Positions 1 to 64,000 of a DNA stretch of 64,000 nt are shown in pieces. Source of the DNA: Lachnospiraceae bacterium Zagget2 (lineage in GTDB: Bacteria > Bacillota > Clostridia > Lachnospirales > Lachnospiraceae); assembly GCA_001941045.1 (NCBI GenBank), contig MSHD01000030.1, positions 19,528 to 83,527 on the forward strand. The letters run 5' to 3'. Numbering within the stretch: the first letter of the stretch is position 1; every line of letters starts with the position of its first letter. The position numbers were made by a program, and so were the translations under genes. The notes beneath the pieces are model-generated. The model had not been told where the DNA came from and searched no databases. It was given only the letters and a program-made list of their open reading frames with translations.

Positions 1-590
1 ATTTTTCCAGTTGTGACTCCACTGATCTGTACGCGAGCCTGCGAGGCCGCCGCGGAATCTCCCGCCGCCAGCACAAAGCCGCCCGCACCGGTGACCGTCC
101 ATGTCGTAGAGAGCGGCCGCTGCCCCGCATATTCCAGGGGAAAACGAAATTCGCGCTCCGCGCTCGCAAAATGGCTCGATGTCAGCGCCATTGCGCAGTC
201 CGCAAAGCCGCCGCCCACCGCCATCGCCGCGAGGGAAAGACTCTCCCCGCAGGTGGAGCAGGCTCCGTAAAGTCCGAACAACGGAATCTGCAGTTCCATA
301 ATCCCATAGGAGGTCGCGATCCCCTGCGCGAGCAGGTCGCCCGCAAACAGATAGCGCAGCTGTTCCTCGTTCATACCGGATTTTTCCATCGCTTTCCGCG
401 CCGTGCGAAGCTGCAGCTCGCTCTCCGCCTCCTCCCAGGTGTCTTTCCCGAATTTTGGATCCGTCTCGATGCAGTCAAAGAGGTGCCCGAGCGGTCCCTC
501 GCCCTCCTTTTCCCCGACAATCGAAGCCGTTCCGAGGAAACGGGGCGGCTTATCAAACAGGATGCTTGCTCTTCCTGAACTCTGTGCCAT
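1..590 (-). CDS. spoVAD: Stage V sporulation protein AD (runs off window edge)
   Basis: Manual translation from ATG 590: MAQSSGRASILFDKPPRFLGTASIVGEKEGEGPLG...FAGDLLAQ...GLYGACST...TSSHFASAEREFRFPLEYAGQRP..TWTVTGAG; RBS AAGGAG upstream. Not in the ORF track because it has no stop in the window. Confidence 0.93.
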   Translation of the reverse strand, partial: MAQSSGRASILFDKPPRFLGTASIVGEKEGEGPLGHLFDCIETDPKFGKDTWEEAESELQLRTARKAMEKSGMNEEQLRYLFAGDLLAQGIATSYGIMELQIPLFGLYGACSTCGESLSLAAMAVGGGFADCAMALTSSHFASAEREFRFPLEYAGQRPLSTTWTVTGAGGFVLAAGDSAAASQARVQISGVTTGK

Positions 591-671
591 GACAATCATC
601 TCCTTCTTATATAATCCTGGAGATAGTTTTCGTTTTAAACTGTAAATTATTCTGAAATTTCTTCTTTCTCC

Positions 672-700
672 GCATAAAATTTTTCACGGCGGATATGCTA
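672..700 (+). promoter_or_regulatory. Possible forespore (sigF/sigG-type) promoter for spoVAC
   Basis: GCATA(672-676)...GGATATGCTA(691-700) resembles Bacillus sigF/sigG -35/-10 elements, but spacing is imperfect. GCATA-N17-TATGC is also a dyad. Confidence 0.3.
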
Positions 701-728
701 TTTTCATTATAAGTAAAAGGAGCGCGCC

Positions 729-1190
729 ATGAAACCAAACGAAGAGCAAAAACAGGAATATCAAGAATATGTGAAGCAGGTGACGCCGACGCACAGCCTC
801 CCAAAGGAGATGCTGAAGGCTTTCCTGCTCGGCGGCCTGATCTGCACGCTTGGGCAGCTGATCGTAAACACCGGCATAAGCATGGGACTTGACAAAGACA
901 CAGCGAAAACCTGGTGCTCCATCCTGCTGGTTTTCTTAAGCGTCCTGCTGACCGGTCTTAACATCTACCCGTCAATCGCCAAATGGGGCGGCGCAGGAGC
1001 ACTCGTACCGATCACCGGCTTCGCCAACGGTGTGGCTTCATCGGCCATCGAATACAAGAAGGAAGGGCAGGTCTTCGGTATCGGAAGCAAGATCTTCTCG
1101 ATCGCGGGTCCGGTTATCCTCTACGGCATCTTTACAAGCTGGGTGCTCGGACTGATCTACTGGGCACTGAAGACCTTCGGCGTTATATGA
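729..1190 (+). CDS. spoVAC: Stage V sporulation protein AC (SpoVAC/SpoVAEb family)
   Basis: AFLLGGLICTLGQ and GAGALVPITGFAN...EGQVFGIGSKIFSIAGPVILYG motifs; RBS AAGGAG. Confidence 0.92.
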   Translation: MKPNEEQKQEYQEYVKQVTPTHSLPKEMLKAFLLGGLICTLGQLIVNTGISMGLDKDTAKTWCSILLVFLSVLLTGLNIYPSIAKWGGAGALVPITGFANGVASSAIEYKKEGQVFGIGSKIFSIAGPVILYGIFTSWVLGLIYWALKTFGVI

Positions 1191-1251
1191 ACGGTCGTTT
1201 GCCCTGTACAGGAAAACATGGTAGAATGAGGCCATTAAAGGAGATTCCGCC

Positions 1252-3099
1252 ATGCTCTTACAGATTCAGGACGGGACGCTCAGCGTTGGTGGACAAACGC
1301 TGCTCGCCCACTTTGATTTTGAAATAAAAGGAAATGAAAAGATTGCCATCGTGGGGCCAAATGGCTGCGGGAAAACGAGCTTTCTGCGACTGCTCTCCGG
1401 TGAGCTCGATCTTGACCGCGACGACCACTGCCGGACGCCGGGGCTTCGCACGTCGCGTGCGCTCACCGTGGAAATGCTGCGGCAAAACGCCTTTTCTGAT
1501 ACCAGCCTTACTGTGGAGCAGCTTCTCACAGATGCCTGCCCCTGCAAGGGCCACTGGGACCTGGAGCGCTTCAGCTGGGAAACAGAATATGACCGCATTT
1601 TCACCGGCTTCGGTTTCGACAAATCCGACAGAGAGAAGCGTCTTTCAGAGTTCTCAGGCGGCGAGCAGACCAAAATTGCACTGATCCGCCTCCTGCTGCT
1701 GCAGCCGGATATTCTGCTGCTCGACGAGCCGACGAACCACCTCGATATGGAATCCGTCGAATGGCTCGAGGAGTATCTGCAAAGCTACCCAAAGGCCTTT
1801 GTCGTCGTCTCGCACGACCGCTTCTTTCTCGATCGGACCGCCACGGTGATCTACGACTTCCGGGAGCAGAGGATGTTCCGTTACGCGGGAAACTACAGCT
1901 CCTTCCGCGATCAGCGGACAAAGGAGCTCGCGCTGCGAAGAAAAGAATACGAGCGTCAGCAGGCGGAGATTCGCCGGGAGGAAGAGCTGATCGAACGCTT
2001 CCGCCACAAGCCGAACAAAGCCTCCTTCATCCGCTCCCGGAAAAAGCTGCTGGAACGAATGCCGCGGATGGAAAAACCCGCAGAGGACCGCGTACATAAC
2101 TTCACCGAAACGATTGACCCGCAGATGAGGAGCGCGAAATGGGTACTGGAAGCCGAAAAGCTGAAAATCGGCTACGAGCATGCGCTGCTCGAGATTAACC
2201 TGCGTATCCGCCGCGGGCAGAAGATCGGCGTCATCGGACCGAACGGAGCCGGAAAGTCCACCTTCCTGAAAACTGCTGCCGGACTGTTACCGCCGATAGC
2301 CGGGGGGCTCTTACTCGGACAGAATGTACTGATCGGCTACTTTGACCAGCAAAGCGCTGCACTCCGGTCCGATCTCAGCGTGATCGAACATTTTCAACAA
2401 TGTTTTCCGTCCATGACAGACAAGGACGCCCGCTCCGCTCTCGGCGCGTTTCTCTTTTCCGGACGGGAGACGGCGAAGAAAGTGTCTGTCCTCTCCGGCG
2501 GCGAGAAATCGCGCCTCGTGCTGGCCGAGCTCTTTACAGGACGTCCAAATTTTTTCATTCTCGACGAGCCGACCAATCATATGGATATTCCGGCGCGCGA
2601 AATACTTGAATCCGCTTTTCGCGCTTACACCGGGACGCTGCTCTTCGTCTCGCATGACCGCTATTTTATCCGGGAAGTTGCACAGTCGCTGCTGATCTTC
2701 GAGAATCAGGACGTCTACTACTATCCTTTCGACTATGAACACTATCTCGCTCATTGCAGGAAGGAAAGCGGGGCAGAATTATCCGCTGCGTTGCGCGCCG
2801 AGGATCAGGCGCTGCTCAGCGGTCTTAAGAGTGTGCCGAAAAAAGAACGGCACGAATCGCATCCGCTCACGACCGAACAGGCCTACGAAGACTGGCAGCT
2901 GCGGCTTGCAGAAGCACCGCTCGGGGAAATCCGCGCACAGCTCGCAGAGCTGTGGGAAGGCAAAGATCTTCTTCAGGAATGGACAGACCCTGCCTGCGCC
3001 AGGGAATGGAATGCGAGAGAAGCCGACTTAAACAGCATTTACACAGAACGCTGCCTTGCATGGTATGAAAAATGGGCTGAGTTTCACCCAAATCCATAG
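1252..3099 (+). CDS. ABC-F family ATPase
   Basis: Two ABC cassettes (GPNGCGKT/FSGGEQTK/LLLDEPTNHLD and GPNGAGKST/LSGGEKSR/ILDEPTNHMD), coiled linker, no TM segments. Confidence 0.92.
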   Translation: MLLQIQDGTLSVGGQTLLAHFDFEIKGNEKIAIVGPNGCGKTSFLRLLSGELDLDRDDHCRTPGLRTSRALTVEMLRQNAFSDTSLTVEQLLTDACPCKGHWDLERFSWETEYDRIFTGFGFDKSDREKRLSEFSGGEQTKIALIRLLLLQPDILLLDEPTNHLDMESVEWLEEYLQSYPKAFVVVSHDRFFLDRTATVIYDFREQRMFRYAGNYSSFRDQRTKELALRRKEYERQQAEIRREEELIERFRHKPNKASFIRSRKKLLERMPRMEKPAEDRVHNFTETIDPQMRSAKWVLEAEKLKIGYEHALLEINLRIRRGQKIGVIGPNGAGKSTFLKTAAGLLPPIAGGLLLGQNVLIGYFDQQSAALRSDLSVIEHFQQCFPSMTDKDARSALGAFLFSGRETAKKVSVLSGGEKSRLVLAELFTGRPNFFILDEPTNHMDIPAREILESAFRAYTGTLLFVSHDRYFIREVAQSLLIFENQDVYYYPFDYEHYLAHCRKESGAELSAALRAEDQALLSGLKSVPKKERHESHPLTTEQAYEDWQLRLAEAPLGEIRAQLAELWEGKDLLQEWTDPACAREWNAREADLNSIYTERCLAWYEKWAEFHPNP

Positions 3100-3506
3100 C
3101 GGGCATGCAGGAACGCCCCCACTGTCCGTCCGAGCGCCATGGCGAGAATGATCCACGACATTCCCCTTTTTAGCCGTATCCTTCTGCTGAAGACCGGTAT
3201 CACCTCCACGATCTCCGTCAGAGCCATTGCCCACGCGCCGGTGAATACGCCGGAGAAAAGACCGAATACCGCCGCCCCGGCGGAGCCCACCGGAATCCGG
3301 AACTGACAGATGCTGAACAGATTCCCGAGAATTCCACCCAGAGCCGCCGCATCCTCATACCAGAATACATATTTTGCCGTATGCGTCTTTCCGGCAAAGC
3401 GTGAAATCACCCCGAGCGCGATCAGGAAGGCAAACATACCGCCTGCCACGGCAAAGCCCGCAGAAAGGCCCAGTATCCCGAGGAAAATCCGCGTGCTAAT
3501 CGACAT
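3084..3506 (-). CDS. spoVAB: Stage V sporulation protein AB
   Basis: Hydrophobic 140 aa with LGVISRFA and GAWAMALTEIVEVIPVFSRR; follows spoVAA. Confidence 0.88.
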   Translation of the reverse strand: MSISTRIFLGILGLSAGFAVAGGMFAFLIALGVISRFAGKTHTAKYVFWYEDAAALGGILGNLFSICQFRIPVGSAGAAVFGLFSGVFTGAWAMALTEIVEVIPVFSRRIRLKRGMSWIILAMALGRTVGAFLHARYGFG

Positions 3507-4122
3507 CGATACTCGTCTCCTTCCGGTTGCAGCCCTCGACGAGCGTCGTATTCACATCATCCTCATAAGTACGCATCTGCACTTCAATCGGCGTCGGATC
3601 CTTCGTGATCCGTTTTCCCCCGAAATGATTATAGAAAATAAGGACGCCGGCGGCAATGCCGATGGAATAGGTCAGCTCCAGTACCGTAAAACCGTCTGAA
3701 GGCTGCCCGGTGAGCAGCTCATAGGTGCGCGTAAAGACCTCTGCCACGCCGACGTCGTTATTGAAGGTCATGATCGAAAAGGCAGAGCCGAAGAAAATCA
3801 ACAGGCATATCAGCATGGCCTTAAGCCAGCTCCATCTGTCCTTCGCATAGTCCGGCGATTCATACTCGATGATAAAATCGGACTCGCCCAGATTCTGTAT
3901 CTCCAGATTTGGGTAAACCATGTGAATCAGTTCAATGACCTTCATCACTGAAAAAATATAGCGGTCCGTCTTCTGCGCCTGTATTTTCAGAAGCTTCAAA
4001 CTCTTCAGCCGCGCCTTCACAGCGCTGTCCGTACACTCCAGCTTTGCCACGTCGCCCAGCCGCACCTCCGCGTGGTCCACCTGCACGTTTCGTTCGATCT
4101 TCATATAGAGAATATCGCTCAT
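3496..4122 (-). CDS. spoVAA: Stage V sporulation protein AA
   Basis: FFGSAFSIMTFNNDV, YSIGIAAGVLIFYNHFG and DPTPIEVQMRTYEDD motifs; downstream of sigF. Confidence 0.9.
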   Translation of the reverse strand: MSDILYMKIERNVQVDHAEVRLGDVAKLECTDSAVKARLKSLKLLKIQAQKTDRYIFSVMKVIELIHMVYPNLEIQNLGESDFIIEYESPDYAKDRWSWLKAMLICLLIFFGSAFSIMTFNNDVGVAEVFTRTYELLTGQPSDGFTVLELTYSIGIAAGVLIFYNHFGGKRITKDPTPIEVQMRTYEDDVNTTLVEGCNRKETSIDVD

Positions 4123-4168
4123 GGATTCCGCCCTCCGCTCTTTTCAGTATGCGCAGTGGGCACTGTTT

Positions 4169-4903
4169 TTATGCGGATTCTCCGGTGAGCTGCTCCCGCA
4201 TGCGCCGCAGGATCTTCTTCTCCATCCGGCTCACCTGTACCTGTGACACGCCAAGAACCGCGGCTACCTCTGTCTGTGTCCGATCCTGCAGATAACGCAT
4301 GATAATGAGTTTTCGTTCCCGCTCAGGCAGATCCAGCAGCAGCTGTTCCAGCACAACCCGGTTCAGAAGCTGTTCTTTTTCTCCATCCTGAGGCTGACTC
4401 TCGATGCGGTCAAGCAGGCAGAGTTCGCTCCCATCTCTCTGCGGCGCAGTCCGGTAGATCGATTCCACCTCCATCCGAAACTCCATTGCCTGCACGGCCT
4501 CCTCCGCTGTAAGCCCGGTCAGTGCGGCGATCTCCTGAATGGTCGGATCGCGTCCTTTTTTCTGCCGGAAATCCTCCGTTTCCCGCCGGATCTTCCAGCT
4601 GTTTTCCTTCAGCGAGCGGCTCACCTTGACGATTCCGTCATCGCGCAGAAACCGCCGGATCTCCCCCGCAATCATCGGCACCGCATAGGTCGAGAACTTC
4701 ACCTCAAAGGAGGTGTCAAATTTATCTATGGCCTTGATCAACCCCATTGCGCCGATCTGAAAGAGATCCTCACTGTCTGTGCCACGACCCGCAAAGCGCC
4801 GGACGACACTCCATACAAGGCCCGTATTCTCTTCAACCAGTCGTTCTCTGGCGGTTTTATCCCCGTGGTGTGATCTCTCAATCAGTACCATCGTGTCTTC
4901 CAT
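4169..4903 (-). CDS. sigF: Sporulation sigma factor SigF
   Basis: GDKTARERLVEENTGLVWSVVRRF, DLFQIGAMGLIKAIDKFD, STYAVPMIAGEIRRFLRDDG; region 4 QTEVAAVLGVSQVQVSRMEK; third gene of spoIIA. Start reset to ATG 4903 (RBS GGAGG). Confidence 0.93.
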   Translation of the reverse strand: MEDTMVLIERSHHGDKTARERLVEENTGLVWSVVRRFAGRGTDSEDLFQIGAMGLIKAIDKFDTSFEVKFSTYAVPMIAGEIRRFLRDDGIVKVSRSLKENSWKIRRETEDFRQKKGRDPTIQEIAALTGLTAEEAVQAMEFRMEVESIYRTAPQRDGSELCLLDRIESQPQDGEKEQLLNRVVLEQLLLDLPERERKLIIMRYLQDRTQTEVAAVLGVSQVQVSRMEKKILRRMREQLTGESA

Positions 4904-4907
4904 CCGC

Positions 4908-5354
4908 TCATGAACCCTCCTGATGCTGCTCTCCCCGCCCCACACGTTTTTTCATGTGAATGGTTGTACCAAGCCCCGGTGCGGATTCCACACGGATCTC
5001 ATCCATGAACGCCTCCATGAACATGAATCCCAGGCCGGAACGCTCCAGATCAGGACGCGTTGTATACAGCGGCTCCATCGCCCGCTTCACATCGGGGATG
5101 CCGACGCCCTCGTCGTTCACCTGAATCTCCACAAGGTCCTCCTGAAGGCGTGCGCGGACCACAATGGTATGTACCTCTGACGGATATCCATGGATGATCG
5201 CGTTCGTGACCGCCTCCGACACAGCGGTGCGGATATCCGCCACTTCCTCCAGCGTCGGATTGAGCTGCGTCACAAAAGCCGCAACCGCAACCCGCGCAAA
5301 GGCCTCGTTTTCAGAGATGCTGTCAAATGCCAGCGTCATTTCATTTTTCATCAT
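4908..5354 (-). CDS. spoIIAB: Anti-sigma F factor
   Basis: SENEAFARVAVAAF, AVSEAVTNAIIHGY, DEGVGIPD, RSGLGFMFMEAFMD; start reset to MMKNEM. Confidence 0.95.
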   Translation of the reverse strand: MMKNEMTLAFDSISENEAFARVAVAAFVTQLNPTLEEVADIRTAVSEAVTNAIIHGYPSEVHTIVVRARLQEDLVEIQVNDEGVGIPDVKRAMEPLYTTRPDLERSGLGFMFMEAFMDEIRVESAPGLGTTIHMKKRVGRGEQHQEGS

Positions 5355-5664
5355 ACTCCTCCTTCTCCAGCCGGATATGCTGTTCAATACCGGACAACGC
5401 CAGTATCCGCCTGATCTGTTCATTCATATGGCTCACGAACATCCGCCCTTCCAGCGCCCGCATCATCCTGGCGCGCCCTAAGAGCAGTCCGATTCCGGCG
5501 CTGTCCATAAAAGCTGTCCCGGAGAAATCAAACTCCAGCTCCCAGATTGCCTCCGTCCGCAGCGCAGCATCCACACGACGCCGCACCTCCTCTGTGTAAT
5601 GATGATCCAGCTCCCGCGGCAAATGCACGATAAGCCGTCCTCCCCTTTTCTCCAGAATTCCCAT
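5341..5664 (-). CDS. spoIIAA: Anti-sigma F factor antagonist (STAS)
   Basis: ELDHH, FMDSAGIGLLLGR phospho-Ser motif; RBS AAAGGAG before ATG 5664. Confidence 0.92.
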   Translation of the reverse strand: MGILEKRGGRLIVHLPRELDHHYTEEVRRRVDAALRTEAIWELEFDFSGTAFMDSAGIGLLLGRARMMRALEGRMFVSHMNEQIRRILALSGIEQHIRLEKEEYDEK

Positions 5665-5685
5665 ATGCGCTCCTTTCATGATACA

Positions 5686-5718
5686 GAAAAAGGACGCCGT
5701 GCTCTTCGCACAGCGTCC
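5686..5718 (-). terminator. Intrinsic terminator-like hairpin after TPR gene
   Basis: Minus strand GGACGCTGTGC-GAAGA-GCACGGCGTCC followed by TTTTC. Confidence 0.6.
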
Positions 5719-5754
5719 CTTACCTCAGGGTATTTTTCTTTTGTATCTGCCGCT

Positions 5755-7110
5755 TTACAGGCTCTCGAGGAAAGCCTGTGAATCTGTCGCTTTCTGTGTA
5801 TTCGGGAACTCGGTGACTACTTTGCGGTAGTATATCTTCGCGTTCTCCGTGTCGCCGGATTTATGATAGGATCTGGCAAGGAAATACAGTGCATCCCCCT
5901 GCGTCGCATCGAGCTCGTAACACTTTTTCAGATCCTCGATCGCCGTTTCATAATCGCCGCTCTGGTAAGCCGCGTAACCGCTCGCATAGAGTGTGGATAC
6001 CGCCTCCGCGGCAAAATCCGCATACAGCACATCGTACAGGATCTGTCCGTCACTGTCAAGGGTGTCACGATCAACCTGTTCAATCAGCTCCAGCAGCGTC
6101 TCCGTATCCTCCGATGCATAGGCAGAGTAGGCGGCAAGCAGCGTCTCATAGCTCTCCAGCTTCTCCTGCGCCTCCTCCGATGCCTGGGCTGATGCCTCCG
6201 CCTCTTCCCGGAGCGAATTCAGCTCTGTCTCCATACTTTCGAGCGTAGCGGTCTTCGCGTCCAGCTGATCGCTGTACTCCGCGATGGCCTGATTCAGCTC
6301 GCTGCTCTGATTGCCCTCGATCGCCGGACGGATCAAAAATCCCATGACCGCCGCTCCGATCACAATTCCAATCAGCACATTCAGCACGGAATGAAGACCC
6401 GAATTGTCCTTGACGCCCACCGGCTGAATAATCGTCTCATTCCCGCTGACATAAGAGATCGAATCCCGCTGCTTCTCCTCCCTTGAAGAAGGCTTTTCCT
6501 CCCGCGCGTCCAGCTCCTGCAGATAGCGAAGCGCCCGGGTATTCGTACGGTCGACCTCGAGCACACGCTTTACCTCCGTCCGCGCTCTCGAAAAATTCTC
6601 CGCCTGAATGTAGAGAAGCGCAAGCAAAAGGTGTGCGTCCAGCAGGTGATAATTCACCGACAACACCTTCTTGAGCTGGATGATCGCGAGATCGTAGCTC
6701 CCCTGCTGACAGTAAAGCAGAGACTGATTGTATTTTCGGATCGTCGTGCCTATCCGCTCCAGCTCGGAGGGACTGTCCTCCACCGACTTGATGTAATCAT
6801 CCGCCGCATTTTTGCTTTTCTGATAGCTCCGGCTGATGATCCACTGGGTCAGCGCATCCACCACATCGCCCGTCTCAAAATAAATGAGCCCCAGAAGATT
6901 CCTCGCGTCCGTATTTTTCTTATTTATCTTCAGACTCTGGCGCAGCGAGACTGCCGCCCCCGTCAGATCGCGGACCCGCGCTTTCTCCAGGCCCTCGTTG
7001 TAATATCTGTTCGACATCTGCAGCATCTGGCGGTAGAGCTTTACATCCGCGCCACAATTTCCGCAGTAGTCCGTGTTCTTCAGAACCGCTCCGCAGTTAA
7101 AACACCTCAT
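5755..7110 (-). CDS. Zinc-ribbon + TPR membrane protein
   Basis: N-terminal CFNC...CGNC, TPR-like helices, one TM, coiled coil, C-terminal TPR (ALYFLARSYH...VVTEFPNT); start reset to MRCFNCG. Confidence 0.8.
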   Translation of the reverse strand: MRCFNCGAVLKNTDYCGNCGADVKLYRQMLQMSNRYYNEGLEKARVRDLTGAAVSLRQSLKINKKNTDARNLLGLIYFETGDVVDALTQWIISRSYQKSKNAADDYIKSVEDSPSELERIGTTIRKYNQSLLYCQQGSYDLAIIQLKKVLSVNYHLLDAHLLLALLYIQAENFSRARTEVKRVLEVDRTNTRALRYLQELDAREEKPSSREEKQRDSISYVSGNETIIQPVGVKDNSGLHSVLNVLIGIVIGAAVMGFLIRPAIEGNQSSELNQAIAEYSDQLDAKTATLESMETELNSLREEAEASAQASEEAQEKLESYETLLAAYSAYASEDTETLLELIEQVDRDTLDSDGQILYDVLYADFAAEAVSTLYASGYAAYQSGDYETAIEDLKKCYELDATQGDALYFLARSYHKSGDTENAKIYYRKVVTEFPNTQKATDSQAFLESL

Positions 7111-7126
7111 GGCTTCGCCTTTCCGG

Positions 7127-7267
7127 TCAATGCTCCTTGATCTCCTTGAGCATCTCATCGATCAGATCTGTCACATCCGACAGATTGTTCTTATATACGT
7201 TGTCCTCCACCTCGTCGATCTCCATACTCGGGTGAAATTTCTTTAACTCTTCCTCAAAATCAAGCAT
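7127..7267 (-). CDS. Small acidic protein (46 aa), missed by ORF track
   Basis: MLDFEEELKKFHPSMEIDEVEDNVYKNNLSDVTDLIDEMLKEIKEH; RBS AAGGAG; start overlaps folC stop by 8 nt and fills the folC-TPR gap. Confidence 0.7.
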   Translation of the reverse strand: MLDFEEELKKFHPSMEIDEVEDNVYKNNLSDVTDLIDEMLKEIKEH

Positions 7268-8561
7268 AATGATGACTCCTTATCAAACGCTTCAGGCTCC
7301 CGACCAGATAAAGGGATCCCACGCAAAACAGAATCCCGTCCCCTCTGCCACCGAGCGCCCGTTCAAACGCTTCCTCCACAGGCGGATATTCCAGCACCGG
7401 CCGATCCGTATACCTTCGGAACAGATCGCCAAGTTCATGTGCAGAAACCTTCCGATCAGACTCGACCTCCGTCACGATCACGCTCTGGAAATCGATACCT
7501 TCACAGATCTCGCGGATCATCCCCTCATAATCCTTTTCCTTCACACAGGAAAAGAGAAGGGAGACCTTCGTGTCCGCACCGAGCCTCCTCGCTGTCTTCA
7601 CAAACTCCTCTACCCCGGAGTCATTGTGCGCTCCGTCGAGGATCACACCCGGCAGCACAGTCTCCATACGACCCTGCCAGCGCATCCGCTTCATGCCGAG
7701 CCGAATATCCTCTTCCGTCAGCGAAAGATCCATGACCTTTGCCGCCGTCACCGCCTCGCAGGCGTTCATGACCTGATACTCGGCAACTGTGTCGATGGAA
7801 ATATCCATAGAATCATAATACCCAGTATGGATTGAAAAATCAATCGTTTTCTGGCTGTTCCCGAAAATTTTATACATATCCGGGCGGACAGCGTAGGCTC
7901 GCGCGTGCATTTCGGCCGCTTTCGCGCGAATTACCTCCGAGACGTCCGCGCGCGTGGCGTCGTAGACGACCGGACAGCCTTCCTTAATGATGCCGGCCTT
8001 TTCGCCCGCGATCGCGGCATATGTGTCGCCCAGATACTCCGTGTGCTCAAGACTGATCGAAGTGATCACGCTGACCAGCGGCTTTTCAATCGCGTTCGTC
8101 GCGTCGAAACGCCCGCCAAGACCGGTCTCCAGCACCAGGTATTCCACATCCGCCTTATCGAAAATCCGGATGCCCATCAGAAACAGCAGTTCAAAATAGG
8201 TCGGGTGCGCGAAGCTCTCCGGCCGCTCCTTAAGGAGCCCGCGCACCATGGTCATCACCGCCTCAAAGGCTTCGAGAAATTCTTCATCCGAGACATACTC
8301 CTCGTCGATGCAGAAGCGCTCATTGATCCTCTCCAGATGCGGCGAGGTGAAGAGCCCCACATGCTTTCCGGCCACGCGCAGAATGGATGAGAGATACGCG
8401 CAGACCGAACCCTTTCCATTTGAGCCCGCGACGTGGATCAGCTTCATCCGGCGTTCCGGATGCCCCATGCGCTCCAGCACCATCCGCGTGTTGTCCAGTG
8501 TGTTCTTTTTGGTGAATCTGGGCGTATCATTGATATACGCCTCTGCTTCTTCATAAGTCAT
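7260..8561 (-). CDS. folC: Folylpolyglutamate synthase/dihydrofolate synthase
   Basis: IHVAGSNGKGS, FTSPHLERINER, ETGLGGRFDATN, LDGAHN; directly after valS. Confidence 0.95.
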   Translation of the reverse strand: MTYEEAEAYINDTPRFTKKNTLDNTRMVLERMGHPERRMKLIHVAGSNGKGSVCAYLSSILRVAGKHVGLFTSPHLERINERFCIDEEYVSDEEFLEAFEAVMTMVRGLLKERPESFAHPTYFELLFLMGIRIFDKADVEYLVLETGLGGRFDATNAIEKPLVSVITSISLEHTEYLGDTYAAIAGEKAGIIKEGCPVVYDATRADVSEVIRAKAAEMHARAYAVRPDMYKIFGNSQKTIDFSIHTGYYDSMDISIDTVAEYQVMNACEAVTAAKVMDLSLTEEDIRLGMKRMRWQGRMETVLPGVILDGAHNDSGVEEFVKTARRLGADTKVSLLFSCVKEKDYEGMIREICEGIDFQSVIVTEVESDRKVSAHELGDLFRRYTDRPVLEYPPVEEAFERALGGRGDGILFCVGSLYLVGSLKRLIRSHHYA

Positions 8562-8563
8562 GC

Positions 8564-11203
8564 TCAGGCTCCCAGCTGCTTCAGGCGTTCTTTCACCTGC
8601 TCCATCATCTGCGTATATTTCGCGAGCTTTGCGCGCTCCTCCTGAATCTTGGCCTCCGGCGCACGGCTCAGGAACTTCTCATTGCTCAGCATTCCATTCA
8701 CACGGGCGAGCTCGCCGGTGAGGCGCTTCTCTTCCTTCTTCAGGCGTTCCTTTTCCTTCTCCACATCCACGAGCTCCTCGAGCGGCATGTAGATCGCCGC
8801 CTCCGGAATCAGTGCGGACACCGCATCCGAGGGGATGCCTGTCTTGTCTGCCTGCACGATGACCTCGGAAGCGGAACCGAGCGCCGCGAAGAATACCCGG
8901 CTGTGCTCGAAGATACCGCGCACCGTCTCATCCCCGGACACGACGTAGACTGTCGCCTTCCTGCTGTAGGGAACGTCCATGCTCGTGCGCACCGCACGGA
9001 TACCGCGAACCGCCTCCTTGATCGTCTCGACCGCCTTCTCCTCCTCCGGGAAGTTCCACGCATCCTGATAAACCGGCCAGTCGGAGATCATGATCGACTC
9101 CTCATCCGACAGGTTGCAGAAGATCTCCTCCGTGATGAAGGGCATGAAGGGATGCAGAAGCTTCAGTGCCTGGATGAGGACGTTTTTCAACGTCCAGAGC
9201 GCCGCGGTCTTTGATCCGCTGCCCTCCTCCTTCAGACGGGGCTTCACCATCTCGATGTACCAGTCGCAGAATTCCTCCCAGATGAAATCGTAGACCTTCT
9301 GCACCGCGATGCCGAGCTCGAAGCTGTCCATATTCGCCGTGACCTCGCGCGCCAGGCTGTTCACCTTCGAGAGAATCCACTTATCCGCCTGGGTGAGCTC
9401 CTCCGCGGCTACCTCTCCGATCTCTCCATCCGGCAGGTTCATCATGATAAATCTGGACGCGTTCCAGACCTTGTTCGCAAAGTTGCGGCTCGACTCGACG
9501 CGCTCCATATAGAAGCGCATGTCATTGCCCGGCGCATTGCCGGTCACGAGCGTCAGGCGCAGGGCGTCCGCACCGTACTTATCGATGATCTCGAGCGGAT
9601 CGATGCCGTTCCCGAGGGACTTGCTCATCTTGCGTCCCTGCGAGTCGCGCACGAGCCCGTGGATCAGCACGTGATGGAAGGGGCACTTTCCGGTCTGCTC
9701 ATAGCCCGAGAACACCATGCGGATAACCCAGAAGAAAATAATATCATATCCCGTCACGAGCACGTCGGTCGGGTAGAAATAGTCGAGGTCTTCATTTTCC
9801 TTCGGCCAGCCAAGCGTCGAGAAGGGCCAGAGCGCCGAAGAAAACCAGGTGTCCAGCGTGTCCGGGTCCTGCGTCAGATGCGTGCAGCCGCACTTTCCGC
9901 ATTTCTCCGGCATGGACCGCGCCACCGTAATTTCACCGCACTCGTCGCAGTAATAGGCGGGAATGCGATGTCCCCACCAGAGCTGGCGGGAAATACACCA
10001 GTCGCGGATATTCTCGAGCCAGTGCAGGTAGATCTTGTCAAAGCGCTCCGGCACGAAGGTCAGGTCGCCGTTTTTCACGGCCTCAATCGCCGGCTTTGCC
10101 ATTTCCTCCATCTTCACGAACCACTGCTGCTTGATCATCGGCTCGACCGTCGTGTGGCAGCGATCATGCGTGCCGACGTTGTGCACATGCTCCTCGACCT
10201 TCACAAGCAGCCCCTGTGCCTCGAGATCCGCCACCATGGCCTTCCGCGCCTCGTAGCGATCCATGCCGTCATACTTGCTGCCCGGGCAGTGGATCGTCGC
10301 GTCGTCGTTCATCATATTGATCTCCGGAAGGTTATGTCGCTTACCGACCTCAAAATCATTCGGGTCATGCGCGGGCGTGATCTTCACGCAGCCGGTCCCG
10401 AATTCCTTATCTACATACGGGTCCGCGATCACCGGAATCTCGCGGTCCGTCAACGGAAGCTTCAGCATTTTTCCTACAAGCTGCGTATAGCGCGCGTCGT
10501 CCGGATTCACCGCCACCGCCGTATCGCCGAGCATCGTCTCGGGACGGGTCGTCGCGATCTCGACAAATCCGCTGCCGTCCGCGATCGGGTAATTGATATG
10601 CCAGAAATGACCGGCCTGCTCCTCGTGCTCGACCTCCGCATCGGAGATCGAAGTCTGGCACACCGGGCACCAGTTGATGATGCGGGATCCTCTGTAAATG
10701 TAGCCTTTCTCATAGAGACGCATGAACACCTCGAGCACCGCCTCCGAGCAGCCCTCGTCCATCGTGAAGCGCTCGCGGTCCCAGTCGCAGGAGGAACCGA
10801 TCTTCTTGAGCTGTTCGGTGATCGTGCGGCCGTACTCCTCGCGCCACTCCCAGGTTCTCTTCAGGAAGCCCTCGCGGCCGAGCTCGTTCTTGTCGATGCC
10901 CTCCTCACGCAGCTGATTCGTGACCTTCACCTCGGTCGAGATACTCGCGTGATCCGTGCCGGGCTGCCACAACACATTGTAGCCCTGCATTCTCTTATAG
11001 CGGATCAGGATATCCTGCAGCGTGTTGTCCAGCGCATGTCCCATATGCAGCTTGCCCGTGATATTGGGCGGCGGCATGACGATGGTAAACGGCTTCTTGC
11101 TGCGGTCCGGCTCCGCGTGAAAATATTTTCTTCCCATCCATTTCGCATAGGTACGATCCTCGATCAGCGACGGATCATAAGTCTTGGCTAATTCTTTCCT
11201 CAT
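8564..11203 (-). CDS. valS: Valine--tRNA ligase
   Basis: [13 protein letters not shown] (HIGH), [18 protein letters not shown]-terminal coiled-coil arm; start reset to MRKELAK. Confidence 0.98.
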
Positions 11204-11237
11204 AAACTGCTCCTTTGTTTTTCTTCCGTGGTGGTAA

Positions 11238-11399
11238 TATAAAAGTCGATTGCTACGCTCTACGAACTCCCGCAATCGCCGCCTGCATTCGCAATCCGCG
11301 CTATCGCGCTACTTGCTCATGCAAGCTAGCCCGTCCGATGTCTATGTGTCCTTGCATGCAAGCATGCAGTCCACATAGCCGCCGTCCGGGACTTTTATA
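11238..11399. repeat. MITE/REP-like element in valS leader
   Basis: Perfect 10-bp terminal inverted repeats TATAAAAGTC (11238-11247) / GACTTTTATA (11390-11399) enclosing several internal dyads (CGATTGC..GCAATCG; CTTGC-TCAT-GCAAG; CTATGTG..CACATAG). Confidence 0.5.
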
Positions 11400-11400
11400 G

Positions 11401-11651
11401 CAAAAGCGCCCTCCGCACAGTACACTGTGCAAAGGGCGACTTAATCGCGGTACCACCTTTGTTCATATGCGCCGGGGCGCATACCTCTTACTCCTTAACG
11501 CGGAACCCTCGGGAACGCTTACACTCTCTTCAGCGCTCCGGCTCCGAAGCGACCTTCGCCGCGCCCGTCCCGAAACCATCTCTCAGCCACGGATGATTCT
11601 CTCTGACGGCGGTACGCGCCTACTCCTCTTCTTCACAGCCTTTTTCTTCAC
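11401..11651 (-). promoter_or_regulatory. T-box riboswitch (Val) with sigma-A promoter upstream
   Basis: T-box motif AAAGGTGGTACCGCG (11446-11460), AGAGA and GCTGAGA stem-I motifs, candidate specifier GUC at 11551-11553, terminator 11401-11440; promoter TTGACA(11681-86)-N17-TAAACT(11658-63). Confidence 0.9.
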
Positions 11652-11705
11652 CATCACAGTTTAGATGGAAAAGAAGGCTTTGTCAAGGGGTGCTGTTGTT
11701 AATTT

Positions 11706-12197
11706 TCAGTAACAGGGCTTCACTTCCACACAGGGGCCGGAAGCATAGTAGGCATCCCTGCCCTCGCCGTAGCCATAGTTAATATAGTGATTCAGAAGAG
11801 CGACAGGGTCTTCCCCGATCACCGCAGCGACATCCGCATAGGTATTATAATAATGAATCGGGTCAAAGGTATCCAGATCACTCCCGGCATAGTCCAGATT
11901 GGTCGCCGGGAAAGTCATCAGAAATACGTCTGCCAGCTCCTCGGCCGTCTCCGGATTGCCGGCTGCCGCTCTCCACTCTGCCTGTCTGTTCGGGTAGCGT
12001 CCCTCCTCAAGGCCGATCGTCATATAGTGCTCGTAGAGCGCCTGATTGTCATTGCCGCAGGCATACTGTGCGTCCGGATACATGGCATAATAGTAAGATG
12101 GATCGAACGCGGACCGCGCCTCCGTGGGAATCGCCGTGAACAGCGCGCAGAGAAATACCGCGCCCAGAGTACACAGAAGTGTCTTTGCAAATTTCAA
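11706..12197 (-). CDS. Secreted protein with two FDxxxY..Y.D..HY..G..EGR repeats
   Basis: Signal peptide MKFAKTLLCTLGAVFLCALFTAIPTEA; repeats FDPSYYYAMYPDA..LYEHYMTIGLEEGR and FDPIHYYNTYADV..LLNHYINYGYGEGR. Confidence 0.75.
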   Translation of the reverse strand: MKFAKTLLCTLGAVFLCALFTAIPTEARSAFDPSYYYAMYPDAQYACGNDNQALYEHYMTIGLEEGRYPNRQAEWRAAAGNPETAEELADVFLMTFPATNLDYAGSDLDTFDPIHYYNTYADVAAVIGEDPVALLNHYINYGYGEGRDAYYASGPCVEVKPCY

Positions 12198-12332
12198 TTA
12201 CGTCACCTCCAATATCTTATGTACATACGTTTCTGCTTCTGTTTATAAGATAACATTCATGGGAAAAGATTGCAACCTTTTATGGTGATTCCCGCTCTTC
12301 GTCCTGTCTGCGCGGCTTCTCCAGGACCAGGA

Positions 12333-13112
12333 TCAATCTGCAAGATAGGTAGCAATTCCCCCGGCGATCGCCTCCGCCAGCAACGACTGGTAACTTTCAT
12401 CCCGCAGGAGTTCGAGCTCCGCGGCGTTGGACATGTAACCCAGCTCCACCAACACCGCGGTCATCTTTGTCTCGCGCAGAACCTTATAATTCTCGGTACG
12501 CGTGTCGTGTACTGTAATCCGCTCTCTTGCCTCCGCGGCGTCCGCGATGCTCTGCGCAAGCAATGCGCCTTCCTCACTGCTCGCGAGGCTATAGCACTCC
12601 ATGCCCTGAATCGAGGCGTCATTTTCCAGATAATTACAATGGATGCTGACAAAGAGATCAGCTTCGAGTTCATTCGCGTACGCGGCCCGCTCCGACAACT
12701 CAACCTCCGTGTCGTCGCTACGGGTCAGATAAACGCGCGCACCTGCTTTCGTCAGCTCCTCCTCCAGAAGCTCCGTCACTTTCAGATTCAGATCTTTTTC
12801 ATCGGTGCCGTCGGCGCTGGTGCCGGGATCGCTTCCGCCGTGACCGGCATCGAGAACAATCAGCGGCGCACCATCCAGATAGCCCGCATCGACATAATCA
12901 CCGCCATTCCCCGTGGCGAGCGCCTCTGAAGTCGCTTCTTCCCCATCTTGGAATGCAGCTCTTACCAGTTTCGCACCCCTGAGCAGCAGGCTCAACAGCA
13001 GCACGGCCACTACAAACAGCGATACGCGAGTCGCCCAAGTCTGTATTTTTCTTCTGATCCGTCTTCTCCTGCGCTCCCGGCGGGAGAGTCTTCTCCTTCG
13101 TTCTGTCATCAT
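12333..13112 (-). CDS. N-acetylmuramoyl-L-alanine amidase (Amidase_3), membrane-anchored
   Basis: LDAGHGGSDPG, EKDLNL, SIHCN, LVELGYMSN zinc-amidase motifs; Arg-rich N-terminus plus TM. Confidence 0.9.
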   Translation of the reverse strand: MMTERRRRLSRRERRRRRIRRKIQTWATRVSLFVVAVLLLSLLLRGAKLVRAAFQDGEEATSEALATGNGGDYVDAGYLDGAPLIVLDAGHGGSDPGTSADGTDEKDLNLKVTELLEEELTKAGARVYLTRSDDTEVELSERAAYANELEADLFVSIHCNYLENDASIQGMECYSLASSEEGALLAQSIADAAEARERITVHDTRTENYKVLRETKMTAVLVELGYMSNAAELELLRDESYQSLLAEAIAGGIATYLAD

Positions 13113-13124
13113 CGCCTCTTCCGT

Positions 13125-14600
13125 CTACCTGACGCCCGCAAAAGTCCACGTCCAGCCCTGATCCGCAGACTCAAAGAGGACTCCCTCGCTCTCGATCTGA
13201 TCCGTCGTGACCAGCACCGTCAGCACACCGTCTTCTTCCTCCGGCATACAGAGATAATCATAATCCTGCGCAGCGAATCGATACTCGGCAGTGGTCTCCA
13301 TAAGCTCCTCCGCCGCGTCCATGTCGAGCACAATCTGCGTAAAGCTCTCGCCACCGTCCCAGGTGACATAGAGCCGCGAATAAGAGCCCGACGCGCTGCC
13401 AAGCCCCGCAATGCCCCAGTTTTCATCATAGAAGATCAGCCCTTCCGCCACTCCGGCTGCTCCCAAGAAGGGATCTCCGTTCACCTCCGTCCAGCTCGCG
13501 CCGCCGTCGTCCGTACCCTGCAGCGCGTAGGCCCTGCTGCCTGCCGCCGCGTCCACGACGACCAGCCGCCAGCCCCTGCTCTCATTCAGGAAATAGTACA
13601 TCGTGCCGTCCGCGGAATCCACATACCAGCTCTCCGCGTCGATCGCCTCTGCTGTCTGCTCCTCCTCCCGCTCGGCGTTCAGCTCACTCTGGCTCACATA
13701 CTCCGGTTCCAGAATAAAATGCAGAGAAGGAATGTCCTCTGAAATATCCAGCGTAAGCGCGTAGCCGCAGAGCTCCCCGCCCGCATCCAGCTGTTCAATC
13801 ACGTAGCTTTCCAACACAATTCCATTTTCAGAGACCTCATAGAGCCCCGCTTTTGATACGAAGCTTTGATAGCCGCTGTAAGAAATCTCACAGACCCCGT
13901 CGCTGATCAGCGCACTCCACTGATCCAGCTGTCGTTCCCAGTCGACCTGACCTAAGATCGTGAGCATGGGCTCCAGCAGATTTTCCTCCTCGTATTCAGC
14001 GCTGACATTTCCGTCCAGCCAGACCGTCATTTTACTGCTTTTCTCAGCGTTATAGCTGATGAGATATGTTTTCTTTTCTCCTTCGTCGTTCTCTCCATAC
14101 AGAAAGGCTTCAATGGTCCGGATCTTGCCCTCCGCATCGTAAGCAATCTCGAAGGTATTTGTCACATACAGGGTCTCCGGCAGGTCAAAGGCTGCGTCCA
14201 GATCCTCCAGAATGCCCTCCGCACCGCTCTCGTAGAAATTGTCATGCGTGAGCGCGACCTCGCGCTTCCTGCGCCACTCGTCCAGCTTCCAGGACAGCGC
14301 CCCGTTATACGGCGTCGCCGCGTAAACGAACTTCGCGCCGAAAAATAGCGTTGCACCTGCGAAGATCACCAGTTCCAGGAGAAAAACAATACGCTTTCCT
14401 CGCCCGGATTCCCGCTCCGGCTTGCTGCGCCGGGAGAGCAGCCACAGAATCAGGCACAGCAAAAACGCGGCGGCGCTCAGGGCAAGTCCCGGAAGGCGCC
14501 TCCGCACGCCGCCGTACTGGCAAAGCTGCCAGAGCTGATAAAGCCCGCTTATATAAAAAATCAGCATACATTTCCCGCTAAAACGGTAAATTGTCTTCAT
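13125..14600 (-). CDS. Membrane protein with C-terminal BNR/Asp-box repeats
   Basis: Start reset to MKTIYRFSGK (RBS GAAGGTG); N-terminal TM helices; Asp-box-like TDDGGASW, TWDGGESF, SADQGWTW. Confidence 0.7.
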   Translation of the reverse strand: MKTIYRFSGKCMLIFYISGLYQLWQLCQYGGVRRRLPGLALSAAAFLLCLILWLLSRRSKPERESGRGKRIVFLLELVIFAGATLFFGAKFVYAATPYNGALSWKLDEWRRKREVALTHDNFYESGAEGILEDLDAAFDLPETLYVTNTFEIAYDAEGKIRTIEAFLYGENDEGEKKTYLISYNAEKSSKMTVWLDGNVSAEYEEENLLEPMLTILGQVDWERQLDQWSALISDGVCEISYSGYQSFVSKAGLYEVSENGIVLESYVIEQLDAGGELCGYALTLDISEDIPSLHFILEPEYVSQSELNAEREEEQTAEAIDAESWYVDSADGTMYYFLNESRGWRLVVVDAAAGSRAYALQGTDDGGASWTEVNGDPFLGAAGVAEGLIFYDENWGIAGLGSASGSYSRLYVTWDGGESFTQIVLDMDAAEELMETTAEYRFAAQDYDYLCMPEEEDGVLTVLVTTDQIESEGVLFESADQGWTWTFAGVR

Positions 14601-14626
14601 CTTATCACCTTCAGAATTTCTGTATC

Positions 14627-14857
14627 CTATTTTCTCTTCAGCAGGAGGAAAACACCGACCGCCAGCGCAATCACGCCAACCACCGCTGCCGGGAGCATCC
14701 ACCCCGGCGACACCCGGCCCACAATGAAAATGGAAGTCGGTCCGTCCGCGCCGCCGATTATGGAGACCGATTTTCTCCCCATAAGCTTTGCGACCGCTGC
14801 CGCGATGAGAAGCACAGCGCCAATCACGATCATGACTTTTGAAACTGTCTTTTTCAT
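14627..14857 (-). CDS. Small membrane protein with OadB-like IIGGADGPT motif
   Basis: 76 aa, two TM segments flanking SIIGGADGPTSIFIVG; ATGA overlap with upstream stop. Confidence 0.75.
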   Translation of the reverse strand: MKKTVSKVMIVIGAVLLIAAAVAKLMGRKSVSIIGGADGPTSIFIVGRVSPGWMLPAAVVGVIALAVGVFLLLKRK

Positions 14858-15197
14858 CTGCTTTCTCCTTCACCAAAATCCCTGCGTTCAAAGGATACGC
14901 TGTCGATCTGTAACTGCATTCCCTTCTGTCTGGAAATGTCTAGCTCCAACTCATAAGTTCCGGCGACCTCTCCGCCCTCCCAGTTCCGTCGGTACTGGAA
15001 CACCATGGTTCCGCTGCCTTCGTCCAACGCGATGATATGAAACTCCGTCGTCCCGCCGCTGCCGAGCTGCTCCCCGCTGTCTGATTCACTATACGTGTCG
15101 TAATCGCTCGCGAAAATGTCCGATTCCTCCACAATAACCCAGGTGTAACCGGTCGTCGCATTGGAAGGCAGGTCACGAGAATCCCTTTCTTTTTCAC
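14854..15197 (-). pseudogene. Chagasin/I42 protease-inhibitor family gene, frame broken after the first residues
   Basis: RBS GAGGAGG precedes GTG 15197 (MKKKGILVT...), but the I42 motifs LPSNATTGYTW, FHIIALDEG and FQYRRNWE lie in another frame. Confidence 0.65.
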
Positions 15198-15241
15198 AGC
15201 ACGAACACCTCCTCAAAATAAGCATCGTCATCCATATGCAC

Positions 15242-15296
15242 ATTATACTTAGCTCGCGATTCGCTGTAAATATGGTCAATTCTTAAAAATTCTTAA
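15242..15296 (-). promoter_or_regulatory. Sigma-A promoter with upstream TTAAG direct repeat
   Basis: TTTACA(15265-70)-N17-TATAAT(15242-47); TTAAG-N5-TTAAG at 15282-15296. Confidence 0.65.
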
Positions 15297-15308
15297 CAGC
15301 GTTACGAT

Positions 15309-17363
15309 TCACTCCCTCCTCAGCGTCTCGTAATTGTACTTGTCCGCCTCCGACACCTGCTCCGTGCGCAGCTCGCCGTCCTGGGAGCTGAGCAGCAGCA
15401 CGCTCTCCTCAAGATACGCGCTCATATCATCCGCCCACGCGCGGAAAATGTCGTCGTCATACAGATACTCGCTGCCAAAGCGGAAGGAGGAACCCGCGAG
15501 CTGGAGAATCTGCCCGTCTTCGCCCAGCCGGAACACCTGATAGCTGTAGGCCCCATAGACGTCCCTGTCCTCAATATAAAGCGTCATGATGAAGTCCATC
15601 CCGTCCATGCTCCCCAGATAAATATTGTTCCAGCCGGCCCGGGAGGTATGCGCGGTCTCCGCGTAGAGCACTTCCCCGTCCGCATTTTTGAACAGCACGA
15701 TCCCGCTGTCCCCGTCGCCGCTGTCTCCGGTATAAATCTCGATCCTCTCGCTTCCGTCGCCCTCCCCGATATCCGCGGTCAACTCATCCACCTGCGTATA
15801 CCAGGTTTCCAGGAGATCGACGCCCTCACTCTCCGCCACCTCCAGCAGATACGGATACAGCGTATCCTCCGTAAAAGCCTGATATTCCACCCCGTAAGCA
15901 CTCAGGTCGGCGCTGTCAGTGTCCGACGCGCCATAGCCAAAGTTCACCACCGTCCCCGCGCCGTAGATCTCGAAGGACGCCCAGAATTCCTCCTCGGAAA
16001 TCATCTCCGCGCCGTCCGTAATCTTATAATAGACGCCGTCGTCCTCGCTATAGTCCACTTTGTACTGCGTCTCTGTCACCAGCGCCCGCTCCGCCGTGTC
16101 GATCACATAGATCTCAAAGCTGGAATTCGATGCCGTATAAAAGCATTTTTCTCCATAGCAGACCGGATAAGCGGTGCCCATGCTCTCGATCCGTCCCAGG
16201 TCCCGGACCTCCCCATCGATGTAATAATAGACCTCGCAGCCGATCGACGCGTTCACGCCGTCGAGATCATAGCTGGCGTCGGTCACGAGCAGCACGTCGT
16301 TCGCCATGCCGATATCCACCAATGCGAACTGCTCGTCATCTCCCAGATTCGCGACCGTTTCGCCGTACATCTCCTCGTTCGTCCCGCCGGATTTTTCACC
16401 ACCGGGCGGATTTGCAGCCAGGAAGACGAACGCAAGAACACAGATCACTGCCGCGGCCGCCACGATAACGGGCTTTGCCTTCCGATAGCTGAGCACATTT
16501 TTGATGCGGCTCTTCGTGCTGCTCTCCCCGAAGGCGACCGGAATGCTGCGCAGCGCGCGCTCCCCTGTCGCCAGCGCGAGCAGCGACGCGGAATATTCCT
16601 TCTTCACCCCTCCGCCCAGCTTTCTGAGGACGGCCTCGTCGCAGGACATCTCCATATCCTTGCCGCTCAGCGCGAAGGCAAGCCAGACAAGCGGATTGAA
16701 CCAGTGCAGGCACAGCGCCGCGCAGGCCAGAAAACGGAAAATGGGATCGCCCCTGCGGATATGTATCTGTTCGTGCAGCAGCGTATAGCGCTCCTCCTCC
16801 GCTCCAAGGCCCAGCGGCAGATAGATGCGCGGGCGCAGGAGTCCGTAGACAAAGGGCGTGCCTCCGTCCGACAGGCGATAAATATTCTCCCTCAGATGCT
16901 CCGCACCCCGCAGGCGTCCCCGGAAACGCAGCAGCGACAGAAGATGCCAGAGCAACAGAGCGCATAAACCCAGCAGCCAGACGCAGGCGGCCACAAAGAG
17001 AACGATCTGCGCAGAATCCGCCGAATCTCCCGCTGCTGCGGGAAGCGATACGCTGACCTCGCTGTTCAGCCTGACGACCGACACCTGCATCTGCGCGCCC
17101 ATCTGAGCTGTGCGCGCGAGATCATAGGAAATATATTCCATGGTTCCACCGTCCGCCGTGCTCTCCGGCACAGCGTTCAGCAGTGAAAACGCCGATGAAA
17201 AGGAGAATGGACACAGCAGGCGGAACAGCACCACCGCCCACAGAATATAAGAAAAAATCCGCGGCGCTCCCCTCCAGAAAAATCGTATCACACAGACCGC
17301 GAAGATGATCACGCTGGCGGTCAGGCTCATATTCAGGACGCCGATAAACAGTCTTTCAATCAT
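15309..17363 (-). CDS. BlaR1/MecR1-like M56 peptidase with non-PBP acidic extracellular domain
   Basis: LLHEQIHIRRGD (HExxH), HWFNPLVW, DMEMSCDE; TM then D/E-rich domain; start coupled to repressor stop. Confidence 0.88.
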   Translation of the reverse strand: MIERLFIGVLNMSLTASVIIFAVCVIRFFWRGAPRIFSYILWAVVLFRLLCPFSFSSAFSLLNAVPESTADGGTMEYISYDLARTAQMGAQMQVSVVRLNSEVSVSLPAAAGDSADSAQIVLFVAACVWLLGLCALLLWHLLSLLRFRGRLRGAEHLRENIYRLSDGGTPFVYGLLRPRIYLPLGLGAEEERYTLLHEQIHIRRGDPIFRFLACAALCLHWFNPLVWLAFALSGKDMEMSCDEAVLRKLGGGVKKEYSASLLALATGERALRSIPVAFGESSTKSRIKNVLSYRKAKPVIVAAAAVICVLAFVFLAANPPGGEKSGGTNEEMYGETVANLGDDEQFALVDIGMANDVLLVTDASYDLDGVNASIGCEVYYYIDGEVRDLGRIESMGTAYPVCYGEKCFYTASNSSFEIYVIDTAERALVTETQYKVDYSEDDGVYYKITDGAEMISEEEFWASFEIYGAGTVVNFGYGASDTDSADLSAYGVEYQAFTEDTLYPYLLEVAESEGVDLLETWYTQVDELTADIGEGDGSERIEIYTGDSGDGDSGIVLFKNADGEVLYAETAHTSRAGWNNIYLGSMDGMDFIMTLYIEDRDVYGAYSYQVFRLGEDGQILQLAGSSFRFGSEYLYDDDIFRAWADDMSAYLEESVLLLSSQDGELRTEQVSEADKYNYETLRRE

Positions 17364-17727
17364 TTTCTCCCTCCTCATACGCGTCGATCAGTTTACGAAG
17401 CTCCTCCACCTCGCTCCCGCTCAGCTTCTTCCTGCGGGAAAAGGCCGTCAGAAACAGCGGCAGCGAGCCGTCAAAGTGCTCTTCCAGGAACTGCTCCCCC
17501 TGCGCCGCCTGAAAATCCTCCTTTGCCGTGCGCACCACGACCGTCCCGTTCTCATTCGCGAACAGATCGCGCAGGCACAGCCTCTTCAGCATCGTGTAGG
17601 TCGTCGTCCGCTTCCAGCCGAACTCCGCCTCGCAGCGCTTCGCGAGCTCGCCCGACGCGATCGGCGCGAGCTCCCAGATCAGATCCGCGAACTTCTCCTC
17701 CATCTCTCCTAGCTTGTATTTCTCCAT
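17356..17727 (-). CDS. BlaI/MecI/CopY family repressor
   Basis: LGEMEEKFADLIW, WKRTTTYTMLKRL, FDGSLPLFLTAF; RBS GAGGAGG; start reset to MEKYKLG. Confidence 0.9.
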   Translation of the reverse strand: MEKYKLGEMEEKFADLIWELAPIASGELAKRCEAEFGWKRTTTYTMLKRLCLRDLFANENGTVVVRTAKEDFQAAQGEQFLEEHFDGSLPLFLTAFSRRKKLSGSEVEELRKLIDAYEEGEND

Positions 17728-17740
17728 GGCTGTCCTCCTC

Positions 17741-17793
17741 TGTCTAATGTCTTTAGACAATTTGAGTCTAACATCATTAGACAGATATGTCAA
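17741..17793 (-). promoter_or_regulatory. blaI-like promoter with two palindromic operators
   Basis: TTGACA(17788-93)-N17-TAGACT(17765-70); dyads TGTCTAA-N5-TTAGACA (17741-59) and GTCTAA-N5-TTAGAC (17766-82). Confidence 0.85.
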
Positions 17794-17888
17794 CAGGAAA
17801 ATAAAAACAGGATCCGCAATCCGTGATTGAATCCGCGGAAACCGACTGTTATAATGGATACAGTGATTTTAAAAGGCAGGAGTTGCCA

Positions 17889-18454
17889 ATGACGAACGGT
17901 GTAAACATCAAAAAACTAGAGTCTGATCTCTGGGAATCGGCGGATTTACTGCGCTCCGGCTCGAAGCTGACATCCAATTAATACTGCATGTCGGTGCTCG
18001 GCCTCATTTTCCTGCGCTACGCATACAGTCGCTTCAAGAAGGTCGAGGCAGAAATTCAGAAGAACGCCCTGTCCGCGGAGGCCGTGTGCTACCGGTAGAG
18101 GCCAGCGACTTTGCGGAGAAGAGCGCCCTTTATCTCCCTAGAGAGGCACAGTATTCTTATCTCGTCAATCTTCCGGCCAATATATCCGCACAAAATCTGA
18201 CAAGCGCTGCCGGGCAGAAAATGAACAGCCTCGGCGAGGTGGTCAACAATGCCATGGATCTGGTAGAAGCCCAGAGCGAGCAGCTCTCCGGCGTTCTGCC
18301 GAAGGACTATACGATGTTTTCCGATGAACTGACAGCGGATATTCTTATGACGAATGCCAGCGCAGCGGCTGGTTTTATTGGCGGAGCATCATTGAGTGGT
18401 AATGCTTTGTGGCACGATGAAGAAGGACGGTCTTTGAAGCAGATTGAAGGATAG
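17889..18454 (+). pseudogene. hsdM: Type I R-M modification subunit (HsdM) N-terminal remnant
   Basis: IKKLESDLWESADLLRSGSKLTSN-TAA-YCMSVLGLIFLRY; frameshift near 18060-18086; continues LPVEASDF..GVLPKDY, then truncated before any methyltransferase motif. Confidence 0.8.
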
Positions 18455-18491
18455 GTTAGCTGGTTATTGTTGTACTTATTGGCAGAATTAT

Positions 18492-18520
18492 AAATTGGCT
18501 AAACACTGTTTAGCCAATTT
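18492..18520. repeat. Perfect 13-bp-arm palindrome upstream of DUF1016 gene
   Basis: AAATTGGCTAAAC-ACT-GTTTAGCCAATTT; degenerate copy at 18658-18686 inside the gene. Confidence 0.85.
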
Positions 18521-18532
18521 GGAGGAGGCTTT

Positions 18533-19424
18533 ATGGCAGATATGAATGAAAAATTTTTGAAAGAGATATCTGACCTGTTGGAGAATGCGAGAAAGCAGGC
18601 AAAGACGGCAGTAAATATCTCAATGGTGTACACCTACTTCGAAATCGGTCGAAGATCAAATTGGCGAAACACCGTTTAGCCAATTCAAAAATCTGCCTGC
18701 TGTCAGTACGGGAAGAAAGTTCTATCTGAGCTGGTCGCACTATCTGAAGCTCATGCGCATTTCAAACGTGGATGAGCGGCATTTTTATGAAATCGAGGCA
18801 GCAAAGAATGAATGGAGCCTCGCGGAACTGAATCGCCAGTTTGACAGTGCTCTGTATGAGCGTCTGGCATTGAGCCGCGACAAGGATGAAGTTGCCAGGC
18901 TCGCCACAGAAGGTCAGGTAATTGAGAAACCGTCAGATGCAGTCAAAGATCCTTATGTTCTGGAATTTCTCGGCCTTCCGGAGCTTCCAGAGTATTCTGA
19001 GTCAGAATTGGAAACAAGGATTATCGACCATTTGCAGCAGTTTCTTCTGGAACTGGGAACCGGCTTTGCTTTCATCGGTCGGCAGGTACGATTCACATTC
19101 AATGAGGAGCACTTCCGAGTCGATCTCGTCTTCTTCAACCGGATTTTGCGCTGTTTTGTGCTTTTCGATTTGAAGATTGGTCAGTTGAAGCACCAGGACA
19201 TTGGCCAGATGCAGATGTATGTCAACTATTATGACCGCATGGTAAAACTGCCAGAGGAGAATCCGACCATAGGTATAGTTCTCTGTAAAGACAAAAATAA
19301 TGCCGTTGTGGAGATGACTCTCCCGGAAAATAATAAACAGATTTTTGCAAGTAAATACGAAACCGTACTTCCGAGCAAGGAGGACTTGAAAAAACTGTTG
19401 AATGATCAGCTGGATACCTTTTAA
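18533..19424 (+). pseudogene. DUF1016/YhcG-like PD-(D/E)xK protein with internal deletion/frameshift
   Basis: RBS GGAGGAGG; MADMNEKFLKEIS..YFEIGRR then a frame break to DQIGETPFSQF..LSWSHYLKLMRI; C-terminal KDPYVLEFL, DLVFFNRILRCFVLFDLK, QMQMYVNYY. Confidence 0.82.
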
Positions 19425-19569
19425 TTATCTGCCGGACAAGAACTGCTGCGGAGGAAACTGCAAGAGTGGCTTGATAAAGCTGACGAGAAGTGTTACAGGA
19501 CGAAACACAAGGCAGAACAACAGAAAAACCATTGAAAAAACCAAGGAGAAAACTAAGGAGAAGGGAAGG

Positions 19570-19864
19570 ATTTTCAAGCGACGAAGAGCTCTCCCTGTAT
19601 GATCTCCTTTTCCAGGACAACCTGTCCGCGGCCGAGATCAAGAAGCTCAAAGCGGTGGCTGTCGAACTGCTGGCAAAAATCAAGGAAAAGATCGCCGGGC
19701 TCGATCACTGGACGGACAAGCAGGAAACCAAAGCCGAGGTGGACAACCTGATTCGCGATTTCCTGTGGGAGGAGCTGCCGGAGAGCTATGTTGAAGTCCG
19801 TATTTCCGAATATCGCAGACGGATTTACGAGTATGTATATATACAATACAAGGAAGTGGCGTAA
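19570..19864 (+). pseudogene. hsdR: Type I R-M restriction subunit (HsdR) C-terminal remnant
   Basis: FSSDEELSLYDLL..HWTDKQETKAEVDNLIRDFLWEELPESY..IYEYVY resembles HsdR C-termini; no helicase part or RBS. Confidence 0.65.
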
Positions 19865-19874
19865 AACCATACTT

Positions 19875-20960
19875 TCAGCCCACCAGCGATTCAAACACTG
19901 CCAGAGCCATCACCAGAGCCACCATGATCAGGATATCGTATAATACAATCCCGACCAGCCGAACCGTCCAATGTCTGCTGCGGGTCAGGGGCAGGCGGGC
20001 CTGAACGCCCAGGTAATCCGCCGAGAAAAAGACGATGGCCAGCGCGATCAGCAACACCGTGACACGATTCATGGCCAGCGTGAGCGGCGTCGCGTTCTCC
20101 ACCTCGATGCACAGACTGATCAGAATGATAAAGATATAGCCAAAAAATGCGAGAAACATATGCGCAACAGAGCCGCTGCGGAACCCGGGCGGCAGATAAT
20201 ACCGCCATGTCCGCGTATGACGGTTCGCAGTCCCGGTGGTTCCAATCCTGATGCGTTCCAGCGCCTGTATCAGCTCATCTATACTGGCATAACGGTTTGC
20301 CGGGTCGAGCTCGGTGCACTTTCGGATAATGGGCGAGAGCCGACCCACCGCTGCCTTCCCGGTGGGCAGCTTTCCGGTCAGCAGCACATTCAGCAGCACG
20401 CCGATGGCGTAAAGGTCACTCTGGACGCCGGAGGGAGCGAAGCCGTACTGCTCCGGCGCGGCGAAGCCCGCCGTCCCCAGCAGCATAGTGTCCCGGGACT
20501 GCTCCGGCTTCTCATATTTCGCGGCATTGAGATCCAGCAGCTTGACTATGCCGTCCGGTGAAATGATGACATTGGACGGCTTGATATCGCGATGGATGAT
20601 AACCGGATCCCGATGATGCAGACCTGCGACGATTCGGCAGAGCTGAAGTACGTATTCGAGAGCGCGCTCCTCCTGCAGAGAGCCGTCCCGCTCGATCAAC
20701 TCCTGCAGCGTGTCTCCCTGCATGTACTCTTCGATGATTGTCAGGCCGTCTTCCTCTTCCACGAGGAGTTCGATACGCGGAATTCCGGGAATCGGCTTCG
20801 CCTGCAGCGACCGGTAAACATCCAGATGATAGACGCGAAGCTGCTTTCGGACATAGAATTTCTTCGTCTGCGTATGCTGAACCAGCCAGACGGAATGACC
20901 GGCGGCGATCTCCGCCACCGTTTTATAGTAGGACAGCGCCAGCTCGTCCGAAAGATTCAC
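19875..20960 (-). CDS. Hanks-type Ser/Thr protein kinase with C-terminal TM helices
   Basis: IIHRDIKPSN, KLLDLNAA, GTAGFAAPEQYG, SDLYAIG; hydrophobic C-terminus; GTG start with RBS. Confidence 0.9.
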   Translation of the reverse strand: MNLSDELALSYYKTVAEIAAGHSVWLVQHTQTKKFYVRKQLRVYHLDVYRSLQAKPIPGIPRIELLVEEEDGLTIIEEYMQGDTLQELIERDGSLQEERALEYVLQLCRIVAGLHHRDPVIIHRDIKPSNVIISPDGIVKLLDLNAAKYEKPEQSRDTMLLGTAGFAAPEQYGFAPSGVQSDLYAIGVLLNVLLTGKLPTGKAAVGRLSPIIRKCTELDPANRYASIDELIQALERIRIGTTGTANRHTRTWRYYLPPGFRSGSVAHMFLAFFGYIFIILISLCIEVENATPLTLAMNRVTVLLIALAIVFFSADYLGVQARLPLTRSRHWTVRLVGIVLYDILIMVALVMALAVFESLVG

Positions 20961-21037
20961 GCAAACACCCCCTCATCGTTGTATCGGAAACAGACTTATT
21001 ATAGCACTCTGGTAAGAAAGAAAAAAGAGGAAAGCCA

Positions 21038-21499
21038 ATGAAACAAAAAACTACCGACGCCCTGGATCACGTACTGGAACATCTGGGGCCGGAAGAAATC
21101 GATCAGTATTTTGAGACTTACGCGGACGACCTGTTTGCAGAAGACCATGCTTTTTCTGTCTATATGCGCGCGCTCATCCGGCAGAAAAACCTGACCCAGC
21201 GGGAGGTTTTTGAGCGGGCCGAACTCTCCGACCGCTACGGCTACCGCCTTCTGACACAGGAAAAAAACACAAAACAGAGGGATTACATTCTCCGGCTCTG
21301 CTTTGCGGCCAGACTTAGCCTGAAGGAGACGCAGCGGGCGCTGAAGCTCTACGGGATGTCAGAATTATACGCAAAGATTCCCCGGGACGCCGTCCTGATG
21401 ATCGCGCTGAACCGGGAAATCTACGAGATCGACAAGGTGAACGAACTGCTGCTCTCCCACGAGCTGCCCCCGCTGCGGAGCACCGCCTGTCTCGAATGA
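21038..21499 (+). CDS. XRE-like HTH protein divergent from kinase
   Basis: LTQREVFERAELSDRYGYRLL..RDYILRLCFAARLSLKETQRALKLYG. Confidence 0.7.
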   Translation: MKQKTTDALDHVLEHLGPEEIDQYFETYADDLFAEDHAFSVYMRALIRQKNLTQREVFERAELSDRYGYRLLTQEKNTKQRDYILRLCFAARLSLKETQRALKLYGMSELYAKIPRDAVLMIALNREIYEIDKVNELLLSHELPPLRSTACLE

Positions 21500-21596
21500 G
21501 CCATTTTTCCACCGTTTTGGGGGATTGTCTTTCCGGATACCGGATGCTCCACTTTTCTCGAATATCAGCCCGGCAGGGCCAGGGGAGGAAAAGATT

Positions 21597-22709
21597 GTGG
21601 CAAAAGAGAAACCGGAAACCAAACAGTGCAAACATTGTAAAACAGAGATTCCCTACGACGCAAAAGTGTGTCCGAATTGCAGGAAGCGCGTCAAAGGCGG
21701 CCCGCTGAAATGGATCGTGATCGTGGTCGTCGTCCTGCTTCTTCTGGCAATCATAGGCTCATCCGACGGCGGGGACAAGGACTCTGCTGAAAAGGTGGGA
21801 ACGGTCGCCGATACTGCTTCCGATGCCACTGCTGAGACAGGTGCGACAGAGGAAAGCAGCAAAACAAACAGTGCGGAAGCGGAGGCTGCAGAAGCAGATG
21901 TACAGACCGAGTACCATGTGGGAGACATCCTGATGGACGGCGATATGAAGATTGTCTACATGTCCAGCGGTGTGTACCAGGAGGAAAATGATTTTTTGCA
22001 GCCGGACGAGGGATATCAGTATATCTATCTCCAGTTTGCCTTTGAAAATCAGTCCGAAACAACGGACGATTCTATCAGTTTTTACAACTTTGAAGGCTAT
22101 GCCGACGGCTACAGCGTCGATATGTATTATGGTGCTGACGACAGCCTGTCCGCGACGCTCTCTGCGGGACGCTCCGTCTCCGGCTATATCTATTTCACCG
22201 TGCCGGAAGACGCGCAGGTCATTGAGGTGGAATATACGACCAACTACTTCACCGCGGACAAGATCACCTTCCTGTACGAGGGTGAGCAGGATTCCGGCTA
22301 TGTGCTCGAGGGAAGCGCAGCGGCATCGGAGGACGCCTTCTCCGTCGGGGATGTCATCGAAGCTGGCAGCCTTACTATCAGCTATCTCTCCTGTGAGACC
22401 GATACCAGCTACAGCGATTTTTATCAGCCGCAAAGCGGATATCATTATATCACCTGCAGTTTTGAGTTTGAAAACACTGGAGACAGCGACGAATATGTCA
22501 GCATCTATGAGTTTGACTGCTATGCCGACGGGCTGAACTGCGAGCAGAGCTATTTCCGCGACGACAGCCTGAGTGCAACGATTTCCTCCGGGCACAAGGC
22601 GCAGGGGACTGTCACCTTCGAGGTGCCGGACGATGCCGCGGTCGTCGAGGTTGAGTACCTGACGAATTCCTGGACGTCGAACCGGATCGTGTTCCGCTGC
22701 GGAGAATAA
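21597..22709 (+). CDS. Zinc-ribbon/TM protein with two DUF4352/DUF5067-like domains
   Basis: GTG after GGGGAGG; CKHC..CPNC, one TM, acidic linker, two ~120-aa repeats (FxFEN..YADG..DDSLSAT.S.G..G...F.VP.DA.V.EVEY). Confidence 0.75.
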   Translation: MAKEKPETKQCKHCKTEIPYDAKVCPNCRKRVKGGPLKWIVIVVVVLLLLAIIGSSDGGDKDSAEKVGTVADTASDATAETGATEESSKTNSAEAEAAEADVQTEYHVGDILMDGDMKIVYMSSGVYQEENDFLQPDEGYQYIYLQFAFENQSETTDDSISFYNFEGYADGYSVDMYYGADDSLSATLSAGRSVSGYIYFTVPEDAQVIEVEYTTNYFTADKITFLYEGEQDSGYVLEGSAAASEDAFSVGDVIEAGSLTISYLSCETDTSYSDFYQPQSGYHYITCSFEFENTGDSDEYVSIYEFDCYADGLNCEQSYFRDDSLSATISSGHKAQGTVTFEVPDDAAVVEVEYLTNSWTSNRIVFRCGE

Positions 22710-22728
22710 ATCTGTATATGACAACACC

Positions 22729-22767
22729 AACGGCAGCCGCAGGGATTTAACTTGCACGGCTGCCGTT
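22729..22767. terminator. Bidirectional terminator between convergent genes
   Basis: AACGGCAGCCG...CGGCTGCCGTT 11-bp arms, followed by TCTTATTT. Confidence 0.75.
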
Positions 22768-22782
22768 TCTTATTTCATCCTG

Positions 22783-23436
22783 CTATGGGACATGAGCTGT
22801 CCTTTCGAGCAAATCCTCCATTTCACAGCACAGTGCCTTTGCAAGCATGGCCAGGTACTCCGCCTGCGCCTTGTTGATGTTTTTCTGCCGCTGTTCGTAC
22901 TGCTGGATCGTGCGCAGCGGAACGCCGGACAACTCAGCCAGCTCGCGCTGGCTTAAGTCTGCGGATTGACGGAGGCGCTTCAGATTTGTCTCCGGGTTTG
23001 CCTTTCCGTACAGCTCATTCATCTTATCACAGAACTGCCGGATATCCATTTCATGGTAGGGAGAGTACAGACTCAATATCTCCTGGATAGGAACTGCGCA
23101 GACAATCCTGGCAAAACTGAGCGCCGTCTCCCACTGATAGTAAGCCAGCGCCCAGCCCGTCCAATACTCCGCGCTACGGTCCAGGGTATAATCAGGCTTG
23201 ATTCGCTCATAAGGCACTTTGGCGCAGTCCAGTACTTCGTAAGCCAGCTCCACGCCGGACATGCCGACGAGCAAATGAAAATCTCCATTTTCAAACCGCC
23301 TGGAAACGCCCGACTCGATAAACAGTTCAAAAAATGAAGAGAGCTCATAGTGCAAATCATATACCGCGAAATCCAGCATTCGTCCCAGAGCAATGCGGGC
23401 CTTGTCCAGATAAACCTTATCGTAGGCGCAGATCAT
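22783..23436 (-). CDS. Putative antitoxin/regulator with C-terminal XRE HTH
   Basis: C-terminal NLKRLRQSADLSQRELAELSGVPLRTIQQYEQ; overlaps DUF3990 gene by 20 nt. Confidence 0.78.
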   Translation of the reverse strand: MICAYDKVYLDKARIALGRMLDFAVYDLHYELSSFFELFIESGVSRRFENGDFHLLVGMSGVELAYEVLDCAKVPYERIKPDYTLDRSAEYWTGWALAYYQWETALSFARIVCAVPIQEILSLYSPYHEMDIRQFCDKMNELYGKANPETNLKRLRQSADLSQRELAELSGVPLRTIQQYEQRQKNINKAQAEYLAMLAKALCCEMEDLLERTAHVP

Positions 23437-24094
23437 CCGCTCTCATCTCCTCGTCCATGATTTGGGTGATATACAGATCACCTCGCTGCCGTCGTCCGCG
23501 TTCAACACTGAAATATTCCCTGCGCGCTGTTTTGTCCCGCAGCGTCTTCTTTGCATACCACTCGGAACTGTCTGCCACTTCACTGCAAAGAAACTGAATG
23601 CGTTCAAAAGCCTGACGGCTTTTCAGTACAAACTGCTGTCCTAATTTCCCCAGATGCATGGCATTATTCAACTGCCGGTAAGAAATCGTACCGTTGATAA
23701 AGTCCTGCGCGAAGGAAAAATAACTGTCGTCCGCCCGGTAGCCAATGATCGCATCATAGCTCTCATATGCTATAGAAAATTTTTCCAGAATATACTCTCT
23801 GGCTTCCAGAGCCAGACCGGATGGCACATCAAATTCCCGGTTTTCCAGCAGTACCGCCAGCCAGTGGAGAATACAGTATTCCTCAGCGTTCAGATCCAGG
23901 ATACGCAGCCCATCACAGTCTAACTCGTAGCAGTTGGCGTAACCATTTCTGTCTTTTCCTACGCCCCACTCCTTCGCCATTTCAAGGCTGTCCGTACAGT
24001 AAAAACCCAGTCCATAGTCATTATAGACTTTTCCGTACCCAAACTGCGGCTGCCGGATGATATGGGAGGAACCATGGTAAAGTGTTTTTGTCAT
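23417..24094 (-). CDS. DUF3990-family protein (possible ADP-ribosyltransferase fold)
   Basis: TLYHGS, YNDYGLGFYCT, YDAIIGYRADD, LGQQFVLKS; RBS GAGGAGG. Confidence 0.8.
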   Translation of the reverse strand: MTKTLYHGSSHIIRQPQFGYGKVYNDYGLGFYCTDSLEMAKEWGVGKDRNGYANCYELDCDGLRILDLNAEEYCILHWLAVLLENREFDVPSGLALEAREYILEKFSIAYESYDAIIGYRADDSYFSFAQDFINGTISYRQLNNAMHLGKLGQQFVLKSRQAFERIQFLCSEVADSSEWYAKKTLRDKTARREYFSVERGRRQRGDLYITQIMDEEMRADDLRLR

Positions 24095-24117
24095 GTAACG
24101 TTACCTCCTCTTTTGCG

Positions 24118-24148
24118 GTTATTATACTCCCAAAGGAGTACAATAACA
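24118..24148. promoter_or_regulatory. Palindrome over the -10 of the DUF3990-HTH operon
   Basis: GTTATTATACTCC-CAAAA-GGAGTACAATAAC (13-bp arms, 1 mismatch) contains minus-strand TATAAT. Confidence 0.65.
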
Positions 24149-24229
24149 AGAGGCAATTTTTTTGTCCGGGATCAAAAAGAGTCTATACCCTGCTTCGACA
24201 ATGTCTTGCAGATGTCGCATGGTAGCGTC

Positions 24230-26371
24230 TCACAGCTTCATCGTCAGCCCGATGCGTTTCTTCGCCGCGTCCACGTTCAGCACCTTCACCTCCACCACGT
24301 CGCCGACCTTCACGACTTCGAGCGGGTGTTTGATATAGCGGTCGGACATCTGGGAGATGTGCACGAGGCCGTCCTGATGGACGCCGATGTCCACGAACGC
24401 GCCGAAATCAATGATATTGCGCACGGTGCCTTTGAGCGTCATGCCAGGTTTCAGATCCTCGATGCCGAGCACGTCGCTGCGCAGCACCGGACGCGGCATC
24501 TCGTCGCGCGGGTCGCGGGCGGGCTTTTCGAGCTCCTGCAGGATGTCCTGCAAGGTCAGCTCGCCGATTTCCAGCTCCTGCGCTGTTTTCTCCGGCTGCG
24601 TGACCTTAGCGGAGATTCCGCGCAGGCCGCCCTTCGCGATGTCATCGGGAGAATAGCCGAGACTTTTCAGAAGCTTCGTCGCCGCCGCATAGCTCTCCGG
24701 GTGAACGCTCGTGGAGTCGAGCGGATTCTTCCCGCCTGTGATGCGCAGGAAACCGGCGCACTGCTCGTAGGCCTTCGGTCCGAGCTTCAGCACCTTGAGG
24801 AGCTGCCTGCGATCCGCAAAGCGGCCGTTCTCCTCCCGGTAGGCCACGATATTTTTCGCCAGCGTCTTCGTGACGCCGGAGACATACTCGAGCAGCGGCG
24901 TGGAGGCCGTATTGAGATCCACGCCGACCCGGTTCACCACATCCTCGACGACACTGCCGAGCGCCTCGCCGAGCCGCTTCTGGTTCATGTCGTGCTGGTA
25001 CTGGCCGACGCCGATGGACTTCGGGTCAATTTTCACCATCTCCGCGAGCGGGTCCTGCAACCGTCTGGCGATCGAGGCCGCGCTGCGCTGCCCGACGTCC
25101 AGGTCCGGGAATTCCTCCGAGGCCAGCTTGCTCGCGGAATAGATGGACGCGCCGGATTCGCTGACGATCACGTACTGTACTTTCTGCGGAATCTCCTTAA
25201 ACAATTCCACCAGTATCTGCTCCGACTCGCGCGAGGCCGTACCGTTGCCGAGCGAAACGAGCGTAATATTGTATTTCTCGATCAACTTTTTCACCGTGGC
25301 CTTCGTCTCCCGCACCTGATGCTTCGGCGCGGTCGGATAGACGACGAGCGCGTCGAGCACCTTTCCGGTCGGGTCCACGACCGCCAGCTTGCAGCCGTTG
25401 CGATAGCCCGGATCCCAGCCGAGCACCGTCTGCCCCGCGATCGGCGGCTGCATGAGCAGCTGCTCAAGATTCTTTCCGAATACCTTGATCGCACCCTCCT
25501 CGGCCTGTTCGGTCAGGAGGTTCCGGATCTCGCGCTCGATGGCGGGCGCGATGAGGCGCGCGTAGCTGTCTGCGATGCAGTCCCGAAGCGCCGGCGACGT
25601 CCGCGGATTGTCCCGCGTGATCACCTTCTTTTCCAGATAGCGCAGAATCTTTTCCGTCGGCGCCTCGATCTTCACCGTCAGCACCTTTTCCTTCTCCCCG
25701 CGATTGATCGCGAGCGTCCGGTTCCCCGCCATTTTACTTAAGGGCTGCGTAAAATGATAATAAGTCTCATAAACCGACTCCTGCGTCTCATCCTTCGCCT
25801 CGGAGCTGATCGAACCCTCCCGCAGCGTCAACTCGCGGATATACGTCCGATAATCCGCCTCGTCGGAAATCGTCTCCGCGATGATATCCCGCGCCCCGGC
25901 AAGTGCCTCCTCCACGCTGCCGACGCCCTTCTCCTCCGAAAGATACGCAAGCGCTTCCTCCTCGAGCGGCCGCTTTGTCATCTGCAGCAGGATGAGATTC
26001 GCGAGACCCTCCAGCCCCTTCTCCTTCGCCATCGTCGCGCGCGTCCGGCGCTTCGGACGATAGGGGCGATAAAGATCATCGACCGCGACCTGCGTCTGTG
26101 CGGCCTCGATCTGCGTGCGCAGCTCGTCGGTCAGCTTGCCCTGCTCCTCGATACTCGCGAGCACCTGCGCCTTCTTCTCCTCCAGATTGCGAAGGTAGGC
26201 CAGCCGCTCGTCGAGCTGCCGCAGCTGCTCATCATTCAGCGCGCCAGTCGCCTCTTTGCGGTAACGCGAGATGAAGGGAATCGTGTTTCCCTCATCGATC
26301 AGCTTCACGGCGACCTCGACCTGCCATTTCTTCACCGCCAGCTCTTCTGTCAGTCTCTTAATAATGTCCAT
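24230..26371 (-). CDS. tex: Tex family RNA-binding transcriptional accessory protein
   Basis: LIDEGNTIPFISRYRKEATG, GWDPGYRNGCK, IDPKSIGVGQYQHD, C-terminal S1 (DFGAFVDIGVHQDGLVHIS). Confidence 0.95.
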   Translation of the reverse strand: MDIIKRLTEELAVKKWQVEVAVKLIDEGNTIPFISRYRKEATGALNDEQLRQLDERLAYLRNLEEKKAQVLASIEEQGKLTDELRTQIEAAQTQVAVDDLYRPYRPKRRTRATMAKEKGLEGLANLILLQMTKRPLEEEALAYLSEEKGVGSVEEALAGARDIIAETISDEADYRTYIRELTLREGSISSEAKDETQESVYETYYHFTQPLSKMAGNRTLAINRGEKEKVLTVKIEAPTEKILRYLEKKVITRDNPRTSPALRDCIADSYARLIAPAIEREIRNLLTEQAEEGAIKVFGKNLEQLLMQPPIAGQTVLGWDPGYRNGCKLAVVDPTGKVLDALVVYPTAPKHQVRETKATVKKLIEKYNITLVSLGNGTASRESEQILVELFKEIPQKVQYVIVSESGASIYSASKLASEEFPDLDVGQRSAASIARRLQDPLAEMVKIDPKSIGVGQYQHDMNQKRLGEALGSVVEDVVNRVGVDLNTASTPLLEYVSGVTKTLAKNIVAYREENGRFADRRQLLKVLKLGPKAYEQCAGFLRITGGKNPLDSTSVHPESYAAATKLLKSLGYSPDDIAKGGLRGISAKVTQPEKTAQELEIGELTLQDILQELEKPARDPRDEMPRPVLRSDVLGIEDLKPGMTLKGTVRNIIDFGAFVDIGVHQDGLVHISQMSDRYIKHPLEVVKVGDVVEVKVLNVDAAKKRIGLTMKL

Positions 26372-26391
26372 GGATTTCCTCTCTATTTCCT

Positions 26392-27666
26392 TCAGTTTCT
26401 CAGACAGCCGATCGGCACCACCAGAACTCCATCCGGGCGACGATAGGCATAGTCCCCCGTTCCCGTCAGAACCATAAGGAAAGAAGGGGCCTTCATTTTA
26501 TCTGTGTCGATTTTTGACTGCAGAACCTTCAGATTCCCTGCGCCCTCCTCGATCAGCCGATCCCCGCCAAGCTTGACCTCTATCAGGCCATAGCTGCCAT
26601 TCCTCAGATGGATCACGGCGTCGCACTCCAGACCCTCTTTGTCACGGTAATGATACACCATGCCATTCAGGGCATTCGCAAACACGCGCAAATCCCTGAC
26701 ACACAGCGTCTCAAACAGAAAACCAAAGGTTTTAAGATCCGCGAGCAGATCATCCGGGCCAATTCCCAGTGCGGCAACCGCAATAGACGGATCAATGTAA
26801 TACCTTGTATCCGAAGAACGAATCGCTGTCCTGGAGCGCAGGTTCGGATTCCAGGCAGGCATGTCCTCCACAACAAAGATCTTTCTGAGCGCATTCAGAT
26901 AAGACGCGACCGTCTCCTGTGCCAGCGAGGCCTCACCATTCACGGCAACATCCTGTGCAATCACCGTGTTAGGCACCTGACTGCCCTGATTGCGGGCGTA
27001 AGAACGCATCAGCCGCTTCACCCGTTCCGGATTCTTGCGGACGTCATCCACCCGATTGATATCTGAGTGAACTACCGCATCATAATAATCCATCGCCTGA
27101 TCCAGTGCGATTTCATCCCGCATTCCGATCGCCTGTGGCCAGCCGCCCCTGCAGACAAGAAAAGCCAGACGATCAATTGTGACATGCGATTCTCCGTCGA
27201 CTTCCTGTTTCCCTTCAAAAAGGGCTCTCAAACTGACCTCACCCGTGGAATCGCCCGACTCAAAAAGACTCATCGGGCGCATGGTAAGCCATGTAAACCG
27301 CCCCGTGCCCGAATGCGTAATCTGGGTCGTATCCGGCGGCACCGCAGGACCGGTAAGAATAAACTGCCCGACTTCGCCGCGATGATCGACCTCAAAGCGG
27401 ATGGCGTCCCACAGCTTCGGCGCAAGCTGCCATTCATCAATCAGACGCGGAACCTCTCCTTTCAGCAGACGACCGGGGCTTAGTTCCGACATCGTCACAT
27501 TCTGCGCTTTCTTTTCCGGATCGTCCATATAAAGGATGCTTTCCGCAATTTGCTCCGCCGTGGTGGTTTTCCCACACCATTTCGGACCTTCTATCAGAAC
27601 CGCGCCCTTTCCTTCCAGCTTTCGCTTCAAAATGTCGTCTGCGATTCGTTTTCTATACTGCTTCAA
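26392..27666 (-). CDS. AAA_14/DUF4143 ATP-binding protein
   Basis: Walker A GPKWCGKTT, Walker B LIDEWQ, GGWP, C-terminal ECDAVI..LIEVKLG; TTG start after GGGAGG. Confidence 0.88.
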   Translation of the reverse strand: MKQYRKRIADDILKRKLEGKGAVLIEGPKWCGKTTTAEQIAESILYMDDPEKKAQNVTMSELSPGRLLKGEVPRLIDEWQLAPKLWDAIRFEVDHRGEVGQFILTGPAVPPDTTQITHSGTGRFTWLTMRPMSLFESGDSTGEVSLRALFEGKQEVDGESHVTIDRLAFLVCRGGWPQAIGMRDEIALDQAMDYYDAVVHSDINRVDDVRKNPERVKRLMRSYARNQGSQVPNTVIAQDVAVNGEASLAQETVASYLNALRKIFVVEDMPAWNPNLRSRTAIRSSDTRYYIDPSIAVAALGIGPDDLLADLKTFGFLFETLCVRDLRVFANALNGMVYHYRDKEGLECDAVIHLRNGSYGLIEVKLGGDRLIEEGAGNLKVLQSKIDTDKMKAPSFLMVLTGTGDYAYRRPDGVLVVPIGCLRN

Positions 27667-27738
27667 AGGCGGCCTCCCTCCCTTTTGCATTCTTATATTC
27701 CTTATTATAGCCATCTGGAAACAGAAATACAACAGAAA

Positions 27739-27805
27739 CCGGACAATTGGCGAAATATTTTTCCGATGATTGGCGGAATTTTAATCCGACGATTGGCGAA
27801 TTTTC
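27739..27805. repeat. Three imperfect ~23-bp direct repeats upstream of DUF4143 ATPase
   Basis: CCGGACAATTGGCGAAAT (27739), CCGATGATTGGCGGAATTTT (27763), CCGACGATTGGCGAATTTT (27786). Confidence 0.7.
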
Positions 27806-27889
27806 AGGCTGCACCCGGATATTATATAAGAAAAAGGGAGTCCGCTCAATTATCCCTAATACTGTGGAATACTTGAGATATCAATGTTC

Positions 27890-28160
27890 TTATTGTTCTC
27901 AAGCGTCAAATAAGGACAACGGGCAACAACTTTTAAAAACGCTGCAGGCTTATTGTATATGCGGCGGAAATATAAGCGCTGCCGCCAAAATGCTTTTTAT
28001 TCATCGTCATACAATGCTTTATCGCATGGAATGTATTTCTAAAATTGCTCATATTGATTTCGATTCTTTAAAGCCAGCTGATTATATTCAGATAAATATC
28101 TCATGTCTGCTCTTATTACATCTACAAATTCCCGTCTCTGCTATTCAATGCCCTGAGTGA
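27890..28160 (+). pseudogene. PucR/CdaR-type C-terminal HTH remnant
   Basis: LLKTLQAYCICGGNISAAAKMLFIHRHTMLYRM matches PucR HTH_30; AT-rich, no N-terminal domains or RBS. Confidence 0.65.
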
Positions 28161-29021
28161 GAAATCGAGAATTCTGGTTTTTCTCTCACGAAGCATGACA
28201 AGGTAAAATTCTCGCTGCAGATTGCTGAGAAATGGTGTTTCCTCCAAAAGCACCTCAATCCGCGACATATCTATCCGGGAGACAATACGTTTCAACGCAA
28301 GGTTGCAGCCTTCACTCTGCAGAGAAGAAATAAAATCAAAATAACGGAGCTTTTTATTATTTACTGTGATCGCGGAGGTCTGTATCTCAAACACCCGAAA
28401 ATCCCGTTCTTCCTGCGAAGAAAGCACTTTTTCCATGATTGCTTCGTCCGCCTGCGGATAGAGACAACTGCCGCAGTCATACACCGGGGCAAGCCGCACC
28501 TCGTCCGTCACGGTATTGTACAAGAATCCCCAGTTTCCGTTATGCCGATCCCAGTTTCCAATCAGGGCATCCACGATAAACATGTCCCAAAAACGAGTAG
28601 AAAGTTCCGAGGGGTCCACAGCACTCTGCTCCTCAAAGGTTTGCAGAATGTCAGAAAGCTCCGTGCCATAACCATTCCGTTCAGAATCTATAATCTGATT
28701 TTTCAGAGACGCAAAATCCTGCAGCACTACGCCCGGTTCCGTGAAATCCCCGCAGGCTACAACGATCTTTTCTGTATTCTTCACCCGAAACGTGCCCAGC
28801 AGGGTCTCCTGCACCGGCACTCCAATCATTTCATAAATCCTGCAGCCCAGATACTCAGAAAAACAACTGTTGCTGTAGCTCATGTTCTGATTCCGAGTCG
28901 GGACAGGGGGAAATTTCAGCATATACTGTCTTCCCTTATATATTACTGAAATCTTACTTCCATTGGCGCCCGCGTATGCCTTATTTCGCCGTGGCAGACC
29001 GGTAAAATCAATCGGTGTCAT
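28122..29021 (-). CDS. HipA-like (CtkA-like) kinase
   Basis: YMLKFPP, SEYLGCRIY, DALIGNWDRHNGNWGFL, LAPVYDCGSCL. Confidence 0.85.
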   Translation of the reverse strand: MTPIDFTGLPRRNKAYAGANGSKISVIYKGRQYMLKFPPVPTRNQNMSYSNSCFSEYLGCRIYEMIGVPVQETLLGTFRVKNTEKIVVACGDFTEPGVVLQDFASLKNQIIDSERNGYGTELSDILQTFEEQSAVDPSELSTRFWDMFIVDALIGNWDRHNGNWGFLYNTVTDEVRLAPVYDCGSCLYPQADEAIMEKVLSSQEERDFRVFEIQTSAITVNNKKLRYFDFISSLQSEGCNLALKRIVSRIDMSRIEVLLEETPFLSNLQREFYLVMLRERKTRILDFSLRALNSRDGNL

Positions 29022-29025
29022 CGTC

Positions 29026-29298
29026 TCACACTCTTTCTATCCGCAGATACTTCTCACGAAGATACCACGCCTGCTCAGAACTGATCATCTGATTTACCTC
29101 AGCACTGTTGATATCGCTCTGCAGTTCGCAATAATCACAGTCCCACCTCAGGTATTCCTCTCCACGGTCAAGCCTTTCCCACGTCCGTTTCATGACGCAA
29201 ACAGACTCCTGCAAAAATTCAGGCAGACCGCACTCCAGATACTCTTTATTCTCCGGCAAACCGGTGTTGCCGTCATATAACGCTGTAACTCCCATCAT
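29026..29298 (-). CDS. Small acidic protein preceding HipA-like kinase (candidate antitoxin)
   Basis: RBS GGAGG, promoter TTGATT(29341-46)-N17-TACAAT(29318-23); 4-nt gap to kinase. Confidence 0.7.
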   Translation of the reverse strand: MMGVTALYDGNTGLPENKEYLECGLPEFLQESVCVMKRTWERLDRGEEYLRWDCDYCELQSDINSAEVNQMISSEQAWYLREKYLRIERV

Positions 29299-29383
29299 TT
29301 CCTCCGTTTCTCTTTTCATTGTATCTGCATACGGAGTCAAAATCAAGCACAGCCCACGGGATTATCTAAAACAATTCAGGTCA

Positions 29384-30016
29384 TCAGGAAATTCTTTTCA
29401 TCATCGGCTGCAGGACCACGACCTGCGCCTCCTGCTCGTCCGTCGTCTCGATCTCACTCCCCGGAGCCTCCTTCGCGCTGTCCATAAGCTCTGTGAACGC
29501 ATCGACCGTTCCGATCACATCGTAGCCATACTGGTCCCGCCCGCTCCGGTAGTGCATCGGAATCACAATCCGGGGATGCAGACTTTTCACGAGCTCCGCG
29601 GCCTGTCTGGCGTCAATCGTGTAGAAACCGCCGACCGGCACCAGCACCGCGTCCAGATTTTGCAGTTTCTTCGTCTGCTCCGGCGTGAGCTCACAGCCAA
29701 GATCGCCCAGATGCGCGATCCGGTTCTCTCCGTCGTCGATGATGAAAATCTGATTGTCTCCCCGCTTCGCGCCCTTCACCTCGTCGTGCCAGGTATGAAT
29801 CGTCTCGATAGAAAACGGCGTCTTCGTCCTACCGCTTAAGGTCACGCCGCCGCGGAAATTGTGATCCGCGTGTTCGTGGCTGCACAACACCAGATCCGCA
29901 CGCTCCCTCACAGACCTAAGCCCCGGGACGCTGCCGTCTTCGTAGGGATCGACGATGAGCGTATAATCGTCCTTTTCGATCTTAAAGCAGGAATGTCCTA
30001 TCCAGGTAATCTTCAT
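29384..30016 (-). CDS. MBL-fold metallo-hydrolase
   Basis: ITWIGHSCF, SHEHADH, HLGDLG, VIPMHY. Confidence 0.88.
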   Translation of the reverse strand: MKITWIGHSCFKIEKDDYTLIVDPYEDGSVPGLRSVRERADLVLCSHEHADHNFRGGVTLSGRTKTPFSIETIHTWHDEVKGAKRGDNQIFIIDDGENRIAHLGDLGCELTPEQTKKLQNLDAVLVPVGGFYTIDARQAAELVKSLHPRIVIPMHYRSGRDQYGYDVIGTVDAFTELMDSAKEAPGSEIETTDEQEAQVVVLQPMMKRIS

Positions 30017-30029
30017 TGTGGGTCCTCCT

Positions 30030-30365
30030 TTATTTCTTTTTTACAATCAAGTCGTAGCTTTCCGCCACCATCCGCTTTACCTCATCATCCGGGATACTCC
30101 CGTCCAGGATGATCGTATTCCAATGTTCCTTATTCTGGTGATAACCCGGCAGGACGGACGCATACGCACTCCGCCAGAAGTCCCGCCACTCCGGATCCAC
30201 CTTCACATTGACGCAGATATTTCCGTTCCGCTCATACGTCCACGCAAAAGCCCGCTTATTCTTCTTATACCGAAGCAGGATCCAGTTGTCGTCATGAAAC
30301 GGTGTGTCCATATACACATCCGGCAGCGTCATTCCATAATCCAGAATTTCTTTTCGTTCCTTCAT
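30030..30365 (-). CDS. MmcQ/YjbR family DNA-binding protein
   Basis: NVKVDPEW, PGYHQNKEHWNTIILDGS; start reset to MKERKEIL. Confidence 0.85.
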   Translation of the reverse strand: MKERKEILDYGMTLPDVYMDTPFHDDNWILLRYKKNKRAFAWTYERNGNICVNVKVDPEWRDFWRSAYASVLPGYHQNKEHWNTIILDGSIPDDEVKRMVAESYDLIVKKK

Positions 30366-30403
30366 CACATCCCCCACCCAATAAGCTGGAATCTGGCGCT
30401 TAA

Positions 30404-30616
30404 TCACTCTTTTCCTGCTGCAAAAGTGATATCGCGAGACACTCCAAGCAATTCTGTCAGATGGGGAATGGAGTTAATATCCGGGCAGGATAAATCCCGC
30501 TCCCATTTTGAAACGGCCTTATCCGTCACGCCCATCTTTTCTGCAAGTTCCAACTGGGTCATTCCATTTTCTTTTCTTAAGGATGCTATCATCATACCAA
30601 GAGTCTGCTTTTTCAT
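30404..30616 (-). CDS. XRE-family HTH protein, probably C-terminally truncated
   Basis: LRKENGMTQLELAEKMGVTDKAVSKWERD..PDI; ends abruptly after LLGVS. Confidence 0.7.
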   Translation of the reverse strand: MKKQTLGMMIASLRKENGMTQLELAEKMGVTDKAVSKWERDLSCPDINSIPHLTELLGVSRDITFAAGKE

Positions 30617-30760
30617 TTCACCCCGGCCCCTTTCCTTTGATGCCTGCATCGTATCATTTCTCCCTTCGTATACTCAACCGACCGGAGGTTTATCTCAAGT
30701 CGACCGCTGGTTTAGCGCCGGCAGGCTCCCGCTGTTCACCTGTAAGTTTCCCTGGTTCCT

Positions 30761-31498
30761 TTACAGAATTCTCTCCGGGCAAAAGTTCAGGAAATCTCCG
30801 GAAACCAGATGATACATGATCCCATGATAGTTTCCGCGAATGCTGTCCCCAAAGCGGCTTTCCCCGTGGCAATGGGAATACACCACATGTTCCACATGAT
30901 ATTGTTCCGCAATCCGTGTAAAGACACTGTCTGTCTCGATGATGCTGGTCGGCGGATAGTGCAGAAACAGAATAAATTTCCGATATCCCGCCGCCAAAGC
31001 CGCATCAAAAGAGGTCTGTAGTCTTATCATTTCCCGCTCGTTCAGCTTTTTCGCGCGCTCTTCCTGCGCTTCATCCCAGCCGGTAATTCTGCCTTTTCGA
31101 TCCAGATAAAAAGGCCCTTCAAACGCGTACCCTTTGGTTCCTACCAGCGCATAATCTTCATATGCATAATAATTGTTCTGCAGGAACGCGAGTCTCCCCT
31201 GATATTCCCGATTCAATCGCACAGTCTTCTTCACGTTCCAGAACATATCGTGGTTGCCCCGGAGCAGAATCTTCCGCCCCGGAAGCGCCTCGATAAATGC
31301 GAGATCCTCCCTGCATTCTTCCAGGTTTCTCCCCCAGGAATGATCTCCGGTGATTACGATCGTATCCTCCGGACAAACCAGCTTATTACAGTTCTTCTGG
31401 ATTTTCTCTTCATGCCCTCTCCAGACTCTCCCGAACATATCCATCGGTTTATTAGCCTGGAAGGAAAGATGAAAATCACCGATCGCGTATAGTGCCAT
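30761..31498 (-). CDS. Calcineurin-like metallophosphoesterase
   Basis: AIGDFHLS, GDHSWG, RGNHD, FLHYPP, YSHCHG. Confidence 0.88.
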   Translation of the reverse strand: MALYAIGDFHLSFQANKPMDMFGRVWRGHEEKIQKNCNKLVCPEDTIVITGDHSWGRNLEECREDLAFIEALPGRKILLRGNHDMFWNVKKTVRLNREYQGRLAFLQNNYYAYEDYALVGTKGYAFEGPFYLDRKGRITGWDEAQEERAKKLNEREMIRLQTSFDAALAAGYRKFILFLHYPPTSIIETDSVFTRIAEQYHVEHVVYSHCHGESRFGDSIRGNYHGIMYHLVSGDFLNFCPERIL

Positions 31499-31670
31499 AA
31501 ACACTCCTTATCTCCACGAGAGAAATCTTAAAAAATATATTCGATAGGTCTCTATCGTTCGATCAGTATATCTCCCTCGACACATCATGCCCAGATGCAT
31601 AAATATTCATTGCAACAAATCGAAAAACTGGAAGTTGTCAGCAACATGACAACAGATCAAAAAATTCAAT

Positions 31671-32594
31671 TTATATACAGTTCATGATTACACTGATCAT
31701 CATTTCTTTTTCATCTGGATTAGATTCTGCAACCATAATTGTCAACGCAACCAGTGTATGATCATCGATTGTTTTTCCCCATTTACAAACAATGCCTCAT
31801 TTTTATTTAAGAAATACTGCCGCTGCGATCCGTTTATTTCCATCAGCGAAGCTATGGTTTTTCGTAATAAAATACAATAAGTTAGCTGCTTTCTCCTCCA
31901 ATGTGGGATACAGGTCATTTCCGCCGAAACTTTGATAAATCGCACCAATGCTTCCTTTAAAAGAATCATCCTTCTCTTTTCCAAACAAGGTACTTTCGCT
32001 CCCGAATTTCATATGATCAATAAGCACTCGACACTCTTCATAAGTCAAAACATAGGTCGCCTGATTTCCATTTGGACGCGACATATTCTGATGATCATAC
32101 GCGTCTAAAAGATCTAGCGCCTGACTATATTTCTCTACTACAGACAATACCTGCTTTGTATCAAGGTTATTCTCCGCACGCTTCATCACCCGAATCACCT
32201 CGTTTAACTGATTCATACGGTTATGATTCACTGCGTATCCCTTAATTATGTATTCCTTCAGAACCGAGTTCGCCCAACGTCTGAATTCAACTCCTCGTTT
32301 TGATTTGACACGGTAGCCAACGGATATAATCACATCTAAACTATAGTGCTCAATCTGACGCAAAACTTCACGTTCTCCCTCTTTTTGAACTGTCGCAATT
32401 TTTGCGACAGTTGCGGATTCCCTGTCCAGTTCTTCTTTTAAAGCATTTGAAATATGCTTACCAATCGTTTTAATATCTCTGTCAAATAATTCTGACATTT
32501 GATTTCTATTAAGCCATACCGTATCATTTTCCAAAATTACAGGTAATTGTATCTTGTGATCTGTACTTTCAAATAACACAAGTTTTTGCTCCAT
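31671..32594 (-). pseudogene. RhuM-like N-terminus + Fic/Doc domain, frameshifted near C-terminus
   Basis: TVWLNRNQMSELF, YSLDVIISVGYRVKS, HSFADGNKR; stop right after AAAVFLK; NKNEALFVNGEK and TIDDHTLVALTIMVAESNPDEKEMMISVIMNCI (stop 31671) sit in two other frames. Confidence 0.8.
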
Positions 32595-32685
32595 TTCGGT
32601 TCATCCCTTCTGTTTTAAGTATTCATTGGTTAACTGTATTTAACATTTATATATACCATAAACTCCAATTTGTCTATTCCTTTTT

Positions 32686-33602
32686 CTACTGTTTAACATC
32701 TTCGGCTGCATCAACAGACAGGATTTCCTTTCGCTTTCCAATCAGATAGACGATGCCGACCGTATCCGCCAGGAACCAGCCAATCGGAATGGCCCACCAG
32801 ATTCCCGCGACCCCAATCGCGGAAACCGGCGACAAAAGATAAGCAAGCGCAACACGGGTCCCCAGCGAAATAATCGTCAGAACAAAAGACATGGCAGGCT
32901 TTCCAATCGCCCGATAGAAACCATAAAGCAAAAACAGGCAGCCGATACCACAGTAGAAAGCGCCTTCAATGTGCAGATACCGCACGCCTTCCTCGACAAT
33001 CACCGTCTCTGATGCGGATACAAAGATCTGCATCAGTTTCTCTGCCTGGAACCACAGAACGAAAGAGGCAGCGGCACAGTAAGTGATGGAAGTCAGTGCG
33101 GCACATTGGATGCCCTTAACGACACGCTCCTTTTTACCCGCTCCCATATTCTGGGCGATAAACGTTGAAAACGCATTGCCATACTCCTGTGCTGGCATAT
33201 AGGCAAACGAATCAATCTTGACAGCCGCGGCAAATGCCGCCATGATCGTTGTCCCGAAACTGTTCACCAGCCCCTGCACCGTCAGGAGGACGGCGGCGGC
33301 CGCAATCAGCAAAAAGGCCGTTCCCACCGACTCTTTTAGCTTTTGCTCATCCTTCTGACCAAAACACAGCGAGAACACAACCCCGCTTCCCATACACAGC
33401 CCCAGAAGAATGGACGTCAGAAAAACCATCAGCGTATATGCGCTTCCTACACCTGCCAGTGCATCGGAGCCAATACAGTTTCCGACCACCCAGGTATCTA
33501 CCACATTATACATCTGCTGCAGCAGGTTTCCGAGCAGCATCGGCAGCGCGAAAATACTGATCGTCCTGAATACAGGGCCTTTGTCATATCCCTTTGTCTC
33601 AT
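32686..33602 (-). pseudogene. MATE efflux transporter with frameshift and large internal deletion
   Basis: MRQRDMTK then shift to PVFRTISIFALPMLLGNLLQQ; the first half jumps from AAAVLLT to VQGLVNSFG; ~300 aa versus ~450 typical. Confidence 0.8.
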
Positions 33603-34255
33603 GTATAATTCAGTAAAACCTCCTGAAGCTCATCAACCGACCGGACAATCCGGAACGGTTTTTCCGAAAGCAGCTCCCGCATCGTCCCGTAGCCATAGGA
33701 TACGGCTATACAGGGAATCCCATTTTTCCTGGCTCCGATAATGTCATGCTCTTTATCGCCAACCATAACGATGTTTTCCCGCTTTTCGCCTGATTTCAGT
33801 CTCGTCAGGGCCTCCGCAATCACATCCGCTTTCCCGGTCCTTTTTTCATCCATCGTAGCGCCGACGACTTCGTCAAAATAATCCCGGATGTGAAAATGCT
33901 CCAGTATTTTCAGCACATAAAATTCCGGTTTGGAAGAGGCTACCACCAACGTGTTGCCCTTCTCTTTTAAAATTTTCAGCATCTCTTCGATCCCGGGGTA
34001 GGGCCTGTTCTCAAAGATACCGATCGTCGCGTACCGTTCTCTGTAATACACGACCGCTTCTTCTGCTTCCGTCCTGCTCATCCCGGAATATTCCATAAAC
34101 TGTTCAATCAGAGGCGGCCCGATAAACACGCGGAGCTTTGCGGCATCAGCTTCCTGTTTCCCCATTTTCTCCAGGGCATACTGAACCGATTTTGTGATTC
34201 CTTCCCCCGACTCCGTCAAAGTCCCATCCAGATCAAATAAAATACATTTTCTCAT
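33599..34255 (-). CDS. HAD-superfamily hydrolase
   Basis: LFDLDGTLTES, VASSKP, MVGDKEHDIIGA. Confidence 0.9.
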   Translation of the reverse strand: MRKCILFDLDGTLTESGEGITKSVQYALEKMGKQEADAAKLRVFIGPPLIEQFMEYSGMSRTEAEEAVVYYRERYATIGIFENRPYPGIEEMLKILKEKGNTLVVASSKPEFYVLKILEHFHIRDYFDEVVGATMDEKRTGKADVIAEALTRLKSGEKRENIVMVGDKEHDIIGARKNGIPCIAVSYGYGTMRELLSEKPFRIVRSVDELQEVLLNYT

Positions 34256-34274
34256 ATCTGCCTCTCCACATTCA

Positions 34275-35090
34275 TTACTGCCAGTTTCGTTTCAGAACCT
34301 CGCTTTTCAGCAGAAGGGTGCTCCGTGACGTCTCCTTGACAGGGTGAAGTTTTCCACGCCTGATCAGGTCATTGATGTTCTGTCTGGAGCAGCCCAGTAT
34401 TTCTGCCGCCTCCGCGGTATTGATAATCCGCTGCGCCGCAAAAGCGCGAAAATCTTCCATCACGAGCGGGACGCGCTCTCCGTATTGATATAAAAGATAG
34501 TCCGGAATATCCATATTCTCATCCCAGGCGACTCCATGTCCGCCGATCTCCATCCGCACGCTGTCAAACAGCTCCTCATTTCTCAGCAGAACAGAAAAAC
34601 GATCGCGTTCCCTGAACCAGCCGCTTAAGTCACATCTGCGCACCAGTCCGTCCCGAAAGAAAACAAGTAGTGTGCTATGCCCCAGAGAAATAACATCCTC
34701 GACCCGTTTCTCAAAGCGTCCCTGTATCTGCGGCGGCAACTCCTGCTCCTTTATCGGGAGGAGATAACAGTCGTCCTGCGCGCATCTTCCCAGGGACAGC
34801 AGAAGCAGTTCATATTCATCATACTCTTTCAGGCCGTTTTCTTTCAGCACCTGCCCGATATTCTGGCGATCCGGCGGAACAATTCTCTGCTGCACCCACA
34901 TTCTGCTCCAGTACGAGTTGACCGTTTTCTCTCCCTTTTTCACAAAGGAAGACAGCAGCAGCGGCGTCTCCCACTCGTCTGCTTCATCGGGAAGTTCGAT
35001 GTAAAAACGCTTTTCCGCCTCATAGTAGAGAAGCCATGCCAGATCCTTCTGAAGCTCCGCGCTCTCATCCTTGATTGCAAATATTTTCAT
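34275..35090 (-). CDS. HipA-N-like / DUF2442-like / excisionase-type HTH fusion
   Basis: RIVPPDRQNIGQVLKENGLKEYDEYELLLLSLGRCAQD; LLVFFRDG..CDL..FDSV..GGHGVAW..DI; INTAEAAEILGCSRQNINDLIRRGKL. Confidence 0.7.
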   Translation of the reverse strand: MKIFAIKDESAELQKDLAWLLYYEAEKRFYIELPDEADEWETPLLLSSFVKKGEKTVNSYWSRMWVQQRIVPPDRQNIGQVLKENGLKEYDEYELLLLSLGRCAQDDCYLLPIKEQELPPQIQGRFEKRVEDVISLGHSTLLVFFRDGLVRRCDLSGWFRERDRFSVLLRNEELFDSVRMEIGGHGVAWDENMDIPDYLLYQYGERVPLVMEDFRAFAAQRIINTAEAAEILGCSRQNINDLIRRGKLHPVKETSRSTLLLKSEVLKRNWQ

Positions 35091-35889
35091 ATACGCACCA
35101 CCGTTTCCAGATCATATCCCATATTTTATCCCGAAGATTCTGCGAAATCACATCGTCCAGCCCCTGCATAAGAAGCGCTCTGTGTTCGGGCAAGAGTCGC
35201 CGCAGCTTCGGGAACTGCCCCGGCGGTATGAATGTCAGATTTTCCTGTGTTGATCTGGAACCGATCCAGGTGTTGGTGAGCCGATCTTCCATCACGTCAT
35301 GCCCCGCGACGCTCTCCTCTGTAAGGCAGCTGAACAGTAAAGACAAGCCGTGGTCAAACAGCGGAGCCAGACGCAACGTCCGTTTCCGGCCATCACGCAG
35401 CAGTTCCATATTCGCGCCATGACGATCCCTGTTCAGAATAAGATAATCCACCACAAACATGGTATAAATATAGTCTGCCCACCCGTTGCGGATACAGAAA
35501 TCCAGTGGTGTTTCCCCTTTTTGATGCTCGCTTTCGTAATATACGTCCAGCGCAATCTTGCTCTCGCCCCGCTGCTTGAAATCGCGGGAAGCGCAGAGAA
35601 ATACTTCCTGCCGCCGCTCGCCAACCAGAATATCCGCATGAATCAGCTGATAATGCAGATGCTCTACACCCAGTACCGTGAGCAGCCGGTCAACAATCAG
35701 TTCATTTACACATTCATGACCGATCACGCCACGCATACTATCGTAATTAGAAAGCTTATAATAAATCTTTTCTCCTCCTAATTCCGAGTATGCTTTCAGG
35801 AACGATCCGGCTGTCCCTGAAGAATTTCGGCTTCTCGTCCAGGATAAATATGTGAGATCCTGCTTTTCCAATACAATATCTCCGCCCAT
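35065..35889 (-). CDS. HipA-like kinase
   Basis: GTAGSFLK, HECVNELIV, VDYLILNRDRHGANM, LAPLFDHGLSL; overlaps the downstream gene by 26 nt. Confidence 0.8.
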   Translation of the reverse strand: MGGDIVLEKQDLTYLSWTRSRNSSGTAGSFLKAYSELGGEKIYYKLSNYDSMRGVIGHECVNELIVDRLLTVLGVEHLHYQLIHADILVGERRQEVFLCASRDFKQRGESKIALDVYYESEHQKGETPLDFCIRNGWADYIYTMFVVDYLILNRDRHGANMELLRDGRKRTLRLAPLFDHGLSLLFSCLTEESVAGHDVMEDRLTNTWIGSRSTQENLTFIPPGQFPKLRRLLPEHRALLMQGLDDVISQNLRDKIWDMIWKRWCVYENICNQG

Positions 35890-35906
35890 AAAGACCTCCT
35901 GAAAAA

Positions 35907-35947
35907 AGTATAGCCAACTACTTGTCATATGTCAAGTAGTTGGCTAT
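35907..35947 (-). promoter_or_regulatory. Sigma-A promoter embedded in a 38-bp palindrome (also terminator-like)
   Basis: ATAGCCAACTACTTG-TCATATGT-CAAGTAGTTGGCTAT; minus strand TTGACA(35930-35)-N17-TATACT(35907-12) followed by TTTTT. Confidence 0.85.
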
Positions 35948-35982
35948 GATTTTCATCCGAACTTCCGCCTCGGTCTCGTGTT

Positions 35983-36354
35983 TTAATCGGAGGCCAGAAT
36001 CATCTCCTTCAATTCTCTGCAGGCCTTCAGAATTTCCCCGATCATCTCCGGACTGATTCCGTCAAGGTGGAGCCCGCAGCTGCAGACCACGGTGCAGTTT
36101 TTCTGAGTGGCAACCGCCTCCGCGATCTCACGGGCGACCACTTCCTCCTTATGTCCCAGGCAGTTCAGCACGGAAGTCGTCGCGCTAATGCCTTTTCCTG
36201 TCAGGCTGGGGCGCGCCGCGGAAAGACAGACGGAGCCGACATGTCCACCCGCCTCATCCCACAGACAGACCGTGTAATCCCTGCCCATCTCGATCACTTC
36301 GCAGTGCAGCGTGGTCCCGCACACGGATTTCTCATAATACCTCCTCATCCCCAT
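35983..36354 (-). CDS. lpdD: LpdD-like prenylated-flavin chaperone
   Basis: GGHVGSV, LGHKEEVVA, TVVCSCGLHLD; follows ubiD-ubiX. Confidence 0.7.
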   Translation of the reverse strand: MGMRRYYEKSVCGTTLHCEVIEMGRDYTVCLWDEAGGHVGSVCLSAARPSLTGKGISATTSVLNCLGHKEEVVAREIAEAVATQKNCTVVCSCGLHLDGISPEMIGEILKACRELKEMILASD

Positions 36355-36905
36355 CTTCTGAAATCCTCCGTTTCAATTCCAAAGGGCTGCAGCAGTCTTC
36401 CCACAATCTGTCGTTCCATCTCCGCGAGGCTCCCTGGATTGTGATAATAGGTGAGCACCGGCGGCATGAGAAAGACGCCCGGAATCCGCGAAAGCTTCAG
36501 CATGTTTTCCAGATGAATCGAGCTTAAGGGCGTCTCCCGCACCGCAAGAACGAGCTTTCGCTGCTCCTTGATCGTCACATCCGCCGCGCGCAGCAGCAGA
36601 TTATCGCTGTAACCATTCGCAATGCCGCTGACCGTTTTCATGGCGCAGGGCAGGATGATCATGCCGTCTGTCGGAAAACTGCCGCTCGCGACCGCTGCGC
36701 CGATATCGCTGTTGTCATAGCTCACGTCCGCGAGCGCGCGGATATCGTCCGCGGCAAGGTCACTCTCGTACTTTGCGGTCAGCTCTGCTCCCCGGGTGAA
36801 AATGACATGCGTCTCCACCTCCGGATTTTTCTTCAGTTCTTTCAAAAGGCATACGGCCAACGGAAAGCCGCTGGCTCCTCTGATGCCCACAATCAGACGT
36901 TTCAT
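36345..36905 (-). CDS. ubiX: Flavin prenyltransferase UbiX/LpdB
   Basis: IVGIRGASG, ASGSFPTDGMIILPCAMKT, DNLLLRAADVTIKEQRKLVLAVRETPL, MPPVLTYY. Confidence 0.93.
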   Translation of the reverse strand: MKRLIVGIRGASGFPLAVCLLKELKKNPEVETHVIFTRGAELTAKYESDLAADDIRALADVSYDNSDIGAAVASGSFPTDGMIILPCAMKTVSGIANGYSDNLLLRAADVTIKEQRKLVLAVRETPLSSIHLENMLKLSRIPGVFLMPPVLTYYHNPGSLAEMERQIVGRLLQPFGIETEDFRRWG

Positions 36906-38380
36906 ATTTTCATCTCGTCAGCCCACTTCTCCATGTCGATGTCCATGAACTTCGCACGTTCGAAGCGTTCTTTCTGGTCATAGGGTACCGTGCAGTCGAA
37001 GATCGCCTTGCAGGCCACGCCCACCGCGCGGATATCCGGTGTGTACTCGGGATTGTTCGACGGGTCGAGCGGATGGCACTGCACGCCCGGTATCATGATA
37101 ATATCCTTGTCCGCCTGGAAGCGCGTCGTCATCGCCCACAGCACATCCTTGATGTCAAAGGGATCGACGTCTTCATCTACCAGAAATACATGTTTGAGCT
37201 CTGCGAAGGCGCTGAAAGCCAGCAAACCCGCCTGTCTCTGCCGCCCTTCATCGGAAGGCATTGTCTTTTTGAACTGCATGACCGCAATGTATTTCCCACC
37301 ACCTGAGGAGGCGCAGTACACATTCTTAAGTCTGCCGGGCATGGCCTTCTCCACCATGGCGAGGATGCTGGCCTCGGTCGGTATACCCGCCATGGAGACG
37401 TGCTCCTCGGACGGTCCGATGCAGGTCTGCATGATCGGGTTCCGCCGCGTTGTGACCGCCTTGACCTTGATGATCGGCAGCGCCGGATTGGCCGGTCCGC
37501 AGTATCCGGGGAACTCAGGCATCGCCTTGCCGGTGCCGGACTGAATATCCTCCTGAATCCTTCTTCCCGGCAGCACTTCTCCTTCGATCACATACTCCGC
37601 GTTCGCGATCGCGCGCTCATTGATCGTCAGGCATTTCACCAGCTCCACCGGTTTCTTCCGGATCGCGCCCGCAGCCTGCAGCTCGTCATAACCGAGCGGC
37701 GTCGTGGGCGGCTCAAAGCAGGCCGCAATCTCGATCGCCGGATCCACTCCGATCGAAATCGAGATGGGAAGCGGTTCATTCCGCGCTTCCGCCAGCTCGT
37801 AGAAATGTCCGATATGGCGCGCACCCGGCTGGAAGAAAATTGAAATCTCATCCTTGCTCTGCAGGCACATGCGGTGAATCGTCACATCCGAGGTCCCGGT
37901 CTCCGGGCTCGTCGCGTAGCACATGCCGAGCGTGATATAGGGGCCGGCGTCCTCCTCCGTGTTCGTCGGGGCCGGAACCAGCTTCCTCACATCAAAGTCG
38001 GGATCCGTCGCCAGATGCACGATTTCCTGGCACTTTGCCTGCTCATTCGGGATCACAACCGGCGGCAGCGGGTTGGATACGCTGTCCTTCAGCAGAAATC
38101 CCAGCTTCTGCGGATCACAGTCCAGCAGCGCTCCCACGCGCTTTCTGCTTGCCAGCACACCGATCGCGACGCGCGCGTCCGGGTGTCCTTTCACATTGTT
38201 AAATACCATCGCCGGGCCTTCCTTTGTGGGGCGCATCACCGTCCCGCCTGCTCCCACATGGCGATAAACGCCGGAGAGCTCCGCCATTGGCTCGACCTCC
38301 ACATCCGTTTCCAGCAGCTGCCCCGGCATCGTTTTTAAAAATTCCAGGGCTGAACGCAGGCTGTCTACCTGATTTCCCAT
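36902..38380 (-). CDS. lpdC: UbiD-family decarboxylase, LpdC/AroY (gallate/protocatechuate) type
   Basis: AELSGVYRHVGAGGTVMRPTKEGPAM matches the AroY/LpdC N-terminus; DVTIHRMC, PEFPGYCG, EEHVSMAGIPTEASI, HPLDPS. Confidence 0.85.
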   Translation of the reverse strand: MGNQVDSLRSALEFLKTMPGQLLETDVEVEPMAELSGVYRHVGAGGTVMRPTKEGPAMVFNNVKGHPDARVAIGVLASRKRVGALLDCDPQKLGFLLKDSVSNPLPPVVIPNEQAKCQEIVHLATDPDFDVRKLVPAPTNTEEDAGPYITLGMCYATSPETGTSDVTIHRMCLQSKDEISIFFQPGARHIGHFYELAEARNEPLPISISIGVDPAIEIAACFEPPTTPLGYDELQAAGAIRKKPVELVKCLTINERAIANAEYVIEGEVLPGRRIQEDIQSGTGKAMPEFPGYCGPANPALPIIKVKAVTTRRNPIMQTCIGPSEEHVSMAGIPTEASILAMVEKAMPGRLKNVYCASSGGGKYIAVMQFKKTMPSDEGRQRQAGLLAFSAFAELKHVFLVDEDVDPFDIKDVLWAMTTRFQADKDIIMIPGVQCHPLDPSNNPEYTPDIRAVGVACKAIFDCTVPYDQKERFERAKFMDIDMEKWADEMKI

Positions 38381-38393
38381 AGCTTTCCTCCTT

Positions 38394-40781
38394 TTATTTT
38401 ACAGCTTCTGTAAGCTCTCCCCGCAGAAGAACCTTCTTTCCGCAGAGTTCCAGACGGACGTCCTCCGTTCCTGTGAGATTCTTCACTCTTACCTTTTCAT
38501 GATCCGCCGACACCTCCAGTTTCTGGCCCCGCCAGAGAATCGTATATACCAGGCGGCTCCATTCCTTCGGAAGGAAGGGGGCGATGCGAAGCTCTCCGCC
38601 GAGCATACGCAGTCCGCCGAAGCCATAGACCACACCCTGCCAGATTCCGCCGAACGAGGCGGTATGAATACCCGCATTCGAGCTGCCCATGACCGGTCCC
38701 AGATCGATCTGCGCGGATTTCTCAAAGAGATCATAGGCCATCTCCCCTTCCCGCATATCCGCGGCCAGCACCGCATGCGTGCAGAGGGAAAGCGACGAAT
38801 CATGCAGCGTCCTTGCCGCGTAATATTCCCAGGTCGCAGCCTTGACCTCGTGTGGGAACAGCTCCTCCAGCAGGAAAAACAGCACCAGCACATCCGCCTG
38901 CTTGCTGACCTGTATCTGATTGATCTGGGTCAGATTATAGTCGCGGAAGATTCCGTTCACGAAATCCTGCGACCTGTACTTGGACAGATCGATATCCTTC
39001 AGTGTCAGATAGGTGGAGTCCTGAGGCAGAATTCCCTGTTCATTCGGCACCGGCAGAAATACCCTGTCCACCTTTTCCGTCCACTGCTGATAATATGTCT
39101 CGAGATCCAGCTTCTCACACAGCCGCGCAAAGAGTTCCGGTTTCTGCTCCTTCAGAAGCTCATAGTATTCCATCGCCTTGCGGATGTTCCACACCGCAAG
39201 ATAATTTGTGAAGGCGTTGTCGGTCTTGTGCTCCTTGTACTCGTCGGGTCCCACCACATCGCAGATATGATAGAGACCGTCGTCCGTGACTGTCTCCGAG
39301 AATTCGGTCACCCCGGTCTTGGGGTTGATGCTCTCGTGAATCTGGCGGCACTTATCCTCCAGTCTCGACATCCAGAAACGCGCCGTATCAAAGATCAGCT
39401 CATAGCCGTAGCGCTCCATATAATCCTCGTCCCCGGTGATCGCGTAATACTGCCACACGCCGAAGGCCACATCCGCCGTGATGTGCTGCTCGATAAATCC
39501 CGACCATACCTTGATGGGAAGTCCCGTGACGATATCCACATCCTGATATTCCGGCGTCACCTCGCCATCGTCCAGCCATGCGGATTCCCAGGGAAACATC
39601 GCTCCCTGATAGCCATTGTGCTCTGCCTTCCGGTGCTCGCCCGGCAGCGACAGATAGCGGTACTCCTCCAGCTTGCGGGCCGTCTCCGGCTGCGTGAAGA
39701 TATAGTAGGGAAGCAGGAAAATCTCGGTGTCCCAGAAGCAATGCCCCCGGTAACCCTCGCCGGAAAGTCCCTTCGCGCCGATATTCAGCCGGTTGTCGTG
39801 CGCCGGCACCATCAGCCGCAGATGGTACTGCGCAAAACGGATCGCAAACTGATCGAAATCATTCCCCTCGATCGTGATGGGAATTCTGTCCCAGACCTCC
39901 TGCTTCCAGGCAGCCCCGGTTTCTGATGCGAGCGCGTCATATCCCAGCTCCAGCAGACCCTTCAGATCCGCGAGGGATCTCGTCTGCAGTTCAGAAACAG
40001 TCGCGCCTTCCGCGTCAAAATCCCGCGTTGTGAAGACGTTACAGTACTTTTCGATCGTCAGCGTTTCTCCCTGCTCCGCCTCCAGCTCGTATCCGCCGTA
40101 CACCTTCCGCAGCTCCATATACACCTGCGTCGGGACGTCCAGTTCCTCGCCATTCTTCGCGAAACGGTGCACCGTATTCAGCACAAAGCTGATGCCTGAC
40201 TCCGTCGTCTTCGGCACAAACTGCATGTATCTGTTTTCATAAAAGCGTTTGTCGCCGTCCGTGAAATGCTGTGCACCGGTGTTGGTGACGCGCCCGTCGA
40301 TACCGGAGCGGACTTTGATTTCCATTTTCCCGGAGAGCGGCGTGATCTCCACGCGGCTCGCGAAATCATGAAGCCTCTCAAGAGATACGACTCTGCGAAA
40401 ATGCAGCCTCACCTGGTCGCCCTCCGGCGAGGTCCACACGACCTTCCTTGTAAGCTCCGCTTTGCGGATGTCAAGCTCTCTTTCGTATTCCTCGATTTTC
40501 CCCTTCTCCAGGTTAAAGCGCACGCCGTTCAGCCACAGCTCGATCGCCGTCATGTCCGGGGCATTCGGGAGCTCAGTCACCGCGGTCGGGTCAGATTTGT
40601 TGAAGGTTCCGCCCACCAGCAGATCCCGCGTTTCATGCAGGTACTTCTCCTCCGTCGCGCTGCGCAGCCCGAGATAGCCGTTTCCCAGCGACATCACCGC
40701 CTCGCACTTCCCAAGCTGTTCTTCGTCAAAACAGTCCTCCCGGAGAATCCAGTCGTTTATCTTACTGTAATCCATTCCCAT
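38394..40781 (-). CDS. Glycoside hydrolase family 65 (alpha-glucoside phosphorylase-like)
   Basis: GNGYLGLRSATEE, GAKGLSGEGYRGHCFWDTE, VVGPDEY, SKQAD, HDSSLS, GIHTASFGGIW; start reset to MGMDYSK. Confidence 0.92.
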   Translation of the reverse strand: MGMDYSKINDWILREDCFDEEQLGKCEAVMSLGNGYLGLRSATEEKYLHETRDLLVGGTFNKSDPTAVTELPNAPDMTAIELWLNGVRFNLEKGKIEEYERELDIRKAELTRKVVWTSPEGDQVRLHFRRVVSLERLHDFASRVEITPLSGKMEIKVRSGIDGRVTNTGAQHFTDGDKRFYENRYMQFVPKTTESGISFVLNTVHRFAKNGEELDVPTQVYMELRKVYGGYELEAEQGETLTIEKYCNVFTTRDFDAEGATVSELQTRSLADLKGLLELGYDALASETGAAWKQEVWDRIPITIEGNDFDQFAIRFAQYHLRLMVPAHDNRLNIGAKGLSGEGYRGHCFWDTEIFLLPYYIFTQPETARKLEEYRYLSLPGEHRKAEHNGYQGAMFPWESAWLDDGEVTPEYQDVDIVTGLPIKVWSGFIEQHITADVAFGVWQYYAITGDEDYMERYGYELIFDTARFWMSRLEDKCRQIHESINPKTGVTEFSETVTDDGLYHICDVVGPDEYKEHKTDNAFTNYLAVWNIRKAMEYYELLKEQKPELFARLCEKLDLETYYQQWTEKVDRVFLPVPNEQGILPQDSTYLTLKDIDLSKYRSQDFVNGIFRDYNLTQINQIQVSKQADVLVLFFLLEELFPHEVKAATWEYYAARTLHDSSLSLCTHAVLAADMREGEMAYDLFEKSAQIDLGPVMGSSNAGIHTASFGGIWQGVVYGFGGLRMLGGELRIAPFLPKEWSRLVYTILWRGQKLEVSADHEKVRVKNLTGTEDVRLELCGKKVLLRGELTEAVK

Positions 40782-40797
40782 GGTTTTTCTCCCCGTA

Positions 40798-42534
40798 TTA
40801 ACGCGCGCAGATCGATTCGATCCAGTCACAGAGCTCGCCCGGATAGTCCGCCTCACAGTGCGGCTTATCCCACACGAGCGCATAGTCCACATCCTTCCCC
40901 GCATTCGCAAGCTCCAGAGCCAGCGTCATGCTGACAGAGAAGGAGGTGTCGGCGTCGCCTGCGCCCACGCGGATCCGATAATGCTCCGCACAGTCGCTCT
41001 TCTCTTCCGTGCCGATATAGTTCAGCGGATTGATCAGGTATTTCTGCCTGGTAAGCGCGCTGTCTTCCGCCACCTGCGCGTATTTCTCATAATAACGCGC
41101 ATACTCTTCCGGAAATGCTTCCTTTAGGGAGGCAATCGCGTCGGCGATCTGCCCGGAAAAATGAGTGACCGGCATCGCCGCATCTCCAAATACCTTATTT
41201 TCCCCGCTGCTGCAGTTCAGCACGTCAAACGCCGTACAGGGCTTCATCCTGCGCCTGTGCGCGAGTACATAGCTGTCGAGATCGGAGACCGCGGCGGTAC
41301 TTCCGTCCCACTTCAGCCAGCCGCTCTTATCTTTTCCCTGCGCCATCACGGTCGGCGGCACAAAGGGCGGCGGGGTCGGCACTCCCTTCGGCGGTCTGGA
41401 AACCATGTCTCCGAGCGTCGGAGGCTCTGCGGGCGCGTCCCCTGCCATGCCCGCGGGCGGCTTTCGGAGCGCCACGCCCGGTCCGGCATGACCCTGCATC
41501 AGATCGGACTCATCGTCCTTGTTGTCTCCGCCCATCGGCGCTGCGATCTCGTAAGTGTAATTTCCCTTCAGATAATCATCCGCCGTATAGCTTTCCGCAA
41601 GTTCTCCTCTGTCCAGCTTTCCAAGGAACTTCGTCGCGGACTGATTCAGAAGATTCATCAGATACGCGTATCCGCTGCCGCTTCTGCCATCCGCGCCAAG
41701 CATGATCGCCGCGCCTGTCTTCGGATCTTTCAGGCCAAGACCATTAAAATACGCGATATAGGCCTCCTTCAGCTTTCCGGAGAGCGCCTCCTCAAACGGA
41801 GTCATCGTCCCGGCCGGTCCCGCAGGCGAGGCCTCGTTCTCCTTATCCGCCGAGAACATCCACTCATACGCGAGATCCGCGTGTTCCAGATCGATGATCG
41901 GACAGTAAATCTGTGAAGCATATACGTCGTCGCGCTCTTCCATGAAAGCGCCCGCTTCTTTTAAAGCTTCTTCATAATTCGCGCTGTTTCCTGTCACGCC
42001 GACCAGCGTGGACATCGCCCCGCCGGCACTCCAGCCAACAGAGATGATCCGATCCATATCGCCCGGAATCAGCGCGCTGTTATGACGCAGGAAGCGCAAC
42101 GCCATCTTCAGATCGATCAGATTCGCCGGCGCCTTGCCGCAGCGCCGCCCTTTTGCATCCTTCGACTCATGCCCCCGGTTCCCGCTTGTCACATACACAA
42201 ATCCTCTCTCGAGATACTGCGGACCGAAGCAGCGCGGTCCGCCGAGCCACATATGCGGCATCTGCATATAGCCCGCAGAATTGTTATTGAAAATGACGGG
42301 CGCTGTCTTCGCCGTGTAGCCGTTCATGCTGCCCTGCGGATCGATCACACCGCCCTCCTTCATATAGGGCTCAGGAACAAAAATACTCATCCGCTGAAAT
42401 TTCGGGCATTCTGCTTTTGGCGTATACAGAATATCTTCCAGGCACCAGCAGTTGTAGGTTTCATCAAAAAACCACTGATCCTGCACTTCAGACAGTTCCA
42501 TGGTCTGATTAATCACCGGAATATCATTTCCCAT
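40798..42534 (-). CDS. Subtype-B tannase-like esterase, no signal peptide
   Basis: NGYTAKTAPVIF, GKAPANLIDLKMALRFLRHN..IPGDMDRIISVGWSAGGAMS, YCPIIDLEHADLAYEW, RIRVGAGDADTS, WDKPH. Confidence 0.78.
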   Translation of the reverse strand: MGNDIPVINQTMELSEVQDQWFFDETYNCWCLEDILYTPKAECPKFQRMSIFVPEPYMKEGGVIDPQGSMNGYTAKTAPVIFNNNSAGYMQMPHMWLGGPRCFGPQYLERGFVYVTSGNRGHESKDAKGRRCGKAPANLIDLKMALRFLRHNSALIPGDMDRIISVGWSAGGAMSTLVGVTGNSANYEEALKEAGAFMEERDDVYASQIYCPIIDLEHADLAYEWMFSADKENEASPAGPAGTMTPFEEALSGKLKEAYIAYFNGLGLKDPKTGAAIMLGADGRSGSGYAYLMNLLNQSATKFLGKLDRGELAESYTADDYLKGNYTYEIAAPMGGDNKDDESDLMQGHAGPGVALRKPPAGMAGDAPAEPPTLGDMVSRPPKGVPTPPPFVPPTVMAQGKDKSGWLKWDGSTAAVSDLDSYVLAHRRRMKPCTAFDVLNCSSGENKVFGDAAMPVTHFSGQIADAIASLKEAFPEEYARYYEKYAQVAEDSALTRQKYLINPLNYIGTEEKSDCAEHYRIRVGAGDADTSFSVSMTLALELANAGKDVDYALVWDKPHCEADYPGELCDWIESICAR

Positions 42535-42555
42535 TATTTTCTCTCACCTCCTGTT

Positions 42556-43201
42556 TTATAATAGCACAATCTTCTTTAATTCTTCAATGGACTGCATGGG
42601 CCAGGTGGCCGTCTCTGCCGCCTCTCCGATCCCGGCGCTGTCCATCCCTCCGCGCGTCGCGGCTGTCACGCCGGCCTTCGCATCCTCCACGACCAGACAC
42701 TTTTCCGGGGAAAGTCCCAGCATTTCAGCCGCTTTCAGGAACACCTCCGGATCCGGCTTGGAATGCGTGATATTCGTCCCGTCGCTGACCGCGTCAAAAC
42801 AGTTTTCCAGCCCCAGCCTTTCCAGTATCAGTTTTGTATTTTTACTGGACGAGCCGATCGCGATCCGGATTCCGGCCTTCTTCAGCGTTCTCAGCACATC
42901 CTGCACATCCGCCGGAAGATCTTTCTCCGACATCTGAAAGAGCAGTTCCCGGTACATCCGGTTTTTTTTCTCACACAGTCTTTCCTTTTCCTCCGGAGAA
43001 TAGCTCCGCTCTGCCTTTTCCAGGATAATCTCCAGGCTCGCCATCCGGCTCACGCCCCTTAAGCGGTCGTTTGATTTTCCCGTCAAAATAAATGCCTTCT
43101 TCATCCGCGATGGCTTTCCACGCAAGATAATGATACTTGTCTGTAAAACAGATCACACCGTCCAGGTCAAAAATCACCGCCTGATATCGCACTCTTTTCA
43201 C
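42556..43201 (-). pseudogene. pgmB: Beta-phosphoglucomutase, split by a +1 frameshift
   Basis: IFDLDGVICFTDKYHYLAWK in one frame; NDRLRGVSRMASL..SSSKN..KPDPEVF..VVEDA in another; extra A at about 43072-43074. Confidence 0.85.
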
Positions 43202-43204
43202 CTC

Positions 43205-44842
43205 CTACAGGCGCGCGTCCGGCAGGCCGCAGAACGCGTCGACAGGGGACACTCCCTTAAATTCACTTTTTCCGAGCAGCTTTTCGATCACCGCTTCAAT
43301 CATTGCGCGATGACAGCTGTACGCATTGATATAAGTCTTCACCCGCGGCACGTCCTGCAGATGATAAGGATTGGAGAAGGAAACAAAGACAGCACTTTCT
43401 TCCCACACATGACGCGGCACGTCGAGTGCGTGCTTTTTCGCCCAGTTCAGCCGGATCGTAGTCTGATTGGAGGCATGCTCGCAATTTGCCAGATACAGCG
43501 TCAGCCGTTTCCTGTCAAGCGCACCGGTCCCGTGCATCTCTTCCTTTTCGATATCAAAGCGCTCCGTCTGAAAGCCTTCCCTTTGCAGGATTTCCTCCGC
43601 GATCGCGGTCATACTGCCATCCACCGTATGGTCATTTCCGAGCGTCACCAGCCGGATAAGAGGATATTCCTCGGGGCTGATCGGAAGCAGTTCTTCTATA
43701 TTTTTTACAAGTGTCACGCATTTATCCGCGCATTCTGCCTGCCACAGCTTCGCCTCTGGCATCGGCTCCGTCTTCGGCCTGTTTCCTGCGACTTTTGCCT
43801 TCAGAGCCAGAATGCGGCTGACCTCTTCGTCAAGACGCGACTCCGTCAAAGCCCCACTTTCCAGGCCGTCCAGCATATACTGGTAATCCTCGTAAAAATC
43901 TGTGCTGAATACCAGCATATCACAACCCGCCGCGATAGCGGTCGGTATCGCATGCCGCCGCGGCATCGCCTGCGTAAATCCGCTCATGATCGTCGCATCC
44001 GTCGTGATCAGGCCGTTAAAGCCAAAACGCTCACGCAGCACGCCCGTGAGCAGCTCCCGGCAGAGCGATCCCGGCAGACAGTCCTCAAAGCGCAGCTTTG
44101 GATTGATCTCCATCGCCACATTTGGCTGTACGATATGTCCCACCATGACGCTCATCAGGCCGTCCTCGATCAGCTGCTGATAGATTGCTCCATAGCTGGC
44201 AAACCAGTCCTTTGCCGACAGACTGTTGTAGGTCGGATGCAGGTGCTGATCCCGGAAATCCACGCCATCCCCCGGAAAATGCTTCGCGCAGGCCGCCATT
44301 TCGTTTTTCTGCAAAGTTTTTACATAAACGGAGCAGAGCCGTTTGACGCGCTCTACATCTGAGCCGCAGGTACGGACATTGGTGATCGGATTCCGGTAAT
44401 TCATGTCGATATCGCATACCGGGGAAAAGGCCCAGTTGACCCCCGTCATCTGCCCCTCCCGGGCGCAGACGGTGGCGAACTTCTCCATCATTCCGTCCTC
44501 ATCCGTCGCCGCCACAGTCATCGGCCAGCCAAAGAAGGTACCGTCGCTGATTGCTCCGCTTCCGCCCTCCTCCAGGTTCGCCGCCCGCAGAAGGGGAATC
44601 CTGGCAGCGGCGTCCAGCACAGCGTACCAGTCCCTGATATCCGCCGCGGGCGCGGGGCGATAGAGGACGCCGCCCACATTGTACTCGGTGACGATCCGCT
44701 CCAGCTCCTTCAGTTCAAAATCACCGCCCATCACACAGAAAAGCTGCCCCACCTTCTGCCGGACGGACAGGGAATCCCGCGTCTCATTGACCCAGCGCAG
44801 CTCCTCCTCCGTCAGATAAAACGGCTTCTTCCTTAAATCCAT
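43205..44842 (-). CDS. Glycoside hydrolase family 3
   Basis: NLEEGG, FSPVCDI, NPITNVR, KHFPGDG, MSVMVGHI, ITTDAT; no signal peptide; start reset to MDLRKKP. Confidence 0.9.
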   Translation of the reverse strand: MDLRKKPFYLTEEELRWVNETRDSLSVRQKVGQLFCVMGGDFELKELERIVTEYNVGGVLYRPAPAADIRDWYAVLDAAARIPLLRAANLEEGGSGAISDGTFFGWPMTVAATDEDGMMEKFATVCAREGQMTGVNWAFSPVCDIDMNYRNPITNVRTCGSDVERVKRLCSVYVKTLQKNEMAACAKHFPGDGVDFRDQHLHPTYNSLSAKDWFASYGAIYQQLIEDGLMSVMVGHIVQPNVAMEINPKLRFEDCLPGSLCRELLTGVLRERFGFNGLITTDATIMSGFTQAMPRRHAIPTAIAAGCDMLVFSTDFYEDYQYMLDGLESGALTESRLDEEVSRILALKAKVAGNRPKTEPMPEAKLWQAECADKCVTLVKNIEELLPISPEEYPLIRLVTLGNDHTVDGSMTAIAEEILQREGFQTERFDIEKEEMHGTGALDRKRLTLYLANCEHASNQTTIRLNWAKKHALDVPRHVWEESAVFVSFSNPYHLQDVPRVKTYINAYSCHRAMIEAVIEKLLGKSEFKGVSPVDAFCGLPDARL

Positions 44843-44862
44843 AAGCTCTCCTTTTAGGGGAT

Positions 44863-44892
44863 TGCCCCGGCGCCTTTGGGCGTGCCGGGGCA
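44863..44892. other. GC-rich intergenic stem-loop without U-tract
   Basis: TGCCCCGGC-GCC-TTTG-GGC-GT-GCCGGGGCA between esterase and GH3. Confidence 0.6.
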
Positions 44893-44896
44893 TCCT

Positions 44897-45832
44897 TTAG
44901 AGGTATTTGCTGATAAAGTTCCAGATAATATCCAGATTTTTATCCTCACCGTACTGTTTGTCTTCATGATCAGCTGTCGGCAGCGTTGTGAACTCCACGC
45001 GCTCCTCCCCGATTTTTGCCTTCACGGCTTCCACCAGCTTCACGGACTGCTGATATGGTACCAGCCGGTCCACACAACCATGCTGCACCAGCAGCGGCGC
45101 CATCCCATCATTGATATAGGTGATCGGATTCGCCTTCGCCAGATATTCCTTATCCAGCGTCGGGAGCGGACCGCCCATATAGCTGCTCTCCGCGGATTCC
45201 GGCTGGTCGTGGTCGACGAAGCTGACGCCGTTCTCGCGCGCCATATCGTCCATCACCGCGAAGTCCACCGGGCCGAACTGATCCACCGCCACATTGACAT
45301 GACAGTCTTCCGTAAAGCTTTTCCCCTCTTCCCCAGGGAACGCCCCGTTCGGGATGTTCATACCCAGTATCGCGCTTAAGTTTCCCCCGGCGGAACCACC
45401 GATTGTAGCCATGCGCTCCGGGTCAAGGCGATACTTCTGCGCATTCCTTTTCAGGAAGCGCACCGCCTCCCGGCAGTCCAACACCGCTGCGGGAAAGATT
45501 GCTTCCCCGCTCAGCCGGTACTCGATGGAGCCCACCGCGATCCCTTTTGCAAGGAATTTCAGATAGGTATCCATATGATCGTCGCGCTTGTCTCCCAGGC
45601 CAAAGCCGCCGCCGTGGATATGAAGTAGTACCGGGAATGGTCCTTTGCCATCCTCCGGATAATAGAGGTCCAACCGCTGATTCGGCGATTCCTCCGCGTA
45701 CTGCACATCCAGCAGCTTATCCTTCACCCAGCTGATATCCGCCATCTTCACCTGCATATCCGCAGGCGGTCCGTCAAAGCGGAGCGAGCCGTCCAGCGCG
45801 TCATAATCCAGTGTTTCCTTTTTTTCTTCCAT
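44897..45832 (-). CDS. Alpha/beta-hydrolase esterase (HSL/BD-FAE-like)
   Basis: IHGGGF, GGSAGG nucleophile, QHGCVDRLVP, ADHED. Confidence 0.88.
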   Translation of the reverse strand: MEEKKETLDYDALDGSLRFDGPPADMQVKMADISWVKDKLLDVQYAEESPNQRLDLYYPEDGKGPFPVLLHIHGGGFGLGDKRDDHMDTYLKFLAKGIAVGSIEYRLSGEAIFPAAVLDCREAVRFLKRNAQKYRLDPERMATIGGSAGGNLSAILGMNIPNGAFPGEEGKSFTEDCHVNVAVDQFGPVDFAVMDDMARENGVSFVDHDQPESAESSYMGGPLPTLDKEYLAKANPITYINDGMAPLLVQHGCVDRLVPYQQSVKLVEAVKAKIGEERVEFTTLPTADHEDKQYGEDKNLDIIWNFISKYL

Positions 45833-45850
45833 TTTCTGTCATCTCTCCTT

Positions 45851-47224
45851 TTACGCTTCCATCGGCGGTCTCTTGTCTCCGATCTGCGCGCGGATCTGCG
45901 GCATATATTTCTCCACGTCCATAAGCAGGATGCCGATGATCAGCAGGACCGCGAGGATCACGCCCAGCCAGCCAAAGCCGAAGCGCACGATATTGACCAC
46001 GGCCTCAGACTGCACCGCCGCAGTCGCCTCATAGCCCGCGAAGGCCAGCAGGAAAGCCGGAAGTGCCTGACCAAGTCCCATACCGATCTTGGAGCCGATA
46101 GACTGGGAGGAAGCCATGAATCCCTCTGAGCGGATACCGGTCTTCCATTCTCCATAGTCAGCGGCGTCCGCGCAGAACGCGTAGAGGCCGGCGAACATCG
46201 GGCTGATGCCGAGCGAACGAATCACGGTGCCCGCGAGCAGCATAGTGACATTGGCGCCCGCCATACCTGTCACAGCAAAGCCAATCGCCAGGATGATGCC
46301 ACAGCCGGTCAGGAAAATCCGCTTGGAAAATTTATTGGATATGTAGGGCATGAACAGCAGCATGATCAGTCCGGGCGCCTGGCCGAAAGCCATGAGCTGC
46401 ACCAGCACTGCCGGATTGTTCAGTACGATGTTGCAGTAGTAAATCTGGAACGCGACTGCGTTCGCGTTGATCAGCAGGATAATGACGCCGAGCACCAGCG
46501 CAATCCAGAAATAACGGTTTGTGAGGACCGCTTTCAGCTGCGTCATCATCGGAACGTCACTCTTCGGCGCGGGCGCTCCCGGGCCATCCATCTCGACGAC
46601 CTCATCCACACCGACCGTCTCCTTGCAGAACAGTCCCGGAATCATGATCAGCACGCAGGCGATCACGCCGAGAATCAGTCCGGTATTCGCCCAGCCGATC
46701 TGCAGGTACATGGCCGCGACCGCCGTGCTGACCACCAGACCAACAATGCCGTTCATCAAGGATGAGAAGGTGGACGTCGTGTTGCGGTCTTTCGGGTCGC
46801 GCGTCATACGTGCGAGCAGCGCGGTATGCGCGACGCCGACGATCGTGTAGACAATGCAGTTGACAAAAATATAGGTGACGTAAGCATATACAATCTTCGT
46901 GCCGTCAGCCCAGTTCGGATTGACGCGGAAGGTCAGCGTCATGCCGAGCAGCATCAGCGGGCCTGCGGCGATCAACCAGGGTCTCGCCTTGCCCAGTTTA
47001 CTTTTGGTTCTGTCCACCAGGCCGCCCATGACAAAGTCTGTGATACCGTCAAACACACGGCAGATCACCATCATGCTGGCCACAGCCGCCGCCGCGATCA
47101 GCGCGGTATCCGTGTAGTAACTCAAAAGGAAGCTGGCAAACACGGTACTGACAACATTGCCGCCTCCCGCGCCGCAGCCGTATGCCAGCTTTCGGCTTAC
47201 CGGGATCTTTTTACTTTCGTTCAT
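45851..47224 (-). CDS. GPH-family MFS glycoside:cation symporter
   Basis: RVFDGITDFVMGGLVDRTKSKLGKARPW, DAADYGEWKTGIRSEG; ~12 TM segments. Confidence 0.9.
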   Translation of the reverse strand: MNESKKIPVSRKLAYGCGAGGGNVVSTVFASFLLSYYTDTALIAAAAVASMMVICRVFDGITDFVMGGLVDRTKSKLGKARPWLIAAGPLMLLGMTLTFRVNPNWADGTKIVYAYVTYIFVNCIVYTIVGVAHTALLARMTRDPKDRNTTSTFSSLMNGIVGLVVSTAVAAMYLQIGWANTGLILGVIACVLIMIPGLFCKETVGVDEVVEMDGPGAPAPKSDVPMMTQLKAVLTNRYFWIALVLGVIILLINANAVAFQIYYCNIVLNNPAVLVQLMAFGQAPGLIMLLFMPYISNKFSKRIFLTGCGIILAIGFAVTGMAGANVTMLLAGTVIRSLGISPMFAGLYAFCADAADYGEWKTGIRSEGFMASSQSIGSKIGMGLGQALPAFLLAFAGYEATAAVQSEAVVNIVRFGFGWLGVILAVLLIIGILLMDVEKYMPQIRAQIGDKRPPMEA

Positions 47225-47331
47225 TATGAAATCTCCTTTTCCTTTCGGGTGGCGGGCCCTGCCATCCCATATCGCACAGTCACGTTTTATAAAACAGTTT
47301 TTGTGATATTTTCATTTTAATTCGACTTTTC

Positions 47332-47379
47332 TTGACAAACAATTCCAATAAAATGTATACTGATTCCAGATTGGAATCA
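47332..47379 (+). promoter_or_regulatory. LysR promoter and T-N11-A operator
   Basis: TTGACA(47332-37)-N18-TATACT(47356-61) overlapping TGATTCCA-GAT-TGGAATCA (47361-79). Confidence 0.75.
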
Positions 47380-47420
47380 TATTTTTTTATGCAAACTGTC
47401 GAATTGGAAGGGAGATAGAC

Positions 47421-48329
47421 TTGAATCTGGAATATTTTCGCGAATTTGTCGTACTGGCTGACACTGCCAATTATTACGAGGCCGCGGACCGGCTTTATAT
47501 GGGAGAGTCCACCCTCTCAAAGCATATTAAGTCAATGGAGAAGGAACTCGGGGTCAGCCTGTTCGACCGCTCTACCCGCAAAATCGCCCTGACAAACTTC
47601 GGCAAGCTTCTTTTGCCCTACGCCAAGACCATCATGCAGGCGCAGTTCGATTACACCGCGGAGCTGGAAAATGAAGTAGAATCCCTGCGGGGCCGCGTCA
47701 CGGTCGGCACCATCTCCTCCACCGCAAAATATGGCATCACCGGTATCGTCTCCCGCTTTAAAAAGCTGCATCCGGACAGCACGGTCCGCATGTTCGAGGG
47801 TGATCCTGACGATCTGGTGACACAGCTCAACAGCCGCAAGTGCGACGTGATCTTCGCGCATCTGCCGGAGAGCGCTTCCGCGTCCATCGCCTTTGAGAGC
47901 ATTCATTACTGCGACGATTCGCTGGTCTGCATCCTGCCGCTCGATCACCCGCTCGCAGGCGAAAAGGTACTGCATCTCAATCAGCTTAAAGACGAAAACT
48001 TCGTCGTGCTGGCCGAGAATAGTACCATCCATAATCTCATTATAGACAGTTGTCACAGGGTTGGATTCTCGCCGAAGATGGCGTTTATCTGCCACAGAGT
48101 GGACAGCGTCCTGGATCTGGTGACGAAAGGAATGGGCGTCGCCCTCCTGACGGAATATCTGACTTTCCGCCCGGAAGACGGCAATTTCCCGGAGAATGCC
48201 CCCTTTGCCGTCGCCCACGTATTACCCGAGGTAAACGTGTCCGTCAATCTCTGCTACCGCAAAGGGGACAGGCTCTCGCCCATGGCGAGACAGTTCGTAG
48301 AACTGGTGAAAGACATGATAAAGGAATAG
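47421..48329 (+). CDS. LysR-family regulator divergent from the catabolic cluster
   Basis: TTG start after GGAG; YYEAADRLYMGESTLSKHIKSMEKELGVSLFDR. Confidence 0.92.
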   Translation: MNLEYFREFVVLADTANYYEAADRLYMGESTLSKHIKSMEKELGVSLFDRSTRKIALTNFGKLLLPYAKTIMQAQFDYTAELENEVESLRGRVTVGTISSTAKYGITGIVSRFKKLHPDSTVRMFEGDPDDLVTQLNSRKCDVIFAHLPESASASIAFESIHYCDDSLVCILPLDHPLAGEKVLHLNQLKDENFVVLAENSTIHNLIIDSCHRVGFSPKMAFICHRVDSVLDLVTKGMGVALLTEYLTFRPEDGNFPENAPFAVAHVLPEVNVSVNLCYRKGDRLSPMARQFVELVKDMIKE

Positions 48330-48335
48330 CACTGC

Positions 48336-49310
48336 CTATTTCAGATACGCTCTGAAAAAGTCCTCCATCTTGTCAAACGGAATAACGTCCATCCGGTCGT
48401 AGAGGTCCGTGTGAACCGCTCCCGGAATGATCATCAGCTCCTTGTTGTCGCCGGTCAGCTTCGCAAAAGCGTCCCTGCTGAAGTAGCAGGAGTGCGCCTT
48501 TTCGCCGTGAATGACGAGGACGGCGTTACGTATCTCCTGGCTGTACTGCAGGATCGGCATGTTGAGGAAGGACTCACAGCCCGTCACGTTCCAGCCGCCG
48601 TTGGAGTTCAGGCTGCGGGGATGATAGCCGCGCTCTGTTTTATAATAATCATAATAGTCCTTCACGAAGAACGGCGCGTCCTCCGGCAGCGGGTCGACCA
48701 CACCGCCGCCCAGCGCGTAGCTGCCGTTTTTGTAGTCCTCGATGCGCTGCGCGCAGAGCGCCTTGCGCTTCTCATAACGGGCTTCCTCGCTGTCCTCACT
48801 GTCAAAGTAACCCTTCGCGTTCACGCGGGTCATGTCGTACATGGTGGAGGCCACGGTCGCCTTGATACGGGTGTCCAGCGCCGCCGCATTGAGCGCCATG
48901 CCGCCCCAGCCGCAGATGCCGATGATGCCGATCCGTTCCGGGTCCACCTCGGTCTGCACGGACAGGAAATCCACCGCCGCCATGAAATCCTCCGTATTGA
49001 TATCCGGGGATGCCATGTAGCGGGGCTGTCCGCCGCTCTCGCCGGTGTAGGAAGGGTCGAAGGCGATCGTCAGGAAGCCCCGCTCCGCCATCGTCTGTGC
49101 GTACAGGCCGGAGGACTGCTCCTTCACCGCGCCGAAGGAACCGCATACCGCGATGGCCGGGAGCCTGCCGGATGCATCCTTCGGCTCGTAGAGATCAGCC
49201 GCCAGCGTGATGCCGTAGCGGTTGTAAAACGTCACTTTTCTGTGGTTTACCTTGTCACTTTTCGGAAATACTTTATCCCATTCCATTGTCAGGTTCAGTT
49301 TTTCTTCCAT
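48336..49310 (-). CDS. Alpha/beta hydrolase (YcjY/COG1073-like)
   Basis: FYNRYGITLAADLY, GAVKEQSSGLYA, GICGWGG, IHGEKAHS, AVHTDLYD; start reset to MEEKLNL. Confidence 0.85.
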   Translation of the reverse strand: MEEKLNLTMEWDKVFPKSDKVNHRKVTFYNRYGITLAADLYEPKDASGRLPAIAVCGSFGAVKEQSSGLYAQTMAERGFLTIAFDPSYTGESGGQPRYMASPDINTEDFMAAVDFLSVQTEVDPERIGIIGICGWGGMALNAAALDTRIKATVASTMYDMTRVNAKGYFDSEDSEEARYEKRKALCAQRIEDYKNGSYALGGGVVDPLPEDAPFFVKDYYDYYKTERGYHPRSLNSNGGWNVTGCESFLNMPILQYSQEIRNAVLVIHGEKAHSCYFSRDAFAKLTGDNKELMIIPGAVHTDLYDRMDVIPFDKMEDFFRAYLK

Positions 49311-49333
49311 AATAAATACCTCACTTTCGATTT

Positions 49334-49843
49334 TTATTTCAAAATGCCATACTGGCTGTCCGGAGCCGCGTCCTCCGCCCATTTTTTCAGTTCCGCGGCG
49401 CTCTGCCTGCCGTTCAGGAGTTTGCCGACTACGATTTCCGTATCCGATGATACGGATGCTTTCAGGGCATCCGCGGTGCGCCCGAATCCGCTGCCGCCGG
49501 AAGTGGCAAAGAGGATGATCTTCTTTCCAGAAAAATCATAGCTTTCCAGGAAGGTGTTGACAATCGTGGGCGCGACGCCCCACCAGATCGGAAATCCCAG
49601 AAAGATCGTATCATATTCCGCAATACCGGCACTCTGATCTGCAAGCGCGGGTCGGCTGGAAAGATCGTTCATCTCCACCGAGCTGCGCGACTTTTTGTTC
49701 GTCCAGTCCAGATCCGCATTGGTATAAGGCACCTGCGGCCGGATCTCATATATGTCCGCGTCCGCTGCCTGCGCCAGTGCCTTTGCCGCAGCTGCGGTCA
49801 CACCGCTGGCTGAAAAATATGCCACTAACTTTTTATCTGCCAC
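49334..49843 (-). CDS. Flavodoxin
   Basis: VAYFSASGVT, FLGFPIWWG, FATSGGSG. Confidence 0.9.
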   Translation of the reverse strand: MADKKLVAYFSASGVTAAAAKALAQAADADIYEIRPQVPYTNADLDWTNKKSRSSVEMNDLSSRPALADQSAGIAEYDTIFLGFPIWWGVAPTIVNTFLESYDFSGKKIILFATSGGSGFGRTADALKASVSSDTEIVVGKLLNGRQSAAELKKWAEDAAPDSQYGILK

Positions 49844-49873
49844 AATATGGTCCTCCTTTTCTACTATCTTGAT

Positions 49874-49947
49874 TCTATCTTATACCCCATACAAAGCAAT
49901 GGCAAATACTTAATTTCTATTTCTGGTTATTCCAAAAAACAATATCT
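49874..49947 (-). promoter_or_regulatory. Promoter copy A of a duplicated 74-bp element
   Basis: Minus strand TTGCCA-N17-TAAGAT with upstream GAATAACCAGAAATAGAAA; near-identical to 54671-54744. Confidence 0.8.
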
Positions 49948-50789
49948 TACTTTGCGAATGTCATGAACCATTCCACGGTCTGCGGATCATAATGGGAGAA
50001 GAACAGGCTCTGCGCAGTATCCAACGCTTCCAGCTTCGCCATATCCCCCGCACTCAGCTCAAAGTCAAACACATCGAAATTCTCGACCATGCGTTCCTTA
50101 TGCGTAGACTTCGGGATCACCACCACGCCGCTTTGGAGCAGAAAGCGGAGAGCTGTCTGCGCCGGAGTCTTTCCATATCCGGAGGCGACCTCCTTCAGAA
50201 CCGGATTATGGAAATAATCGTTCTTTCCCTCCGCGAAGGGACCCCAAGATTCGATCTGCGTCCCGTATTTCTGCATCACGGCCTTGGCAGTTTTCTGCTG
50301 CTGGAAAAGATGCGTTTCTACCTGATTGACCGCCGGCGCGATCTCGCAGAAATTGGCGATGTCAATAAAACGATCCGGATAAAAATTGGAAACGCCGATG
50401 GCACGCACCTTGCCCTCCCTACAGGCCTCCTCCATCGCCCGGTACGTTCCGTAATAATCGCCGAAAGGCTGATGGATCAGAAGCAGGTCGATATAGTCGC
50501 TGCGCAGCTTTTTCAGAGAATCCGCGATGGAAGCCTTCGCTTTTTCATAGCCTGCGTTGCTGATCCATACCTTCGTGGTGATAAACAGTTCCTCACGTGG
50601 AAGTCCGCATTTCTGAATGGCAGCGCCCACGCCTTCTTCGTTATAGTAAGCCTGCGCCGTATCGATAGAGCGGTAGCCTACGGAAATGGCATCCAGCACA
50701 CAGCGCTCCGTCTCCTCCGGCGGCGTCTGGTAGACCCCGTATCCAAGCTGCGGCATTTTTACCCCATTATTCAATGTCACATAATTCAT
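49947..50789 (-). CDS. Aldo/keto reductase
   Basis: GYRSIDTAQAY, ITTKVW, LLIHQP, IGVSNF, IPKSTHKERMVEN. Confidence 0.93.
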   Translation of the reverse strand: MNYVTLNNGVKMPQLGYGVYQTPPEETERCVLDAISVGYRSIDTAQAYYNEEGVGAAIQKCGLPREELFITTKVWISNAGYEKAKASIADSLKKLRSDYIDLLLIHQPFGDYYGTYRAMEEACREGKVRAIGVSNFYPDRFIDIANFCEIAPAVNQVETHLFQQQKTAKAVMQKYGTQIESWGPFAEGKNDYFHNPVLKEVASGYGKTPAQTALRFLLQSGVVVIPKSTHKERMVENFDVFDFELSAGDMAKLEALDTAQSLFFSHYDPQTVEWFMTFAK

Positions 50790-50879
50790 ATTCTTTTCTC
50801 CTTTCCGTTCGTCGGATTTCTTTACAATTTGGAATTTACAGCGAAATCAAAAGAATGTACAATAGCAATATCGGAATCT

Positions 50880-50900
50880 ACTATTCTTATGATGAATAGT
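50880..50900. promoter_or_regulatory. Likely LysR operator between AKR and its LysR
   Basis: ACTATTC-TTATGAT-GAATAGT dyad containing T-N11-A. Confidence 0.65.
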
Positions 50901-50921
50901 AAAAATGAAAGGAGACAGACC

Positions 50922-51761
50922 ATGCTGAATCTCTGCGAACTGGAACAGCTCTGTGCATTCGCCAGATACGGGACTTTATCAAAGGCGGCGGAAGAGATGC
51001 ATATCTCCCAGCCTACGCTGACCCGCAGCATGCAACATCTGGAGGAAGAATTTGGCGTCGCGTTGTTTGTACATGGAAAAAACCGCCTTTCGCTCAATGA
51101 AACGGGCGAAAAAGCGGTCGAATATGCCACTGCTCTTCTGGCGAACGCGGAAAACGCTGTGCTGCAGGTTCGCCGGTTTGACCAGAGCCTGCGCACGATC
51201 CTTGTGGAATCCTGCGCCCCCGCTCCGCTCTGGAGCCTGCTGCCGGCGCTTTCGGAGCAGTTTCCTGAAAAAACGATCTCCTCGCGGCTCGAGGATATCC
51301 GCCTGATTTTATGCCATGTAAAGGACAAAAGCTGCGAGATCGGCATCCTGCCTGGTCCTGCGGAGGATGAGGCGGTCGAAAGCCTTCCCTTCGTCCGCGA
51401 GGAGCTCTCCGTCTGCCTGCCCCCGGACCACGCGCTGGCGAGCCAGTCTTCCATCACTCTGGAAATGCTGAACGGCTATAATTGCCTGCTGAAATCAGAC
51501 ATTGGCTTCTGGAGCGAGCTCTGCCGCAAAAGGATGCCGGCGTCCCGATTTCTGGTGCAGACCGATGAATTTGAGTTCCGGGAGCTGGCCTCGAGCTCCA
51601 CGCTGCCTTATTTCGTCACGAACCTTGCGCTGGAGGCGGATTTTGTGAAGGGACGGGTTGTCATCCCTGTTTCAGACATGGAGGCCAACGTCACGTTTCA
51701 CCTAATTTTCCGAAAAGAGAACCGGAACTATCAGAAAATTATGCGCCGTCGGTTTCCCTGA
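50922..51761 (+). CDS. LysR-family regulator
   Basis: RBS AAAGGAG, MLNLCELEQL..LSKAAEEMHISQPTLTRSM; the 589-aa ORF call is over-extended. Confidence 0.9.
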   Translation: MLNLCELEQLCAFARYGTLSKAAEEMHISQPTLTRSMQHLEEEFGVALFVHGKNRLSLNETGEKAVEYATALLANAENAVLQVRRFDQSLRTILVESCAPAPLWSLLPALSEQFPEKTISSRLEDIRLILCHVKDKSCEIGILPGPAEDEAVESLPFVREELSVCLPPDHALASQSSITLEMLNGYNCLLKSDIGFWSELCRKRMPASRFLVQTDEFEFRELASSSTLPYFVTNLALEADFVKGRVVIPVSDMEANVTFHLIFRKENRNYQKIMRRRFP

Positions 51762-52320
51762 TCTTTTTAATCACCACCGCCGGCACCCCGGCCACCACCG
51801 TATCCGGCGGGACATCCTTTGTCACCACCGCGCCCGCAGCTACAACGGCGCGATCGCCTACCGTGACGCCCGGAAGAATCGTGGCATGCGAGCCGATCCA
51901 CACTTTGTTGCCGATATGGATGCCCCTGGGAATATTGCAGCTGCGGTTTGCCGGATCCAGGTCGTGATTGATGGTGGCCATGACAACGTAGGAACCGATT
52001 AAAACGTCGTTCCCGATATAGATGCCGCCCTGATCCTGAAAATGGCAACACATGTTGATAAAGACGCGTTTTCCGATAAACAGATTTTTTCCGCACTCGG
52101 TATAGAGCGGCGGAAACAGGCAGAATGAATCGTCGATTTCACTTCCCGTCAGCTGCCCCATCAGTCTGCGGATTTCATCCGGCTCGTGGTAGCCCTGGTT
52201 CAAAACAGACGTTACTTTAAACGCATCCCGCGACATCTGTATCATGATCCGATGCCCTTCGGAACCGCCCTGCACGGGGATGCCGCTGCGCAGCTCCTGC
52301 AGTAATTCATTTTGTTCCAT
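51739..52320 (-). CDS. Sugar O-acetyltransferase (maltose-acetyltransferase-like)
   Basis: LFPPLYTECGKN, FQDQGGIYIG, hexapeptide repeats, GAVVTKDVP. Confidence 0.88.
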   Translation of the reverse strand: MEQNELLQELRSGIPVQGGSEGHRIMIQMSRDAFKVTSVLNQGYHEPDEIRRLMGQLTGSEIDDSFCLFPPLYTECGKNLFIGKRVFINMCCHFQDQGGIYIGNDVLIGSYVVMATINHDLDPANRSCNIPRGIHIGNKVWIGSHATILPGVTVGDRAVVAAGAVVTKDVPPDTVVAGVPAVVIKKIRETDGA

Positions 52321-52341
52321 ACTTTTCCGTTCTCCTGCTTG

Positions 52342-52866
52342 TTATTTCAGATTTCTCCCCAGTGTTTCTGCCTCCTGCAATTTTTTCCTGTTGACTCCAC
52401 CGGCCACTGTGATGACTCCCATGTCCTGCAGTCCGAGGTAATCCAGGAAATCGCCCTCGTAGGAAAAGGCAGCGCCTTTGTACATATCTGCGTCGCTGGA
52501 ACATAAGATCATCGCGACCTTTTTCAGCTTTGCCGGTCTAACCGGATACGCCGCTGAATAGAAGCGGTCAATCGTGCATTTCAGTTGTCCCGAAATACCG
52601 TGATAGTAAATGGGCGACGCAATCACCAGCATCTCCGCTTCCTTCAGGAGACCGTAAACCTCCTGCATGTCGTCTTTCTGGATGCATGCTCCACGCCCTT
52701 TTGTGTGGCAGTATTCGCAGGCAAGACAGCCGTGGATGTTTTTCTTGCAGACATTTACTATATCTACATGGTGGCCGCTCTGTTCCGCCCTCTTTGCGAA
52801 AGCGTCGATCATCTGTTTTGTATTTCCATTTGGACGCGGGCTTCCGTTGAGAACCAAAATTTTCAT
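52342..52866 (-). CDS. Flavodoxin-like / iron-sulfur flavoprotein (FMN reductase family)
   Basis: LNGSPRPNGNT, CLACEYC..ACIQKDDM, ASPIYY. Confidence 0.88.
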   Translation of the reverse strand: MKILVLNGSPRPNGNTKQMIDAFAKRAEQSGHHVDIVNVCKKNIHGCLACEYCHTKGRGACIQKDDMQEVYGLLKEAEMLVIASPIYYHGISGQLKCTIDRFYSAAYPVRPAKLKKVAMILCSSDADMYKGAAFSYEGDFLDYLGLQDMGVITVAGGVNRKKLQEAETLGRNLK

Positions 52867-52891
52867 CCTATTTTATACCTCCGTTAAAAGT

Positions 52892-54415
52892 TTAATACCA
52901 GTCATGCTTTTCATTCCGGTCCAGCGCGTTTATCTGCTCCATCTCCTCATCCGTCAGCTCAAAGCCAAACAGATCGAGATTCTCCCGGATATGCTCCGGA
53001 TCGCTGGAGCCGGGAATGACCACAACGCCTTTCTGCAAATTCCACCGCAGGATTACCTGGGCAGAAGAAACGCCGTGAGCCTCAGCGATGGCGGAAATGG
53101 TTTCATCCCCAAGCAGCTCCGCTGTATGCCCGCGTCCGCCGAGTGGATACCAGCCCTGCACGACAATCCCAAGGGACTGAATGTAGGGAATCACGTCATT
53201 TTCCTGATAATAGGGATGGATTTCGTTCTGCACCAGCGCCGGGGTGATGTTCACCTGCGGAAGAAACTCCTCCAGTTCTTCCACATACCAGTTGGACAGG
53301 CCAATCGAATGCACCTTGCCGTCTGCGACCGCCTGCTCCAGCGCCAGATAGGCCTCCACATCGCCGTCTCCCGGATGATGCAGGAGAATCATGTCGATAT
53401 AGTCCAGCCCCATCTTCTCCAGAGCTTCGTCAATGGCCTCCGCCGCATGGTCAAACTGATTGGGATAGAGCTTGGTAATCACGAAAATTTCTTCCCGCGG
53501 CACATCCGAGTCCCGGACGGCCTGCCCGACCGCCGCCTCATTGCCGTACATATAAGCGGTATCGATCAGCCGTCCACCGGCTTCCAGCAGCGCCGCAATG
53601 GAGACTGCACATTCCTCATCCGTCAGGCTGTAGGTCCCAAGTCCCATGATCGGCATTTCATAGCCGCTGTTCAGCAACACGGTCTTCGTCTCAAAATCAA
53701 ATTCGCCCACACTGCGCACCTCACTTTCCGATAATTCCAGACTGTCTACCCATTCGATCACGTCATTTTCCGTGGCATCCCCGGAGAAGCGCCGCCCCTC
53801 CATCCAGGTGACGGTATCGGCGCAAAGGCTGTGGAGATTTTCAGCGCTGGAGCCGATGCCGCTGCTGTGGGAGGTGCAGAAGGGAATGATCGTCACATCC
53901 GAGAAATCATAGCTCTCCAGAAAGGTGCTGATGATCCGCGGTGCCTCCCCGTGCCAGATGGGATAGCCGAGGAAGATCACGTCGTACTGCCCGATGTTCT
54001 CCACGCTGCCGGAGATCGCGGGCCTTGCAGAGTCATCCGCCTGCTCCTGGTCGGCGCGCCCGCCGGTATAATACGCCAGATCTTCCTCCGTATAAGGATC
54101 CTCCGCTACGATTTCGTAACTGTCCGCACCGGTCTCGTCGATGATCCACCGGGCGATCTGCTCCGTCGTGCCGGTGCAGGAGAAATACGCAACCAGAATA
54201 TTGTCGCCGGAAGAGACGCTGCCGGAATCTTCCCCACTGCTCTCCTCTTCCACTGCACCCGTTTCTTCTGCTTCGCTCTCTGCTTCTGATTGACTTTCCA
54301 CGGCCGAAATAGCGTCGCTTCCAGAATCCGATGATGACTCCGCATTTCCGGAACCACACGCCGCCAGTCCTGTGATCATACAAATCAAAAGAACAAATGT
54401 GATAAATCGCTTCAT
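52892..54415 (-). CDS. Lipoprotein: flavodoxin fused to aldo/keto reductase
   Basis: Lipobox GLAAC; flavodoxin VAYFSCTGTT..FLGYPIWHG; AKR LIDTAYMY, VITKLY, LLHH, IGLSN, VIPGS. Confidence 0.85.
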   Translation of the reverse strand: MKRFITFVLLICMITGLAACGSGNAESSSDSGSDAISAVESQSEAESEAEETGAVEEESSGEDSGSVSSGDNILVAYFSCTGTTEQIARWIIDETGADSYEIVAEDPYTEEDLAYYTGGRADQEQADDSARPAISGSVENIGQYDVIFLGYPIWHGEAPRIISTFLESYDFSDVTIIPFCTSHSSGIGSSAENLHSLCADTVTWMEGRRFSGDATENDVIEWVDSLELSESEVRSVGEFDFETKTVLLNSGYEMPIMGLGTYSLTDEECAVSIAALLEAGGRLIDTAYMYGNEAAVGQAVRDSDVPREEIFVITKLYPNQFDHAAEAIDEALEKMGLDYIDMILLHHPGDGDVEAYLALEQAVADGKVHSIGLSNWYVEELEEFLPQVNITPALVQNEIHPYYQENDVIPYIQSLGIVVQGWYPLGGRGHTAELLGDETISAIAEAHGVSSAQVILRWNLQKGVVVIPGSSDPEHIRENLDLFGFELTDEEMEQINALDRNEKHDWY

Positions 54416-54416
54416 A

Positions 54417-54659
54417 CTACCCCTCCTTTTTGTTCAGCCTGTTTACGAGATAGTCCAGACAGTCCAGCTTTTTCTGCTCCGCATGAATGCAGTTCAGCAA
54501 ATCCCTGCGACTGCTTTGCAGCAGAAACAACAATTCTCTTTCCCGTCCTTCTTTCTTAAGCAGGACACAGCGGGAAATCGTCTCCTCCCCAAAGCCAATG
54601 TCCCTGAGATTTTCATAAAAGCACTGTGCCTCATTGTTCGCTTCCGGCATGTCTGCCAC
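54417..54659 (-). CDS. Small conserved helical protein
   Basis: ENLRDIG..LL..HAEQKKLDCLDYL; RBS GAGGGAGG; first gene after promoter copy B. Confidence 0.7.
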   Translation of the reverse strand: MADMPEANNEAQCFYENLRDIGFGEETISRCVLLKKEGRERELLFLLQSSRRDLLNCIHAEQKKLDCLDYLVNRLNKKEG

Positions 54660-54670
54660 CTCCCTCGAGG

Positions 54671-54744
54671 TCTATCTTATATGGTGACAGAAAGAATGGC
54701 AAATATTTAGTTTCTATTTCTGGTTATTCTCGAAAGGAATATCT
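54671..54744 (-). promoter_or_regulatory. Promoter copy B of a duplicated 74-bp element
   Basis: TTGCCA-N17-TAAGAT with the same upstream motif and identical spacing as 49874-49947. Confidence 0.8.
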
Positions 54745-55121
54745 ATTTGTAACCACCCTTGTCCAGGAAAATCAGGGAGTATATTAGGGCTCTTTCGCCT
54801 GGCAAATAAACTGTTTTACCTTGCGAAACGGGATTATTTTGATATAATACTTAAGGAAAGTATCAGATTCAGAGCAGACGAAAAAAAGCAATTCTGAGAA
54901 AACTCTGAACTGCTCTGAATGTGATTCTTTCCTATTGTACCGGGGAGCGGACGTGTAGCCAAAATATATGGGGATTGAATATTTGTCCCTTCCGCATTTT
55001 GCAGCTCTGGACAGTAAAGCGATGTAGTTACACGTTGTATTTTGCCGATGTGCAAACTGTTTACTGGCGTGCCAACCAGACCCTCTGCTGAGAGTCCGAA
55101 AAAAGTATGAAGTTCCCCTGT

Positions 55122-56271
55122 TTAATTAAGCATGGCAAATGTACGTCCGGCATGGCGCATGGAGCAACAGCCACAGCAGGGACAGGTTCGAATGTCATAG
55201 CCCCACACCAGATTCAGAACCTCACCCATGTTTTTGCCGGTGAGGAGGGAAGAAAATCTCAGGTGTCCCTGTATTCTGACAATGACCTTCAGGTTTTCCT
55301 TCTTGCAGCGGTTGTTCAGGAAGCCGTAATAACGGATCTTCTGGAAACCATGGGGCAGCACATGCATCATCAGCCGACGGATAAATTCTTTATTTTTCGA
55401 TGGTAACTGTTGTTGTTTCGCCGCTCTTGTAGTCCCTGGCAGAAAAAGACACATGGGTCGGGGTAACTGCCTGAATGCGTGAGTTGGTGATGGCGATACG
55501 GTGGGTGTAACGCCCCAGGTATTCAATGGCATTGCCAAAGCCGTTGAAGGTTTCCTTGATGTAAGGACACCAGTCTTTGTGATACAGAGAATCGCGGAAT
55601 TCACTCCAGGTATAGGAATTGCGCAGCTTTTCACAGGATTTTAAAAACAGAAGTTCCTGCGAAACAGCCATCTCCTGGAGATAAGCGAGGAACTTCCCGC
55701 GGAATTTTCTGCCGAGCACTTTGACAGGGATAAAAAACGCATTCTTGGATTTCCGAAGTTTCAGGTCCTTTGTCAGCCCACCGCCTGTGACAATGCAGTG
55801 GATATGCGGGTGGTAATTCAGGTCCTGCCCCCACGTGTGCAGGACCTGGATAATGCCGGGGGTAGCCCCAAGGTATTTCTGGTCGGTGGCGAGCTCCAGA
55901 AGCGTTTCAGCAGCACAGCGGTGCAAAAGGGAATAGAGGCGTTTCTGGTTGGCATAAATCAAAGGGTTCAGCTCTGCAGGGACGGTAAAGACCACATGGA
56001 AGTAAGGAGTGTCAATGATTTCTGACTTTCTGGCGTCGACCCATACTTCCTTGAGGATGGCCTGGCAGTTCGGGCAGTTGCGGTTCCGGCAGGAATTATT
56101 GTGGAATTCCTGGTGGCCGCATTCCCCACAGATGCTGATGTTGCAGCCGAGAGCGCCGGATTTACACTGCATGATAGAATGGGCAGCCTTTTGCTGTACA
56201 CCGGAGGGGTGGAAGGACTGGCAGAAATCATGCCAGCCATAGGAAAATATCTGTTGGATTCTGCCCTGCAT
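55122..56271 (-). pseudogene. IS91-family Y2 transposase, split by a frameshift
   Basis: CGHQEF..SCRNRNCPNCQ zinc motif, HUH YHPHIH, YLGRY, EFIRRLMMHVLP.GF.KIRYYG; extra A in A-run at about 55393-55397. Confidence 0.88.
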
Positions 56272-57137
56272 CAGGAACTCCTCCCCATGGCGGGATGGTC
56301 GAAGGGGCTGACAGCCTTGCCGATGCCATTTCCGGCAAGATGGACATAGATCGTGGTGGAATTCAAAGATTTGTGTCCAAGGAGAGCTTTAATGGTGAGA
56401 AGATCCGTCCCATCCTCGTAGAGGTGTGTGCCAAAGGCGTGGCGGAGGGAATGGCAGGTAATACGCTCCGGCCAGCCGAGGGAACGCTCCACGGCATGGA
56501 TGTGCCAGGAGAGGTAGAACGTGTCAATGGGACGGGATGGGTCCCGCTGCTTCGGGAAAAGCCAGCCCATGGGTTTTCCAAAAGCGAACCAGTACTGTGT
56601 GAGGATGTCAAGTGCATTGGCGGAAAGGATGGCATAACGGTCAGAGCGGTTTTTGCCATGGCAGATATGGATGCGCATGTTTTTACGCTCGATATCCACA
56701 TAGCGGAGATGGCAGAGCTCGCCAATGCGCAGGCCGGAAGAATACATGAGTGCAGTCATGGCTTTCAGCTTCAGGTTCGGCATGGCTTCGATCAGGACAG
56801 CCACTTCCTGTCGGGATGGGACAAAAGGAAGATACTCATCAAACCTGCGCATGGGGAGTTGGGTATCATCCCAGGGTCTGTGCAGGACATACAGGGTGAA
56901 GAAACGCAGTTGGGAGATGACACAGTTAATGGTGCGGTCGGAGAGATTCCTGGAGCGCTGGAGCCAGCGGACAAAGTCACGCAGTTCCGCCCAGGAGACA
57001 TCCTCCGGGGATTTACAGAGGACAGAAGAAAGATAGTCAAGATAAGCACGGATATAAGTGCAATAGCTTATCAGGGTGTGGCCGGTGAGGCCACGCAGGG
57101 AAACCATCTCCCGAAAAACAGTTAAATAATCGTCCAT
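56271..57137 (-). CDS. Tyrosine recombinase (integrase/XerC-like)
   Basis: MYSSGLRIGE, HGKNRSDR, HSLRHAFGTHL, LLGHKSLNSTTIY; RBS AAAGGAG; start reset to MDDYLTV. Confidence 0.92.
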   Translation of the reverse strand: MDDYLTVFREMVSLRGLTGHTLISYCTYIRAYLDYLSSVLCKSPEDVSWAELRDFVRWLQRSRNLSDRTINCVISQLRFFTLYVLHRPWDDTQLPMRRFDEYLPFVPSRQEVAVLIEAMPNLKLKAMTALMYSSGLRIGELCHLRYVDIERKNMRIHICHGKNRSDRYAILSANALDILTQYWFAFGKPMGWLFPKQRDPSRPIDTFYLSWHIHAVERSLGWPERITCHSLRHAFGTHLYEDGTDLLTIKALLGHKSLNSTTIYVHLAGNGIGKAVSPFDHPAMGRSS

Positions 57138-57446
57138 AATAAGAGCTCCTTTGTAATGCTTGCTTTGGGGGAACAGAAAAATAACGCGGGGCAATACAAA
57201 GGTGGTGGACGGATAAAAAAATCAGATATGAGGTTGTTGAGTTTTGAAATCCATGGTAACATAAGCATAGGCAGTTGTTTTGTGTGTTTATCGTTGCATT
57301 AGGGGTAATTCAACAATAAAACATATACAAAAAAACTGCCACTTTTATTTTAAGAAAGAGCAGAAAAATTTATATCCAAGGCTAGCCGTCGCGTTAGCGA
57401 CTTGGTACAATAAAATCAATCCCGCAAATTAAAAGGAGGGCGTTTT

Positions 57447-57689
57447 ATGGACGACAGTGTAAAAGATTTGGCAAATGAAAGAAATTTATTAGATTATATT
57501 GTGGTTTGCGTCAGTGAATTTGCCAGTCGATATGGTATGCATATGAAGGATGCTTATATGTATCTGCGGCAATATAAAGGAATTGATTTTCTCCATGAAT
57601 TCTATGATGTGGAGCATACATTATCTTTTGACGATACAATAGATGATTTGAGTATTATATGCAGAAAAAATGGAGGAACGGTATTTTGA
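57447..57689 (+). CDS. DUF3791-like small protein
   Basis: YIVVCVSEFA..AYMYL..GIDFLHEFYDVEHTLS; RBS AAGGAGG. Confidence 0.72.
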   Translation: MDDSVKDLANERNLLDYIVVCVSEFASRYGMHMKDAYMYLRQYKGIDFLHEFYDVEHTLSFDDTIDDLSIICRKNGGTVF

Positions 57690-58201
57690 AACTTTATCAT
57701 GGCTCCAATATGGAAATAGAATACGTCGATTTATCAAAATGTATGCCCTATAAAGATTTTGGACGTGGCTTTTACACGACAATTCTTGAGGAACAAGCAT
57801 GGAGAATGGCGGAAAGAAGAGCAAGGATTGCTGGCGGAATGCCAACCGTTACGATTTTTGAGGTACCAGAAGATCTGTTAGAAAAAAGCGATATAAACTG
57901 CCGCGCATTTGCTGAAAGACCAAGCGTTGAATGGGCGGTATTTATCAACAATAACCGGAATCGGAAATTTGTGGATATCTCAAGCCCGGAGTGTAATACC
58001 GACAATAAATATGATGTTGTCTCGGGACCAGTTGCAAATGATACTGTAGGACTGCTGATCAGACAATTTTCCAGAGGAACCATAGACGCTGAATATTTAA
58101 AGCGGGAATTTGATTTTGGAAAACTGACGAATCAATACACCTTTCATACTGAGAAAGCACTACGGTATCTGAAAAAGGTGGGTGTTAAATATGACAGATA
58201 A
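57686..58201 (+). CDS. DUF3990-family protein (possible ADP-ribosyltransferase fold)
   Basis: TTG start overlapping upstream TGA; LYHGS, KDFGRGFYTT, YDVVSGPVAND, NQYTFHT. Confidence 0.82.
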   Translation: MKLYHGSNMEIEYVDLSKCMPYKDFGRGFYTTILEEQAWRMAERRARIAGGMPTVTIFEVPEDLLEKSDINCRAFAERPSVEWAVFINNNRNRKFVDISSPECNTDNKYDVVSGPVANDTVGLLIRQFSRGTIDAEYLKREFDFGKLTNQYTFHTEKALRYLKKVGVKYDR

Positions 58202-58409
58202 ACAGCAGGAGATGATTGAATACACTACTCAGGATATTATAGCGTTTATTATGGAAGATGAAAGCAGATCAATGGATGGAGCAATGGATCTTTTTTATAG
58301 TTCCAAAACTTTTGAACGACTCACAGATGTTGAGACAGGGCTTTATCTACAGGGCTCGGCTTATGTTTATGAAATGTTCAAAATGGAACAAAATAAGCGG
58401 TCAAGATAA
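58191..58409 (+). CDS. DUF3791-like small protein
   Basis: AMDLFYSSKTFERLTDVETGLYLQGSAYVYEMF; overlaps DUF3990 stop. Confidence 0.72.
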   Translation: MTDKQQEMIEYTTQDIIAFIMEDESRSMDGAMDLFYSSKTFERLTDVETGLYLQGSAYVYEMFKMEQNKRSR

Positions 58410-58440
58410 AGGTAGCAATGCGAAAAGCGGAGGCAACACC

Positions 58441-59319
58441 ATGGAACTGAGAGTTTTACGCTATTTTATAGAGGTCGCCAGGGAGGGCAGCATCACGGGC
58501 GCGGCCAGGACGCTGCACATCTCCCAGCCGACCCTGTCCAAACAGCTCAAGGAGCTGGAGGCTGAGCTCGGCTGCAAGCTCTTCGTCCGCGGCAACTACA
58601 ATGTACATCTGACAGAAGAAGGGATTTTGCTGCGTAAGCGCGCGGAAGATATTCTGGACATGACAGACAAGACCATCGGAGAATTTCAGTCTCTGAACGA
58701 TGTAACAGGTGGCGATGTGCGGATTGGCTGTGCGGAATCCTGGCTGATCCACCATCTGGCAGGCGTTATCAAGGATTTTCGCCTGCAGTATCCGGGGCTG
58801 CGCTTCCACATCACCAGCGGAGACACCCGCGTGGTGGTGAACGATCTGGAGCAGGGACTCTCCGATTTCGCAGTCATCGTGGAACCACCCGATCTTTCGA
58901 AATATAATTATCTTTCCCTGCCGGGCGGCGACACCTGGGGGCTTTTAATGCGCGCGGACACCCCCCTGGCGCAGAAAACAGAGATCTATCTCGAAGATAT
59001 CCGGGACCTTCCGCTCATCATTTCACCCCAGTCGATCCGTACAGACCTTCCCAGATGGTGCGGCGAGGCTGTCGATCAGCTGAACATCATCGGTACCATC
59101 AACCTTTTCTACAATGGCTCCGTATTTGTGAAGGAGGGACTTGGATGCCTGCTGGTCTTTGACCGTCTGGCAGACGTCAGTCCCGAAAACGGCCTGTGTT
59201 TCCGCCCTCTTTCTCCCAAACTGGAGACGAAGATGTACATCATCTGGAAGAAATACCAGGTCTTTACGCCGATCGCGGAACGGCTGGTGGAACTGCTGAA
59301 AGAACGATTTTCGTCTTGA
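58441..59319 (+). CDS. LysR-family regulator
   Basis: MELRVLRYF..SITGAARTLHISQPTLSKQLKELE; RBS GGAGG. Confidence 0.93.
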   Translation: MELRVLRYFIEVAREGSITGAARTLHISQPTLSKQLKELEAELGCKLFVRGNYNVHLTEEGILLRKRAEDILDMTDKTIGEFQSLNDVTGGDVRIGCAESWLIHHLAGVIKDFRLQYPGLRFHITSGDTRVVVNDLEQGLSDFAVIVEPPDLSKYNYLSLPGGDTWGLLMRADTPLAQKTEIYLEDIRDLPLIISPQSIRTDLPRWCGEAVDQLNIIGTINLFYNGSVFVKEGLGCLLVFDRLADVSPENGLCFRPLSPKLETKMYIIWKKYQVFTPIAERLVELLKERFSS

Positions 59320-59475
59320 TTATGATAGCGTATCGCAAATTCTGGGAAAACCTCCATTAGCAGCCTTTGCTTCGATGGTTTGCTTCTCTTTTTTTGTTTT
59401 ACCGCAAGCAAACAAAATTATCAACCAAAGAAGCAAAATTTTTATCAAACAATCAAAGTATTTTCCATTTTGTTA

Positions 59476-60129
59476 TCACAATCCAATACCCGCCGCCTCC
59501 GCCAGCGCCTCCCTGTCCAGGATACAGACCTTCCGGTAGCCGCAGCGCAGCAGGCCGTCGCGCTCAAATTCCTTCAGGACCTGGCTGACCGTCGGACGCG
59601 CCAGCCCCAGGCACAGAGCAATCTCCTCATGTGAATAGGGCAGGCAATGCTCTTCGATCTCCTTGTCCGGATTATCCGCCTCGGTCTCCGTCAGCAGAAA
59701 CGAAGCAATCCGCTGGTAACGGTCCAGAAAGCGAAAGGAATGAAGGGAATAGGACAGGTGATTCATCGTTTCCGAACAGTGCTGCAGCACCTTAAGCAGA
59801 ATATCCGGATTCCGACACAGGCAGGGAATCAGCTGTTCTATCGTGCAGCAGAGCAGCAGCACATCCGTGACCGCCGTGACCGTGGTGGGCCGCGGACTTT
59901 TGCTCAGGAAGGAGGATTCGCCGAAAAGCCGCCCCTTCTCCACAATCTCAAGCGTCAGCTCCTCTCCCTCCCGGGTGCTGAGCATCACGCGCACTCTTCC
60001 ATCGCGGATAATGCACAGCGTATTCGCCGCATCTCCTTCCAGATAGATACTTTCCTCCCTCGCATAACGGCGCAGGTATCCTGCCTGCGAGAGCCGCTCC
60101 ATTTCCTCGTCTGAAAATTTAATTTCCAT
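59476..60129 (-). CDS. Crp/Fnr-family regulator
   Basis: cNMP-domain GRVRV..LFGESSF..RPTT; HTH SHEEIALCLGLARPTVSQVLKEF. Confidence 0.9.
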   Translation of the reverse strand: MEIKFSDEEMERLSQAGYLRRYAREESIYLEGDAANTLCIIRDGRVRVMLSTREGEELTLEIVEKGRLFGESSFLSKSPRPTTVTAVTDVLLLCCTIEQLIPCLCRNPDILLKVLQHCSETMNHLSYSLHSFRFLDRYQRIASFLLTETEADNPDKEIEEHCLPYSHEEIALCLGLARPTVSQVLKEFERDGLLRCGYRKVCILDREALAEAAGIGL

Positions 60130-60144
60130 TCCGCCACCTCAAAA

Positions 60145-60188
60145 TGTCATCTATATTACATTCAGGATAACATAAGCCGGAATATAAT
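60145..60188 (+). promoter_or_regulatory. CRP/FNR-like site with class II-like spacing upstream of D-LDH
   Basis: TGTCA-N6-TTACA (60145-60) centred ~42.5 bp upstream of the +1 predicted from TATAAT 60183-88. Confidence 0.6.
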
Positions 60189-60216
60189 ACCAGTATAATG
60201 CAAAGGAGGGATTCAC

Positions 60217-61194
60217 ATGAAAATCATTGCTTATGAAGTCCGGGATGATGAGAGGGAACATTTTGACCGTTATGCCGGAGAATTTGGCGCAGATCTGATC
60301 CTCACGGATCAGGTTCCGACGATGGAGAACGCCTCCATGGCTGCCGGCTGCGAGGGCGTGACCATCCTCGGGCAGGGAAATATCGACGCGGCTCTTCTGG
60401 ACGAATACAAGAAGCTCGGCGTCCGCTGCCTCACGACCCGCACGATCGGTTATGACCATATCGACATAGCGCATGCCCGGGCGATCGGCCTGCCCGTCTG
60501 CAACGCGTTTTATGAGCCGAACGGTGTGGCGGAATACGCGGTTATGCTGATGCTTCTGTGCATCCGGCACTACAAAGCTGCCCTCTGGCGTGCACAGGTC
60601 AACGATTATTCTCTTCCGGGGCTCTATGGGAGGGAAATGCGAAATCTGACGGTTGGAATTCTGGGAACCGGCCGCATCGGGACGCAGCTGGCAAAGATTC
60701 TTTCCGGCTTCGGATGCCGGATTCTGGGCTACGACCAGTACCAGGGTGAGGCATCCCGCTGGCTCAGCTATACAGATCTCGACACGCTTTACCGGGAAAG
60801 CGACATCATCTCCGTACACCTGAACCTGAACGAACAGACTTACCATATGATCGACAGCGACGCGATTGCCAGAATGAAAGACGGCGTGATCCTGATCAAC
60901 TGCGCGCGCGGCGCGCTGATGGACACCGAAGCGCTGATTGCGGGAATCGAGCAGGAAAAAATCGGCAGTCTGGGGCTCGACTGCTTCGAGAGCGAGGAAG
61001 GCATCTATCACCTGAACCGCCGCGACGAGATCATCAGCAACCGTTCCATGGCATACCTGCGGCAGTTCCCGAACGTGGTCATGACGCAGCATATGGCCTT
61101 CTACACGGACGCGGCGGTCTCCAATATGGTTCGCTGCGGGATCGAGGGGATCTGCTCCGTGCTTCACAGCGGCACTTATAAGACACTGCTGTAA
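60217..61194 (+). CDS. ldhA: D-lactate/D-2-hydroxyacid dehydrogenase
   Basis: TRTIGYDHID, GTGRIG, INCARG, GLDCFESE, TQHMAFYT. Confidence 0.85.
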   Translation: MKIIAYEVRDDEREHFDRYAGEFGADLILTDQVPTMENASMAAGCEGVTILGQGNIDAALLDEYKKLGVRCLTTRTIGYDHIDIAHARAIGLPVCNAFYEPNGVAEYAVMLMLLCIRHYKAALWRAQVNDYSLPGLYGREMRNLTVGILGTGRIGTQLAKILSGFGCRILGYDQYQGEASRWLSYTDLDTLYRESDIISVHLNLNEQTYHMIDSDAIARMKDGVILINCARGALMDTEALIAGIEQEKIGSLGLDCFESEEGIYHLNRRDEIISNRSMAYLRQFPNVVMTQHMAFYTDAAVSNMVRCGIEGICSVLHSGTYKTLL

Positions 61195-61253
61195 GCCCTT
61201 TTCTCACACAAACAGGCAAAACCCCTGCTCTTTCCGAACAGGGGTGCTGTTTT

Positions 61254-61361
61254 CTACTCTTCTTCTTTTTTCTTCGGCCTGCACATCTGATGTCCTGTCC
61301 ACAGGCACATCACACAGCCGATCAGTATTACCATCGCCCAGAATCTGTGTTGCTTCAACAT
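61254..61361 (-). CDS. Small single-TM protein (35 aa), missed by ORF track
   Basis: MLKQHRFWAMVILIGCVMCLWTGHQMCRPKKKEEE; RBS GGAGG. Confidence 0.5.
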   Translation of the reverse strand: MLKQHRFWAMVILIGCVMCLWTGHQMCRPKKKEEE

Positions 61362-61425
61362 TTCTCATGCCCTCCATGTTTTCTGTAGTACATCCATTGT
61401 TCTCCGATCATATTACCAGAAAACA

Positions 61426-62226
61426 TCAGTCCATGCAATGGCCGTGCCGGCATTCATGGCCTTCGCCATGGGAATGTCCGCCATGTCCGCCGCAGTCTCC
61501 CCCGTGGTGGCCGCCCTCGTGATGGCTGCACTGTACATCCGGGATGTAGGCAAGATTTCCGGCAAGCAGCTCCTCCACCGCCGCATCCGCATCTCCGGTC
61601 ACACCGCCGTACAGTCTGATTCCTGCCGCCGCGAGCGCGTTCTGCGCGCCTCCTCCGATTCCGCCACAGATCAGAGTGTCCGCCTGCAATGCGTTCAGAA
61701 CCTCCGCCAGCGCCCCGTGGCCCTGTCCGTTCGTGCTGACCACCTCGGAGGAGACGATCTTCCCATCCTCCACGTCGTAAATCTTAAACTGCTCCGTGTG
61801 GCCGAAGTGCTGAAAAATCTGACCATTTTCGTAAGTAACCGCAATTCTCATTATCGTTTCTCCTTTCGTCTTCTGATAAACCTGATAGAGTTCCTTCCTG
61901 TAACAGCCGTTCATCCTGCATAATGGATTCCCACCCCGACAGAGGCGGTACTCGCCGCCCTCGATTCTGAGAGGCAGTCCCTCCACCAGGGCCTCCGCGA
62001 TTTTCCCGCGGGCGGAATCATAGATTTTCTGAACCGTGGTGCGGGCGACCTGCATGCTCTGACTGCACTGCTCCTGGGACATGCCTTCCTTATCGATCAG
62101 GCGTATCGCCTCAAATTCATCCAACGTCAGAATCACAGGATCTCTCCCGTCAGCCTCCTTCGCCGGTACAAACTCCAGCGTCTGCGGAAATCGGCAGATC
62201 ATTCTGCATTTCGTAGGTCTTGCCAT
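61426..62226 (-). CDS. DUF134 HTH fused to NifB/NifX-like metal-cluster-binding domain, His-rich tail
   Basis: MARPTKCR, LDEFEAIRLID..SQEQC..MQVARTT, QIFQHFGH, ICGGIGGGA, HHEGGHHG tail. Confidence 0.85.
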   Translation of the reverse strand: MARPTKCRMICRFPQTLEFVPAKEADGRDPVILTLDEFEAIRLIDKEGMSQEQCSQSMQVARTTVQKIYDSARGKIAEALVEGLPLRIEGGEYRLCRGGNPLCRMNGCYRKELYQVYQKTKGETIMRIAVTYENGQIFQHFGHTEQFKIYDVEDGKIVSSEVVSTNGQGHGALAEVLNALQADTLICGGIGGGAQNALAAAGIRLYGGVTGDADAAVEELLAGNLAYIPDVQCSHHEGGHHGGDCGGHGGHSHGEGHECRHGHCMD

Positions 62227-62260
62227 GGATTCACCTCTATTCTGGATTTCATTCTCCCTC

Positions 62261-62311
62261 ATCATACGCTCATTAGTGGCATATGTCAAGAACCATTATT
62301 GGCATATGCCA
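62261..62311 (-). promoter_or_regulatory. DUF134 promoter with two TGGCATATG(C/T)CA palindromes
   Basis: TTGACA(62284-89)-N17-TATGAT(62261-66); sites 62277-88 and 62300-11. Confidence 0.8.
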
Positions 62312-62404
62312 CAAAACATACAACCGGGCTGCGGTGTGAATGATTTTATCCAAATCAGGAAAGACTGGAAAGAAAATGACGGAAAACCTGAAAGGATAAA
62401 TGGA

Positions 62405-64000
62405 ATGGCACTGAATTACGTCGAAACAACAGACAAAATCATAGCGGCAGTTGGTGGTCCGGACAACATCGCAAGCGCGGGGCACTGCATGACCCGCCTT
62501 CGCCTCGTGCTGAAGGATGAAAGCCAGGCGGACGACGAAGCCGTTGAGAAAATCAAAGGCGTGAAGAGCGTCATCAGACAGGGCGGACAGTATCAGATCG
62601 TCATCGGCAACGAGGTCTCAAACCTTTTCAGGGAGTTCAGAACCAGAGGAGATTTTGACGGCAGTTCATCCGCCGAACCGCAAAAGGCACAGGGAAGTGT
62701 GATACAGAGGCTGTTTGGTTTCATATCCGGCTGCATGACGCCTCTGCTCCCGGCCATGCTCGGCTGCGGTATGATGAAAGTGGTTCTGACGCTGCTGGTC
62801 ACATTCACAGAGCTTGACAGTTCCGGCTCCACCTATATCATTCTCAACGCAATGGGAGACTGCTTCTTTACATTTCTGCCGGTTTTTCTGGCATACACAA
62901 CTGCAAAAAAACTGAATGGCTCGCCCATGCTGTTCATGGTCGTCGGCGCGGCGCTGGTCTATCCGGACCTGGTGACGCTGCTGACGGACAGTTCCCTGGA
63001 GACAGGAACCTTCCTGGGAATGGACTGTACCTGGTTCTTTGGAATCCCGGTGATCTGCGCGACCTATCCTTCGTCCGTGCTGCCGATTCTTCTGATGGCG
63101 CCGGTTATGAAATGGGTGGAGACTTTTGCCGACAGAGTTTCTCCCAACGTATTAAAGTCCTTTCTGAAGCCGCTGATTTTCGTCATCATCTGTGTGCCGG
63201 TCGCCCTCTGCGTTCTCGGACCGGTCGGAAACGTGGCGGGAAATGCGCTGTCCGGCGCATTCAGTGCGATGTACAGTACCGTACCGTGGCTCACAATCTG
63301 CCTGCTCTCCGCGGCAATGCCGTTCATCGTCATGACGGGCATGCACTATGCACTGATTCCGCTGGCAGTAAACAATCTGGCACTGCTTGGTTTCGACGCT
63401 CTGCTGTTAACTACCATGTTCTGTTCGAATCTGGCGCAGGGCGGCGCCTCCTTCGGCGTCGGCTTTAAAACGAAGAATACGGAGACAAAATCGGAGGGCG
63501 TCGCCTGCGGTATCTCCGCTGTCGTGGCAGGCGTCACGGAACCGGCCATGTACGGAATCAACCTCCGATATGGAAAACCTATGCTGGCAGCTGTCATCGG
63601 CGCCGGCGTGTCCGGTCTGTTCTGCGGTATTTTTCACGTAGTCGGCTATACCATGGGCGGTTCCCCGTCGCTGCTGACTCTGATCTGCTTTATCGGCGGG
63701 GACGAGCCGATGCGGGGCGTTGTCTTTGGAGCAATCGGAGCGGTCATCACGATTGTGATTTCGTTCACACTGGCCTTCATTCTGTATAAAGACCCGCTTA
63801 AGGAGGAGAAAGAAATCACACTTTTATCCCCGATGACCGGCGGGATTGTAAAGCTGGAAGACGTTCCGGACGAAGTATTTGCATCAAAAGCACTCGGAGA
63901 CGGTGTGGCTGTGATTCCCGGCGAAGGAAAAGTCGTCGCCCCCTGCGACGGCGTCGTCTCTGCCACAATGGATACAAAGCATGCGATTGGCATCACCTCC
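62405..64000 (+). CDS. PTS beta-glucoside-type transporter IIBCA (runs off window edge)
   Basis: Manual translation: AVGGPDNI..HCMTRLR (EIIB), GQYQIVIG, GMHY, GVTEPAMYG, EIIA start SPMTG..VPDEVFASKALGDG; frame continuous to 64000. Confidence 0.9.
   Translation, partial: MALNYVETTDKIIAAVGGPDNIASAGHCMTRLRLVLKDESQADDEAVEKIKGVKSVIRQGGQYQIVIGNEVSNLFREFRTRGDFDGSSSAEPQKAQGSVIQRLFGFISGCMTPLLPAMLGCGMMKVVLTLLVTFTELDSSGSTYIILNAMGDCFFTFLPVFLAYTTAKKLNGSPMLFMVVGAALVYPDLVTLLTDSSLETGTFLGMDCTWFFGIPVICATYPSSVLPILLMAPVMKWVETFADRVSPNVLKSFLKPLIFVIICVPVALCVLGPVGNVAGNALSGAFSAMYSTVPWLTICLLSAAMPFIVMTGMHYALIPLAVNNLALLGFDALLLTTMFCSNLAQGGASFGVGFKTKNTETKSEGVACGISAVVAGVTEPAMYGINLRYGKPMLAAVIGAGVSGLFCGIFHVVGYTMGGSPSLLTLICFIGGDEPMRGVVFGAIGAVITIVISFTLAFILYKDPLKEEKEITLLSPMTGGIVKLEDVPDEVFASKALGDGVAVIPGEGKVVAPCDGVVSATMDTKHAIGITS

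Follow-up and report, generated by a model that had tools for sequence, protein, structure and literature searches.

Beside the non-coding end of an IS91-like element in the window analysed here (a 64,000-nt stretch of the genome of Lachnospiraceae bacterium Zagget2), a strong promoter-like sequence faces a long hairpin, and the question is whether the two together specify an RNA encoded by the element, as a preliminary description of the locus had supposed, or whether promoter and hairpin differ in origin and role. Element-encoded regulatory or guide RNAs are known from IS200 (art200), IS10 (RNA-OUT), IS110 (bridge RNA) and IS605 (omega RNA). An RNA of that class would have its promoter within the element and yield a detectable transcript; the analysis below places the promoter outside it. 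The reading that we favour is that the hairpin is the subterminal palindrome of the origin end (oriIS) of a rolling-circle insertion sequence, probably folded in single-stranded DNA (ssDNA), and that the promoter next to it is host DNA.

An IS91-family element with a transposase and a tyrosine recombinase

The element is an IS91-family insertion sequence of 2,563 bp (pos. 54849–57411, genes on the minus strand), with its ori end at 54849 and its ter end at 57411; these limits were taken from the extent of homology and from an empty site. It is placed exactly 3' of a host −10 hexamer, and its genes run antisense to the promoter. When one genome per species was scanned, 80 loci with transposases 62–92% identical were recovered, mostly in Lachnospiraceae and other gut Clostridia. 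Homology across these loci has its limits at ...CTTTCCTTAAGN^ and, on the opposite side, at ^ATTGTACCAAG (a caret marks the boundary); in the transposase-sense orientation the former limit is ...GATACTTTCCTTAAGN, beyond which comes ATTATA-NCAY, and the opposite end of the element begins with ^ATTGTACCAAGTCGCTAGCGCGACGGCTAGC. Many relatives reside on ~2.5-kb contigs, collapsed repeats that start and stop exactly at the element ends. No near-identical DNA was found among E. coli genomes or among the plasmids of PLSDB.

The transposase gene (pos. 55122–56271, minus strand, stop at 55122) encodes an IS91-family Y2/HUH enzyme with the Pfam domains Zn_Tnp_IS91 (7.5e-27) and Y2_Tnp (3.8e-42). It is split into two ORFs by a +1 frameshift in a minus-strand A5 run (pos. 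55393–55397); removal of one base from this run gives a continuous protein of 382 aa with HPHIH and YLGRY motifs, which matches the NCBIfam equivalog transpos_IS91 with 420 bits against a cutoff of 125. The repaired enzyme thus has the HUH motif, the two catalytic tyrosines and the N-terminal Zn-binding domain of the family. A near-identical copy in public run X1 lacks the extra base; the window's copy is probably non-functional, unless an assembly error introduced the base.

Upstream of it, a tyrosine recombinase of 288 aa (pos. 56271–57137, minus strand) carries the Pfam Phage_integrase domain and a SAM-like N domain. Its NCBIfam matches are to Xer- and integron-type recombinases, best to XerA/integron-integrase models, and all fall below cutoff; for the two integron integrase models, the scores were 128 bits (cutoff 265) and 64 bits (cutoff 435). 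The recombinase TGA and the transposase ATG overlap by one base (TGATG, minus strand, pos. 56269–56273), which suggests translational coupling.

In nearly all relatives, the non-coding DNA that follows the transposase gene is conserved. The ORFs between the transposase stop and the hairpin are merely mechanical (73 aa from TTG on the minus strand and 56 aa from GTG on the plus strand) and have no protein family match. The preliminary description was therefore right that an IS91-like element with a recombinase/transposase pair is present, that its non-coding end, downstream of the transposase, contains the hairpin and that no credible ORF occupies this stretch. A short block between the transposase stop and an internal inverted repeat (pos. 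54967–54975, reverse complement ATCCCCATA) is strongly conserved in nearly all relatives.

The promoter is host DNA and was the target of insertion

The promoter (pos. 54821–54848, plus strand) is of the sigma-A type and comprises a −35 hexamer TTGCGA (pos. 54821–54826), a 16-nt spacer with an extended TG (pos. 54840–41) and a −10 hexamer TATAAT (pos. 54843–54848). With 10/12 matches plus the extended TG, it is the top promoter-like match in the region 54300–57700, although a consensus match by itself is weak evidence in a region where the promoter scan found 9 such sites against 4.4 expected. An exact-protein look-up of the neighbouring DUF3791 gene identified a sister MAG contig, L082, that has the same gene neighbourhood as the window without the insertion. 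This empty site reads ...CCTTGCGAAACGGGATTATTTTGATATAAT^AAAATCAATCC...GAGGAGGGCGTTTTATG and consists of the two flanks of the window joined, with the layout TTGCGA-N16-TGaTATAAT^AAAATC…RBS-ATG(DUF3791); the promoter lies 35 nt upstream of the DUF3791 start codon, which has a good RBS. Because L082 carries the promoter uninterrupted at the DUF3791 locus, the whole TTGCGA-N16-TGaTATAAT sequence, −10 included, is host DNA that served as the insertion target and lies outside the element. A second, independent empty site, GTATGCTATAAT^TTATGATAG, was obtained for the L043 insertion from mouse-gut metatranscriptome contigs that join L043 across the element. Both empty sites equal left flank plus right flank with nothing doubled; hence there is no target-site duplication, and the exact junction is ambiguous within the shared AAT^A.

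These empty sites bear directly on the earlier proposal, in which a strong promoter borne by the element transcribes a structured RNA encoded by the element. The motif itself is as had been described, a 10/12 match with TG directly upstream of the hairpin, but its assignment to the IS91-like element fails: the TGnTATAAT that adjoins the hairpin is target DNA in both empty sites, both hexamers occur in the uninterrupted sister locus as the promoter of the DUF3791 operon, and the −35 region of other copies is unrelated flank. An element-encoded RNA started from the element's own promoter is thereby refuted, and we regard the chance that this reading holds as negligible. Alignment had also suggested TATAAT (reverse complement ATTATA) as the element's own terminus, a candidate ruled out by the same two sites, L082 and L043.

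Judged from the layout of L082, the native role of the promoter is to drive the DUF3791/DUF3990 operon, from which the insertion now separates it; the host 5' UTR, the RBS (AAAGGAGGG, pos. 57432–40) and the DUF3791 ATG (pos. 57447) remain on the far side of the element (pos. 57412–57449, plus strand), cut off from their promoter. The host −10 is centred in a 12-bp palindrome (CGGGATTATTTT ga tataat AAAATCAATCCCG; window pos. 54831–54848 and 57412–57424, joined in L082 at 3947–3978), which is probably an operator of the DUF3791 operon, split by the insertion. A −10 target held in the loop of a host hairpin is not a general rule, since 33 reconstructed empty sites had a mean z of −0.3 and only 4 fell below −2. 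A divergent promoter-like site (TTGCCA-16-TATACT, 10/12, minus strand, pos. 54778–54805) also lies in host DNA and is conserved in L082; downstream of it are a family-less ORF of 80 aa (pos. 54659–54417) and a 507-aa lipoprotein-like flavodoxin/aldo-keto-reductase fusion (pos. 54415–52892).

Relatives insert behind extended −10 boxes

Comparison of 56 unique insertion sites revealed that exact TATAAT ends the flank in 42 and that 54 have at most one mismatch to it. TG stands two bases upstream of TATAAT in 45/56 sites, a purine occupies position −10 in 49/56 and T position −11 in 36/56. The target consensus, TRTGnTATAAT, is well supported by these alignments, and we hold this specificity to be very likely; the motif is the Gram-positive extended −10 or '−16 region'. 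Hexamers resembling a −35 element are enriched only at a spacer of 16–18 nt, where 20/55 sites have ≥4/6 matches and 7 have ≥5/6, compared with 6–15 and 0–3 sites, respectively, at other spacings. Beyond the ter end, the main ORF runs in the direction of the promoter in 30/34 sites, and an RBS and ATG often follow within 20–200 nt. Because of the −35 enrichment at 16–18 nt and the co-oriented downstream ORFs, the insertions of relatives are taken to sit in genuine promoters, always antisense to them.

The element's terminal TGGTACAAT takes the place of the displaced −10 in the same register, such that the ter terminus puts a −10-like motif, TGgTACAAT, in register with the host transcription start. 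It may thus be a putative replacement −10 for the host gene. A bolder model combines these features into an element that homes to promoters with ends mimicking a sigma-A extended −10: integration would occur only behind TRTGnTATAAT of live promoters, the host gene would receive the terminal hexamer as its new −10, and the captured host promoter would fire a hairpin-capped antisense RNA over the transposase, so that host promoter activity would set element activity. With a functional replacement −10 and a functional antisense RNA both included, the model as a whole seems to us decidedly improbable.

Full-text literature searches found no account of IS91-like or HUH elements that target −10 boxes or promoters. 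The subfamily is spread through gut Clostridia (Lachnospiraceae, Oscillospiraceae, Catonella, Blautia and Dorea) and lies with near-base precision behind extended −10 boxes. If confirmed, this would enlarge target recognition in the IS91 family from 4 to about 11 nt, provide a testable DNA-pairing model of target reading by a Y2 HUH transposase and explain how promoters can harbour such an element while the gene downstream is not necessarily silenced. For annotation, a TATAAT beside this hairpin is the sign of a host promoter that has been disrupted or re-wired. The hairpin itself is mostly ordinary, an ori-end palindrome expected of an IS91-family element, and promoter homing is the part that merits follow-up.

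At least five copies (L042, L043, L046, L049 and L050) occupy different promoters in one isolate, Dorea sp. 5-2. The element has been recently active in this lineage, because a strain in a mouse-gut metatranscriptome has the L043 site empty. In Catonella morbi (L064, 5403–5450), the ori terminus and part of the target form a 16-nt tandem duplication (CTTTCCTTAGGAATTA twice).

A covarying hairpin at the ori end

The long subterminal hairpin (pos. 54854–54933, plus strand) is set back 5 nt from the ori end of the element, and the intervening single-stranded tail ACTTA (pos. 54849–54853; consensus TCTTA/TCTTAA) lies between the cleavage/junction point and the hairpin foot in alignments and folds. 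Its arms (pos. 54854–54877 and 54910–54933) are 24 nt each, complementary at 22/24 positions and separated by a 32-nt loop; their sequence was not found elsewhere in the window. The ~80-nt stem reported directly downstream of the promoter is therefore present, and it folds far better than shuffled sequences, both as RNA (−35.1 kcal/mol, z = −6.8, 0/200 shuffles) and as DNA (z = −5.8 to −7.4).

An alignment of 58 distinct ori ends (A1), in which 24 stem positions were counted, revealed pairing in 85% of stem cells compared with 32–44% when the partner was slid. Both sides had changed in 12/24 stem pairs, with 97 compensated cells, and 0/500 shuffles reached the observed values, a statistic that overstates independence since the 58 sequences share phylogeny. 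Clear pair switches were GC/UA at 23:105, AU/GC at 24:104 and CG/UA at 37:91, and two mismatches are conserved in the stem, one A.A and the other C.C or C.A. Absence of covariation in homologues had been named as part of what would refute the earlier proposal; the covariation is instead strong, and it supports a folded strand, not specifically RNA. In the long helix, apical pair excluded, G:T-type pairs favour the strand antisense to the transposase gene (35 vs 4), and in the window the hairpin likewise folds more stably on that strand (−22.8 vs −19.4 kcal/mol). The best-pairing strand is the one predicted to be transferred as DNA, and it is also the one that the host promoter would transcribe, so the wobble bias is unable to separate DNA from RNA. 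A more distant element with both genes on an Agathobacter rectalis plasmid (L084, NZ_CP143948.1; 47% aa identity) has an analogous, longer hairpin of different sequence that adjoins a TTTGTTCAAC repeat, and its antisense strand again folds better (−22.7 vs −19.7). By its covariation, its strand bias and this different-sequence analogue, the hairpin is a selected structure, and selection most likely acts on the transposase-antisense strand.

The tip of hairpin arm 1 (AGAGCAGTTC) has an alternative partner, an inner repeat (GAACTGCTCT) followed by a T-run. This second helix is 87% paired among relatives, with covariation, and its wobbles favour the transposase-sense strand (51 G:T vs 20 A:C). 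Because the T-run follows and the wobbles favour the sense strand, the sequence identifies this helix as a predicted intrinsic terminator of the transposase mRNA (pos. 54881–54913, minus strand; stem 54913–54903/54898–54888, T7 at 54887–54881), and the terminator on this other strand accounts for some of the conservation in arm 1. In the direction of the promoter, the long hairpin was rejected as a terminator, there being no U-tract on that side.

The two ends and a proposed transposition structure

Directly after the long hairpin lies an internal inverted repeat (IRR; pos. 54934–54960, plus strand), which begins with ATTGTACC and continues to ...GCGGACGTGTAGCC. It is complementary to the terminus of the ter end, ...GGTACAAT, its ATTGTACC(AAG) being the complement of that terminus, and also to the TATAAT target with one T:G pair. 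At the ter end (pos. 57381–57411, plus strand), a small GC hairpin (GTCGC, pos. 57388–92; GCGAC, pos. 57397–401) is followed by the terminus CTTGGTACAAT^ (pos. 57401–57411), which is target-like and ends 10 nt past the hairpin; an alignment of 60+ ter ends showed covariation of this hairpin (GTCGC/GCGAC, GCCGC/GCGGC, ATCGC/GCGAT and ACCGC/GCGGT variants). By analogy with IS91, the end with the long hairpin was assigned as oriIS because it abuts the conserved target, and the other as terIS because its target-like terminus lies 10 nt after a covarying GC hairpin.

When the two ends or a circle junction were folded, the ter/IRR duplex (8–11 bp) stacked on the long hairpin (z = −7.8 and −9.6), and the junction TACAAT^(A/T)CTTA falls at a 5-nt bulge of the predicted fold. 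A natural abutment of this kind, an RE–LE junction TTAAGA^ATTGTACC, stands at the start of contig L022. There, at positions 1–60, an ori-end arm is joined straight to a ter end (…CTTTCCTTAAGA^ATTGTACCAAATCGC); this represents either a circle junction or a tandem insertion behind the terminal hexamer of another copy.

Of the three roles first offered for the hairpin (an antisense regulator, a structured RNA used by the recombinase/transposase pair and the ssDNA oriIS hairpin), the last fits best, given its ori-end position, its covariation and the ends of IS91-family elements. We infer a course of events in which the Y2/HUH transposase would nick the strand antisense to its own gene (the plus strand of the window) after a TGnTAYAAT motif, namely the host −10 at the ori side and the element's own terminal hexamer at the ter side. 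The hairpin would fold in the displaced single strand or in an ssDNA circle, and the ATTGTACC(AAG) beside it would pair with the ter 3' end, forming one long composite stem that exposes the junction TAYAAT^(A/T)CTTA at the 5-nt bulge. The transposase would recognise this composite structure and then cleave or join it, and the same pairing logic would pick TGnTATAAT targets. The hairpin tip would hold a second job on the other strand, as the terminator of the transposase mRNA together with the inner repeat and T-run. The element may thus transpose by a rolling-circle route via a bottom-strand ssDNA circle, as in the IS91 family; the strand-biased wobble pairs and the RE–LE junction in L022 are indirect signs of such a circle. 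Guide-like pairing is trivially predicted from sequences that are inverted repeats of each other, which could equally be double-stranded protein-binding sites.

Alternative roles of the hairpin

One alternative is a function in RNA. Every insertion puts a host −10 some 6–7 nt ahead of the stem, and the captured host promoter would therefore start an RNA capped by a 5' stem-loop and antisense to the 3' end of the transposase gene, with its 5' end at the first base of the stem (the first G/A), about 7 nt past TATAAT, and, if unterminated, extending antisense across the whole element. Such an RNA would throttle transposase expression or carry transcription into the host gene, and the hairpin would be kept as a 5' stabiliser or structure, a role compatible with one in DNA. 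The constant geometry of the 56 sites (TATAAT, 5–6 nt, stem), the wobble pairs favouring the promoter-transcribed strand and the stability of the RNA fold agree with it, and a sequence scan detected no terminator-like site on the plus strand inside the element. However, ori palindromes also occur in IS91-family members whose targets are not promoters (PMC13181058), so an RNA is not needed to explain the hairpin, and the stems are conserved in sequence beyond what pairing alone would ask. A permissive Rfam search of the stretch returned no family match, only a chance hit to mir-960 (E = 0.87). The element and its junctions are present in mouse-gut metatranscriptome contigs, but these are unstranded and may contain DNA, and the element is multicopy; the copy that they hold, and that yielded the empty site, is of the Dorea type, and the few runs holding the window's copy are none of them RNA. 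We consider a function in RNA unlikely.

The remaining proposals for the hairpin are less likely than an RNA function. As a folded, single-stranded recombination site for the element's tyrosine recombinase, similar to integron attC, it would make sense of an imperfect, strand-biased stem with conserved mismatches lying near a related enzyme: IS91-associated tyrosine recombinases group with an integron-like subgroup (bioRxiv 10.1101/542381), and the best models for this one are of the XerA/integron-integrase type. Those matches are nevertheless all below family cutoff, alignment A1 reveals neither R/L-box-like GTTRRRY/RYYYAAC motifs in the arms nor the R''/L''-L'/R' arrangement of attC, IS91 relatives that lack a recombinase also have ori palindromes, and HUH chemistry alone explains the insertion junctions. 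This leaves the attC-like role very unlikely. It is, if anything, harder still to credit the composite hairpin as a single-strand origin or ssDNA promoter like the sso of rolling-circle plasmids, in which the ter/IRR duplex of the ssDNA circle would rebuild a double-stranded TGGTACAAT −10 from which RNA polymerase primes the complementary strand. The junction fold does make that hexamer double-stranded beside the long stem, and IS91 forms both single- and double-stranded circles, but the double-stranded circles are inactive and only the ssDNA circle integrates (PMC13181058), so conversion is not needed; moreover, no −35-like element is conserved in the stem. Finally, a very stable stem directly downstream of a promoter could be a transcription insulator against read-in from the captured host promoter, yet in the direction of that promoter the stem is followed by AUUGUACC instead of a U-tract, and the T-run belongs to the other strand, as part of the transposase terminator; we give this role hardly any weight. 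The ssDNA oriIS palindrome therefore remains our preferred reading of the hairpin.

Comparison with known rolling-circle and single-strand elements

In IS91, IS801 and IS1294, oriIS carries one or two imperfect subterminal palindromes and terIS carries one beside the cleavage site, and in IS91 the TGA of orf121 overlaps the tnpA ATG by one base (PMC13181058). The element described here shares with them a Y2/HUH transposase with an N-terminal zinc domain, insertion without target duplication, asymmetric ends, an imperfect oriIS palindrome downstream of the transposase (5 nt from the end), a small palindrome at the terIS cleavage site (10 nt away) and a sequence-specific target that abuts oriIS and resembles the ter terminus; the one-base TGA/ATG overlap is shared with IS91. 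It differs from IS91 in protein sequence (about 30% identity) and in its upstream ORF, a tyrosine recombinase in place of Orf121. Unlike in IS91, IS801 and IS1294, the target is not a tetranucleotide (CTTG/GTTC) but an 11-nt TRTGnTATAAT motif (9–11 nt), an internal inverted repeat lies to the inside of the long hairpin, and the hairpin tip doubles as the predicted transposase terminator.

Among other HUH elements, Helitrons such as Helraiser are likewise rolling-circle transposons with a subterminal hairpin about 10 nt from the cleaved end, and the small GC hairpin here, which lies 10 nt from the ter terminus, shares the geometry of their 3' hairpin. In contrast to Helitrons, the long hairpin belongs to the initiation (ori) end and not to the termination end, the element has no helicase domain, and the host is bacterial. 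Members of IS200/IS605 (IS608, ISDra2) apparently offer a parallel in one-strand HUH transposition with imperfect end hairpins and conserved mismatches, in a target equal to the left-end cleavage motif and in a cleavage or target site read by pairing with element DNA beside the hairpin, a pairing that is predicted in the present case. Their enzymes, however, are Y1 transposases of an unrelated family, and their pairing is non-canonical and spans 4–5 nt, compared with the predicted 8–11-nt inverted repeat here. In the A. rectalis plasmid element, a ter-like TTGAACAAAATCGCTGCGCGATGG (pos. 1380–1420) and the ori hairpin (pos. 3810–3930) were located, and the putative terminus motif ...TTTGTTCAAT, in ends predicted from a single copy, is closer to the GTTC of classical IS91 relatives.
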